Part shown: in pieces, positions 1 through 64,000 of the stretch | Layout: every line of letters starts with the position of its first letter | Numbering within the stretch: position 1 is the stretch's first letter | NCBI RefSeq assembly: GCF_036588685.1 | Contig: NC_086376.1 | Location: 83,369,630 to 83,433,629 of the forward strand | Origin: Mytilus trossulus | Taxonomy: Eukaryota | Direction: 5' to 3' | Length of the DNA stretch: 64,000 nucleotides | Translations under genes and position numbers: made by a program | The notes under the pieces: model-generated | Database searches by the model: none | What the model saw: only the letters and a program-made list of their open reading frames with translations | Told to the model about the DNA's origin: nothing

Positions 1-2
1 CA

Positions 3-1864
3 TCTGACCATCGTATTCCGCTTAATTATCGAGGAATAAGCTTATTGTCCTGTATATCTAAGCTGTACAGTGCCTTCATAAATAACCGACTATCGACTTA
101 TCTAGACGAGAATGAGGTTCTTGCTGATGAGCAAAATGGATTCAGGAGACATCGTTCTTGTGAAGATCACGTCTTTTCTCTTAGTAGTGTGATTCAGAAC
201 AACGCTAATGTAATTGCAACATTTGTGGATCTAAAGAAAGCTTTTGACTTCGTGGACCGAGATATGTTACTTTATAAGCTTTTACTAAACAATATCGACG
301 GCAAAATGTACAAATCTATCAAAAACATTTATTCCTACACAACAGCTAGTATTCGTGTCAATCAGAAGATGTCGGATTGGTTTGTTTGAAACTCTGGTGT
401 GAAACAGGGAGACAATTGTTCGCCAACTTTGTTTTCTATATTTATTAATGACCTTGTTCAAGAAGTGAACAATTTGGATCTTGGTATAAATATCGAAGAC
501 ACCAAATTGTCTATGTTGTTGTACGCAGATGACATTGTACTACTAGCATACAACGAGACGGATATGCAAAAGATGTTGGATAAGCTACACGACTGGTGTA
601 AACGGTGGCGAGTTCTAATAAATACAGATAAATCCAAAGTAGTGCATTTCAGATCTGGCAGACGACAGCGTACATCTTTCCAATTCAAGATTGGAGACAA
701 TGAATTAGAAGTTACAAGTCAGTACAAATATTTGGGAGTAATATTTAACGAGAAAAAAGACTTTGCATCAAACGCAGAAAATCTAGCAAAAGGTGGTGGA
801 CGTGCTCTAGGAGCAATTATCTCAAAACTTCACAATCTGAAGGAATTTGGATTTAAGACATTTGAGAAGCTGTATAATTCTTGTGTGGTACCAGTATTAG
901 ACTACAACTCCTCAGTTTGGGGATACAAAAACTTCTCCGGAATCGATAATATACAAAACAAAGCAATTAGATATTTTCTTGGAGTACACAAATTTGCACC
1001 AAAACTAGCCATAGAGGGGGATATCGGATGGCTACCTTCTAAAGAACGACGATGGCTCAACATGATAAGTTACTGGAACAGACTGTTGTTAATGGATAAT
1101 TCAAGGATTTGCAAACGTATCTTTCAATGGGACTATAGCATATGCTCAAACAACTGGTCGGCAGAAATAAAAACTATAATGACAAACATTGGAGTTATGG
1201 AAACTTTTCACAATAGAAAGAGTTGTGATATAAATAATGCAAAATCAGCACTACTTGAACAGCATGGTCTTGATTGGTTAAAAAACTTAGATAGATATCC
1301 AAAACTGCGAACATTCAAAACTTTCAAAAATAATTTCTGTGCTGAATCATATGTGAACCTTAACCTACAACGCAACGAACGGTCGATGTTGGCTCAATTT
1401 AGATGCGGCATTCTACCTCTAAGAATTGAAACAGGACGGTTTAGTGGCGAACCTGAAGACAGCAGACTTTGTAAAATGTGTAGCAAAAATGAAATTGAAA
1501 GTGAAACTCATTTCCTTATTAACTGTGATTTTTATAATGAACTTCGAAATGAACTTTACTCAACCATACCAAGCAAAGAAACATTTTTATCACTGCCACA
1601 CTGTGAACAATTAATACAATTTTTAATTTATTTTCCAAGAAGAACAGCTAAATATATTTTACAAGCATTTACAAAACGCAGACAATTCATTTATGTAAAT
1701 AATTGAACTACATGACTCTACTATGAAATGATTTAAAGATTTATATTTTTTAAGTGACTTATAGGTCCAATGGGCCGGGTGTACAACTATTGTATTGACA
1801 AATATTATTATTATATTGTATATATACACAATGTCACTATAATAAACAAATTCGTATTCGTATT
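3..1864 (+). mobile_element. Non-LTR retrotransposon (LINE; RTE-X/CR1-like clade not resolved), 3' part, antisense in a TEP1 intron, with one in-frame stop
   Basis: One frame from 3 to 1706 reads NYRGISLL..EQNGFR..FVDLKKAFD..GVKQGD..SPTLF..YADD..YKYLG, then a C-terminal RLCKMC..ETHFLINC motif. ORFs 45-389 and 399-1706 are the same frame split by TGA at 387-389. AATAAA at 1841 is followed by a short (TTCGTA)n tail to about 1864. Confidence 0.92.
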
Positions 1865-2029
1865 GGTAATGCTAAAAACATTAATTCGTGTATTTGAATA
1901 ATTTTTGATTGCTGAACTTCCAATGGTAAATATAACATGCATATTCTAGATATCTAATAAGTTGACAGTTCTAAAAAATAATTTACTGGTAATAAATCAC
2001 ATGCAACATGAATAATTAATCCATGAAAA

Positions 2030-2147
2030 ACTTTGTACTTGTTTGGCTTTATAACTATTTTGATATGAGCGTCACTGATGAGTCTTATGTAGACAAAACC
2101 TGGGTCTGGCATACTAAATTATAATCCAGGTACCTTTGATAACTATT
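2030..2147 (+). repeat. Interspersed repeat carrying a minimal type I hammerhead-ribozyme-like motif (Penelope/retrozyme type)
   Basis: gcgtca-CTGATGA(2075-2081)-gtct tatgt agac-AAAA-cctggg-TC-tggc. This is hammerhead topology with GAAA mutated to AAAA. Related copies at about 4290-4450 (+), 39880-40050 (-), 47965-48054 (-) and 58150-58300 (-). Confidence 0.65.
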
Positions 2148-2268
2148 AGCATTAAATCTTATCCTGTAAGTTTTCTGTAAAATTCTTGTCTCACACTGAC
2201 AAATAATTAAAAGCTTGATATATTAAGTCAATATAACTTATGCATATGTTTTAGTAGATAAGTTTTAC

Positions 2269-5200
2269 CTCAGTATAGCGTCACTAAATCCTGTGATATA
2301 GATGTCATTATCGTTCTCTGGTTTGATACTCTCAGAAAATCTAAAAATATAACAAGATTACATTTTTAAAATATACACAACATTTTCTCTCATGAATGAA
2401 TTTTCTAAAAACAATTTTTTGTAAACACTTTGTTTTGGGCTGATTTTCATTAAATGTTTATAGTTGATACTTTCATTAAACTATTTAATTTACACAACAC
2501 ATCATGAACAGACCTTGTGTACAACAATTCTGTGATTCTATCTACTGTAAATTTAAAAGTTATTGCAATATTTTTATTATTGCGAAAAATTTGACAGGGT
2601 TGTAATCGCAATAATTTAAACTAGCATTTAATTTTTTTTTAAATGATTTAGCAGGATTTTCCTCAATGTCGCAAACATCAAAATTGCATTATAATCTAAA
2701 ATGACAATAACGCAATAATAAATGCATGCAATAATTTCTGAATTAACAGTATTTACAATATAAAGACCCTATCTTTGTTATTTTAAGACTTATTTTAGCT
2801 TAAATTACTATTATATACATACCCACAACCTTTTCCGCTGAATGAAATATTGGCATACAACAGATTAGGGTTTACTAGTTGTCTAAACTTCTTCAGGAAG
2901 AAGGAGACAAAGTCCTGCTGTACACTGTCAACTCCACCACTCAGTATTATCAAGTTATCAATCTGTAAACCAAAATTTTTTAACCAATCAAAGTCAGGTT
3001 TATTAAATATAATTCACAGTAAAACATTACAAATTATGTGTTTTAAAGGCAGTATATATTGAATGTCTTCAATTTTTAATGAATATTTCATGTAAATTAA
3101 CTAATTTAAATAATCTGATATTTAAAAAATAAATCCAGAAATACAATTTGTCAAAATTTTGTAAAATATGCATATACAGGTATATGTAAAAAATATAAAA
3201 AAATAATAATTTTATAGTGACTGAGTCAAGAAAATATTAAGAGTAACCTTTAATTATTGTAAAAGATATGCTACTGCTGTGAACATTTTAATTTTAATGT
3301 GACAGTCATGAAAATGTTAGGGATAACCTTGATTCTTATAAGTGATCATTGTAAGGAAGTTATCTCAAATGACAATTTATCCAATCTCTCTTATACTGCA
3401 CTCAATGTTAATTGATTTATTCAGAAGTTCATACCTGTTGTCTATCCACCAAAGCAGCATTTAATATACGATCTGGAATTTTATATTCAAAGTTCTTGCC
3501 AGTCTGCATTTGTTTATCCAACTGAAATAGTAATGTTTTCATAAAAAATATATTATGCACAAAAAGACTATTAGTCATCGTCAGCTGAAATTTGTAGCGG
3601 TTATCTGTAAAAATAATCTAAACTATCATTCGCTTTCACTCAAGATATAGTTTTTTCACATTCCATTCCTAAATCGTCAGAAGAAAAACCACTACTAACC
3701 TTCTTTTAAGTGATTGCACTGTAATTATCCTGACCTTAACATTCTCCAGAATATTTTCCATTGTAATTTCGCCATCTTCGTTTCTATGAAGATCCTTTGT
3801 TTACATATGACACACGTCACTTTCAGAGTTTACTGTAATGTTCTTTTCATTGATGTGATAAAGTTTTCTGCGTTTTATGCAAATTTTATGAAATTGAACT
3901 CCATGGAAACACTTCTGGTAAAAACAATGGTGGATTCCACCATTCAAAATCGTCTTGGTAAATGTGAAGGTCAGGATTATCACAGTGCAAGCACTTAAAG
4001 TAGGTCAGTTGTGGTTTTTTCTTTTGTCGATTTATGAATGGAATGTGGTTGATAGTTTAGATTATTTTTACCGATAACCGCTACAAATTTCAGCTGACAA
4101 CGAGAATACAACTAAACTCAAACAACTCTAGGTAAATTTGTTTCAAAATGACAAATTCAATTTTCAACTTTAAGTCAAAATATTTTTGTATACAGCCTAC
4201 AAATGCAAAAGGAAAAATAGCTTCAAATATAATGAGGATTGTCTACCCTAAATATATAAGAATAAATATAAATAAGCTGTATTTCACAAAAACTTTCAGT
4301 GATTTGTGTCCTTAATGCTTTTCAACTTTGTTACTGTACTTTATTTGGCTTTTTAACTTTTTTTATTCAAGCTTCAAATATGCATTGATGTGTCTTTTGT
4401 AGACGAGGTGCATGTACAAAATTTTGATACTGGTATCTTTGATGATTTTAATCCCAAAAAGAAGCAAAAAATGTATATTCAAACCAAAAACAGTTGTCCC
4501 TGTAACTATTTCCTTATATTGACTTTTCTATATTAAATAAACTAACATGACATGCATAAACTGGTTATGAAAATGGGATTGCTGCCCACAGCATCGTAAT
4601 GAGCATCCTTATATGCTTCTTTTTTATAATTAAGGGTATAGATAAGGGGTTTTCTTTCACAAAAAGGCCACTCATAAATAATATATTCTTAATCTTCAAT
4701 GTGGACCCATCAGACTTTAACTACTTACAACAGTAAGGGTATCTTCCATGTTATTCAGAATTGTTCCAGGTTTTGGTGTGATCAGGTCATAACGGGACTC
4801 ATCAAATACAACAAATTCACAATTCTCACACGAGTATTTACACATCAAACCCATCAATACAGCTACTTCCCTCATCTAAAATAAAAGAATTTTATTTTGA
4901 ACTGAAATACACAAAATTATAAAGTACATTTTTCCAATACATATTCAGACATGCAATGATTTATCATGATAAAATACAATTTTGAAAAGTTTAGGCATTT
5001 TATGATCTTTCATATGATTTCAGACTGGTAAACATGACAAACTTTTGGCATTAGAATAATTTATGTCATAAATCAATTGAGAAATATTTTCCATTGGTAG
5101 ATGATTGTTTTAACAAAAATTGATTTTCAACTTTGCTAGGCAAAGTTGAACCTATATAATTTTGTCCAATCTTTTTAAATCTGTATCTTTCCATTTATTC

Positions 5201-8200
5201 ATCATTTTAAAATCTAATTTCCGGTCTAATAATTCTGATTGTTCCTAATTACTGATGTCAACTCTAAAATGCAAATAAATGTGCATATGTGGTATGAAAC
5301 CAAGTTAAAGGTTGGACAAACTGCATCAACTAGTGTTATAATATTGCAACTCATTAGGCAAATACCATACCAATGAAAGGTAAATGTTTAGTCTAGGTGT
5401 TTTCTGAATTAATTTATGTAGTTGGCATTACCTTTCTGGGTTTTCCAAGGCCCCTGGCAGCTGTACAATTAACATCCATATTCTCCCCAACATCACAGAA
5501 AACAATTGTCTTTCCTTTGATTGGCTGGACATTGTATACTGTTGCTATTTTAACAGCTGTATCTAAAGCTTTCCTGTATCTCTGTATCAGATTGGGATCA
5601 TAAGGTGTCTCTCTAAAAAATAATATGTATAACAATGATTGCAGTAGGCATTACAGTCAGATTTCGATAAAATTAAGCATTTTCATTAAAAGCAATTTGT
5701 AAGGAGACTATAAAATGATAATTACAGCCATTTGACTTGAGTGTGTAGGTTCAAACAAAATATTTGGTTACCTTTCTTGCTAACTGAACCATGAAATATT
5801 TATTAGGTTAGGTATGCTACCCTCTTTTTAAAGTAGACTAGTCTGACAGATAACCAATATATGTCTGTAGGACTAGAATTCTCTAAAAGATGGATAGTTA
5901 ACCTAATCCAATAGTGATTTCATGGTTCAGCTAGCAAGCAAGGAAACCAAAGATTTTTTTTAACCTACACACTCAAGTCAATTGGCTGTAATTATGAAAT
6001 ATGGGTTCACTTATAGATGACAGATAAATGTTTATATGAATAATCAGAGCTGTGAAGTAAACATTATGAGACAGCAATCTAACAACACAAATTAAGAAAA
6101 TTAAAAGGACACCATACAAACTTAAACAAGGGGGAAGTTACCACACTGTTGATAAGCTCTTAATCACTCACTCAAAGTCCATACAAGTTGTATGTATACA
6201 AAACCTTAAAGCTTCAACATAATCAAAGATGATTTTTTTTACATTTGGCTTAGGCATGCAAACAAGTGACAGGGTTAATATTAACATACTTTGCTTTCCC
6301 TGCTTCAGCTTTCTTTTTGTTTCTCTTTTCTATCCACCACTGTACTTCTCCATCTGCCCCTCCTCCTCGTCCTCTACCTCTCCCTCTCCCCCTACCACGT
6401 CCACGACCCCTGGCACGTTCACTTGGTTGAGGAATTCCCAATGCTACATACTGGGCTGCAATCTCTGCCTCTTGCACAATCTTCTTTTCTGTTAATAAAA
6501 ATCAGCTGTTTAAAATTTAAAATGAGAGATATGAAAAATGTTTCAATGGTACAATGTATAGATCATATGTTTGGTTTATTTTACAAATGTATACCCGTTT
6601 GTGTTGTTATGAGTTAAGCTTCTTGCATGACTTATTCATACCTTATTTTCTTTTCTTTTTTTATCTTTATGAAGAGATAGGAAACCATCTTGATTTGCAC
6701 TATTCCTTTTCAGATGATGCACTCATGTCTAAATTTGTAATGCAAGAATATTCAAAATTCTAACATGACATTATTCAAATGCTTTGACTGCTTGGTCTGT
6801 TTCGATAGTACTCACACGTCATATTCTCTTTATAGATGAGCTACCCGACGTCATAGAACGATGATGTAACAATATAAACATTTTACGGGAAACTAGGGAG
6901 ACCACGTGGCGTTGTTAACGAAATTGGCATTGAAATTGACAACGTCGTCATAGGTAAAATAGTGATAAACAGATTATCATTGGTCATCTCAACTCAATTG
7001 CTTTTCTCACTTTCACTGTACCAGCTCAAGCGAGAAAATCAATCTTGTTGAGATAATCAACGATAATCTATCATTATATAAGCCATTTTTGTATACACAT
7101 AACACATATAAGTACAATTATCATTTAGATTCATCCAAACCTTTCTAAATATGTTTTTGTAAATAGTTTAAGCATGTCACTTATTCACTTTGCGTAGATC
7201 TTTTACGTCAATTTAATAGTGCATTAATTTATAGAAAAGCAAATAATGCCTTCACCTAGAGCGCTTTGATAAAAATACAATAGCCATATTTGTCCTATCA
7301 AAATTGAAACAATTCATGGGAACTTGAATATGTATCATGATTTTATCACATGTTGTCCCTTTATGCCGATATTTTACCCCTTGCTATTGCTCAGAGTAAA
7401 ATATTTGTCATAAAGTTCCAACCTGTGGTAAAATCAGGACATATTCAAGCCCACATGAATTATTTCTTAATCATAATATTCTCAGACTGGAGTAAAAAGG
7501 CAAAATCTATTTATAAATACACAAAAAAAAGAATACTTACGGCTTTCCTCAAAGTCTTTCTCTAGATTAACCAAAACTTCATATGCAGAGAAAAATCTGA
7601 ATGGGAACTGTTTACTGTTGACAACTTGTCTCTGAAATTATGTCAAAGGCACATATTTCAGATACAATAATAAATGTAACAAAGAGCTTACTGCTCTATT
7701 TTGCCTTGATGCTGACCTACTAAAATGCACATTTACACAAGATTGTTTGATGTTGATATTACTGTACCACAGATCTGATTTTGATATATCTTCAGCGTAC
7801 AGAGCTGTGGAAAGAGAGGTTAGATAAAATGCAACTGAAAAGATATTCTTCACCGTATATTATTTTAAATAGATTTCAATCTCAAACATTAACCATAAAC
7901 TGACATTTTTTATTATGGGTCCAAACTTCATTGCATGCAAAATAAGTCGACAGGTTTTACAGAGAACTTTTTATAAATTATTGACAAAAAATTGTGGCAA
8001 ATTTTTTAAAGAGTTTGTATATTAACAATAAGGAAATCTGTTACATCTGCTATAAATGACACATCTATTAATTAAAAAGCCTGTCTCTGTTTGTCCTACA
8101 GTAGTAATAACTATACATGTTGAACTGCAATTCAATGGTCACCTTTCTTATAATGCCAGTTTTCTCTGCTCCCTAGAGTGACCTTACATCATATAAAAGT

Positions 8201-11200
8201 AGCTACCTGATAAGAACTATGACATTTTTTTTATTCTATTGAACTCAGACTTTACACAAGTGAAAGCATAAAGGCAATATATACTGTCACTTGATGGAAG
8301 AAATGTGAACAAGACAAAAAAATTATTATAAGTCATAAATTGAAGGGTTATTCCTATAAACCCTTTTAATTTTGTTATTTGGGATATGGGATATTAGATA
8401 AAAAAATATATATATATATAAGCAAAGTAAGTGTGCCTGTGTTTGACCTATACATACCTCATTAGTAAGTCTATTGATAATATCTGTGTGGTGTTTGTTT
8501 GAGATACCAGCTTTTATCAAATTTCTCAGATTCCTCAACATTGCCATAAATGGCAACTTTTTATGGTCTGTTTAAAAAAACAAACAAATTCATTATATTG
8601 ATATTCAAATCAAAATACAATCTATAAAAAATTGCTATCATTTATCATGTATATTTATTCATGAAAATTATATATCATTGTATTAAAATGCAGAAAAAAA
8701 TTAGTGAATTTATAAACGGATTTTTAACGAATGGACAAACATGTGAGATTAATTACGGCAGATCTAAGAAAATCTTCTTACAGATGTATGTATCAGATAT
8801 AAGGGTGCTAGTTCATATTATTGAGATCCCAAACCCATTGACATTATTTGCATTAATAAAAACCTCACAATAATTTCTGATAAAAAAAGTGACAATAAAA
8901 TACACATACCTATTAAGTCTTCCCATGTTGATGCTTTGTTTCCTTTAAGTGAAACCTGAGTTTCCCAAGTCTCGGGTACAGGGAGTTTCATTCTTTTTCC
9001 CGCCTTTTCTTCTTCCCATTGTCCTGGAAGACGACACTTGTAAAAATCTTCTAATGTCTCTGGGTACCTATTAAATAATAATTGAGGCAATGATTAAAAT
9101 TATTTTTTCTCCATCAGTTTCAGCAAAGATAAGTGATAGAACACAATAAAACATTACATCGTAAAGTAGCTGTATGTTCACTCTGATACACCAGGAACAA
9201 AACAGGGAAAAATCTATTGGGAAAATCATTTTCAAGATATATATTTTTGATAAAATTTCATTTTATTTTTTGTTAAAATATGCAGTTTTACAAAGATATT
9301 AGCTTCATAAAAAGAATTTTTAAACCTCAATTTTTCTAGAGTCATGGATTTAAACTCTTTGGACAAACATTTAATCAACACACATAGTTTACAAATTCAC
9401 ATTGTTATTTTCAGCAATATAAACAAGTCAGTAGTGGATTTTATGACTATCTGTAAAATTTTAACCTTTTATTTTACATGCCCTTAATGATCATGCACAA
9501 AATTTAAATAGTTCCTAGAAACTACGACTTGACACGGGCATATTATACAGATTATTTTATTAACTTTTAGATGCACAGACTAAGTCATTTTTTAAGTGTA
9601 CTTACTTTTTACCGATAAGAGCCATGACATGGTATACTGGCTCTGTGATATGTAGTTTTCTGATCAGCTGTTTCAGTGAAAAAGATGTCTTCTCAATCTC
9701 TTCTTTCGATTCTTTATCATCATATATAACATCTGATATCTAAGAATTAAAAACAAATAAATAATGTATGTTAGTTAGACATCTACCCATCAACACATAC
9801 ACAAAATGACTGCTAGATGTGAACATATGAACAATACAATATTACAAGCACTTAATTCTTCGGAGACTAAACAAATTGTGAACAAATTAACCTGAGACTA
9901 ATCAATGGTCTACCATAACATAAAATTCCCACAATGGGGAGCAACTTTTAGATAACGGATGACGTTCGTTTCATAAGATTCTGAAAAAATCTACTATCTT
10001 GGTAAAAAAATTGAATAAGAAATAGATAATAATAGTACATTTCTTGGAATAATACAAAATTTTGTTATCTTTAATTTTTGTTGGAATGTAGTGCCACTGT
10101 CTGCACAGTTCAGTTTATTGAAAAATTCTTTTATGGCCTTCACAGGAATAAAGATTTAGATTTTGTAGTATCTATACAAATAAAAGAAAGAACTTGATCC
10201 TGTGTGATGTTACATGTATTAGGTTTAAATGGAAATGCATGATTTTTTTTAATTTATATCTTGAAAATATTTAACCCTTCTATTTACATGTTTGTCCTGA
10301 ATAATAATGTTTAATTAAAAACCCAATAAAAAATTAGGTTGCAATAAATATACATGTTATTGATTTGTAAACAACTCACTATTTAAATGAGAAAAAATGG
10401 TTGCATCCTAGCATGTATTTTTTTTTAAATTTTAAAAAGTTGGTAGACATACAATATTTATGAAATTACCTGTCTTTTCATCTTGGATTCTTCTTCCTCA
10501 TCTGAAGAATCTGAAGAATCTGATGAAATGTCATCTGGCTGTGGGGGTACAAAACTGCCAAATCTAGCTCCCCTACCTCCTCTAGTAAAACCTCCTCTAC
10601 CACGACCTCTACCTCCTCTGCCACCTCTACCGCCTCTCACAGCTGATCCATCATCTTCTTTCTCCTTATTTTTTCGTTCTTTCTTCTTTTTCTTCTTCCT
10701 AGAACTTTCTTTATTATACTTAGCTGAAAGTTGAATTCAGAAATAAATCTTTCTTGAAATACTCTATGCTCATTTTTAGAAGTTTAGGCATTACATGAAT
10801 ATTTGTCAAAATCCTTATATTGAGCATCGTGAAATTTAAACATGATTAATAGAACTTTATAAACTTAATGTATTTCAACAGGATAACTAGACAGAAGCGG
10901 CCCCCTCTTTCCCCCACATTCCAAAGCACATAAATACAGAGAATTTGAAGAAATACAACAGAGCACTAATGTTACTAAGTGCTCTGTTGTATTTATTACT
11001 CTGTTTATTAATTAGTAATAATGGAGTTAATAGCACATATTTCATTGCTAGTACATTTTTGTACCAGTAGAAGTACCATTGAAATATTCACAGCAATAGA
11101 AGTTTCTCTTCTCTTCATTCTTCTTTGTACTTAAGTTTAATACTTGGATGCCTTTAGCTCTAGAATAGACACTATCCAGCATTAATATGAATGCCCTCTG

Positions 11201-14200
11201 TCTAACTATAAATAGCAATTTTCTCTAACAAAATATAGATTATCTCCTTTTTTTACCCAATTTTCAACCATCTGAAATAGACAGTTTATTCAAACAGTTT
11301 TAAATGTTCTAAACAGTCTAGCATACATGTACATGTGACATTTTAACTGTCAAACAAGATATAAGGCAGTCACTGAAATGGCCGTCTATTGCCATCAGAG
11401 TTCAAAAATTAATGTTCTGAAAATGTAACAGAAATTATGCAATATACATTCTAAAACCAAAATGCTTTTCTTACCAAGCTGGTATTCATCAAAGTCAGGA
11501 AATTTAGTCATCATAACTCTTCTTAGCGCTGAGGGTAATGCCCCTTGTGTCAAATGTCTGTCATGGAAAGCCTAAAGAAATAAAACACAAGACATGTATG
11601 TTAAACCCTGTGCACTATGAAACTGAAATATGATAAAACAGTTTCTCCAATTCTTACTCATTTTATCTCTTTTATTTTTTATTTAATCAACATATATGGC
11701 TTGTTTGTAATTGATCTCAATTCTTCATTGTTCTTAATTTGGATATATATGATTTAGGACATCAAATTATCAGCGAAACCCTCTTTTTAAATTTAAAAAT
11801 TTAACTGTCTCAAGTTGATAAATATTGAATCACACTCGATGCAGTGGTAAAATCTATATTTATACACAGTTTATATAAATGTACATTTGAATTAAAACAT
11901 CAGTGTACATGTTTTACTATCAATTTAATATCACAACAATATATGATATAATTTCCAAAATACAGATTAAATTGAAGTTTTGTAAATTCTTTATGGTTAC
12001 GATCTACTAAATATTAGTTCAAGTTTATAAAAAAAACTTTCATGCATAGATAATTTCTGGCATTAACTCAGGCTTTGGAATCAACATATCAAAGTTTTTG
12101 ATTTGGTGTTTCAAGCATAAATTTTGTACTCCAAGTACTGAGTAAAGTTTTATGACTCCAGCCACAGGTCTCTTCTGGAGAGTTGTCTCGTTGGCAATTA
12201 TATCACAATTTCTTGTTTTTGTACATCTTTTCTTTAATGGATTTCATTTATTTTTAAAAACCTTTCTTCTAACTCCATTGAACTCTTTAAATTTAGAATT
12301 TAGTGGCAAATTCAGGTGGAACTTAGAATTGGTTAAATGGATTTTTTGGTTTAACATTCTCAAAATTTCAATCCTGACAATAACCCTACAATTTCAAACA
12401 ATAGATCAGCCACTGTTTTCTTATGCAAGAGCATGTTTTGGTCAATCTTTAAGAGCAAACTGACAACAATTATCAATTAATTCTGTACTTAAAACATGTT
12501 CGAGTAGAACAATCAATAGCATCGACATACTTATTATTTAGATCAAATGCAACTGACAAAATAACAAAATTAAGCACCATGAAAATAATTGAGTCCCTTG
12601 AGTTAATATTGCATCACAATACTGACATATCTGTGGTATTACCAAATTATCTCCCTTTGGTAACCATACCAGAACTAACCTGATATATTTCAGCTACTTC
12701 TATCCAGTCTGATGGTAAACTTATAGAGGCACAGTAGTATTTCTTTAAGAATGGTCTGCACAAATCAATATTAGCTGCCATGGCTAACAGAAAGTTTGCT
12801 GTTGTTCTTATGTTTAGTTGTTTTCTGGTATATAGTGCAACCTATAAATAAAAAATTATCAACTTAAGCAATAGTGCAGGCTAAAAAAGATTTTTTTTAT
12901 GAAATCATTCCATCCAAATACTCTTTCAAGATTAACATATTTGTATCCTCATAATCATGATAAACCATCATTAAAATTCACGTTTTTTACAGCAATATCC
13001 CCCATTGAGACTCTGTGGGAGATAAAGAATGTATCAAACATGTACCTACCTTCAATACAAACTCTGGATCATAAACAACCAACTTCTTTGCCATGTTGGA
13101 TAGTGCTATTCTAGTATTGTCTTCTGAATTTCTAAAATTAGGTTGGCAAATAAGTGATCCACTTACAGCATTGATGAAACCAAGCTTAAATAATAAAATA
13201 ATAAATACATGTTATTCAATGATTTTTTCCATCACGTAGAAAGCAAAATTATAATAGAATTACTTAAACATTTCCTGTCAATATGTGTTTATAAACCAAT
13301 TTGTTGAATATGTTCATTTTTCAGGCAACTGACTGTAAATAAATGAATTTAAAATCTTTAATGAAACATACAACTCAAAGTGATTGAGCTACAATGTACA
13401 ACTTTAACATTGTCAATTTGACAGGTAGTTCAGTATCTACCAACTTAACCTGACATTTATAAAATCCCTAAATATTTAAGAAGTCAGTGGATTATAATGT
13501 CAATGATCCTTATGATTATGTATGACAAATTCAAAAAAAGGCCTGATTTTGGCACTAGATACCGAGAAGAAATTAATACCTTTATGCCATTCACATCATG
13601 TAATGGTTTAGAAATAGGTTTCAAACTTGGATCCTGTGCTGGTGATACGAAGTCCGGGATATCTATTCCTTTATCTTTAATGTCTATTTCTAATTTATAC
13701 TGTGGTGGTTTGACTTCATATCTTGTTATGGTAGTTACTTTCCCATCACTGTTCACCATCTTCTTTTTTGATTTGACTGCAGAGCGATCATTACTCTTTC
13801 TTTTTGTTGTCTCCTTTTTATCTGAGCTCAATTGCCTTGATAATGAACTTTGAGTTGAGTAACTGCTTGAACTAAAGGATGTGACTGGTTCTATTTTTAT
13901 TGTGACGAGGGGTGAAGTTGACTTCAGTAAATTAGATTGTAAATTTTCCTTAAACATGGAAGACGTTTTGTCAGTTCTAGTATCATTACTTCTTAATGAG
14001 CTAAGTTTTGATTGGTCAGGCTTTGTCAGAAGACTGCTTGTTAAATTGGAGGATGGGCCAAGTCTACTACTTAAACCTGATGACAGACCAAGCCTACTAG
14101 ACAAATTGGATGATGTGGTCAAACTGCTGGTCAAATTTGATGTCAATCCTGGTCTTCCTGACAATGAAAAACTTGACTTTGTTGGTCCAAGTAATGTATT

Positions 14201-15105
14201 GTGTAACGCTGAAGATGTAGTATTTCCGCCAATGTTTGAAGAAGTTTGGTCAAGCCTACTTCTTCCAGATGTTGTCACAGAAGATGGCTTCTCTGTTTTT
14301 ACCAATCCTGCGGTTAGGCCTAAACCTAAAAAAAAACAGTTGTATTACATTTTTCATTCTTTATGAAATGGTAGTGTTTTTTTAGATTCCCACATAAAAG
14401 TTTGTTATGTAAATTATTCATTCTTTGTGTACATATTCATGACCTGAACACATAAAATTATCTAATTTTTCAAAAAGTGCAACAATCAAGATCTGGCAAG
14501 TGTTAATATGTTGTTCTATCAGGTACAGAAATTTCCTAATTTTTTTTTATGTTTGTAAATTTGAGTGTCAAAACTTACAATTTTTTGTACATATACCATT
14601 AAACAGTAAGCATGTGGCACGTGGAGTTCTTTTATACAAGACCAGTTCTCTGTCCTAATACATGATTATGTAAGTAACTTCAAATATAATGGAATAATTA
14701 TACATAATTTGGAGATATTGGCAGATCTTCCAAATTCTCAGTTTAACATGCACACAACTTGTCTAGAATCATAGCATTTCATTGCTCAATTTAGAGCTTA
14801 CTTTAAGAAACAATGTATAGACACCCAACTATGGTTGAAGACAGTGTGTTGACATGTATGTGTCTTATTGAGTTTTTGTGTTGTTAGGTATATGTATTAT
14901 TGACTTTTATCTCACATCTCCTTTTATTCATCAAAACCTTCTTAGGTTGATTCATGCTGTTAAAACTTTTATTGTAAAACTAAAACATACCAGTTTGTGA
15001 TGTCAATTCTGTCTTCAGTGACCATTTTGACATCAATGATGAACTAGTTGATAACATCGACTTGTTGTCTCCCATTAGGAGTTTGTTTCTGTCAGTTGAC
15101 GACAT
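2269..15105 (-). CDS. TEP1: Telomerase protein component 1 / vault TEP1-like protein, N-terminal region plus TROVE domain; gene continues beyond the left edge
   Basis: Frame-consistent GT-AG exons: 15105-14991 (ATG), 14325-13580, 13184-13050, 12841-12680, 11571-11475, 10723-10470, 9739-9606, 9067-8910, 8567-8458, 7631-7541, 6488-6290, 5612-5432, 4875-4729, 3521-3435, 2962-2823, 2340-2269. TEP1-type motifs: DPEFVLKVALYTRKQLNIRTTANFLLA, LPSDWIEVAE, FDEYQLAKYN, LKQLIRKLHI, PETWET, KLPFMAMLRNLRN, SKQFPFRFFSAYE, ITGFSDAILR. Probable non-coding 5' exon with donor at 16328. Confidence 0.9.
2543..2751. mobile_element. TA-flanked MITE (Tc1/mariner-like ends)
   Basis: TA-CTGTAAATTTAAAAGTTATTGCA at the left end and TGCAATAATTTCTGAATTAACAG-TA at the right end are imperfect TIRs. 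A partial copy begins near 31581. Confidence 0.6.
3572..4108. mobile_element. Non-autonomous TIR element (MITE) with long inverted ends
   Basis: gtcagctgaaatttgtagcggttatctgtaaaaataatctaaactatca on the left is mirrored by tgatagtttagattatttttaccgataaccgctacaaatttcagctgac on the right. Confidence 0.75.
5723..5990. mobile_element. Foldback MITE, about 270 bp
   Basis: TACAGCCATTTGACTTGAGTGTGTAGG ... CCTACACACTCAAGTCAATTGGCTGTA. Self-complementary over almost its whole length. Same family as 34213-34487 and 48055-48327. Confidence 0.8.
6833..7080 (-). mobile_element. Long-hairpin non-autonomous element (hairpin about 6971-7070)
   Basis: agattatcattggtcatctcaac..ttttctc pairs with gagaaaa..gttgagataatcaacgataatct. 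Architecture resembles the elements at 26576 and 41007. Confidence 0.45.
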
Positions 15106-15509
15106 TTTCTATTTCTGAAACAGAAAATTTACAAATAATATTCTATGAATATAGATTATAGTCATTATTTACAATACTTATTATGTATGATCAACTAAGT
15201 AATTAATATATCATAAGCCTTTTCTATTTGTTGTTGATAAGTTTGTGCTAATAAAATATATTTGTATTAATATTTGTTCTGTTTTTAAATATAACTGTTA
15301 CCAAAGAAACAGCGCTGTATTCCCTGCTCTACAGCCATTTAGATGTTGTATCATAAATAAATAAATGAAGAATGCATCCATGCATATATATATATATGGG
15401 ACACAGATTAATTTTCCCTGATGAATAACGACGAATCACAGTAAAATTTTAACCAATATATATAACCTTAGAATAATGTTAACAGAAATTGACTGATTTT
15501 AAATGCATA

Positions 15510-16020
15510 TAGGCATACGGTGCAGTCCTGTGTATCTGCACACTCAGACTTATGACTTCACTTTTTTCAACTGATAAAACAAATAAATGGATGATATTGT
15601 GTTAACACATTCATAACATACTTTTATTTTATAAAATATTCTGTTGGTATGGTTTCAACCTCAAGATTTTGTGAAATATGTGTCCAAAATTAGGGAAACC
15701 CCTGTTCTGGGAATTCCTCCAGTGATTTCATGCATGCCTTCCAACAAAATTATTTCAATCTGATATAATTTTGACTTATAAAAAAACACATTTTATCTCA
15801 AGATGTATTTTTTTTAAAGGAAATTGGCCTTGTTAATCATGTGATTGCAGTATTATTTAACTCTTGAACTTATCAATTCTATTCTTTTTAATCCCTTTCG
15901 GAAGGCTAAAACAATAACAAGAACAATTTCATTTTTGCTAATTGACTATATGACTAAATCAGCTAATGTGCGGTATCAACAGCCGTGCAGACACCAGGGA
16001 CTCCACTGTACATATACCTA
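15510..16020. mobile_element. Non-autonomous TIR element with TAG termini
   Basis: Left end TAGGCATACGGTGCAGTCCTGTGTATCTGCAC matches the reverse complement of the right end GTGCAGACACCAGGGACTCCACTGTACATATACCTA imperfectly. Confidence 0.55.
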
Positions 16021-16328
16021 TCCTCCTGGTCTAGTATAATAAATTTGAGGGAAACTTGTTATCTTATGAAGTTATGTGCTTATTGACATTTATCCATAAC
16101 TTATTTCTTGTATAAATATGTTCTTTTAAATTGAAAAGGGTGATGCTACTATACTTCTTCAAGTCTAACTCAACACTTTTCAATAGTCAACAAACAAGAA
16201 AAGATACTCACCCACTACAACATCAACTGTAAATATATAGCTAAATCAGTATTAAATGTGCTTCAGTAGTACAATTTTAAACTAAAACATCAAAACAGCT
16301 ACTCCTATAAAGAGCATATCATATTTAC

Positions 16329-16762
16329 CTGGTTAGAAGAATCAGGAAAATCGGTATTTCACAACGATTTCACCATCATTGCTTGTGCTGACAGGACATT
16401 TTCCTAAACCAAAAGTCGTAGTGCAAACAAAACATTCGGGTCACTCCGGACCTGGCATTTGTTGGATGAAACAAGCCGAGAAGCTCCGAGTGAAGAAAAC
16501 AAAATCATTATTTATATTTTGATACTCAAATATGTCATGGTTTAAGAATAAAATCGTATACTTTGTAACAACTTTATGATTTAAAAAAAAATGTTAAATA
16601 CTAAAAATGGAAAAGAACGATCAATTTATCGTTGTTGTCAAATAATTTCGTGGATTACGGGTTCGCTGTTAATGTTCTAGACTGTCCTTTTAATTTCCCG
16701 CCATTTCCCATCACATTGTTCCTTTTCTTCAGTATTTTGTTGATTGCTAGTACTATAGAAAA
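16329..16762. promoter_or_regulatory. Putative bidirectional promoter shared by TEP1 (-) and MCMBP (+), with E2F site
   Basis: A minus-strand splice donor (CCAG|GTAAAT) at 16329/16328 lies 434 bp from the MCMBP ATG at 16763. TTTCCCGCCA, the E2F consensus, is at 16694-16703. CpG dinucleotides are locally more frequent. Confidence 0.6.
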
Positions 16763-19700
16763 ATGCCTGGTATTGGTGATGATTGGATTAATAACCCATT
16801 GGCCATAATTCAAAACATTATTGGTAAATCGCTGATATTAACAAACATATTTTTTTTTTTGCATATTTGCATAACTGGACACATTGGGGCTCACTTTAAA
16901 GCTTCTTTTGTTGAAAATTTTGTAATGATGTGCCAGTTGTCTAGTATGTGTTCCATATGTAAACACTATCTTCACGCTGGAATGCCCTTACCGTCGAGCG
17001 TCAAACTTATTTTCAGCTACTGTTACTGTCAAATTGGTTAGGGTAGTAATGCCCAGTCATTTTCGGCTACCGTTAGCGTCAAATTGAATAAAATTTTACT
17101 GTGATTTGCAGTGGTAAATCCAGGGGTTGGAACCCCTCCTTTTTTTTTTGGACGATAAACGCATATGAATGGGGACATATAGTTGGATCTGCCCCTTGTT
17201 TGTCAGAGGTCTCAAATAATAACCGTCTTCAAGCTTAACATGTGATTCGTCAAAATCATTCAAATGTTTAATCGCCCAAAAGAAAGTGCACATTTTATCA
17301 TCATGCATCTAAAATTACCGTTAAAGTCATTTGGCAAGAAATTTTACTGTGATTCATTATGAAAGTACCCCCATTACTACCCTCATAAATGTTATGTAAT
17401 TTGTCGAAATATCCTCATTGTTATAAGTCGGAGGTCTCAAATAATTATCGTTACTCTTATTTTTTTAGAAATTTGTATGTAATTCGTCAAAATCAGTCAT
17501 TTTTTTTAATGTTTATAAGAGAAAAGAGTGTTCATTTTACCATTATGCATAAAATTACTGGTAACATCATTGGCAAGAAAACAAATATTAATTTAAAATT
17601 TGTTCTGCAAATACATAGAAGTCAAACAGACAATAATAAAGAATTTGTAATGCTCGGAAACAAAGGAACAGCATAGATCAATGCTCTTATCCTAACATGG
17701 ATATCTCTACTGTATAACATTTGCTTTGTCAATACTACAAGCTTGGTCTTGTTGTTCAGCATGATGACTGGGTGTATTTGTGTCTGCCTAACACTATTTA
17801 GATGTGTCAATAAGACATTTCTCTATCCAGGTCACAACTACAAGTTAACAATAATTGGCAAAAGTTTGGCCTTTGACACAGAGCTTGGGTTTAAACTTAC
17901 AGGTAAAAATAAGGCCTTCAACACAGAGAACATACATATGTCATAGAAAATATTTGGGATGTAGACTTCTTGACAATGCTTGATGTTAGTACAATTGTAG
18001 TAAAAGAAAACAATTGAGTTGGGTTGTTGGACCATACAGACATGTGACAGAGTTGTCAAGTCACAACTGGAGATTTGGAAATTTTCAGCTGGAGTTTGGG
18101 CCTCATAACTGGAGATTTTTTATCGACATTTTAATCGACGTACGCAATGGTTTTTTGGTGTTTAAACTGCATATTTTCCTTTTTTGTTAATGATTTTATA
18201 ACTCCATAGCCATTTTTACTTGATAGAAGTAGAAGATCAGGGGTTTTTAAATATTTATTTATTATACATAAAGTTCAAGATAAAGTGATCAGCCTTCATA
18301 TATAGGTGGTAAAAAGTATCTCTGCTTAAGCATCATTGTTAATTTTGGTACCACTAACTGAACTGTGGTGTAGAATTGATAGAGTTGTGAGCTTTCTGGT
18401 GGGTTTGTTGTCTCCATATGTTAGGTCAAGTCATTAGAGTCACCATAGTCAGCTTTGCAACAAGTGTAGTAGACATACATATCATGTCTCAGTTCATTAA
18501 GATATTTGTCGTGTAGGTTAAGTAATACAACTGTTTAATGTTTTTAACAGCATCACAAAAATGTTGTTGTTTATACAACTTTAATTAATCCATTGTCAGT
18601 ATTTCACTTTTAATCATCAAGGCATGTGTCTTAAACTTGCTAGTTGATCACCAGGTAATTACCAATACTCTTTTATTGCTGTATATACAGTCTAATCCTT
18701 AACACCTTCATAGATAACTCAAGGCTATTTACCTTTTGACATCAAAACAGTTAAAGGAAACTTCCGTTTTTCTCGGACTTTTCCGATATGAATTTCGAGT
18801 TTCTCTGACTTTTTCTCTGTCAGTACCACTTTTGTAAACAAAAATTTCTACTGATTTTTTTTCGAGGTTGACATTTTCAAAAAGCGGAAGATTTCAAATT
18901 TAAACGGGAGGGACGGAAGAGGGTCTTAAAAGCGGGAAATTTTGACTCCCGCCGGAAGAATCACATGTATGACCATAAAAGAATATCACATCTTCCCTTT
19001 CATTTATTGACAAAATTCCTGAAATATATTTACAGAGCTCCAGATAAGAATTCATTAATTGGGGTTTTTACCCACCATTTTCTTATATAATTGGGTGATA
19101 AAGTTTTTTAATTGAATTATCAATTCCAATTCACCCCTCAGGTTAATATCAAATCGGGTTTTTCACCACCAAGCTCCTTAATGTATTGGGTTTTTTCATT
19201 GACACAATATTGAATATTTAGGCAATATCAACCCCAATTTTTTCCATCTTAAATTAATATGTTTCTGTCTTTGTTTAGCTCTTTTATTTGGTTTAGGGTT
19301 ATGGTTAGGGTTATTTGCTAGCTGTTTTATTTGGTTTATTCACTGAGGAGCAATTGTAGGTTTAATTTGTGTCCGGTTTCAAACCTTTTGCCAGTTTTGT
19401 ATTTTCTCACAAAAAAGGATATGTGTATTCACAGGCACTCGTCTTATACCTTTATATAATAAATTCTGAGACCAGTGCCTGATCAGTGGCTGTGTGCATG
19501 GTGTGTGTATTCATTAATTAACCGTAAAATGAATAAAAAATAGTTACTGTATATAAACTCTAATTATACTTGAATGATTTTCTTTTATTCAATTTACATA
19601 AATCTGGGTTTAGTTGTCTTTTATTAGAACTTTTGATTTCTGATGCTTTATCATTTCTTAATTGATTAAGCCTTTCACTTTTTCCAACTGAATTCGTTTT

Positions 19701-22700
19701 TGATGAAACACCGTGTTTATTAGCAATGTTTTCGCCCGTGCGTTCGATGGACGCTTCCTAAAGACACTGGCTGAGTCTTGTCATCATTATAACTTTCCCT
19801 CAGTTTTCCAAAATAAGCCGAAAACATGCTTCTATTCAATATTTTAACTGGACATTCACTTTCGTTTTAATTCGATGTATGTTATGAAAAATCCCGAGCA
19901 ATGCAAAAAAAATATGACTCCATGACACACGCTAATAGGATAAACACCGAGAAGATCGAAATATTTACAAAAACACGTGTACCTATTGAGCAACAGAAAA
20001 CTCAAACAGGGACTCATTTCAGCTACTTGATGCAGGGATCTATTTTTAGAACGACAGGAAATTTCCAATTATAAATATTATAAAAATAGTTTACGCGACG
20101 ACTGTAAACAGATAAGGGTAAATAACACAAACGGTAGCCAATAAAAGGGTTGAGAACTCATGGTTTTGGCATATAATTGGGTTTTCCGTTAAATTAATTG
20201 GGTTGTTGAACCCTTCAATGGACAATTGCATTGGGTTTTCTATTATTTGTATTGCGTGATCACGCAAATACGCAGCTTATCTGGAGCTCTGTATTTATAT
20301 ATTTTATTTACTTCTACAATCAGTGTTCCAGCTAGGCCGTTTTCAGAGGGCGCGGCGCCCGCCCTTTTCCGAGTGGCGCCCTGTGCCCTATTTACAGTTT
20401 CCAGGGCGCCCTGCCTTTTTAGCTCACCTGGCCCAAAGGGCCAAGTGAGCTTTTCTCATCACTTTGCGTCGGTCGTCCGTCGTCGTCGTCCTGCGTTAAC
20501 TTTTACAAAAATCTTCTCCTCTGAAACTACTGGGCCAAATTAAACCAAACTTGGCCACAATGATCATTAATGTATCTAGTTTAAAATTTGTGTTTTTTTA
20601 CCTGGCCAACTAACCAAGATGGCCGCCATGGCTATAAATAGAACATAGGGGTAAAATGCAGTTTTTGGCTTATAACTCAAAAACCAAAGCATTTAGAGCA
20701 AATCTGACATGGGGTAAAATTGTTTATCAGGTGAAGATCTATCTGCCATGAAATTTTCAGATGAATCAGACAACCCGTTGTTGGGTTGCTGCCCCTGAAT
20801 TGGTAATTTTAAGGAAATTTTACTGTTTTTGGTCATTATCTTGAATATTATTATAGATGGAGATAAACTGTAAACAGCAATAATGTTCAGCAAAGTAAGA
20901 TTTACAAATATGTCAACATGACCAAATTGGTCAGTTGACCCCTTTAGGAGTTATTGCCCTTTATAGTCAATTTTTAACCTTTTTTCGTAAATTTCCATAT
21001 CTTTTACAAAAATCTTCTTCTCTGAAACTACTGGGCCAAATTAAACCAAAATTAGCAACAATCAACATTGATGTATCTAGTTTAAAATTTGTGTTTTTTT
21101 ACCCGGCCAACCAACCAAGATGGCCACCATGGCTAAAAATAGAACATAGGGGTAAAATGCAGTTTTTGGCTTATATCTCAAAAACCAAAGCATTTAGAGC
21201 AAATCTGACAAGGGGCAAAATTGTTTATCTGGTCAAAATCTATCTGCCCTGAAATTTTAAGATGAATGGGTCAACTGGTTGTAAGGTTGCTGCCCCTAAA
21301 TTGGTAATTTTAAGGAAATTTTGCTGTTTTGGATTATTATCTTGAATATTATTATAGATAGAGATAAACTGTAAACAGCAATAATATACAGCAATTTAAG
21401 ACTAAAAAATAGGTCAAAATGACAAAAATGGTCAATTGACCCCCTATGAAATTATCGTTTTTATAATCAATTTTTAACAATTTTCATAAAATTTGTGAAT
21501 TTTTACTAACATTTTCCACTGAAACTACACGGACAAGTTCATTATAGATAGAGATGATTGTAAGCAGCAAGAATGTTTAGTAAAGTAAGATGTACAAACA
21601 CATCAAAATCACCTAAACACAATTTTGTCATGAACTGTCTGCTTCCTTTGTTTAATTCACATATACCAAGGTGAGCGACACAGGCTCTTTAGAGCCTCTA
21701 GTTTGAAGATCGATTGCATATTAATTTGTTTGTATTGATATGATACGCTAATTACTAAATTTTACCTGGGAAAGAGTTTATGACTTTGTTTACGACCCCA
21801 AGCTAATCAATGGTTACAACAGGTGTCATAATCTGTTGTTATAGGTAATCCGTTTATCGGATGGGTTATTAATGATCATCAACATTAATTCATTCAAATA
21901 CAATAGGTCAGTCGGCAATTATCTTTTAAGAAATGTGCGTACAACAACATGGGCACAATTTGCAATGTTTACCGTAGTTTCATGGAGGAAACGTAATGAC
22001 AGAAAGTTGGATAACCATAATAAACTTGTGGAAGACATTGTTTTACTTGTTTTCCGTAAAATAAACAGAAAATTCAGACGTATTTGTCATTGACTGCCTT
22101 CATTTTTTGATACGAAAATAACAAAACCATGCCATACATGTATTGTGATTATATTTACATCATATTTACGTACTGTTTATAATCCTCCATAGAAGAAGCA
22201 CACCCGAATAAAGAAAGATAACTCAATCTGATTTTTCCCCCTAGCATTGAGTAACCCATTTACATATTCTAAAATATGTCTACATACTTCTTGCTTAAGA
22301 ATATATATGTTTAGGTATTTATTTTGAGTTATAGGAAAAGTTAAAGAGGGTCTTAGTAGCAGTGTTGGTAGGGTGCCTTGGTCATCTTTTTCTTTATACA
22401 ATTTTTCACTGTTTCTTTATATCCTAAAAGTGTGAATTTACTGAGCACAGCTGTTTTGTGCTGTATTGCCATTAAAGCACAGCAGGGGTAGAAAGGTGAA
22501 ACTGGTAAAATGTGGCAGTCCATAGAAACAGTATGAAACATGTCACCTTTCAAAACATACTGCATATAAAGTTCAACTGTGCCAAGCAATGATAAAAAAA
22601 ACTTGTGTGACAAGCTGCTTGACAAGTTTTTCAGCCTTAAAAGTAGAAAGATAGAGTTCTATATGGGCTAATGATGTTGTTTTTGTATAACCTGTGATTC

Positions 22701-25700
22701 AATGAAAAACACAAATGTTTGATTAACATCTTTTATTAAAATATGCCCTTTTCATAGTATCATATCACGCGTTAAATGCCCTTTTTCAGGATTGGCACCC
22801 TGCCCTTTTGAAAACCTAGCTGGAACACTGACAATGTATTTACATGTAACAAGTTATCCAATGAAGACTGGATTTTGTATACTTTCAGATAACAAACAAA
22901 ATGATAATGGTGTTAAAGAATACTTCAGCAGTAAGCTGCAAACCAACTATGCTCTGAGTTGGGTAAGTTATTAGGGGTTAAGTTTTTTGCCCTAAGTTGG
23001 GGGATAAGTTTTAGAGTGTTTTAATTTCTTATGTCCTGAGTTGGAGGTAAGTTGGGGTGTTTAAATCTATTGTCCTGAATTGGGGGTACATGCAAGTTGA
23101 AGTAGGTTAATTATTTGCCTTGAGTTTGTTTAGTTCAGGGGGTTGAAACTTTAAACATAATATGTGAAATGTTAATAGGTGGGAAGTCATGATTTACAGT
23201 AGAAATACAGAAAGAGCAGAATTTTTGCTTAAAAAGAGTTTGTCTTATTTGCAGGTACCAAGTCTGAATGATACTCCACTGCATACCCTACAACCAAACT
23301 CTTTAGTAAGATTCAGATGTATGGTACAGGATATATATGATCCAGAATTCTACCTTGGACTCTATCAGGTGAAGGATTTAGAAACATCAAAAGTAACACA
23401 GAAATCTGGAATGTATAAAGATATTGCAGACTGTTCTGTAAGTTAATGAAGGCTGTTACGTTGTAGTCATTAAAATTCATAAAATTTTCCAAAATATAAA
23501 TACAACATTTTTGTTTTTTCGTCAGCTGGTGCTTTTAAAGAAAGATAGTGTTAATTCTGTGTATTTCCCAATCAAACCAACTTCACTCAAGGTAAAATAT
23601 TACTGAAGGGAATTATCATTGTGCTATTATTACAAGAAGATCTAGATGGCATTGACATCCCCTGCTTATACATCTTTAGCAGTGAAGATTCCTGTTATGC
23701 ACCAATATATTTTATTTAGTCAAATATGCATTTCCATGCTGGGTTTTTTAACACTCTCCACACATTTAAAAAGTGTAAGAGTTCAGCTGAATTTGCAAGA
23801 ACTAAAGTTAAGCCAGAACAAGGCCTACTTGAACTTCTGGTTTCGATACTGGTGATTTTTTACAGTGTAAAAGAATAAACCAGCATTGGTAGCAAACAGT
23901 GGATAAAATTGTGTCTAGTTTTGAATCAATTATTTAGCCAAAATGTGTTCAGCATGGTGACCCTATAATTCTTTTATATATGAACCTTTACTATTTTTTC
24001 CAGAAATCACAACAGATAGATGTAGAATCCAGAGACAATGTGACTATGGACAGACAAACAATATATTGTGTACCAATACCAGGGGAGACAACCTGGGTAA
24101 AAGAGGTAGGGTTTGAAAATTAATCAGGTTGGGAAATTATATTCTTAATTAGTATAACTGTCTTAAAGGCAAAGTTTATGCAGTTGGCCAATATTTTGGA
24201 TCTGCATGTGTATTTAACAGTATAATTAGGCATTCAATGTGCAGATTAATAAAGCCCTAGAACAACAAAATTACATTTGCCTTTGCTCATATACGCTAAA
24301 TGGGTTAAAATGGCTAAACATGAAATAACGTATCTGCAAAAATAGTTTTTTTACAACTTATAATATTGCTTATAGCATCTTTTTATCAAGTGAACAATTT
24401 AACTCTTTTAAAAATATATCATCTGATTTTGTACATTATAGACATATGCCGACAAAGCAGGTGTCAAAGTTCAACCTTCAATGTCACATGTTCCAGTTCG
24501 AAATAAACGTTCATTGGATGAAGAATCAGAAGATGTTGCTATGGAGACTTCAGAACCAACTGGAAACACAGAATCCTGTGATTCAGCAGAATCTAAGAGA
24601 ACAAGAACAGAAAACACACAAGGTATTTTGACACTTGAATGTAGGGGTTTGAAGACCTGTTATTCTAAACAAATTTCTAAATTCTTTTATAATCAGGTCT
24701 TTTTAGGAGAGACTGTTGCTGATATCTTTTTAATTGAATGACAAGATCTCGGATGAGGCCACTGCAAAAAGTTCAAAGACCTTAAGCATAATATATGCAT
24801 AGCTAAAATTTAAAAAGAGATCTTCTGAATGAGACAAATGTTTGAAGAATATTTAGAGCGTTTTAGTACAAAGATATTAGAAAGATATTTTTTTATTAAT
24901 TTTGTTTCAAAGGTAAAACAAACTACATTTGCAACCAATTTTTTGGGAAAATGTGGATCAGTAGGATGAATAAAATGGCAATCAAAAAAATTAAAATCCC
25001 AACTAGGGTATGTACATTTAAGCATTTACTTGTTACTCTCAACTTTTGAATATATTTTGCTCAAACAAGAATTATTATTGCATTAAGATAAAAGGAAAAT
25101 TATATACTTTTCTTTTATTTTTCAGCACAGCCTCCAAACGTGGGTCATGATTTAAACTTTCCTTTACAAGGAGAAAAGGGCACAGCTTGTTTAGTGAAGG
25201 CAAGTATAAGCTTTTCAACATGGATAAATTTTATGTAAAATTGTTTGGAAAATGTGGAGAGAAAAACAAAACTTTAGTCATGTAAGTATTTTTTAAAGGA
25301 TTTGCAATTAAATAATTACCTTACATTAGAAGTTGGTCCAACCCCATTTTTCTATGAGTCAGTTTGGATTCAAAATCATATTTGTGCTAACTCTACATCC
25401 AATAATGATGCATGAACCAAATAAAAGACTAAATAGAAACTTTTGACTTCTTAAGAATGAGGGGGAAAAACATTTGAGTCTTTATGTTACAATATTTTTG
25501 TCATGCAAATAATAGTTTTGCCTATATTTGTAAGAATTCTGACAATTTATTTCTTTTATTTTCAGATATATGATGATATTGACAAGTTTAAAGTGAACGA
25601 CATGGTTGAATTCATTGGTATATTATCTGTGGATCCAGCATTAGCTCAATTTAATCCTGAAAAGTAAGTTCAATTTTAAGTTGTAAAATAGTTGCATTGT

Positions 25701-28700
25701 TAAAAAAAATATTAAATTATTTGTAGCACCATACAAATAGAAATAAAAGTCAAATTCAATTTAAAGCTTTCCACCTTATTATAATGGATTGATTACAATT
25801 TGTTTTAGACAATATACAGAAAAGAAGAACATTTTAAGGAGGGGATTATTTTCCTTATTTTTAAGATTGAAATAAAACTGTGATATTGAAATGCAGCAAA
25901 CATAAACCACTCTAAAATAAATAAATATAACTGTTTTACTCTGCAATTAAACATTATAAATGTTGGGATAATGCTCTCAGACAAACATCAAATTTAATTC
26001 CAAAATTAGAACAAGTTTCAAGGAGCATTCCAAACCATGGAAATCACTGAAAAACTTTCAATCATAAAAACTCATATCAGAGAGAGATAAAATTATTTGT
26101 AACCTTGATTGTAATTGAATTTTTGGACAGTAAATATTTTAAAAAATTGACCATAATAATTTTGGAATATTCCAGTCAACCTGAAGAATTTGGTGTAGAA
26201 GGATATCAGCCACCTGTAGAAGAGATCAATGCTCATGCCCCACCCCCTTCATTGGTACCAAGATTACATGCTGTTTTGTGTAACAAGCTGACACACAATA
26301 ACCCACTACTGCCACAGAAACCTGACTCAGATGAATATAAAACTAGTAAGTGGAGACTTGTGGATAGTAGTTCAAACCTAATAAAAGAAAGAAACATTCA
26401 TTGCAAAGAAAATAAAATCTTTCATGCAAATCTGTTGGTGTTGATCAAAGTATTAAAAGTCATAGAAGTTGAACTTACCCATCAATTTAACACTACAACG
26501 TATAGCTATATAATTATTGGAAAATCCTCTGGATTTCATTCTATTGGAAGTTTAAATTTCTCCTTGAAAAACACTTTAGGAATGACTGTATTTTTTCTGT
26601 CTATGAAGAAATAACATAAAAATGTGGTGCACACTGAATAACGTGTGTAGCAGGTTATTTAACAGTGTGCACCACATTTTTTATATTATTTCAAATAGAC
26701 AGAAAAAATATTACAGTCATTTCTTATAATTTAATTCTAAATTCCATTTTAAACCGTAGAAAACCATGAAAAAACGTTGATGACGTCATTGTTACATGAC
26801 TAAATTATGTCTATGGGCTGATAACAAAATAACGTCAGCCAATCAGAAGATGCGTTACATCCAAAATTAAATTGTATCTTAAGTGAAAACCTGTGAATTT
26901 TACTAAAGAAAACTGCATGTGTGAAGAAAACTGAAGACATTTGCTGAAATTATTATTTGTACTTTATACTATACTTTTCCAACATAAAAGTGAAAGTTCG
27001 TTGAAAGTTGTAACATTTCTTTCTAACCTATTTAAAGATTATATCATAAATCTCCACTTTGCTCTAATTTGATATATGCTAGTACTCTTTATGTCAGTGT
27101 ATGAACCAATGCATTATCTTTCAGAATTTCAGCAACTTGAACAAGAGATAGATACTTTAAGAGGGAGAATAATGGAGTTGTTAGAACATGCACTACTTGG
27201 AGACAGTTTAGCTGCAGAGTTCTTTCTATTGCATTTATTATCCTCTGTGTAAGTATTCTATTACTATAATAACATTATGTTTGGTAGCAGATTTCAGTTG
27301 GGATATCAATCATTAACAATAGCATACTGTCCATCTTGTAGCATTTGGATAATTGCTGAATAATTACCAAAATTTTGCCTTTTGGACATATGAGGCTAAA
27401 CTATAATTACTAACATTCACTTCATTTGAACTTTGGTGTATAGTTGCCTCATTGACATTCATACCACATCTCCTTATTTTGTATAGCATACATATATTTT
27501 GTACTCTTGAAAAACAAATATGTGTCAAACTGAACCAAAGCAATTGATTTTAAACTCAATAAAAAATATTTTTCAGGTATGGTAGAGCTGATGTGATGCC
27601 TCTAGGAAAGTTCAGTCTTAACCTAAGTCATTGCCCTGTAACACCTAAATATGGTCAGCTATTACAAGTGTTCATGGCAGGACTGCTTTCACAGGTATAT
27701 ATCAATAACATTATGAGAACTTTATTTCTTAGCTTTTATGCCCTACTTACAAAAGTACTGGACATACTGTTTCAAGTCTCGGCATCTGACTATCCATTAA
27801 TCCATATCAGGTTTAAGTTTTGGGTTAAGGTAGAAACCCATGATATTGTGTTCAATTTAACTTCAAACTAAAAAGACTTGTGTTTATTATTATGTTAACT
27901 TTTTAATATATGTCTAATCTAGGTTTTGACCAATACTTTGTGGAAAATAACAAAGGAATTGTTACAAATTTGGAGTGCATACTTATAACAAGAAAGTTTT
28001 ATTTTCAGTCACATTTACTCCCCTTGTCGATAGAAAACATGAATACTTTACGATTATGTCCAGAAAAAGACTACACAGCAAACCGTTTAAAATCTGGAGT
28101 ATTGCAACTACCTGAGAGAACATCATTAGTCATAGATGAAACAGTACTACAACCTGGTCAACTGGAAGCTGGGGGTATGTTGGGTTGAACATTTATCTCA
28201 TCAAGGTCTGCTCATATATATTTTACTAATTCTTGCCTTTGAGAGAGATCAGTATCTATAGATTGTTATATGGCGCCAATCATTGAGTAAGAAAAATAGA
28301 AGGTTTACATGTGTAACACACAAAAACAACCATGCAACAATGTCAATTTCAGCATGTTCAGTGAATGTTTTTGAAGCACTTTTGTTTTAAATCTGGCAAT
28401 ACTTTATTATTTATATTTACTGTTGAAATTAGTTGCTATGCCATAATCAATAATTATTCACTTTGAGTGATTTATATTATTGTTGTCCTTTGAAGTATCA
28501 GCTCGAAACAGGTGTTATAGCTCACATTACATTTCTCAGCCTGATACAAATCATCTAATATTTAAAGACGCTATGCAGTTATTGTCTATGTAACTTTTAT
28601 GATATTTTTGTCTTTCAAGGTGTCAAGAACATGACAGCATTAGGAAACCTGATCAGTTGGCAGAAAGTGGAGTATGATTTCAGTTACCACAGACAAGATT

Positions 28701-31700
28701 TTATGGCAAACGTAGCTGTAATGATTCTGTCTGAGGCAAAATCTATATTACCTGTAAGTATGCTGCTACTCGTGGGGCACACTGGGAATCAAGGTCATGT
28801 TTAAAAACTGCCTTAGGTCTAGCTCATGACAACATCTTCTGAAGTAGTGAAAATCAGTGTAATTCATTACTAAATTGAAATTTTCAGTTTTTTCTCCTCG
28901 ATGCACATTACTGTACTAGGAATTGGCAGAGTTGTCAACACTGACATTGTGAGTTGGAACCCCACATGTGGCTGGTGCATTCGATACCAATCATAATTGG
29001 CTCAGATTGACATTTTTTTTCTAGAAGATTTGTAGATCTCTCTGTCCACCAATAAGAACTGCCTTTCACCATTAAGCCAATTGTGCTAAAAGTGAATTAA
29101 AACACCAACAATAAATCTGTAAATATCATTAATGAAACTATTATATTGATAGGTATTTGAATCTTTGATGGTTATATTTTCAGAGTGATTGTTTATTACC
29201 ATTAGAAGCTAAGATAATGCCAGAAGATTGGATAGGACATTTTAGCATGTTAGAATCAGGGATGACAGCAGAATTGTTGACAAAGATACGCACATACATC
29301 ACACTGGCCAAACAGTTAAATTATTCATTAACAGATGAATTGCAGAAGGTATGTTCATGAACAGAAAATAAAACTAGTGAATATCTTTATTGTTCCAGAG
29401 CTATTACAATCCTGATTGAAGTTATAAATTTTTGACCAACCTTAAATTGTTCGTCCATTATCTCAAAAAGTATAATAGGTAAATAGAAACTGTTAATAAC
29501 AAGAATGATCAAAAATAAAGGATTAACATTAATGCTTAATAACCAGCACTATGACAATTTTTATCTTCAAACTTTAGACAGAAATAGAGAAATTTTGACA
29601 AACGGGAATAATCTAAAATAAGTCATCATGACTGAAATGTTGACTCCCAGTAGTAGCCATCAGCCTTAATTTACTTCTTTATCGATTTTCAGTTTTGAGC
29701 TGTAACTTTAAAAAGTATAAAAGACCCAAAAAAAATATAAGCGTGTAGATCTTCAAAAGTTAATTTACATGACCTAAATTATTCATTATCTCCTGAATAA
29801 GTTATCTTCATTTTTACACATTTTGCTATGATGTTTAAAACTCAAATAAGTATTATATTGATGTATTTAACTTTGTCTGAATATTCTCTAAGGTTTACAA
29901 TGAGTGCTTCAGGCTCATCAGGGTTTGACACTAACATTAGAGGTGTTGTAGTCCACAGGACTACAAAGAATAAAATTTGGGTAGTCCTGTTAGTCCTTGT
30001 CTATCACCGGTGAGGGCCGCGTTGCGGCCCGAACTAGTTAGGGGGGTTTGGGGAAAATTTTTGGAAATAAGATGCAATTTCCTGCCATCTGAGCACCTCA
30101 AAAGCACACAAATGTTCATTTGAGTTTTGAAAATATTTGGTTTTTTTTTTTCAGATAAATTAAAGTTGACATTCAGTGAATAAATTTTATTACTCCTGAA
30201 ATTTTCCTGTCAGAAAATTTTGAAAAATTGAATGCAAAATCTGCAATCTGAGACAATTTCTAAGGCCTTGTTAGGTGGAGTTATTTGACCTTTTATTCCA
30301 GGATTATTTAGAAAAAAAAAGGATAAAAATAAGTCAATAATAAATAATAGGTTTGTTTGCGCAAACGCTACCTACCCAGAAAAAAGCTGCCTACTCAAAT
30401 TCTTTAATTTGTCCTGATTTGAAGAAGTTTTTTTTAATCAAATAGGCATGAAGACTAATAAACATCTAATACCCTATGTGTTACAAACACTGTGATGATT
30501 CTGATCAGAAATCTGGATCTCAAAAGTGCTTTCATAATAACAATATTAAAATTACGTTCTTCCAAATGCCATCACTGTTTTTGAAGAATTTAAACATTAT
30601 TGGGAGGACTTTTATGCCAATTTTTAGCATTGAAATAGCCAGACCATGTACAAATTTCCAGGTGGTCCACAGGACTACTGATTAACCATGTTTTGGTAGT
30701 CCTCCTAGATTTTATGGGGGCACTGGACTACCGTAAGTGTCGAACCCTGCTCATATGAGAAGTCAGTCTTACATAGTAGACTTTTTTTTGTTTTTCAAAG
30801 AATAAATCAACTTTCATATTGTTATGCCTATCTTATAGGCTACAGGGACATTAAGTGTTACCCTTCTTCCATCCATCCCATATATTTTTCTGCACTCTTA
30901 CTTAAATTTGCCTGTTGCAAATTTATGAAACTCGTACACAATGCTAAGAAACATAGTTCGAAATTTTGGTTGTAAAATCATTTACTGTATTTCTTAACTT
31001 GAAAACTGCAGACTTTGGAGGTGGGCATTTGTGTCCTCAGGCAAATTCTTCTTTTGTTTATATTGACATTAAAAAGAGGACATTGAAACCTACTATTAGT
31101 AATTAAGGTAAGAGTCCAAGAAGCTGAATATTTATAAGGTTGTCTAAATATAAAAATATTTATTTTAGATAATCCAAGACGACTTTGTTGACATGAGAAA
31201 AGTTGATAGTAAAAGCATGACAGTTGACGACTTCCATTCTCTGTTGTGTACAGTTAGGTAAGTAATAGATTATAATAAGCTAGTTGTTCATTGTGCTCTA
31301 AGATCAGTTGTTGTCACTTTGCATCATTCACTATTTATGCCAAGGCTGAAATAGGTTCTCATTGACTTTTCTTTTTACACCTATGATAAAGTCCTATGTC
31401 CATGGGAGTTTCTAGTTTGAAAATTTGTCCAATGACCCTGCCTGCCAACCAAGATGGCCAACATGGCTAAAAATTTAAAGTAGGGGTGAATTGCAAGTTT
31501 TGTCTATCATTTTGAAAATATTATAAAGAGAGGAAATCTGACTGGAGCAAAACTGAACAGAATGTTGAGCTTAATAATAAATACTGTAAATTCAGAAATT
31601 ATTGCAATGTTTTTATTATTGCTAAAAATGTGATAGGGTTATCATTGCAATAATTAAAACTCTGATACAGATAAATATTTAAAAACAAAAATAATCAGCA

Positions 31701-31909
31701 AAATAAGATATACAACATTGCTGAAGCCATCAATTTCTTTTCAATTTTAATTGCCCTTTAATGATAACTTTAATCAAAATGATATATTATAACATATATA
31801 TTTCAGACTGCTATCACTCAGCTACTTAAAATCAACACCTACACAAACTCTGTGGAGAAGGGCCAAAAACATGGACTCAGAAAGGAAGAGGAGGATCAGC
31901 CCAACCTAA
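16763..31909 (+). CDS. MCMBP: Mini-chromosome maintenance complex-binding protein, complete, 15 exons, 613 aa
   Basis: Exons 16763-16823, 22889-22962, 23255-23437, 24004-24105, 24442-24622, 25126-25199 (GC donor), 25566-25663, 26176-26345, 27125-27248, 27577-27694, 28009-28174, 28620-28753, 29184-29348, 31169-31257, 31807-31909 sum to 1842 nt in one frame. Motifs: [116 protein letters not shown]. Confidence 0.95.
18037..18971. mobile_element. Non-autonomous TIR element with 6-bp TSD (ACCATA)
   Basis: ACCATA(18031-36) CAGACATGTGA ... TCACATGTATG ACCATA(18972-77). Confidence 0.75.
19033..20291. mobile_element. Non-autonomous TIR element with 6-bp TSD (TATTTA)
   Basis: TATTTA(19027-32) CAGAGCTCCAGATAAG ... 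CTTATCTGGAGCTCTG TATTTA(20292-97). Perfect 16-bp TIR and subterminal ATTGGGT repeats. Confidence 0.85.
20321..22830. mobile_element. Non-autonomous TIR element with 5-bp TSD (ACAAT), containing a nested Helentron-type element
   Basis: ACAAT CAGTGTTCCAGCTAGG ... CCTAGCTGGAACACTG ACAAT. Perfect 16-bp TIR and subterminal GCCCT repeats. Confidence 0.85.
20416..21702 (+). mobile_element. Helentron-associated non-autonomous element (HINE/DINE-1-like) with about 500-bp internal tandem units
   Basis: 5' TTTTTAGCTCACCTGG subTIR and hairpin, then a (GTC/GTCC) microsatellite, units starting near 20501, 21002 and 21500, and a 3' CAAGGTGAGCGA subTIR plus AGGCTC..GAGCCT hairpin ending CTAGTT. Confidence 0.85.
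26576..26880 (+). mobile_element. Long-hairpin non-autonomous element
   Basis: gaatgactgta..tctgtctat..aaaatgtggtgcacactg pairs with cagtgtgcaccacatttt..atagacaga..tacagtcatt. The 3' end has a CCAATCA..GTTACA motif shared with the elements at 41007-41893. Confidence 0.65.
29919..30749. mobile_element. Non-autonomous TIR element with 5-bp TSD (CTCAT)
   Basis: CTCAT CAGGGTTTGACACT ... AGTGTCGAACCCTG CTCAT, with subterminal GTAGTCC/GGACTAC repeats. Confidence 0.8.
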
Positions 31910-32779
31910 ACATACTTGATTGACCAACACAGAAGAAAGACTTAAAATATTAAAAAAAGAATAGAATTCACAATAAACAAATTTATACGCAAAGAACACA
32001 TTTTGCCATTGTTAACTGAGGAGAAATTTACATTTGTTAACCATAGAAAGAAAATAAATTGTTAGCTCATTTTAAATGATTTTTGTTTTGCCTACAAAAT
32101 AAGTTGACAGACATGACAAACTGATGCAAACAAGGCTATTTGAATAAAACTTTGTGTCAGAAGAAGAAAGAGCTGGATTAATCATCTGTTCAACACTACA
32201 GTTGTCTAGCTATTATCTGGAAAACTATTGCATTTAGAGAGAAACTAACAATAAAACAGTAAAAATGGCCATCCCACCAAGCACTTACTGAATATGTCAA
32301 AAAAATCTGCTCCAGACTATTTCAAGACGATTTCAAAATTATTGCCCCTGAAATTTTAATTTTAATTATTGTTTAATGTTTAGCCTGCTAGCTTTTGTTT
32401 CTAAATGATCGACAATACAAAATATTAGATGATTTTTACCAATATACTGTGGTCGTATCAAGCTGCACTTGGCACAGCAATTTATTGTTATTGTCTTAAA
32501 AAATTTAGACATGTTTATGGTCAATAAAAATTGAAACATTGATCATGTTTGCTAAAAAAGAGGTGAAAGATATCACAGAAACAATTAAAAATACACAAAG
32601 TTAAAGAAAATGCAACAAAGAGCAAGAAATTACTAACACAAGAGAAACATAATTTGCTTTCAAAACACTACAAAGAAAGCTTCTAACTAAGCATATCTCA
32701 CCTCCTAGATACTACCAATATTGCTCTTGGTTAGTAAAAACTTGATGATTAGTCTAATCTTGTTATAGAACAATCAAGA

Positions 32780-33020
32780 AAACGAGAACCGGGTTGTGGC
32801 TATAATTTTGGTTATCATTTGTGACACAGATATTTCATGACTGTCGTCCTATCCATGATGGTATACATGAAACTTTCTTCAGAATTTCTTCAACTCCCCT
32901 TGATATCCTTGACTCAACCCTGGTATGCAGCAACCAAATATCAACTACATCATGATATGGAATGAAAGCTCTAAATTATCTTAGCATCAGCTATTCATAC
33001 TGATGGTATTTTGCTACCTA
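32780..33020 (-). mobile_element. Highly decayed Penelope-like element remnant (tentative)
   Basis: The minus strand resembles, from memory, the region after the RT domain of an abundant bivalve Penelope-like repeat (ending gaaatatctgtgtcacaaatga). No intact ORF. Confidence 0.3.
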
Positions 33021-33059
33021 TAAATTGATTGTTTACAATCAGAAAGCTGAAATTATCTC

Positions 33060-33444
33060 TTTTTTTATGCCCCATTTATGGGCATTATGTTTTCTGGTCA
33101 GTGCGTCCATTTGTTCGTCCGTTTGCCCTCCTTACCATCCTCGGGTTAAAGTTTTTAATGAAGTTTAGTCAAATCAACTTGAAACTAAGTACACATGTTC
33201 CCTATGATATGATCTTTCTAATTTTAATTCCAAATTGCAGATTTTCCCACGTTTTCAAGGTCCACTGAACATAGAAAATGATAGTGCTGATGGGGCATGC
33301 GTGTACTGGGGACACATCAGGGGTAGATCCAGCCATTCTAAGGGGGTTCTAACAATATTCAACCATTCAAATGCATTGATCGTCAAAAAAAAAGGGGGGG
33401 GGGGGTAAAACCCAAACTGGATCCGCCAATGCACATTCTTGTTT
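33060..33444 (+). mobile_element. Short HINE-like element interrupted at its 3' hairpin by a small TIR element (33318-33431, TSD CACAT)
   Basis: TTTTATGCCCC start, GTCC-type microsatellite, GGGGCAT..GTGT..ACAC..CTTGTT end. The insert CAGGGGTAGATCCAG...CTGGATCCGCCAATG is flanked by CACAT on both sides. Confidence 0.7.
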
Positions 33445-34212
33445 CAAAAGGTTTTGTTCTAAACTAACTTTCATTGTCAATTTCTTTATGTATTAAAATT
33501 GAGAATTGAAATGGGGAATGTGTCAAAGAGACAACAACCCGACCATGGAAAAGACAACAGCAGAAGGTCACTAACTTGAAGCCTTTAGTTTAGAGACACT
33601 CTATATAGTGTGACACGAAAGTAAAGGATATTGCTATCATCTCTCAATGTACAGAAACTTCTGGAGGGCTTTTTTGGGGCTAAGAATAATATAATTATAT
33701 CGACTGGTCACAGGTTGGGACCCGTTTCTCTATATATCATGAAGTAACTTACTTTAAGTAAGGTCAACTTTATCTCATGAAAAAAGCCTTGCAATACGTT
33801 TGATCTGAACATAATTATCATTAGAGACTGTACATTAAATTGATAAACCATTTTCAGTTTGTTAGTACATTTTCAGACTTATCCCCTATGGTATGATTTC
33901 AGAGTGGTAACTGACTTTCATTGGTTAAAGTTCAAGCATTAGCGCAAATTCAGTGCTATTTAGACACATCGATTGCAGTCAATCATTATATGTTATGTCT
34001 GTTTTCAGACTGTTCCAACTCATATTTGTTTTCCGCTTTTTTCCAACAAAACATTAGTCTGACATGTTTTAGAACAAAACTGGATTGGTTGACTGCAAGC
34101 GAACTATCTTAACTTCTGAAACTGAAATGAAAACAACTTTTGGATTTTAAATTATTTAAGATAATAGTATAGAAACAAAACCAACCACAATGTCTTATGT
34201 TTTATACTCTTT

Positions 34213-34487
34213 ACAACAGATTTCCATGAGTGCGTAGCTAAAGGTAATATCTTTGGTTATATTGCTTGCTAACTAAACTGAAGTCATTGTTAGGTAAGGT
34301 ACAAATGTATACTACCCTCCTTTCGAAGTAACTTAGTCCTACAGACAGATAGAATGGTAATCTGTCGGACTAGTATACTCTTAAAAGAGGGTAACTTGCC
34401 TAACATAACAATGACTTCACGGTTGATCTAACAAGCAATCTAACCAAAGATATTACCTTTGCCTACACACTCATTGAAATCGGCTGT
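34213..34487. mobile_element. Foldback MITE (same family as 5723-5990)
   Basis: gatttccatgagtgcgtagc..aaggtaatatctttggtta pairs with taaccaaagatattacctttgcctacacactcattgaaatc. Confidence 0.75.
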
Positions 34488-35334
34488 GAAACACTCTTTC
34501 AGTGCTTGCTTTAAAACATTTAAAAAATCACAGCCTCAATTTAAGAGATAAGTGGATAGCTCTCGGTGCATATCAGTAAGAATCTATTGGTATATGCATT
34601 ACCAGATGAGATTGAAATAAGACCAAAAAACGTACTTAACAGAGTCATTTCGAATATACTCGGTATTCAAAATCTATGAGTTAATACCTTCAATCTATTT
34701 CAATGCTTTCAATTCAAGTTGACTGCTATTGAAATAGATACCGACCGAATAGGCCATATCTTTTTGGTCAATGGTACAATAGCTTTCCAGTTGCTATATT
34801 TCTTCCATTTGAGACAAACATACAAAGGACAGTGAATGGTTTTTTTTAAACTATTTTTATAACAGGCCCAAGTACACGAGGACCATATTTGAACCTGTAA
34901 CGATGTTCGATAGATGAACACTTTGTATTGATCGGACGAATAAAAAACAAAGACCACGCGTTCATACGTACTTTTTGTTTTGTTTACACCAATATTGTTA
35001 TTTACATACCGGCTTTAAATTTGAATTTGTTTTGTTGTCTATTAATCTACATGTATTGGTTTGTGTATTCAGGTTTTGACTTCCCAGAGTTAATTTGCTA
35101 ACAAATAACTCAAGACAAATATAATATATATTTATTTAATTGACCTATAATTTCGAATTCATTTAAATAACACATATGTTGCTTCATGATACATAGAATA
35201 ATTTAAAGCCTAGATGACTATGAGTTGGATATTATTTTATGTATACCTCGGGTGCAGTTCTCTTTAAACAAAAAGAAAGCCATTTATTTTAGTGTTTGCA
35301 AGTGTTTATTCAATTGTAATAAGTTTTTTTAACA

Positions 35335-38300
35335 ATGCTACCTTTGAAGCTGTCTTGGATGCTCTTGTTGCAAGTGGTCATAACACGAGGTATGTAAACC
35401 TGTATAGACGGGCGGATTGGTTGAGATTATGTTCGCGCAAACAAAAACATAACATTTGCGCGACTTTAACCTATAAATCTACCTGTATATTTGCCATTCT
35501 ATTAAATACAACTTACTTTTTAAAAGTCATATTATTATTGTATACTTTACTGGACGAATATCCATTCAATTTGTAGGTGTCATTTGGACCGTGTTTTTAA
35601 ATATACATGTATAGAGAACAAATGCAACATTTGCGCGGCGAGAACTATAATTACGTTCGTGCGGATTTCAAAATAGCAATTTAAAACAGGTATTTACCTT
35701 TATTTTAAGCAATAGCTCTAGTTCTAGTCCTTTCATAAACGTACAATCCGTGCAAACGTAAAATTTCCCGCGCAAACGTAACATTTTTGTTCACCCAAAA
35801 CTAACATTTTTGTTCGCGCAAATATATTTACCAATCCGCGCATATGTAATGTATGTGTATCGACGAATTTACTAACTTTACTTATTAGAAGGTATGTAAT
35901 TTTGCAATACGATACACTGAGTATGTATTAGTTGAAAATTGTACAAAGAACTGTAACAGGGTTCGTTTATTAGTTCTCATATTATGAAATTGCATACTAA
36001 AACGTCTTTTTTAAAAACCAAACCTTAGTCTACGAATACGGCGAACGCGCACATACACATATATTTCTTCAAAACTCAATCACTGAATCAATTTTACAGT
36101 TTCAGTTTACCATTTACCTTGTCACAACTTTATTACCTTTTATTTATGATAAAGTGAAAGATTCGTAAGTGACAGAAAATGAATTCCAACTAGCCCTCCC
36201 AACAAGTAAAGTAACTGCAAATTGCCAATGATACCAACTCCCTGTATATTTTTTAATTTGCGCTTTCCTAATCGGAAGATCAATCTAGAAATGCGCATCA
36301 GGCGCACGAAATTGATAAAGTGAAAAAATTATTCAATTATAATTGAGAGTGTTCTTGTTCTTTTATGCTCTGTGTGACGATATGATTGCAAACACGTCAA
36401 ACTTACTTGTTCTTACAAAAATATGACAAAAGGGTGGAATAAATTTACAAATTGTAAAAATAAAGAGAGAGGTTCGAGTGCTTGTTCCAAGTCTGGACAT
36501 CTTAAAACTTTGTTAAGTGTTGTTTCGTTAGGTTCCTATCTCATTTACTTGTATCACACATCTCCTTTCATTCATACAAAACTTGAAAATGGAAATGGGG
36601 AATGTGACAAAGAGATAAACCCGACCAAAGAGCAGACATTAACCAAAGGCCACCAATGAGTCTTTAATGCAGCGAGCAACCCCGCACCCTGAGGCGTGCT
36701 TCACCTGGCCTGAAAAAAGTACAAAAGAAAACCCACAAAATATCAAAGAAAGACAAATGTACCGTACGACTGAATTTTCAATTATTGATTTTTTTCTGCA
36801 GGTTTCAGCACATATTTCTATCTAGGACCATCCATTTTGAATTATTATGATTCATTGGATTACTGTACGAACATTGGAATGAAACTGGTAAAAATTAACA
36901 ACGACCAAATGAACAATATGGCAGCGCAATTCATCACGAGTGAGTAAGTATATAGTCTACAGGAGCTAGCAAAGGGGGAAGAAAAATCTGTGGTTGCAAA
37001 ATTTTCAACTTTTCTATTAATTCATTACTTTTAAAATAGTTAACATTTAGCTTAAACTAGATCGTTTTCATCCAGCGATATGTGTTATTTTCACATGCAA
37101 CATTATCAAAACTGCTAACACTTTCGTTTTTTAAGAGGTTTCATGATTTGTAATTAATTTTGAAAATACAATGAGCACATTTATTGCCGGACATAACTGT
37201 CAAATTCGTGTCCCCGATTCGAACCAAATACTCATATTTTATTTATAACATAGTGAAACATCTATCAAGATTTAAAAAAATGTAGGAAAGTATTTAAGGG
37301 GCATTAGCTACGATTTACACCAAAACATAAAACGTGTTATTTTGTGTTTCTAACATTTTCAAAACCGAAATATTGAAATAATATTTCGCTAGCTATTAGC
37401 TGTCAGGTCGGTTCATTTTTTTCCAAATAAGATTTTATCTAAACAACAGCAAATGACTTGTCTTATTGGCTTGCAAGTATGATTCAATCTTATTTGAATC
37501 CATAGTCATGCAACCTTTAATTTTACCATGAAGCATAAAATATCAGCCAGGTCCATTTCCGCAAAGTCCTTTTATCTTAAAAAAAAAAAAAAAAAAAATA
37601 CCAATGAGCACCGTGTTTACTTATATTTTGATATTAGATTAGGTTTTTTTTTCGAAATGTGCAGACAAATTTGGGAATAAATCAAATACCTTCCCCAATG
37701 CCAAGTGTTGCATGGAATACGACGTGACCATAGCTTTATAGGTCTGTCATTCAATATTTATTATTGTAATTGTGTTCATCTTTGGTAGACATTTGTATTA
37801 CTAGTATATGTTGTCAAATATATTTGCGTATACAGGATTTTTGAAGGTGGGGATGTTAGTCTCAAAACCGGCTCTATGGATATATATTTTTAACAGGAGC
37901 ATAGTCGATGATGTGTGGATGTCTGTATATTGTCCGCCAAACCAACTTTGTCATTGGGATGATGGCAATACGTTGGACTATGACTCATGGGCAGCTACTG
38001 AACCAAAATTTGAATTTGGAAAATTTAGCCAGACCTATGCTTATGTATTGTGGACGACTGGCGCCTACACGGAACTTAACCGCCCTCTATGTTATGGTGT
38101 GTATCACTTTAATGTATATACATATGTAATAGTAGAGTACATGTTCCAAAATTCCTTTATCTAGATCTTTTTTTCATCTCTCTCCTTTCTTTCACAATTA
38201 TGTTTTAGTGATTAGCTTTGTGTAAATTTTTCATTTATATTTGATAGTGGAAACAGTCTTTTAGTACAATGTATGTCATTCTAATTTAATTTCATTATAT

Positions 38301-41300
38301 ATTGATTAAAACTATTAATCATGATTTTGATTACTCTATTTTCTGTCTATTTTCTTTGGGATTATTTAAGCATTTTGATCATGCTGTCTGTCTATTTTCT
38401 TAGAGATTATTTAAGCATTTTAATCATGCTTTCTGTCTATTTTCTTAGAGATTATTTAAGCATTTTGATCATGCTGTCTGTCTATTTTCTTAGAGATTAT
38501 TTAAGCATTTTGATCATGCTTTCTGTCTATTTTCTTAGAGATTATTTAAGCATTTTGATCATGCTGTCTGTCTATTTTCTTAGAGATTATTTAAGCATTT
38601 TGATCATGCTTTCTGTCTATTTTCTTAGAGATTATTTAAGCATTTTGATCATGCTTTCTGTCTATTTTCTTTGGGATTATTTAAGAATTTTGATCATGCT
38701 TTCTGTCTATTTTCTTTGGGATTATTTAAGCATTTTGATCATGCTGTCTATCTATTTTTTCTTCTTTTTGGCTTTAAGTTAAGTGGGGATAAGAGATGCC
38801 TAAAATATCATCAGGTATGTGCAGTTTTATGCTATGACATTTTTAATTTCTCCATTCAAATTGGGTTTGTTGCCTTGGGGAAAATATCGTATCAAAGAAT
38901 TCTAAAATCGCTGATATGTTTGATTCTATTTTCTTTCCATAAAAAAAAATATGCCGTGCAATACTTAAACACCCATGCGTGTTTTATGCTTCGGATGCTT
39001 AAATTGCTATTAATGAGACAACTATCCAACACAATTATATATGTTTTAAGAGATTTATACAATGAGTTTTTGTTATCAATATTTTAAATAGCTAGGTAAT
39101 TGATATTCGAACTTTTTAGTTCTATTTTTTTTTTTTTTATCATATATGTACTTTCAATTTGAATAAATTTCTTTTTTTTTACTCTCATTTTCATTTAGGC
39201 ATTAGTAATGCCTCGACATAATTTTCATGAAAATCCTAAAATTTAAGAGTAATGCCTAACATTATTAGGCAATTAGGCAATAGACTTAATACTGCCTAGT
39301 CGTTAAAGTATTACCTTAGCTTTAAACGGAATGCCTTATTTCACTTATTGCCACTAACATATACACTTTATTGCATAGTTTTTACAATAATTTTTGTTTT
39401 AATGAAGAAAAAAAACATTCACCGTCTTTCTGTATTCTCTTATGTCAAATTTGTTTCTACTTGTATACTGTTATTTTACAGCACCTCCTCATCCAGACGT
39501 GACATTTATCCATGGAGATTATAACTATTATGAAGCCTCGCAAGAATGTATTAACTTAGGTGGACAATTAGCTGTGTTTTCTAATCCAGTAGCCGTTACG
39601 TATTTAAAAGAGTTCATAACTTATGAGTATGTATTTTCAAGTTAAGATCAGTCAACACTACATTTACATGATTTAATATTTCAAAATTATAAATTCTTGC
39701 AACATATTAAGAATATCTTTGCTAAGATCATCCTTAGACAGCTTCAATGCGAGTACTGATATATGTCCTAGGATATTCATAAGAGGACCATTAGACAAAA
39801 GTCACATGTTTTAAGATATATCTTATGACATGTCCTTTATTAGCTTAGTGAAACCGGCCCCTTACTTATAACTTTTGTACTCAAGACGCGCATTTCGGCG
39901 AAAAAAAGAATCATCATACAGTGACACTCGAATAAAAAAGTAAAAGTTCAAATAAAGTGCGAAGAGTTTTGAGGATCAAAGTGTTTTTGAAAGGTTTAGC
40001 AGAATACAACTATAGCCTAAGGTATTCTATTAATGGGATAGGAAATCCATAGACGCTCTTCGGTTGAATTTGCATTTGCATTTTTATTCTATTTTTGTTT
40101 TATTTTTCAGCATTTGATATTAATTAAGGATTGATAGTATCTGAAGTGTTGCATCACTAACGAGAAATACATTTTAAAAAACGCATATAAGACACAAAAA
40201 TTTGCTTTTGTATCATACAATTTTATCTTGCTTCATATTCATATACGAATATGCGCACTCTTCTGTTACTTTCTCGGGAATAAGGTATATTCAATTTTAG
40301 GATATATACTTGAATACTAAAGGATAGTTATGAAACTGTTTTACAATAGTTCATTCAATATTCATTTTATAAAATGTAGTTTACAGCAGCCTAAACTTCT
40401 CGGCATCACATATTATATGAAACATTGAGATTTTTTCCCCCGAAATAATCATTGTGAAAGTTTTAGTTAAGTCAGAGGCGGATTTAGGGGGGGGCAGGGG
40501 GCCCGGCCCCCCCTTTTTGGGAAAACATTTGGTTGCTTATATAGGGAATCACTGAAGCGTGAATGAAGCGGGCCCCCTCTAAGTTCAGTCAGTGGGCCCC
40601 CACTTATGAAAATTCCTGGATCCGCCACTGTAAGTATATAGTTTTGGGGATCGCACTAAAACAAGATTAGTCTGTAAGTATTAATGAGTTATGTTGTTTT
40701 TGTGCTAGAACTCTGACTGGTGACATATGGATAGGCCTATATGGTAACGGAGCATATTTAACCTGGCAAAACATGGTCGAAAGTGTGGTTTATACGGACT
40801 GGAAACCAGGCCACAATGTTCCCAATCAGGATGCAAACGTCTCTATAGCGGTGGACATGATCGATGGTACATGGGTGTCAAAAACTAAATCTACCAGACT
40901 GCCTCACGCATTATGTCAATGTAAGTTGTTACAGGTTTGAGATGAACTTCAGTCATAATGTGTGCTGTTCTAGAATTTTCAGCTTTTAGGTTAAGGGGCT
41001 ACCATTTAGGAGATAACTATATTGTATTTTAAGCTCCGACGGCATCAATTGGGGATTTGATGGTCGCAAATTAAGTTTACTGGCGACGCGTTAGCGGAGA
41101 CAGTAAACGGGTATTTGCGACCATCAAATCCCAAATTGATGCCATTGGAGCTTAAAATACAATATTAATATCTCCATTCTACTGAAACTGACAGAAAACA
41201 ACGTTAAAACATGTATTTAAAATTTGTCATGTGCCGTCTGCGCTTGTGCGTACGTCCCATAGCATCAATTGTCAATTGATGCCATGTAAGAAAGTGACGT

Positions 41301-44300
41301 TATCCAATCAAAATGAACGTTACAAACGTTGTTGTATTAGAATTAGGAGATAACTGTATTGTATTTTAAGCTTGGCCTTCGTAAAACGTAGATTTTACTG
41401 TCGCAAATTGAGTTTACCTAGCGACGCGGAGCGGAGATAGGTAAACGGATATTTGCGACAGTAAAATCAAGTTTTACGAAGGCCAAGATTAAAATACAAT
41501 ACAGTTATCTCCATTCTAATGCCACATATTAAAATAAATGTCATTTAATAAATATTTTGGCTTAAAAATGGCATAGATGAAAAAGTCCGCGAAACTGTTG
41601 CATTGTCTTTAGCATCTAAACAATGTGACGTCATGTGTTTACTCTGGATGTCAAACATGAATACTAAACATATTTTTACTTTTCCTACGCTTCAAAATGG
41701 TTTCAATATAGACTAAAAGAAGATTTTGAGGCTCAAAATGTGAATATCTTGTTTATTTTTTGAGAAATTACATATCCCAGAATTCAAAATGGTGGCTTTC
41801 TTAGTTACGGACTGGTAGAACGTGGAATCTAACCCCTCAAAATATTTCTCAACGTCCAATGAAAATTATCGTTACAAACTAATTGCATTAGAATTGATTT
41901 TTAGGGGGTGTTATGATAAAAAAAAAAGACAGGATAGCCGGAAATTCTGATAAAAAAAGGTTTTTATGTAGAAAAAAGTCAGGATATATTACTTAAAAAA
42001 AGGCAAAACCGTACAGAGTGAAAATTAGTAAGATTACTACTAAAAAAAAAGGCAGGACAGAGATAACCACTAAAAAAAGACAGGACAGAGATTACCACTA
42101 AAAAAAAGACAGGACAGAGATTACCACTAAAAAAAAGACAGGACAGAGATTACCACTAAAAAAGAGACAGGACAGAGATTACCACTAAAAAGTAAAATCA
42201 CAAAAATACTGAACTTAGAGGAAAATCAATTCGGAAAGTCCATAATCACATGGCAAAATCAAATAACAAAACGCACCAAAAACGAATGGACAAGAACTGA
42301 CTAAAAAAGACAGGACAGAGATTGCTACTAAAACAGACAGGACAGAGATTACTACTCAAAAAGAAATGACAGAGATACCGCCCCCCCCCCCCCCCAAAAA
42401 AAAAAAACCACACACAAATAAAAATGGTTGCTCTCTAACACTATAATATATCTTACACTGCTTCGATCTTTGCACTTAAATTAATGTTTAGCAAATCCAA
42501 ATAATTATAACGTTTCAAATTGATCTGTTCAAATACTCTAAAAAGATGTGGGGAAATTCAAAATCATGCATTCGAATCAACAGTGAAATAGTTGTATCAA
42601 ATGGATTACGTGGAATGTTTTGTTCTTCTTTATTTCAAATTGAATAAACGTTTTACAAATATAGCATTGTCAATATTAGAAAGTAAATTTTAGATTCATA
42701 TATTTTTAGCTCACCTGGCCCAAAGGGCCAAGTGAGCTTTTCTCATCACTTGTCGTCCGTCGTCCGTCGTCCGTCGTCCGTCGTCGTCGTCGTCGTCGTT
42801 AACTTTTACAAAAATCTTCTCCTCTGAAACTACCGGGCCAAACTAAACCAAACTTGGCCACAATCATCATTGGGGTATAAAGTTTAAAAAATGTGTGGCG
42901 TGACCCGGCCAACTAACCAAGACGGCCGCCATTGCTAAAAATAGAACATAGGGGGTAAAATGCAGTTTTGGCTTATAACTCAAAAACCAAAGCATATAGA
43001 GCAAATCTGACATGAAGTAAAATTGTTTATCAGGTCAAGATCTATCTGCCCTGAAATTTTCAGATGAATCGGACAATCCGTTGTTGGGTTGCTGCCCCTG
43101 AATTGGTAATTTTAGGGAAATTTTGCTGTTTTTGGTTATTATCTTGAATATTATTATAGATAGAGATAAACTGTAAACAGCAATAATGTTCAACAAAGTA
43201 AGATCTACAAATAAGTCAACATGACCAAAATGGTCAATTGACCCGTTTAGGAGTTATTGCCCTTTATAGTCAATTTTTAACCATTTTTCGTAAATCTTAG
43301 TAATCTTTTACAAAAATCTTCTTCTTTGAAACTACCAGGCCAAATGAAAACAAACTTGGCCACAATCATCATTGGCGTATCTAGATTAAAAAATGTGTAG
43401 CGTGACCCGTCCAACCAACCAAGATGGCCGCCATGGCTAAAATAGAACATAGGGGTAAAATGCAGTTTTTGACTTATAACTCAAAAACAAAATCATTTAG
43501 AGCAAATCTGACAGGGAGTAAAATTGTTTATCATGTCAAGATGTCAAATTTTCAGATGGATCGGACATTCTGCTGTAAGGTTGCTGTCCCTGAATTAGTC
43601 ATTTTCAGGAAATTTTGCCGTTTTTTGTTATTATCTTGAATATTATTATAGATAGAGATAAACTGTAAACAGCAATAATGTACAGCAAAATAAGACCTAA
43701 AAATAAGTCAACATGACCAAAATGGTCAATTGACCCCATAAGGAGTTATTGTCCTTTATAGTCAATTTTTAACAATTTTCATAAAGTTTGTAAATTTTAA
43801 CTAACATTTTCGACTGAAACTTTTAGGCCAAGTTCAATAAAGATAGAAATAATTGTAAGCAGCAAGAATGTTCAGTAAAGTAAGATTTACAAACACATCA
43901 CCATCACCAAAACACAATTTTGTCATGAATTCAAATGCGTCCTTTGTTTAATATTCACATAGACCAAGGTGAACGACACAGGCTCTTTGGAGCCTCTAGT
44001 TATATTTATTTTCAATTTTTCAAAAAGTCAAAAAGTTATTAAGCTACATGTCTTTTAGGTGATTTTTTATATACTATTTGAAAAATTATTTTCAGAAACG
44101 AATAAATCATCTGAAGGTCGTAAAATTTCTTTATTTTAAATTAAATATAGAGGGATATTTGCCGATATTTCATATTTGTTTCTCGCTAGGTCTATTCTAC
44201 TCCACTATTTATTACAGCTTTGAATTGTGTATACTTTGTTTCATTGAGTTTCTTACCAAAGTCTCTTATTTCTGAATGTAGATAATTATTTGGCGATGAG

Positions 44301-47300
44301 TTACTCCGTTGATTATCAAACTGCTAAACAGGATTGTGAAATGAATGCTTTGGACCTTGCCATGCTACCCACAAATGAAATGTTTACAGTTGCAAAGAAT
44401 GCTATTGTCTACCAGGGAATGTAAGTAATAGAAATACTGAAATCAGAATCTATCTTTTTAGATACACCTAATAATGTAACAGAAACTAATCCGTTTTTAA
44501 ACATGTCCAAACTATTCTATTTAAATTTATTATGTCTCAAATGGAATTAGAATAATTATGTATCTCTCATCTCTACACTCTAATTGTTAAGTAAACACTC
44601 CTTAGTTACCAAGGCAAAATCCTTTTAAGACACTTGAATTGTACGCATACACTCCCTACAATGAGGCTACATTATGATAAACGATACAATATGGGTTCAC
44701 CCTTGCTGCTTCTTTGCCTCAGTGCAGAAAGAATCACTAATTTTACTGGTCAATATATATCTTGCATTTACTGGGTAACTGAACTAACTAAGTTCTCTTG
44801 TTATTCTTAAATCCTTGCGTACTTGCTCCAAAGTCAGGAACCTTTAATTCAGCAGTTGTGTCTTGTTGCTGTGTTACATATTTATGTTTCGTTCATTATT
44901 TTGTACATAAATCAGGCCGGTTTTATTATTTGAGTTGTTTTACATTTGTCATTTTCGGGCCTTTATATCTGACTTTGCGGTATGGGCTGCAACTTTGCCC
45001 ATTGTTGAAGGCCGTATGGTGACATAAAGTGGTCATTTGGGCACTTGTGGAGACGGTTGACTCATTGGCACATCTTCTTGTATTTACTGATGTGATGATA
45101 GAACGGAACGGAAATAAATAATTACTCTATTTGAACTTTGAGAGGACTGTTAGATATCAGTAACTCTTGATATAACCATAGATGTAATACCGATAATCTT
45201 TTTAGTGCTTGCCAATGATCTTCGATAATATGCTAAAGCCCCAGGGACAAGAAAAACGATTTCTAATTATATTACAGGGACATTTATAAAAGTTTCTAAA
45301 TATACTACAACGACAATAATAACATTTTTTAAACCTAGTACAGGAACAAAGTCAATAATAACGATTTCTAAATATATTACACGGACAATAATAACGATTT
45401 CTAAATATATCGCATGGACAATAATAATAATTTCTAAATATGTTACATGGACAATAATAACGATTTCTAAATATATTTCATGGACAATGATAACGATTTC
45501 TAAATAAAGTACATGGACAATAATAACAATTTCTAAATATTATGTTACATGGACATTAATAACGATTTATAAATATAGTACATGGACAATAATAACAATT
45601 TCTAAATATTATGTTACATGGACATTAATAACGATTTATAAATATATTACAGGGTCAATAAGAACGATATCTAACTTGATATGCTACAAGGAGTCGACAA
45701 TACTAACGATTTCCATATATTTACAGGGACAATAATAACGATTTTTGGATTGGACTGACATCAGCAGATGGAATTTCATTCAAATGGAATGATGGAACAG
45801 ATCTTACGGAAACAGCATGGATTTATGGAGTACCTACGTCATTTGCTATAAACCAACGTGTTAAACTTGTTTACACTAAAAGTTTTGATTGGGATAATAG
45901 AGCAGCGACGGAAACCAGTCTATTTCTTTGTCAATGTATGTATGTTTTCCTTGATATACCAAAATGAGGGATTCGAGAAAAAAAATTAAAGAAAAAATAT
46001 AGAAAGCTATACTTATTGTCACAAATATGATTTTTTTATGTGTAAATAAAACTTTTGTCGACCTCATCGAGTGTTTCAATTTTGAAATAAACTTGATTTT
46101 TTTTTAAAGCGAGATTATTTTTTTTTTACATATGGATAAAGCTAAATTAACAATGAACTGATATTCCCATTGTTCGAGTGTGGGTGTATTTTTGTACGAA
46201 TATGTATGTGATTTTCTCATTAAACAATAAATGTGAAAAACGAAAATGTACACTAGATAAACTTTGTAATATATAAAAAAGATGATGTGGTATGATTGCC
46301 AATGAGACAACTACCCACAAAAAGACCAAAATGACACAAACATTAACAACTATAGGTCACCGTACGGCCTTCAACAATGAGCAAAGTCCATAATATGATC
46401 ATTTTGTGGAGTCAAAATACAGGTGAGTGTAGGGGGTCGTATATTGGGATAAATAAAAAATTGTTTTAACCATTTAGTTAGACTATTGTTTCAGTAAAAT
46501 TAATCCTGTATCATCATATATATCCGATTATACATCACATTTAATAATTCATATAATTATTTACAATAGATCCAACGGCGAACTATTATCCAATATCCCA
46601 AGATATAGTTGAAGGTTTAACAACAGGAGTAAACACACCGGCGGGAAATATTGGTCAATGGCATGTTGGTGGTACAAACAGTAAGTAAAGTAGCAAACAA
46701 CGTTAATACTTCATGGAATAAAAAATGAAGAGATGACAAGACTACACCGCATTGAATTTGATAATGGTTTTTTTTTTTGCAACCTATGCATCTAATTGTG
46801 TTAAACTATTAATTTATATGCATATATTCTACTTTAATTTTGATAGATGAGTGAGAATCAATCGATAAATGACGTTTGTTAAGGGAGCTATTATTTGATT
46901 TTTTTTATTGGGTAAAAGGGGGGTGGGGGCTAGGATGAAAATTGTTGTCCTGCCTTTTTTGTTTTTCAATTTATTCGGTCCTGCCTCTTCTTTAACTCGA
47001 AACTCCTCTCCTGTCATTTTTTTTAAATTTCATCCTAGCCCCCTGAAAATCAAGTGGTAGCTCCCTGATAGCACAGTTATATTTTGTGTATCCTTGACCT
47101 GATGTCCAGTGGTTAAATAATGTTCAAAGTAACTGTTTGCTGCATTTTCCTTCAAAATTGCGTATTTTTTCATCTTTTACAGGTTCAAGGTATTTTCATA
47201 TTGACAAGACAGATGCCATCCCAACGTCTCTTCCTTATTTAACCGAGTATTCCAAAACAAAGATTTACTGTGCCTACTTATGTCTACGTCATGGAACCGA

Positions 47301-47406
47301 TTGTACAGCATTTGTCTTTAAAACTGAACAGTGCCTAGTTTTCAATGGATACAGCTCCATCAACACCACACCAGATATTGGAAGTGTTATCTGGGTGTGG
47401 GTGTAA
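35335..47406 (+). CDS. Secreted multi-domain lectin-like protein: signal peptide, three C-type lectin-like domains, C-terminal PAN/apple-like domain; 9 exons, 478 aa
   Basis: Exons 35335-35389 (MLPLKLSWMLLLQVVITR), 36802-36943, 37897-38096, 39482-39626, 40709-40920, 44282-44420, 45727-45935, 46570-46680, 47183-47406 sum to 1437 nt in one frame with GT-AG introns. Each CTL domain spans two exons: YYDSLDYC..MKLV/VWMS..WDDG..LC; YYEASQEC..GGQLA/IWIGL..W..LCQ; YQTAKQDC..LA/FWIGL..FKWNDG..FLCQ. The last exon has CAYLC..CTAF..C. Confidence 0.85.
35402..35848. mobile_element. MITE in intron 1 of the lectin gene
   Basis: Imperfect TIR gacgggcggattgg / ccaatccgcgcat with internal repeated gttcgcgcaaa and aacatt motifs. 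Confidence 0.5.
38340..38760. repeat. 45-bp minisatellite, about 9.5 copies
   Basis: Unit ttctgtctattttcttagagattatttaagcattttgatcatgct, nearly identical copies. Confidence 0.95.
40473..40630. mobile_element. Small TIR element with 5-bp TSD (TAAGT)
   Basis: TAAGT CAGAGGCGGATTTAG ... CTGGATCCGCCACTG TAAGT. Confidence 0.8.
41007..41893 (+). mobile_element. Two tandem long-hairpin elements (about 41007-41343 and 41344-41893) inserted without TSD into an older MITE (about 40993-42437)
   Basis: Each begins TTAGGAGATAAC with a hairpin of about 170 bp and ends GTTACAAAC..ATTAGAA. The host reads aaggggctaccat|ttgatttt across the insertion, matching the uninterrupted family member at about 46881-47067. 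Confidence 0.75.
42040..42192. repeat. About 30-bp tandem repeat, 5 copies plus degenerate copies near 42300-42380
   Basis: Unit aaaaaaagacaggacagagattaccact. Confidence 0.85.
42703..44001 (+). mobile_element. Helentron-associated non-autonomous element (second copy of the 20416 family)
   Basis: Same TTTTTAGCTCACCTGGCCCAAAGGGCCAAGTGAGC start, (GTCGTCC)n/(GTC)n microsatellite, about 500-bp units, and CAAGGTGAACGACACAGGCTC..GAGCCTCTAGTT end. Confidence 0.85.
45240..45745. repeat. About 33-bp degenerate minisatellite whose last unit is the splice acceptor of lectin exon 7
   Basis: Unit ggacaataataacgatttctaaatatattaca(g/t). The final copy reads tttccatatatttacag|ggacaataataacgatttttggattgga, the intron/exon junction at 45726/45727. 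Confidence 0.85.
46280..46392 (+). repeat. Abundant short interspersed repeat (gatgtggtatgattgccaatgagacaact family)
   Basis: Copies or fragments at about 50272-50415, 52498-52720 and 55868-56000 on +, and about 27420-27480, 44900-45080 and 12165-12215 on -. Confidence 0.75.
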
Positions 47407-48054
47407 GAAAATTCGTCGCAGTACGACATCATGAATTGAGACAAACTGCTGATTTTAGATTTTTTATTAGTCTTAGAAAGTGAAACTTACAAAGTATTTT
47501 TAATAGAAAGAAATACAGTTACTTCTGACATATGAATTATGAATAAAAAAAAATAATGTTATCCTTTTCAATGATTGATTGATTGATTGATTGATTTGTG
47601 TTCAATGCCTCTTTCATCACAGTTGTGCTATTTCGTGGTCGCCAGTTTTATTGGTTGAGGAAGCCGTAGTGCCGGAGAGAATAACCGACCATCTGTTAAA
47701 AAACTTCGACCTTTTTAATTGTGATTGGGGTCAAGCAAACCTGCCTCGGACAGGATACCAACTCACAACCTCAATGTAGAAAGGCTACAGTGAAACAATA
47801 GTTCAGCTACTTAGACCATTCGGCCACCAAAGCCAGCACACCTTTAAATGTCACTTACGTTCGGTTTGTGAACACATATGTTTCTATACCAAGCTCGTAA
47901 GAAAATGAGACAAACAAAACTATCAACATGACATTTAACAAAACATAAAAAAAAAGATAGCAGGCCTATAATTTTGAAAGCCAGACACGCGTTTCGTCTA
48001 CAAAAGACTTACCAGTGGTGCTTTAAGTTAAAAGGCCAAATAATTAACTATGTT

Positions 48055-48327
48055 TACAGCGGATTCCATTGAGTGTGTAGCCACTTATAATATCTTTGGT
48101 TATCTTGCTTGTTAGCTGAACCGTGAAGTCATTGTTAGGTTAGGTAAACTTCCCAACTTTAAGAATAGACTAGTCCAACATAAAACCAATCTATCTGTTT
48201 GTTGGACTATGCTACTTCGAAAGGAGGATAGTATACCTGACCGTCTAGCAATGACTGCACGGTTCAGTTAACAAGCAAGCTAACCAAGATATTACCTTTG
48301 ACTACATACTCAATGGAATCTGCTGTA
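48055..48327. mobile_element. Foldback MITE nested in a hammerhead-type repeat
   Basis: TACAGCGGATTCCATTGAGTGTGTAG ... CTACATACTCAATGGAATCTGCTGTA. The host repeat appears to resume at 48328. Confidence 0.8.
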
Positions 48328-50894
48328 AGAGCACGAAGGACGAAACATTCCGAAAGTAACTCAGTGGCCGACTAATACTGACTGAATAAGTTCGTCATTT
48401 ACCCATTACATTAACTGTTTAAAAAATAGTTCACTACAGAAGTAGTGGAGCAGGATCAGACTTGACATACTGATTGGTTTTGAGAAGGTTTTGTTCGAAG
48501 TGAGGCAACACCGATCACTTGCTGTTTTCTCGACAAACAAAATGTCCCTGGTAATAATGAGTGATTAAAAAGATTTAAACTAAAAACAACGCAATAAAAC
48601 TTCTCCAGAAGAATTCTTCCTTTCAAAACTTCGATAAAAGTAAGACCTCATCTTACCGAACAAGAAGCAGTAGGTAAACATCCTTTCCAAACCCATACTG
48701 AAATACTTCTATGAACTTATTTTCTGGATTTTACCCAACTGTTAGTACTAGGAATACTCCTTTCCTTTTTTAAACTATTTTACATCAGAACTACATCGTC
48801 ATCAAAATTGTGAAGTAAAAAGGCATATTTTCCCAAAGCTGTTAAAGACAAGTAAAAATCCCTTACAAATTGTTGCAAGGATATGAAAGGATTCATTCTT
48901 ATCTTTTATTGAAGATGACTCTTACTTGTGCTTACCTTTCCTGAGTACATACCATACCCTAGTTCTTGGTGGGGTTTGTGTTGCTCGGTCTTATGTTTTC
49001 TATGTTGTGTTTTGTGCACTGTTGTTTGTCTGTTTTTGGATTTTATATTTAGCCGTGGCGTTGTCAGTTTATTTTCTACTTTTTGAGTCTTTTTTTAAGG
49101 TATATATCACATCTTCTTCAATTACTAGAGATATGACAAAAGCTTTATTTAACTGTTTTTTGTGATACAGTGTATGAAACATATACAACCAGAAATAATG
49201 AGGACTGTAAACAATGAAGCAAATATCAACATTACAATCAAGGAGGATAATGCAAGTACAATGTATATGCAAAAGAAGAAGAAATGTACATCATATGGTT
49301 TCAGAACAATTTGTCGCATACCGATCAGCTTTATTTATGCAAATAGACATACAAGCGAGAACACTAACACTTGTCTATTTGAGAGAGTGAAAGGATGTGT
49401 TTGTGTTTTGTACAATGTTTTCTTTATATTATTATGTAGTAAGTGGATCCATTTAAGAGATCTCTACTGGACTATTTTTCGAGAGTGTTTGAGTTGAGTT
49501 ACGTCTGACGACATTTTTTTTGGACGAATTGTTCCAGTCAGCGATTGGATGAGGGATTTTATACTCTCAAAAAAGATAACCAATTTGGTATATAACTATT
49601 TATGTTTGGGTTTTAATTGTCAAGTTTAAGCTCTTTTAAATTTTGTTGGAAAAGCTTTTCTGGATTAATCTTCAGCATGAAGAAACAGACAAAGCTAATT
49701 GTAGGGTATAGATATAGAAAACGTTAAGGGCTATATGACCAAAAGAAAAGCAATATTCATTGCAGGTCAACTTTGCCTGAGGAAGTTGAAATCTTAGTTT
49801 ATAATTTTGTTTTTCTTCATTTATAATCGGGTACACAGTATGATTAAAGTCATAACTGTAACAAAGCACGGACTTCTGAGCTAAAGAAAGTCTCTGGGAA
49901 TCTCAGCAGTGATATCTACGCAGTGAAAGGAAATGATTAAAAACAGCTTTAAATTTTTTTCCTGCGTTCGAAGCTGGGACAACCTTCACAAAGAACGTTA
50001 AAATGTAATGTATACTATTGTTTCAGAAAAGGGAGAATATTTGGTACAATTAAAACGTTTAATCCCACTTCAATTGTTTGCACCTGTCTCAAGTCAGGAA
50101 TCTGATGTTCAGTGGTTGTAGATTAGACTTGTTTTTCCCGTTTGAATGATTTTACACTAGTCATTTTGGGGCCCTTTATAGCTTACTGTTTGGTGCTAGC
50201 CTAGTCTCTGTGTTGAAGACCGTACCTTGAACTATAATTAATGGTTTACCACATATTCCTATATAGATATAGGAAGATGTGGTGTGAGTGCCAATGAGAC
50301 AACTCTCCATCCAAACAACAATTCAAAAATTAAACCATTAAAGGTTAAAGTACGGCCTTCAACACGGAGCCTTGGCTCACACCGAACAACAAGCTATAAA
50401 GGGCCCCAAAATTACTATATATCTATTTGATTGCTAGGGTGCAGAACATCACAGAAAAGGTATAAGCTATATAACTTAAAGTTTCCTAAAATGAATAAAC
50501 AAGTTCAGTTTTACTGATTGAGTTATAATATTAAGTTTCTTGGTATTTGTTTATGTCGATCAACGAGTTATTTGAGGAAATATGTTTAAAAGCATGCCAG
50601 TAACGAAGAATGTTAGGAACTATTAGACCAAAGCAATACAAAAAGAATCGCCACATTCATCGAAAGCCAACTTTTCCTGAGGGAGTTGCATCGTCGCTAG
50701 CCAAGGTTTACGAGAGGAGGGAAGTGGATATGTGGCCTTATTTTCTAAGGTTATCAACGAGGCATTTGAGTAAATATGAATCTTTATAATTCATTTGATT
50801 GATTATTTACAAATTTTTAATTTATCTATATAACATTGTATAAGAAACAAATAAACAGTTCAAACATATTAAAAATGAGTTTTAGATTTTGTCT

Positions 50895-51996
50895 TCAATA
50901 GCGATATCTTCTTCCACCACGCCTAGAACAAGGGAAGACACATTTTTCTAGTGATAGTTGACATTTTTTCCCTGACTGACACCTTCCACATAATTCTGAC
51001 AGGTGCGGCTTTTTCGGTTCAGAATTGTCCTCTTCACACTCGCAATTCACCATTCCGCAACCGGAACAAATAAGAGGTGTTGTTCTGTATGGCCCCATAA
51101 ATTCATCACACTCCATGCACTGTTGTTTATATAGGACCTTGAAGAAAATGTACCATATATATATGTATATATATAACATAGTCATCGGTCGTTTTAGTCT
51201 CTTTCACTCTATCGTATCTTTTTGAAAATATTACAATATATTTTTCGCGCTTAAAGAAAACCCCGTCAATGTTTAAAGTAAAAGAGTTTAAGTCATGCGT
51301 TTCATAACTTGATGCTTTTCTATGTCATAATATTGCAATGTCTGCAATGTACTAGGCTTCGCGATTTTTCAGTAAACGTTAACTTGGAACTGGATCAAAT
51401 AACACTTATTAAGTGTCATTTGATTCAGTTCCAATACACATACTAAGGCAAAGGAAACCCATTGCCATTTCGCCCTACAAAAACAGTTAGTTTTCTGAAA
51501 AACATTGCACTCATCTGTGCTGACAATGTATTACATCCAATAGTAAAATCCGTAATAAGTTTGACTGTGTGTTTTGTACCAATACATGTAAACTCGCCAA
51601 ATCGGGAATACAACGGTTTTATCGAATGTCTCGTGAGAGGAAACTATCTTCGTGTACCAATTGGCAAAACCTGACTTTTGTGATACTTTCAATTTCCTGA
51701 ATATGCATGATATTTTGTCACTGGACGTGATTATGATAAAGCAAACTCAATCACTAAATTATAATCTGTTTAGTAAAAAAAATAAAAAAAATAAGAATGA
51801 TATCCATCTCGGTCAGTTTGCAAACAATCAGTATTTACAACTTTTAGAAATTGAAAGTTATCAATACCTTTAGCGTTCCAGACATTTTCCAGACATATGA
51901 ACTTGTCCACTCATGATCACAACTTCTGCAACAAAAATATCCAAAGCATCTCACTTCTCTTTGTAAACCCTCTCTACGATTATTGCGTCTTCCCAT
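50895..51996 (-). CDS. Stand-alone ZAR1-like (zf-3CxxC) zinc-finger protein, 2 exons, 123 aa
   Basis: Exon 1 (51996-51868) MGRRNNRREGLQREVRCFGYFCCRSCDHEWTSSYVWKMSGTLK, phase-0 GT-AG intron, exon 2 (51137-50895) VLYKQQCMECDEFMGPYRTTPLICSGCGMVNCECEEDNSEPKKPHLSELCGRCQSGKKCQLSLEKCVFPCSRRGGRRYRY*. It aligns motif by motif with the vertebrate ZAR1 C-terminal domain as I recall it (YGYYHCKDCNIRWESAYVW..GTNKVYFKQFCRTC..PYR..CQSC..CSC..PKRPHRQDLCGRC). Confidence 0.85.
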
Positions 51997-52781
51997 CGTA
52001 TTTTGTATTGTTATTTCCAACTTATTTGTATCATTACATCATATATAGAAATGTAAATCTTTATTTAGAACTCTGTCATTGACACGACTTAGTTGGGGAA
52101 AAGAAAGTCCCAGTGTAAATGTATTCTAATCTATTTTTACATTCATCTATTGAATTCTAGTTTCGGTTTTACTATCTAATCAGTATCAAACATATAACTG
52201 GAGAAAACCAATTTTATAATGATATTTCAAACCGATATTTTTACAGATTCGGTTAAATCTGCAAATAACTTACAACTTCTGTGGACCATACTATATATAA
52301 CTTTCTGCGATTATTTTTAACTTCAATCCAATAAAATCCATTTATAACTCGAGGTCGATAACACAGCTAGTGAACGTTTTGTCTGCTCTGAAAGGGTATT
52401 AAGGGCATAACGGCCACCTCCAAATGGTGGCATTACGTCATTCTCTGAAGATTTAATACTAGTATTCGTAAAGTATTAAAATAATTCGAAACTAAAAAAG
52501 AAGATGTGGTATGATTGCGAATAAGACAACTCCCCACAAGAGACAATGACACAGAAATTAACAACTATAGGTCACCGTAAGGCCTTCAACAATGAGCAAA
52601 GCCCCTACCACATAGTTAGCTATAAAAGGCCCCGAAATAACAAATGTAAAACAATTCAGACTGTGCGAGCGGATACCAACCCTTCCCTAATCTGGGACAG
52701 TGGTGTAACAGACTAGTTACAGAACTAAAAAGAAATGCATAAAGTCGATAGAAAGTTTCTGAGAAAAAGCTCTTTTGTTCA

Positions 52782-53416
52782 CTACTTTACTTTATTATTT
52801 TCTATTTCGCTCCTTGTGTTCAGTTAAAGCGGACTTTACTTTATTATTTTCTATTTCGCTTAAAGCGGACTTTACTTTATTATTTTCTATTTCGCTCCAA
52901 GTGTATTCAATTAAAGCGTACTTTACTTAATCATTTTCTATTTCGCTCCTTGTGTTCAGTTAAAGCGTACTTTACTTTTAAATTATTATTTTCTATTTCG
53001 CTCCTTGTGTTCAGTTAAAGCGTACTTTACTTTATTATTTTCTATTTCGCTCCTTGTGTTCAGATAAAGCGTACTTTACTTTATTGTTTTCTATTTCGCT
53101 CCTTGTGTTCAGATAAAGCGTACTTTACTTTATTATTTTCTATTTCGCTCCTTGTGTTCAGTTAAAGTGGACTTGACATTATTATTTTCGTTTTCGCTCC
53201 TTGTGTTCAGTTAAAGCGTACTTTACTTTATAATTTTCTATTTCGCTCCTTGTGTTCAGTTAAAGCGTACTTTACTTTATTATTTTCTATTTCGCTCCTT
53301 GTGTTCAGTTAAAGCGTACTTTACTTTATTATTTTCTATTTCGCTCCTTGTGTTCAGTTAAAGCGTACTTTACTACATTTTTTTCTATTTCGCTCCTTGT
53401 CTTCAGTTAAACCGTA
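52782..53416. repeat. About 49-bp minisatellite, about 13 copies
   Basis: Unit ctttactttattattttctatttcgctccttgtgttcagttaaagcgta. Confidence 0.95.
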
Positions 53417-55387
53417 TTGCACTCAATCCGGAATATTATTTGGCCTACGCATACGCTCTTTCCAACTAATTTATCTATTGACATCACATATCTTGCTATA
53501 TCTGCTAGCTATGCCCGTACTCGTCTTAATATTTATATAGTCTTTATGTATTTTTAAATGAGATTGTAGAGCAAAATGTTTCAACCTTCTTTGTTCGTAT
53601 TCATATGTAATTTGTCGATTTAACCGAGCATCTGTTGCCCTCAAGGAGTAAATGTAATGTTTCGGCATCAGTCGGGAGGATCTAGAAATTTTCCGTCCGC
53701 TGTTGGTGAACGAATCAACGGAGTGTTTTTTTTCAAATTGAAAAGAAAATTGAGACATGAAAAAGCGTTGAAAATTTTACATAATCACAGTCATGAATCA
53801 ACATTTTTTTTTTAACGTTTGAACTTTTTTGAAAAAAATATGAATCCTTATGATGACTATAACGCTAATTCATTGAACTATGGAACCTCCTGTTTAAGTG
53901 TTTGCCCAAAGTTGTAGAATAGAACGGACGAGTTTATTTGTTCAAAAATCCAGGAACCAAGAAAAAGAAGAATAAGAGGATACCGTACATCGCATGTAAA
54001 ATGGGAACAACCCCATAAAAAAGCCGGAGTCGAGCAAATCATGTTATAAGCCACGTGGCCCGATAAACAGGTTTTAAGTTTATCAAAATTACAACTGAAC
54101 TAACGATGTCAATGTACGGTTTAGAAAAGAGGTGGAAGATCAAAAGGAGGGTCCAAAACTGTTTGTTACTTAGAACCGTCAAAATAGTTTTAAAATAATG
54201 ATAATCGACAACAACAAAAATCAAAATGTACAAATCACAATATAATTACTACTCAACTACACAAACCTCATCAAAAACCGAGGGTGATTTGAGATTCTCT
54301 GAAAGGGTAGCAATGAGATTGAGCTCAAAAAGTAACACGGCTATGTACGGTAAATATGCATGTAAGCTTTTTAAGTCAATTATAAATAACGTATTCCGAA
54401 ATAGGTAGAAAGCTAGCTAACCAAAGCGGTTGCATTTACCTAAACACTCAAGGCAAGCAGCTGTAACACGGTTATGTAGGGTAAAATATATGTCGATAAA
54501 CAACGTACACGAAAAACATCTCTAGTGCTCAGAAAGGTTTATCAACAATGTATCTCACAATTGTAAAAGAGTCTTTAGAAATTGTAATAAAAGATTATAT
54601 TCTTAAAATTACCTCAATTCAAAATCATTTCAATGAAAGATGATTGTTAAAAAAAATTGTTTTTGAATGGGTCCATCGCGTGTAATACGTTAATAAGATT
54701 AGTATTTAAGGAAAAGAAAGAAAAAAATGTCTTTATTAGGCTACATTATATACTGCATTATAAATGAAAAGTAGAGTTACCTTTATTTAAAATCCGGTTC
54801 AGTTTGATTTTAAAAATCAACATTAGCTCTGAGGAATTGTATATTTTTAGATTTCTTGCAACCTATCAAAATTTAAAGCTTTTTTAAGAGTGTCACCTTT
54901 TTAGAAATGGTCGATTCGTACATGGCAAAACTGAGAAGTTCATAAAAAGAAACAAAAGGTATGTTGAAAGATAAGTTTATATTACGAACGTGTTAGTTAA
55001 GTTTGAATAGCTGTTTTGTTTTGTTTAAACTATCAGATTGCAAGTTAAATACAAATAGATAATTCAAATCTATTTAAAGTTAAACTTGTTATGGCGACAG
55101 GATACACTTTAAATTCTATATTCAAAATATAATATTCTTATTAAAGGATTGATAGATTTTTTGTTTAGTTTTCATTTAATTTCGTGTTATTGTCTGAATG
55201 TAATAAATGAATAAGAAGCAATTTCATAGTAATTCATTACTGTCTCTTACTTTTGAAATACGAGATATAATTAATCTGGTATTGTTTTAAAATAATCACC
55301 TTTAGAAGGAAAGCCGAATTAGATTTCTTTCGTACGACACGCTTCGAGTTATATATAACTGTTTTTTTCTTCTTACAAGATTAAAAA

Positions 55388-56533
55388 ATGTCGAAGGCTA
55401 AAGTTTTCGTTGATGGAAAAATAGCTGGGAAGAAGGTAGTTGTCTTTTCAAAATCCTACTGTCCTTACTGTAAAAAGGCAAAAGCTACGTTGAAGAAATA
55501 TATTGGTGAGGATGAAAAAGACATCATTGAAATCGACAACGATCCTGACTGTGACGCAATCCAACAGTATCTTGGAAAGTTAACAGGAGCAAAATCGGTC
55601 AGTTAATATTTAAAATGTAAACTAGTTCATGCATGTAGTTGTTATTTTCTATCTTTTAATATGTAAAAAAAAAAGAAATATTTCTTAATTCGGATGTGAA
55701 AAAAACATAGTTATAAACGAAATGCCATATTCAAATTTCAGCAAAGACATTCAAAACTTATCCTTTTTTAAGATTGCAAATTTCATACTGACATCTACCA
55801 GTACAACAAAAATAATGTGTTTGGGTTGTTCAGTCTAACATACAAAAAAATACATTCTTATAAAAATAAGAGGTTGTGGTATGATTGCCAATGAGACAAC
55901 TCTCAACAAGAAACCAAATGACACAAAATTTTCAACACAGTACAGCCTTCAATAATGAACAAAGCCCATATCGCATAGGCAGCTATAAAAGGCCCAAAAT
56001 GCTGTTCCTGCTTTATTGATGACAACTGACAACTTAAAAAAAATAATAGAACGCTGTCCCTTTCTTTGTCATCTAAGTTACAAACTATCGGTGTCATAAT
56101 AGTCCCAAAATCTTCCGATCTTCAAATCTATTATTAAAAACCCAACACACCCATTTATCAGGAGATCATGATCGGAAATGAAAAATCTGATAGTATTAGT
56201 ATCAACTAATATTTGTTTAGAAGTCGCAAATTTTCACTGAATTTCTTGCATATAAATTTCAAAATTTCTGTTATGCCATTATGCGTATTAACAGAATACC
56301 TAAACATATTTTATGGATTTAAGCGTTCGAGATGCAGGTAACAGCTTGGACAAACCAAGGTTAATAAAGTGTTATTTTTGTACGCCATTTTCATTTTTTA
56401 TAGAAATATAATAATTGTGCTGATTATGCTATTTTAGGTTCCCAGAATATTTGTCAATGGTAAAAGCATTGGTGGCAATGATCAACTTGAAGAGTTGGAA
56501 CGGAAAAAGGAGCTGGCAGTGATGCTTAAATGA
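55388..56533 (+). CDS. GLRX: Dithiol glutaredoxin (CPYC), copy 1, 2 exons, 101 aa
   Basis: Exon 1 55388-55597 (VVVFSKSYCPYCKKAK..LTGAKS) and exon 2 56438-56533 (VPRIFVNGKSIGGNDQL..MLK*), phase-0 GT-AG intron. Confidence 0.93.
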
Positions 56534-56564
56534 AATATTGATCATCGCTCCTATTAGGACTACT

Positions 56565-56738
56565 AATACAAATACAAATACAAATACAAAGTTTTTTATT
56601 GTCAATTATGACGCCCAATAATTTGAGCAGTACAATTAAGTTCAATTTCATACAAGTGATTACATATTGATTACATTGATTATTTAACAATTAAACAAAG
56701 TCAAGTTTTTTTCACCCAAATAATATCTGCAAAATAGA

Positions 56739-56773
<35 letters not shown>

Positions 56774-57240
56774 TTACAATATAATATAGATCGACAAACT
56801 ACCGGTGACTAAACTGTATCTAGAATTAATTTTCTCTCTTTGAATAAAGTACACAATAATAAACTTACTTTTTTAATTATAACATTATCCTCAGATGACA
56901 TTAACCATATTAATTTTGATTTATTTGGGAGGCTTTTAAAGTTTTTGTTAACCTTATTTAAGTAATCTATATATTCAGATCTTTTATTTTCTAAAACAGG
57001 ACACTGAAGAAGAAAATGAATTTCATCTTCAACTTCAGTGTTACATAATTTACATATTCTATCCTCCACTCGAAGCCCCACATATCTGCCTCTTTCAATT
57101 TCTAATTTATGTGCACTGACTCTAAACTTAGTGAGCAGTCGCCTTTCATCCTCATTTAAAATTAATAAGTATTTTTCCATATAAATATTTTCTTTAAATA
57201 ATCTGTAAGTTCTTAGTTTATTTCCATGCTGTTTATTTTT
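56565..57240 (-). mobile_element. 5'-truncated LINE (C-terminal zinc-knuckle end, 3' UTR, (TTTGTA)n tail) just downstream of the glutaredoxin-1 stop
   Basis: NKLRTY..FRVSAHKLEIERGRY..RICKLC..EDEIHFLLQC is homologous to the C-terminus of the LINE at 399-1706. Minus-strand AATAAA is followed by (TTTGTA)4 at about 56565-56600. Confidence 0.85.
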
Positions 57241-57375
57241 TTGCAACAGAGACGTAAATGGCACGTTGACAAAGACGATATCAAAGTTGGTGATGTAATT
57301 CTTATGAGAGACAAATCTATTTACCGAGGAGAGTGGCCACTAGGCATTGTGGAGGAAGTTCCGGATCTGATGATA
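57241..57375 (+). mobile_element. BEL/Pao LTR-retrotransposon fragment (DUF5641-like C-terminal domain)
   Basis: The + frame from 57241 reads LQQRRKWHVDKDDIKVGDVILMRDKSIYRGEWPLGIVEEV, then a frameshifted (P)GSD. This matches the LQxRxKW..VGDxVL..WPLGxVxEVxPGxDG pattern that follows BEL/Pao integrases. Confidence 0.75.
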
Positions 57376-58615
57376 TCTGTGCAATGGGTCTTGCGTTAAT
57401 AATAGCGGTCACTTCAGCTAAGAATGTTGTTAAACTTTCATGAGTCAAACTTTTACTACTAGAAGCATGATCATGTCTAATAGATACCATGATCATGTCT
57501 AATAGATGTTCAAGTTTTATTTTGATAAAATTTATATTTCATTTCATTTTTCCAAATTAAAATCATTTTACCTCATGTTAACACTTAGGTCGAATTTTTT
57601 TTCGTTTGTCATAGTTCATGTGTTCATTCAATATTCCTGTTATGCCGACCTGTTTATGTTAATATAAACGATTGCTTGGCAGTGGATTGATTACGATTCC
57701 GAGACAGAACGTAGCGTGTCGCAGATATATTAACAGGTCCGTGAGAAATCTCCGACTAGATCATAGTGTATTTTATTTTACGATTAATATTTCAGACACA
57801 ACAATATTTCTGACACATTAATGACAAACACGACTAATTCATCATTCCTATTGTCTACTTCGAAAAAAATCCCATTTCTCAGCAGTTTGCATACTCTCCA
57901 GTAGCGGATCCAGAAGTGGGATCCGAGGGTTGGGACCGCTTTTTATTAACGATCAATGCATTTCACTCGGGACATATAGTTGGAACCCTCTTTTATCCTG
58001 GGTTTGGGAACCCCCTTTTTGAAAAATTACAAATACAGCTGATTTTTAAAGCCGGACATTCAAGAATTGTTGTCTTAATCGCAATTAATTGTTTACATTT
58101 TCCCCCATCCAAATCGTTTAAAAATAATTTCATGATATAAAAGATAACAGGATTGAAATTTAGTATTTGCGCTAAATGCGCGTTTTCTACAAAAGACTCA
58201 TCAAAGACGCTCGAATAAAAAAAAAGTTAAAAAGGCCAAATCAAGTACGAAGTTGGAAGAGTATTGAGGACCAAAATTTCCTAAACGTTTTATCAAATCT
58301 TCGGACTTAATTAACTGGGATGAGTTCCTAACACACAAACTGTTCAGACACCACATTAGGTTTACGGTCACCTACACAAAATTGATATTGGTGATCGACA
58401 TGACGTGTTTGTTCTAGTGACATGTTTTCGTGGTCAAAGATATTTATTTGCCTCCTGAATCGTTATATAGGTTGTTAATCGATTGTGTCTTATTCTTGAT
58501 TGTGGCATTTTGACTAAGAAAGGATTTGCAGTGTGCGGTACATGCATAGCAGGCGACGATTATTAAGTCGACGAAATTTGGCTGGCTCATTTTGGAGTTC
58601 ATGCGATTCTCTCAC

Positions 58616-58899
58616 TTTTAGCTCACAGGGTTATTGCACTTGAAGAACATGTACCTTTTGACATTTTGTCTCAAATCTTAAAAACTACAATAGCTAGGAA
58701 GATAGAAACTTTAAACAGCAAAACAAGGTTCTAATAAGGTCAAATTATTCCGAAAACATAGGAGTGACTCCCATTAAAAGCTCTTTTGTTTTAGGGCAAA
58801 AATTAAATAAAATGAGTGAAAAACTGTAAACAAAATTATACTGTTGTAAATGCAAAAAAATAAACGCAGATGAACGTCACAGATCTAGAGCCTCTAGTT
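58616..58899 (+). mobile_element. Short degenerate HINE-like element
   Basis: TTTTAGCTCACAGG start and GATGAACGTCACAGATCTAGAGCCTCTAGTT end. Confidence 0.55.
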
Positions 58900-60805
58900 T
58901 ATTTTTTTCTTGAAAAGTATTTTCCTACTGGGTTTAGAATTGAGCGAAAGAAAATTAAATCAAAAGGCAAAATCAAATGTCCAAACACATCAAACGAATG
59001 GATAACAACTGTCATATTCCTGAATTGGTACAGGCATTTTCTAATGTAGAAAATGGTGGATTGAACCTGGTTTTATATCTAGCTAAACCTCTCACTTGTA
59101 TGACAGTTGCGTCAAATTCTATTACATTGTCAACGATGTATGAACAAAACAAACATACTCAAAGAATAAAAATGTCAAAAATAGGGGCACAACAGTCAAT
59201 ATTGTGTTATCATCTTAATATCACTATAAAAACAACAAATGAAACGAAGAAGCACAAAAAGGCATACATCAAATTTAACATACTCATAAAATATAGAACA
59301 TTTATCGTAATGAGAAAACAACAAGTCTTGCTTACCGGTTTACCGGTTGTTGTCGTCAAAATGTTATGTATAACAATAAATTCGTGATTTTAATGCAATA
59401 ATTAATATTCATATGCATTATGTTTCCATGAATTGGGACATGCACATATAATAAAAAACAAACAGTTACAGTGTGTTTTTTCTCTTGCTCTTGTTATCAG
59501 TTTTTCATTCTTAGTACTGGATTCGGGGGTGGGAGTGAGAGGGTAACTCACTTTGGGTAAACCTTTTCTTTTTTTACCTGTTTAACCTGTCACGCCACAT
59601 TTTTGCACCTGTCCCAAGTCAGCAGCCTCTGATCTTTGTTAGTCGTTTGATTTAAGTTCAGTTATATGTTTTGGGGTTTGGTATGAAGTTCGTTTTCACT
59701 GAGCTACTAGTAGACTAGTCCATGTTTTTATTTAGGAGCCAGCTGAGGCCCATCACCGGGTGCTGGGTTTTGCTCGCTGCGTTGAAGACCGGTGTAGGTG
59801 GACTTCGGCTGTTACCTGCTCCTTCGTCGGGCTGTTGTGTCTTCACGGAGGAGTTCCTGGATTTTCAAATCTCTTCCAGCCGCACATTAAATTGCGCTAT
59901 GGTACTCACTCAAGCCATCATATTTATATCAGCCGGAAGGTTACGATTCAGAATTATGTCTAGTGTTAGGTTTATGATTCATGGTTATTATTATATTTGT
60001 TTCAGGACGTGCGGTTCATATTTTGTTGTGTGCTTCATTTTTTAAGCTAATCCGTTCTATCTAATTTGTTGAGTTTGGTGTTTCCAAAATAAAATATGTG
60101 TCAAAATTTTGTTTACGACATTTGCCACCAGAGACAATGATAATGCAACAGTATCACAGGTTCTTGTCTGGGGTTTGTTTTTATATATATATATATATAT
60201 ACCTTACTGATATTAAGGTATATAAGATTTTTTTTCTGAGACAAGTGCCCGTGAACGGTATACAAAATTTAAACACTGTACATATGCCACTGTAAAAGAT
60301 TTACTCATATGGCAATCTAAATGGTAGAATTAAGATGTTGTTACAAACATGGTTTTTGCCGCTTTCCATGGAGAACTGAACAAATCATGATTGTTTCGTG
60401 AAAGAAAAAGCTATTAAATGAAAGGATGTGTGGTACCAATGTAGCTTGTCGACCATTTGATATTCCGGATGGGGGGATTGGGTTTTGTTTGTGGTTTGAC
60501 TACTATTTTTTCCCCAGCAGATTTTTTAAAATTCCAGCTCTAATTACCAGGCCAGGCTCATGATTCAGATGATCTGACCAAGGATTTGTATAGTTAGACT
60601 ATACAAATCCTTGATCTGATCATTCATTTTTATCACTATAGGTCATTAGAACTGAAGAAAGACCAATAGCTGTTATTATTGGTTAGTTTTTCTTATATTT
60701 TGTTTTGTGTCTGTATCGCTAATAACCCCAAAAAAGTTTGGTTAGTTTTTCAATAAAAAAATATTTTAAAAAAATCCCCGGACAGTACCCCAATTAAAGC
60801 GTCCG

Positions 60806-60814
60806 GCTGAGTCA
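60806..60814 (-). promoter_or_regulatory. Antioxidant response element (Nrf2/AP-1 site) upstream of glutaredoxin copy 2
   Basis: GCTGAGTCA on + is TGACTCAGC on -, a perfect TGACnnnGC site with an AP-1 core, about 92 bp upstream of the ATG at 60906. Confidence 0.5.
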
Positions 60815-60905
60815 GAATATTGATTTCATGCTTCGCTTGGTAACACCTGAGTATTTTTCTGAGAACTAGCATCCTCATTTCCAAGTTATACTTCTTGAAT
60901 AAGAA

Positions 60906-62170
60906 ATGTCTAAGGTAAAGACCATGATTGATGCCAAGATTGGTGGAAAGAAAGTGGTTGTCTTTTCCAAAACTTACTGTCCTTATTGTACCAAGGCAAA
61001 AAAGGTTTTAAGAAATCACTATGGAAAGGATTTAAACGAAGCTGATGTCGATATTATGGAAATAGAAAATGATCCAGATTGTGACGCAATCCAAGATTAT
61101 CTAAAAACATTGACAGGAGGGCGATCTGTAAGTTAAATAATTGACAGTCATCATGTTCATAATTTGTAATTCATTAATACATAACCAGAAAAATCCATAT
61201 ACAACGGAAGTCCTATATTGTGAACTTTTTATTGTACCGGTTAATAGTCGATAATAATAATCTAACCAAAATTAACAACCTTCCACCATTTAGCCTTTCA
61301 GCCTTGGAAAGCTTTTGGTCGAAAATTATGAAATATAGATAAGTAAACACGTGTCCACAACGTTGTTGAATTTTTATTGCAGTAAAGTGTTCATTTTAAT
61401 TAGGTCACCACAAATATTTCCTACATCCTTCTATAAACATAATAATACGTCCTTGTATATATGTATAAATATAATTATATTGCTAATTCATTTAGATGCA
61501 TTAAAGGGAGATTGATGTGTGGTATGCATCAAGAAAAAAAATTACTGCGATTTTGTTTTTATACTTATCTGAGCATGCTGTTAAAAAAAAGAGGGTCTCA
61601 CTGGTGTGAAAGCGTGACAAGGGATTGCAGATTTTTTTGTAAGCTTGACACATGAAAGTAAAATTATTGTCTAGCGAGACATGGGAATTACAAAATAATG
61701 AGAATTGCCTACGTACATAGTGTAAGCGGGATTTGGGATCAGAACCCCCCAATGAGACAGTACAGGGTTTGAAATTAGCAGGGGCCTACTCGTCAATGGC
61801 CCCTAAAATTTGGTGTGGGCTCCTAAAGTTTCTGCTTTTCTTGTATAGAACTTATATATTGGTTATAGAATCTAAGATGTGGGCTACCATTGCCAAAGCC
61901 TTAACTTCAATCCCTGAGACCCACAAGAAATGCTACCGATTTTATGAATCAATCTATTTATAATTATAAAAACTATGAGTGGTTTTCATTTTTACAGGCC
62001 AATGATTTGCCAAATCAGTCCTTGTGATAACTCAAACATTGAAATTGTAATGCATGTAATTTTTATCTTTCCAGGTTCCTAGAGTTTTTATTAATGGAAA
62101 ATGCATTGGTGGTGGAGATGAAACCCAAGCTTTGGAACAGTCAGGAAAACTATCTGGGCTTCTGCAATAA
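60906..62170 (+). CDS. GLRX: Dithiol glutaredoxin (CPYC), copy 2, 2 exons, 105 aa
   Basis: Exon 1 60906-61127 (VVVFSKTYCPYCTKAK..LTGGRS) and exon 2 62075-62170 (VPRVFINGKCIGGGDET..LLQ*). Same intron position as copy 1. Confidence 0.95.
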
Positions 62171-62999
62171 CATTTATATACATGTATACATCATATAAAA
62201 TTGAAGCATCTCAACAAAATCCGAAAATAGTGAATGACTTGACTATTATGCATCTTATCCTCATCAGGATTTGTTAATCTAAAGTCAAATTAAACTTCTT
62301 GTCCTCAGCATTGTCTATCCAATGTGTTCATCTGTATGACTATACATTTCCTAGGGTATTGTTGCTTTCAATTCGTCTTTCACTTTTACTCACCTTCAGT
62401 GTGATTTATATTGACTATTTAGCCTTTTCGTGCTGTTTATGATGTTTATATAATAAAATTACAACAGTTACTATAAATGAATCTTCTGTGTTTTCATTGT
62501 TGTGTATTAAATGCATATTCACTGTATACATGGTAATCCACCATCTTGGTTTGTACAATAGCAGTACACCATAGGAATAGTTCTTTGCCAATATGTGCAA
62601 ATTTTGAGATAGATCTGCAAATCATGTGTAAGACTGTTTAATTGTTTAAAGAAAATTAAGTGATTTATTATATTATTTAAAATGAGAAAACAAATAACAA
62701 ATATTTCTGTTTTTTAGAATAAATTTTTCGACTTGGCCACTTAAGGGGAGATAAGCCTTATACATGTAGTAAAAATTTTCATATTTTACATGTTGCAAGA
62801 AACATTTCTATGACATTATGTTTTGTCTCATTGTTCTGCCTAAAAGCTGAAAATCTATAAAAGGCAGATAGAAACTTAAATTAACAAAAATAATCAGCAG
62901 GACAAAGCAAGTTCTGCAAATAAACAAAAGAGCCAATATCTTCAGTCGACTGATTATAGAATATCCTGTTCTTTGACCATTTTAAGCAATATATATCAG

Positions 63000-63711
63000 T
63001 TAAACATAGGACCCTATGGGAAATGCATACAAATGACTTCTTCTAGAGAACCACTGAATGGAATGAAACCAAACATGGCATGAATGAACCTTATAATGTG
63101 TTGACCAAGTGTTGTTACTTTGTAGCTGATCCATCATCCAAGATGGCCGTTAGTGGGGAACTTAGACTTACATTGGACCCTATGGGAAATTCTTACAAAT
63201 GACTTCTTTTAGAGAGCCACTGAATGGTGAGAACCAAACCTAGTATGAATGTGCCTTATTAGGTGCTGAGCAAGTGGTGTAACTTTGTAGCCAATCCATC
63301 ATCCAAGAAGGCCGCCAGCTGGGGACTAAGTTTTAAATAGAACTGTAAGGGAAATATATACAAATGTCTTCTTTTAGAGAACAACTGAATGGAATGAAAC
63401 TAAACATAGCATGAATGTTTCTAATGATATGCTGACCAAGTGTTGTTACTTTATCGCCAATCCAACTTCCAAGATGGATGCCAGTGGGGGACTAATTTTA
63501 ACATAGGACCCCATGGGAAATACATACACATTTCTTCTTTTAGAGAACCACTGAATTGAATGAAACCAAACATAGCATAAATGTTCCTTTCCTATTAATG
63601 AGGTTCTGGCCAAGTGTTGTTACTTTGTAGCCAAATTTTATCTTTTTTATATGAATTCAAAAACCCAGGTAGATTCAGGTGAGCGATACAGGCTCCTAAG
63701 AGCCTCTAGTT
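63000..63711 (+). mobile_element. 3' part of a HINE-like element carrying about 4 tandem units of about 166 bp
   Basis: Units beginning (a)taggaccctatgggaaat near 63007, 63174, 63338 and 63503. The end is CAGGTGAGCGATACAGGCTC..GAGCCTCTAGTT. Confidence 0.8.
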
Positions 63712-64000
63712 AAAATTGCAACCAGAAGTGACAGCTAACCAGATTTTTCTGCAGAGGTCGAAACCTGAACAGTTGACTAAGTATAACCAAACAATTTAAG
63801 CTCAAAATATCTATGAATTAGGATCGTGATTAAATATTTGACACAACATATGTTTGTGGCACAAAATGAATGATTATGTGGGCAAAGAACTGAATTTGAA
63901 ATTGGTCATTTCCCTATCATGGTCCAGTATTCGAAATCTAAGTACTTTGTTAGAATTTGCACATCAAAGGACCCCAAGATTTCAATATTTGATGAACAAA

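Follow-up and report, generated by a model that had tools for sequence, protein, structure and literature searches.

A domain-only ZAR1-type zinc-finger gene in the mussel Mytilus trossulus, with a candidate IRF element upstream

Introduction

ZAR1 has been described in vertebrates, where the cited reports call its molecular function unclear (PMC6868374, PMC12799850). As far as the cited passages go, the ZAR1 domain is required for mRNA binding (PMC6868374, PMC12799850), and MARDO assembly in vertebrates is driven by the N-terminal disordered region (PMC12799850). It is also reported that changing human ZAR1 R397 to Q weakens binding and that deletion of the domain leads to loss of most ribosome and mRNP partners. 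A 3CXXC domain is likewise the active part of RTP4, an interferon-inducible antiviral protein, in the portion of the report cited here (PMC12431671).

Invertebrate proteins annotated as "ZAR1-like," including the Mytilus records XP_063435012.1 and VDI63381.1, bear automatic names and share a domain-only build of 94-137 aa; the mussel copy is divergent, with 40-51% identity to the others compared. In the literature searched, outside which most subscription journals lie, there was no study of invertebrate ZAR1-like genes, of their evolution, or of the human ZAR1 structure 9JKO. The protein encoded at the locus described here belongs, as a domain-only form, to a known domain family, and the family appears to be unstudied.

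Results

The gene lies on the reverse strand of a 64,000-nt stretch of the M. trossulus genome, hereafter the window, and its features are collected in Table 1. A first-pass annotation of the window had joined a 43-codon exon in frame to a Cys-rich open reading frame, giving a 123-aa protein with an in-frame stop 15 codons before the ATG. This model proved exact, with motifs as described and a TGA at 52041-52039 as the 15th codon upstream of the ATG. The product contains 15 Cys and 2 His, and the candidate ligand motifs are C23/C26, C50/C53, C67/C70/C75/C77, and H88/C93/C96/C102; from their spacing, we infer that these 12 residues would hold three zinc ions. The three upstream ATG frames in the 5' untranslated region are 1, 2, and 7 codons long, and the 3' untranslated region carries one CPE-like and one Pumilio-like word, both A+T-rich. 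One run had a 6-nt insertion at 52033, in the 5' untranslated region.

Table 1. Positions of the gene and of nearby sequence elements within the window
Feature	Position	Strand	Description
Coding exon 1	51868..51996	-	129 nt = 43 codons; Arg-rich N-terminal tail, first CxxC, W-x-S-x-Y-V-W hairpin
Intron	51138..51867	-	730 nt, GT-AG, phase 0, between K43 and V44
Coding exon 2	50895..51137	-	243 nt with stop = 80 codons + stop; second CxxC, CxxCx4CxC, PHx4CxxC..C, C-terminal tail with two extra Cys and Arg/Gly-rich end
5' UTR, to furthest contig reach	51997..52072	-	In-frame TGA and three short upstream ATG frames
3' UTR, to furthest contig reach	50805..50894	-	ATTAAA at 50821-50816
IRF/ISRE-like element AAAACCGAAACTAGA	52156..52170	-	Candidate site, 84 nt upstream of furthest contig 5' end
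Second candidate site, GAAA-N-GAAAG (+) overlapping kappaB-like word (-)	52096..52111	.	Pattern picked after seeing the sequence
Minisatellite, 49 bp x 13	52783..53416	.	0.8-1.4 kb upstream of ATG; 13 GAAANNGAAA matches

Transcript data confirmed that this ZAR1-like locus is a real, spliced two-exon gene. Eight of 24 listed public runs were examined; their RNA status was a program's guess, and they carried no tissue or condition labels. A 730-nt skip with GT..AG ends, corresponding to the proposed 51868/51137 junction, was present in seven of the eight runs (7 studies; 4/4 and 3/4 in two batches), and the eighth contained an intron contig alone. In runs X10, X12, and X13, single contigs extend from 52057-52072 through the joint to 50805-50814. 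Since these three contigs begin 5' of the in-frame stop, the assembled transcripts encode the short protein only, and the long upstream coding exon that would have spoken against the model is absent from them. No loose 5' end was seen among the contigs listed, and a long N-terminal coding exon was therefore rejected; the contigs reveal neither the true transcript start nor the tissue, and a rarer, longer isoform is possible. A retrocopy as the origin of the joined contigs was also rejected, given one exact genomic locus per exon (searches that return lower bounds).

The gene is not hidden, as had been claimed, because the spliced protein is letter for letter the RefSeq entry XP_063435012.1 ("zygote arrest protein 1-like," Mytilus trossulus). 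That entry may derive from the same genome, and it thus adds no separate support for production of the protein. A cluster look-up also retrieved two 123-aa proteins from M. galloprovincialis, one of them named "zygote arrest protein 1." Separately, the Logan proteins P0006 and P0008 represent a variant of approximately 90% identity, one form of which has a 59-aa C-terminal extension unlike the 3' untranslated region of the window, and one contig from run X7 (record 24) departs from the window sequence at 50871. The variant and the contig suggest that other mussels have divergent alleles or an additional copy. Gene presence/absence variation is a feature of Mytilus genomes.

The case for kinship with the ZAR1 domain is strong. 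With the orthologue P0003 (94% identical to the query) as probe, the profile PF13695 (Zn_ribbon_3CxxC) scored 36.1 bits against a cut-off of 23, with exon 1 alone and exon 2 alone each under the cut-off, and PF17180 (ZCCHC24) reached 15.1 bits against a cut-off of 27. The sole PDB sequence match of P0003 was the human ZAR1 RNA-binding domain, 9JKO (E 5.3e-19). An AlphaFold2 model (pLDDT 70.9, built on a 31-row alignment that included three vertebrate ZAR-type rows) likewise matched only 9JKO at E<=0.001 in Foldseek (E 1.3e-8), and in a comparison with 48,161 chains only 9JKO reached Z>=5 (Z 12.5, rmsd 3.0, 94 aligned). The second-ranked fold match was Shiftless (SHFL, 9KBO; Z 4.1, rmsd 4.5, 74 aligned, Foldseek E 0.17), with an ESM Atlas feature match of 0.82; these scores lie below the bars for a relationship and make Shiftless no more than a lead. 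Shiftless is an antiviral protein and is named as such in its Atlas cluster. A viral origin was rejected, as no BFVD match was obtained at E<=0.001.

Across the 87-aa core, identity to both ZAR1 and ZAR1L was 41%. Alignment scores of 203-234 were obtained with ZAR1 (211), ZAR1L (203), and most mollusc ZAR1-like domains, and 168 with amphioxus, versus 97 with the ZCCHC24 of the same genome and 57-63 with RTP-like domains. Of 11 invariant alignment positions, eight are Cys or His; the aromatic hairpin W30/S32/Y34/W36, P59-Y60, and K86 are all kept. In the alignment, K86 occupies the position of human R397 and L89 that of human R400. The mussel core is neutral (11 K+R, 11 D+E; pI 6.8), whereas the paralogues and vertebrate ZAR1 are basic (pI 8.7-9.6); the whole protein has a pI of 8.8, with the basic charge carried by the Arg-rich tails. 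Four of nine coding variants in the examined runs alter a residue.

Like vertebrate ZAR1/ZAR1L (ZAR2) and 9JKO, the mussel protein has all 12 candidate zinc ligands, the predicted fold, and the phase-0 intron. Its intron occupies the position of mammalian ZAR1 intron 2, at the exon 2/3 boundary (K352|V353), and the vertebrate gene models P0115, P0120, and P0131 are split at the matching place. In Table 3 of PMC1435755, the boundary is given as nt 1057/1058 in human and 945/946 in pig. We computed human K352|V353 at nt 1056/1057 (primate ZAR1 C-terminus numbered to 424 aa); the lengths in that table are off by one, and the pig value fits exactly by hand count. The exon-boundary match with vertebrate ZAR1 proposed in the first-pass annotation thus holds against this table. 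In contrast to vertebrate ZAR1, the mussel protein is without a long disordered N-terminus, as judged by the in-frame stop inside three contigs, and the gene lacks both the SFKYII-type C-terminus and the exon 3/4 intron. It further differs from ZAR1 in its neutral core and in belonging to a set of four fast-diverging paralogues. The label "ZAR1-type" is accordingly meant to rest on domain and intron, and we would not file the gene as a ZAR1 orthologue because the long disordered N-terminus was tested for and is absent.

The choice of a ZAR1-type domain over RTP or ZCCHC24 was borne out by sequence, fold, and architecture. ZCCHC24 and the mussel protein have in common the first two CxxC pairs and the final H-x4-CxxC..C site, but ZCCHC24 has neither the hairpin extension nor the CxxCx4CxC site, carries its intron elsewhere, and is encoded by its own gene in this genome (C7). 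RTP4 and invertebrate RTP-like proteins belong to the same Pfam family as the mussel protein (PF13695), but their domains differ in the middle segment, are much more distant, and also have their own gene here (C12); in the domain cuts, the mussel protein has the CxxCx4CxC site in place of the RTP-type segment. The RTP-like 3CxxC gene (L013:1363-1692 and 2305-2502; C12:14.956 Mb) has relatives in molluscs, arthropods, echinoderms, and chordates and is far more conserved than the ZAR1-like genes: invertebrate RTP-like sequences are 61-95% identical over one exon, versus 40-51% between mollusc ZAR1-like proteins and the query.

The gene is not a lone oddity: the genome holds three further short genes encoding 98-100 aa, of which two form a tandem pair on C1 and the third lies on C3, for a copy number of at least four (counts are lower bounds). 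All four have the phase-0 intron. A search of 1.84 billion representative proteins returned 136 matches, a few of which were Cys-rich noise. Besides P0003, 59 of the 135 matches were complete and Met-started, although many are gene predictions and some perhaps truncated; in this set, 30 or fewer residues preceded the domain in 23/37 non-vertebrate-like versus 1/22 vertebrate-like proteins. Among 20 matches that were looked up, eight were short forms (Lamellibrachia, Solemya, Patella, Haliotis, Gigantopelta, Mizuhopecten, Littorina, and Amphiura) and two were long forms (Branchiostoma, 384 aa; Plakobranchus, 319 aa), the rest being a three-domain MMETSP protein, one fish fragment, and eight without a name. 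Annotated domain-only forms thus extend to other molluscs, one annelid, and one brittle star. This wide occurrence outside chordates fits the old minimal module that had been proposed at first reading. Four MMETSP or unnamed metagenome records (P0010, P0033, P0056, and P0057) each contain two or three ZAR1-type stretches, which suggests that the domain occurs outside animals.

Phylogenetic placement was attempted with a quick tree of 58 rows (two truncated RTP rows dropped) and a careful tree of 22 rows; signal was thin over 92 columns, and the RTP-like rows did not include vertebrate RTP1-4. In the 22-row tree, the amphioxus long form and vertebrate ZAR1/ZAR1L formed a group at 95/91 with the query outside, and the query and other invertebrate short forms fell in an open polytomy. 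The RTP-like rows, at the end of a very long branch, grouped together at 100/100 and excluded the query, and the ZCCHC24 rows formed another 100/100 group. The query had a terminal branch length of 1.08, and the best maximum-likelihood tree set it beside ZCCHC24 at 65/0. Approximately unbiased tests rejected none of its placements with the chordate group (p 0.38), as sister to RTP (p 0.47), or with its own paralogues (p 0.13). The trees therefore neither confirmed nor refuted a position with ZAR1.

Because an immune role had been suggested at first reading, the upstream regions were scanned for IRF and kappaB words. In the cited passages, IRFs recognize AANNGAAA (PMC7819612), GAAANNGAAACT is an ISGF3-type site (PMC6954429), and the ISRE is bound by scallop and oyster IRFs (PMC13524488). 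The three paralogues are preceded, at a distance of 131-357 nt, by canonical GAAANNGAAA elements; the corresponding element here, at 52170-52156, has one mismatch. All four are on the sense strand, about 130-360 nt before the ATG, and are followed by (G/C)TAGA; the element of the query gene lacks the first G of the canonical ISRE. The upstream regions of the three paralogues are 74-77% identical and homologous, so their elements count as one event, and the query upstream region is otherwise not alignable to them. A motif derived from the three other paralogues alone had a 2-mismatch match 174 nt upstream of the query ATG; such a match occurred at 1 in 262,340 background positions and in 25/5000 simulations (chance about 0.001-0.005). 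The best reading of the element is that it is old and has been kept, and that an IRF would bind it is a good guess.

The motif is not a genome-wide marker of immune genes. Its 14-base form common to the query gene and one paralogue has 81 copies in 1.3 Gb, and the motif exceeded its reversed control (1176 versus 448; 81 versus 43) at least partly because of repeats: by our own count, 32/67 of the exact sites examined fall in repeat groups. Of 77 motif loci taken, 60 (top 1-8 frames per locus) were compared by Pfam scan with 37 control loci, and immune-type domains were not enriched in this weak test (2/60, TRIM and HEPN, versus 2/37, fibrinogen C and DUF4559). The long frame adjoining one motif site is a retrotransposon gag, and the homology of the three paralogue upstream regions to a retroelement-flanking site is limited to 26-30 nt, so that the element may or may not stem from a transposon. 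The second candidate site in Table 1 has a pattern present in 0.8% of random 250-nt windows. Each minisatellite unit carries a GAAANNGAAA word, which could be an IRF-site array or chance. Upstream of paralogue C1a, a tandem duplication (L008:345-745) shows 67% identity over approximately 186 columns, and of its element copies the proximal is degenerate and the distal intact. A 300-bp repeat family present in several contigs (L031, L032, L082, L091, L100, L106, L107, L115, and L121, at about 2850-3170) sets this IRF-like motif beside a second GAAA word and could spread IRF sites.

Discussion

We propose, with a probability of about 0.45, that the gene encodes a small RNA-binding regulator, likely under IRF control in somatic or immune cells. 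The ZAR1-type 3CxxC domain and the short Arg-rich tails would bind mRNA or viral RNA on their own, IRF-type transcription factors would turn the gene on in somatic or immune cells, and the protein would regulate translation or counter viruses as a small diffusible factor, much as the 3CxxC domain of RTP4 does. Lacking the disordered N-terminal region of ZAR1, it would not assemble storage condensates in oocytes; the family is probably older than the chordate long form, to which the N-terminus would have been added. The argument draws on the 9JKO matches, the mRNA binding of the vertebrate domain, and the R397/K86 correspondence. It draws also on the intron shared by the four paralogues, the 23/37 versus 1/22 distribution of short forms, and the 95/91 chordate long-form group. 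Also in favor are the shared motif, the published IRF sites, fast divergence, and challenged clam haemocytes, in which a probe named "zygote arrest protein 1" was up 5.62-fold 24 h after Vibrio exposure (PMC4234419, Table 2, which leaves the paralogue unspecified). Against this reading stand the neutral core, the R400-to-L89 change, the missing first G, the repeat sites, the failure of the motif to mark immune genes, and the occupancy of less than 1% of canonical ISRE words in mouse cells (PMC6954429, cited passage), together with the ovary bias of a snail "zar1."

The main rival, which we consider possible but unlikely, is a maternal-mRNA regulator like vertebrate ZAR1, made in the oocyte and binding 3' untranslated regions, with partners supplying repression or condensates. 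Domain and intron are as in ZAR1, the snail "zar1" is ovary-biased at a log2 ratio of -2.19 in the cited data (PMC13023353), and the 3' untranslated region has the CPE-like and Pumilio-like words; however, those words are A+T-rich and may be chance matches, the long-form clade is chordate, the N-terminus tied to MARDO assembly (PMC12799850) is absent, and a homologue is expressed in clam haemocytes. The cited part of PMC13524488 reports high oyster IRF1 mRNA in cleavage embryos, so an IRF site is also compatible with a maternal role. Published expression hints are mixed and not tied to the query paralogue, and it is the shared upstream motif that tilts the question toward immune control. Less probable is a drift away from RNA binding toward a stress-controlled module that binds zinc or protein. 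The neutral core, the terminal branch of 1.08, the 15 Cys with two extra at the C-terminus, the residue-changing variants (4/9), and a surfclam homologue lowered by heat stress in the data cited (PMC10869415) would all agree with such drift, but the retention of W30/S32/Y34/W36, P59-Y60, and K86 and the Arg-rich tails (whole-protein pI 8.8) argue against it. Least probable of all is a place with ZCCHC24 (or RTP) among the 3CxxC proteins, with the ZAR1 likeness a retained ancestral state. The 65/0 placement beside ZCCHC24, the AU p of 0.47 with RTP, and the top ESM Atlas feature matches, which are ZCCHC24-like (0.89 and 0.88, under the 0.9 bar), lean that way; alignment scores of 203-234 on the ZAR1 side versus 97 and 57-63, the PF17180 score below cut-off, the missing CxxCx4CxC site and different intron of ZCCHC24, and the separate ZCCHC24 and RTP-like genes lean the other.

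Should the upstream element prove to be a functional IRF site, these genes of 100-120 aa become candidate antiviral effectors in bivalves, and a maternal-effect gene would be linked to innate immunity. A natural domain-only version with the ZAR1 intron indicates that the domain predates the oocyte-condensate protein. On a bolder and rather doubtful extension, the ZAR1 domain would first have served on its own as an RNA-binding immune effector inducible by IRFs, and molluscs and other invertebrates would still carry it in small multi-copy genes; chordates would have fused a disordered N-terminus to it and co-opted it for oocyte mRNA storage, with ZAR1, RTP4, and perhaps Shiftless as branches of one old antiviral zinc-finger clan. 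The domain-only mussel protein offers a ready test of what the ZAR1 domain does alone. In addition, "ZAR1" in mollusc transcriptome papers, taken as a reproduction marker in the passages cited, may be no such marker.

Other features of the window

The first coding exon of a glutaredoxin gene lies at 55385-55606 (+) (PF00462, E 3.6e-11), divergent from the ZAR1-like gene and 3.4 kb from its ATG. The intervals 390-1706 (+), 56809-57339 (-), and 26051-26614 (+) hold two fragments of LINE-type reverse transcriptase and one exon of MCMBP. A dispersed repeat at 52493-52700 is represented by hundreds of contigs per run, with related pieces both around 50270-50410 and in the region upstream of paralogue C1b.
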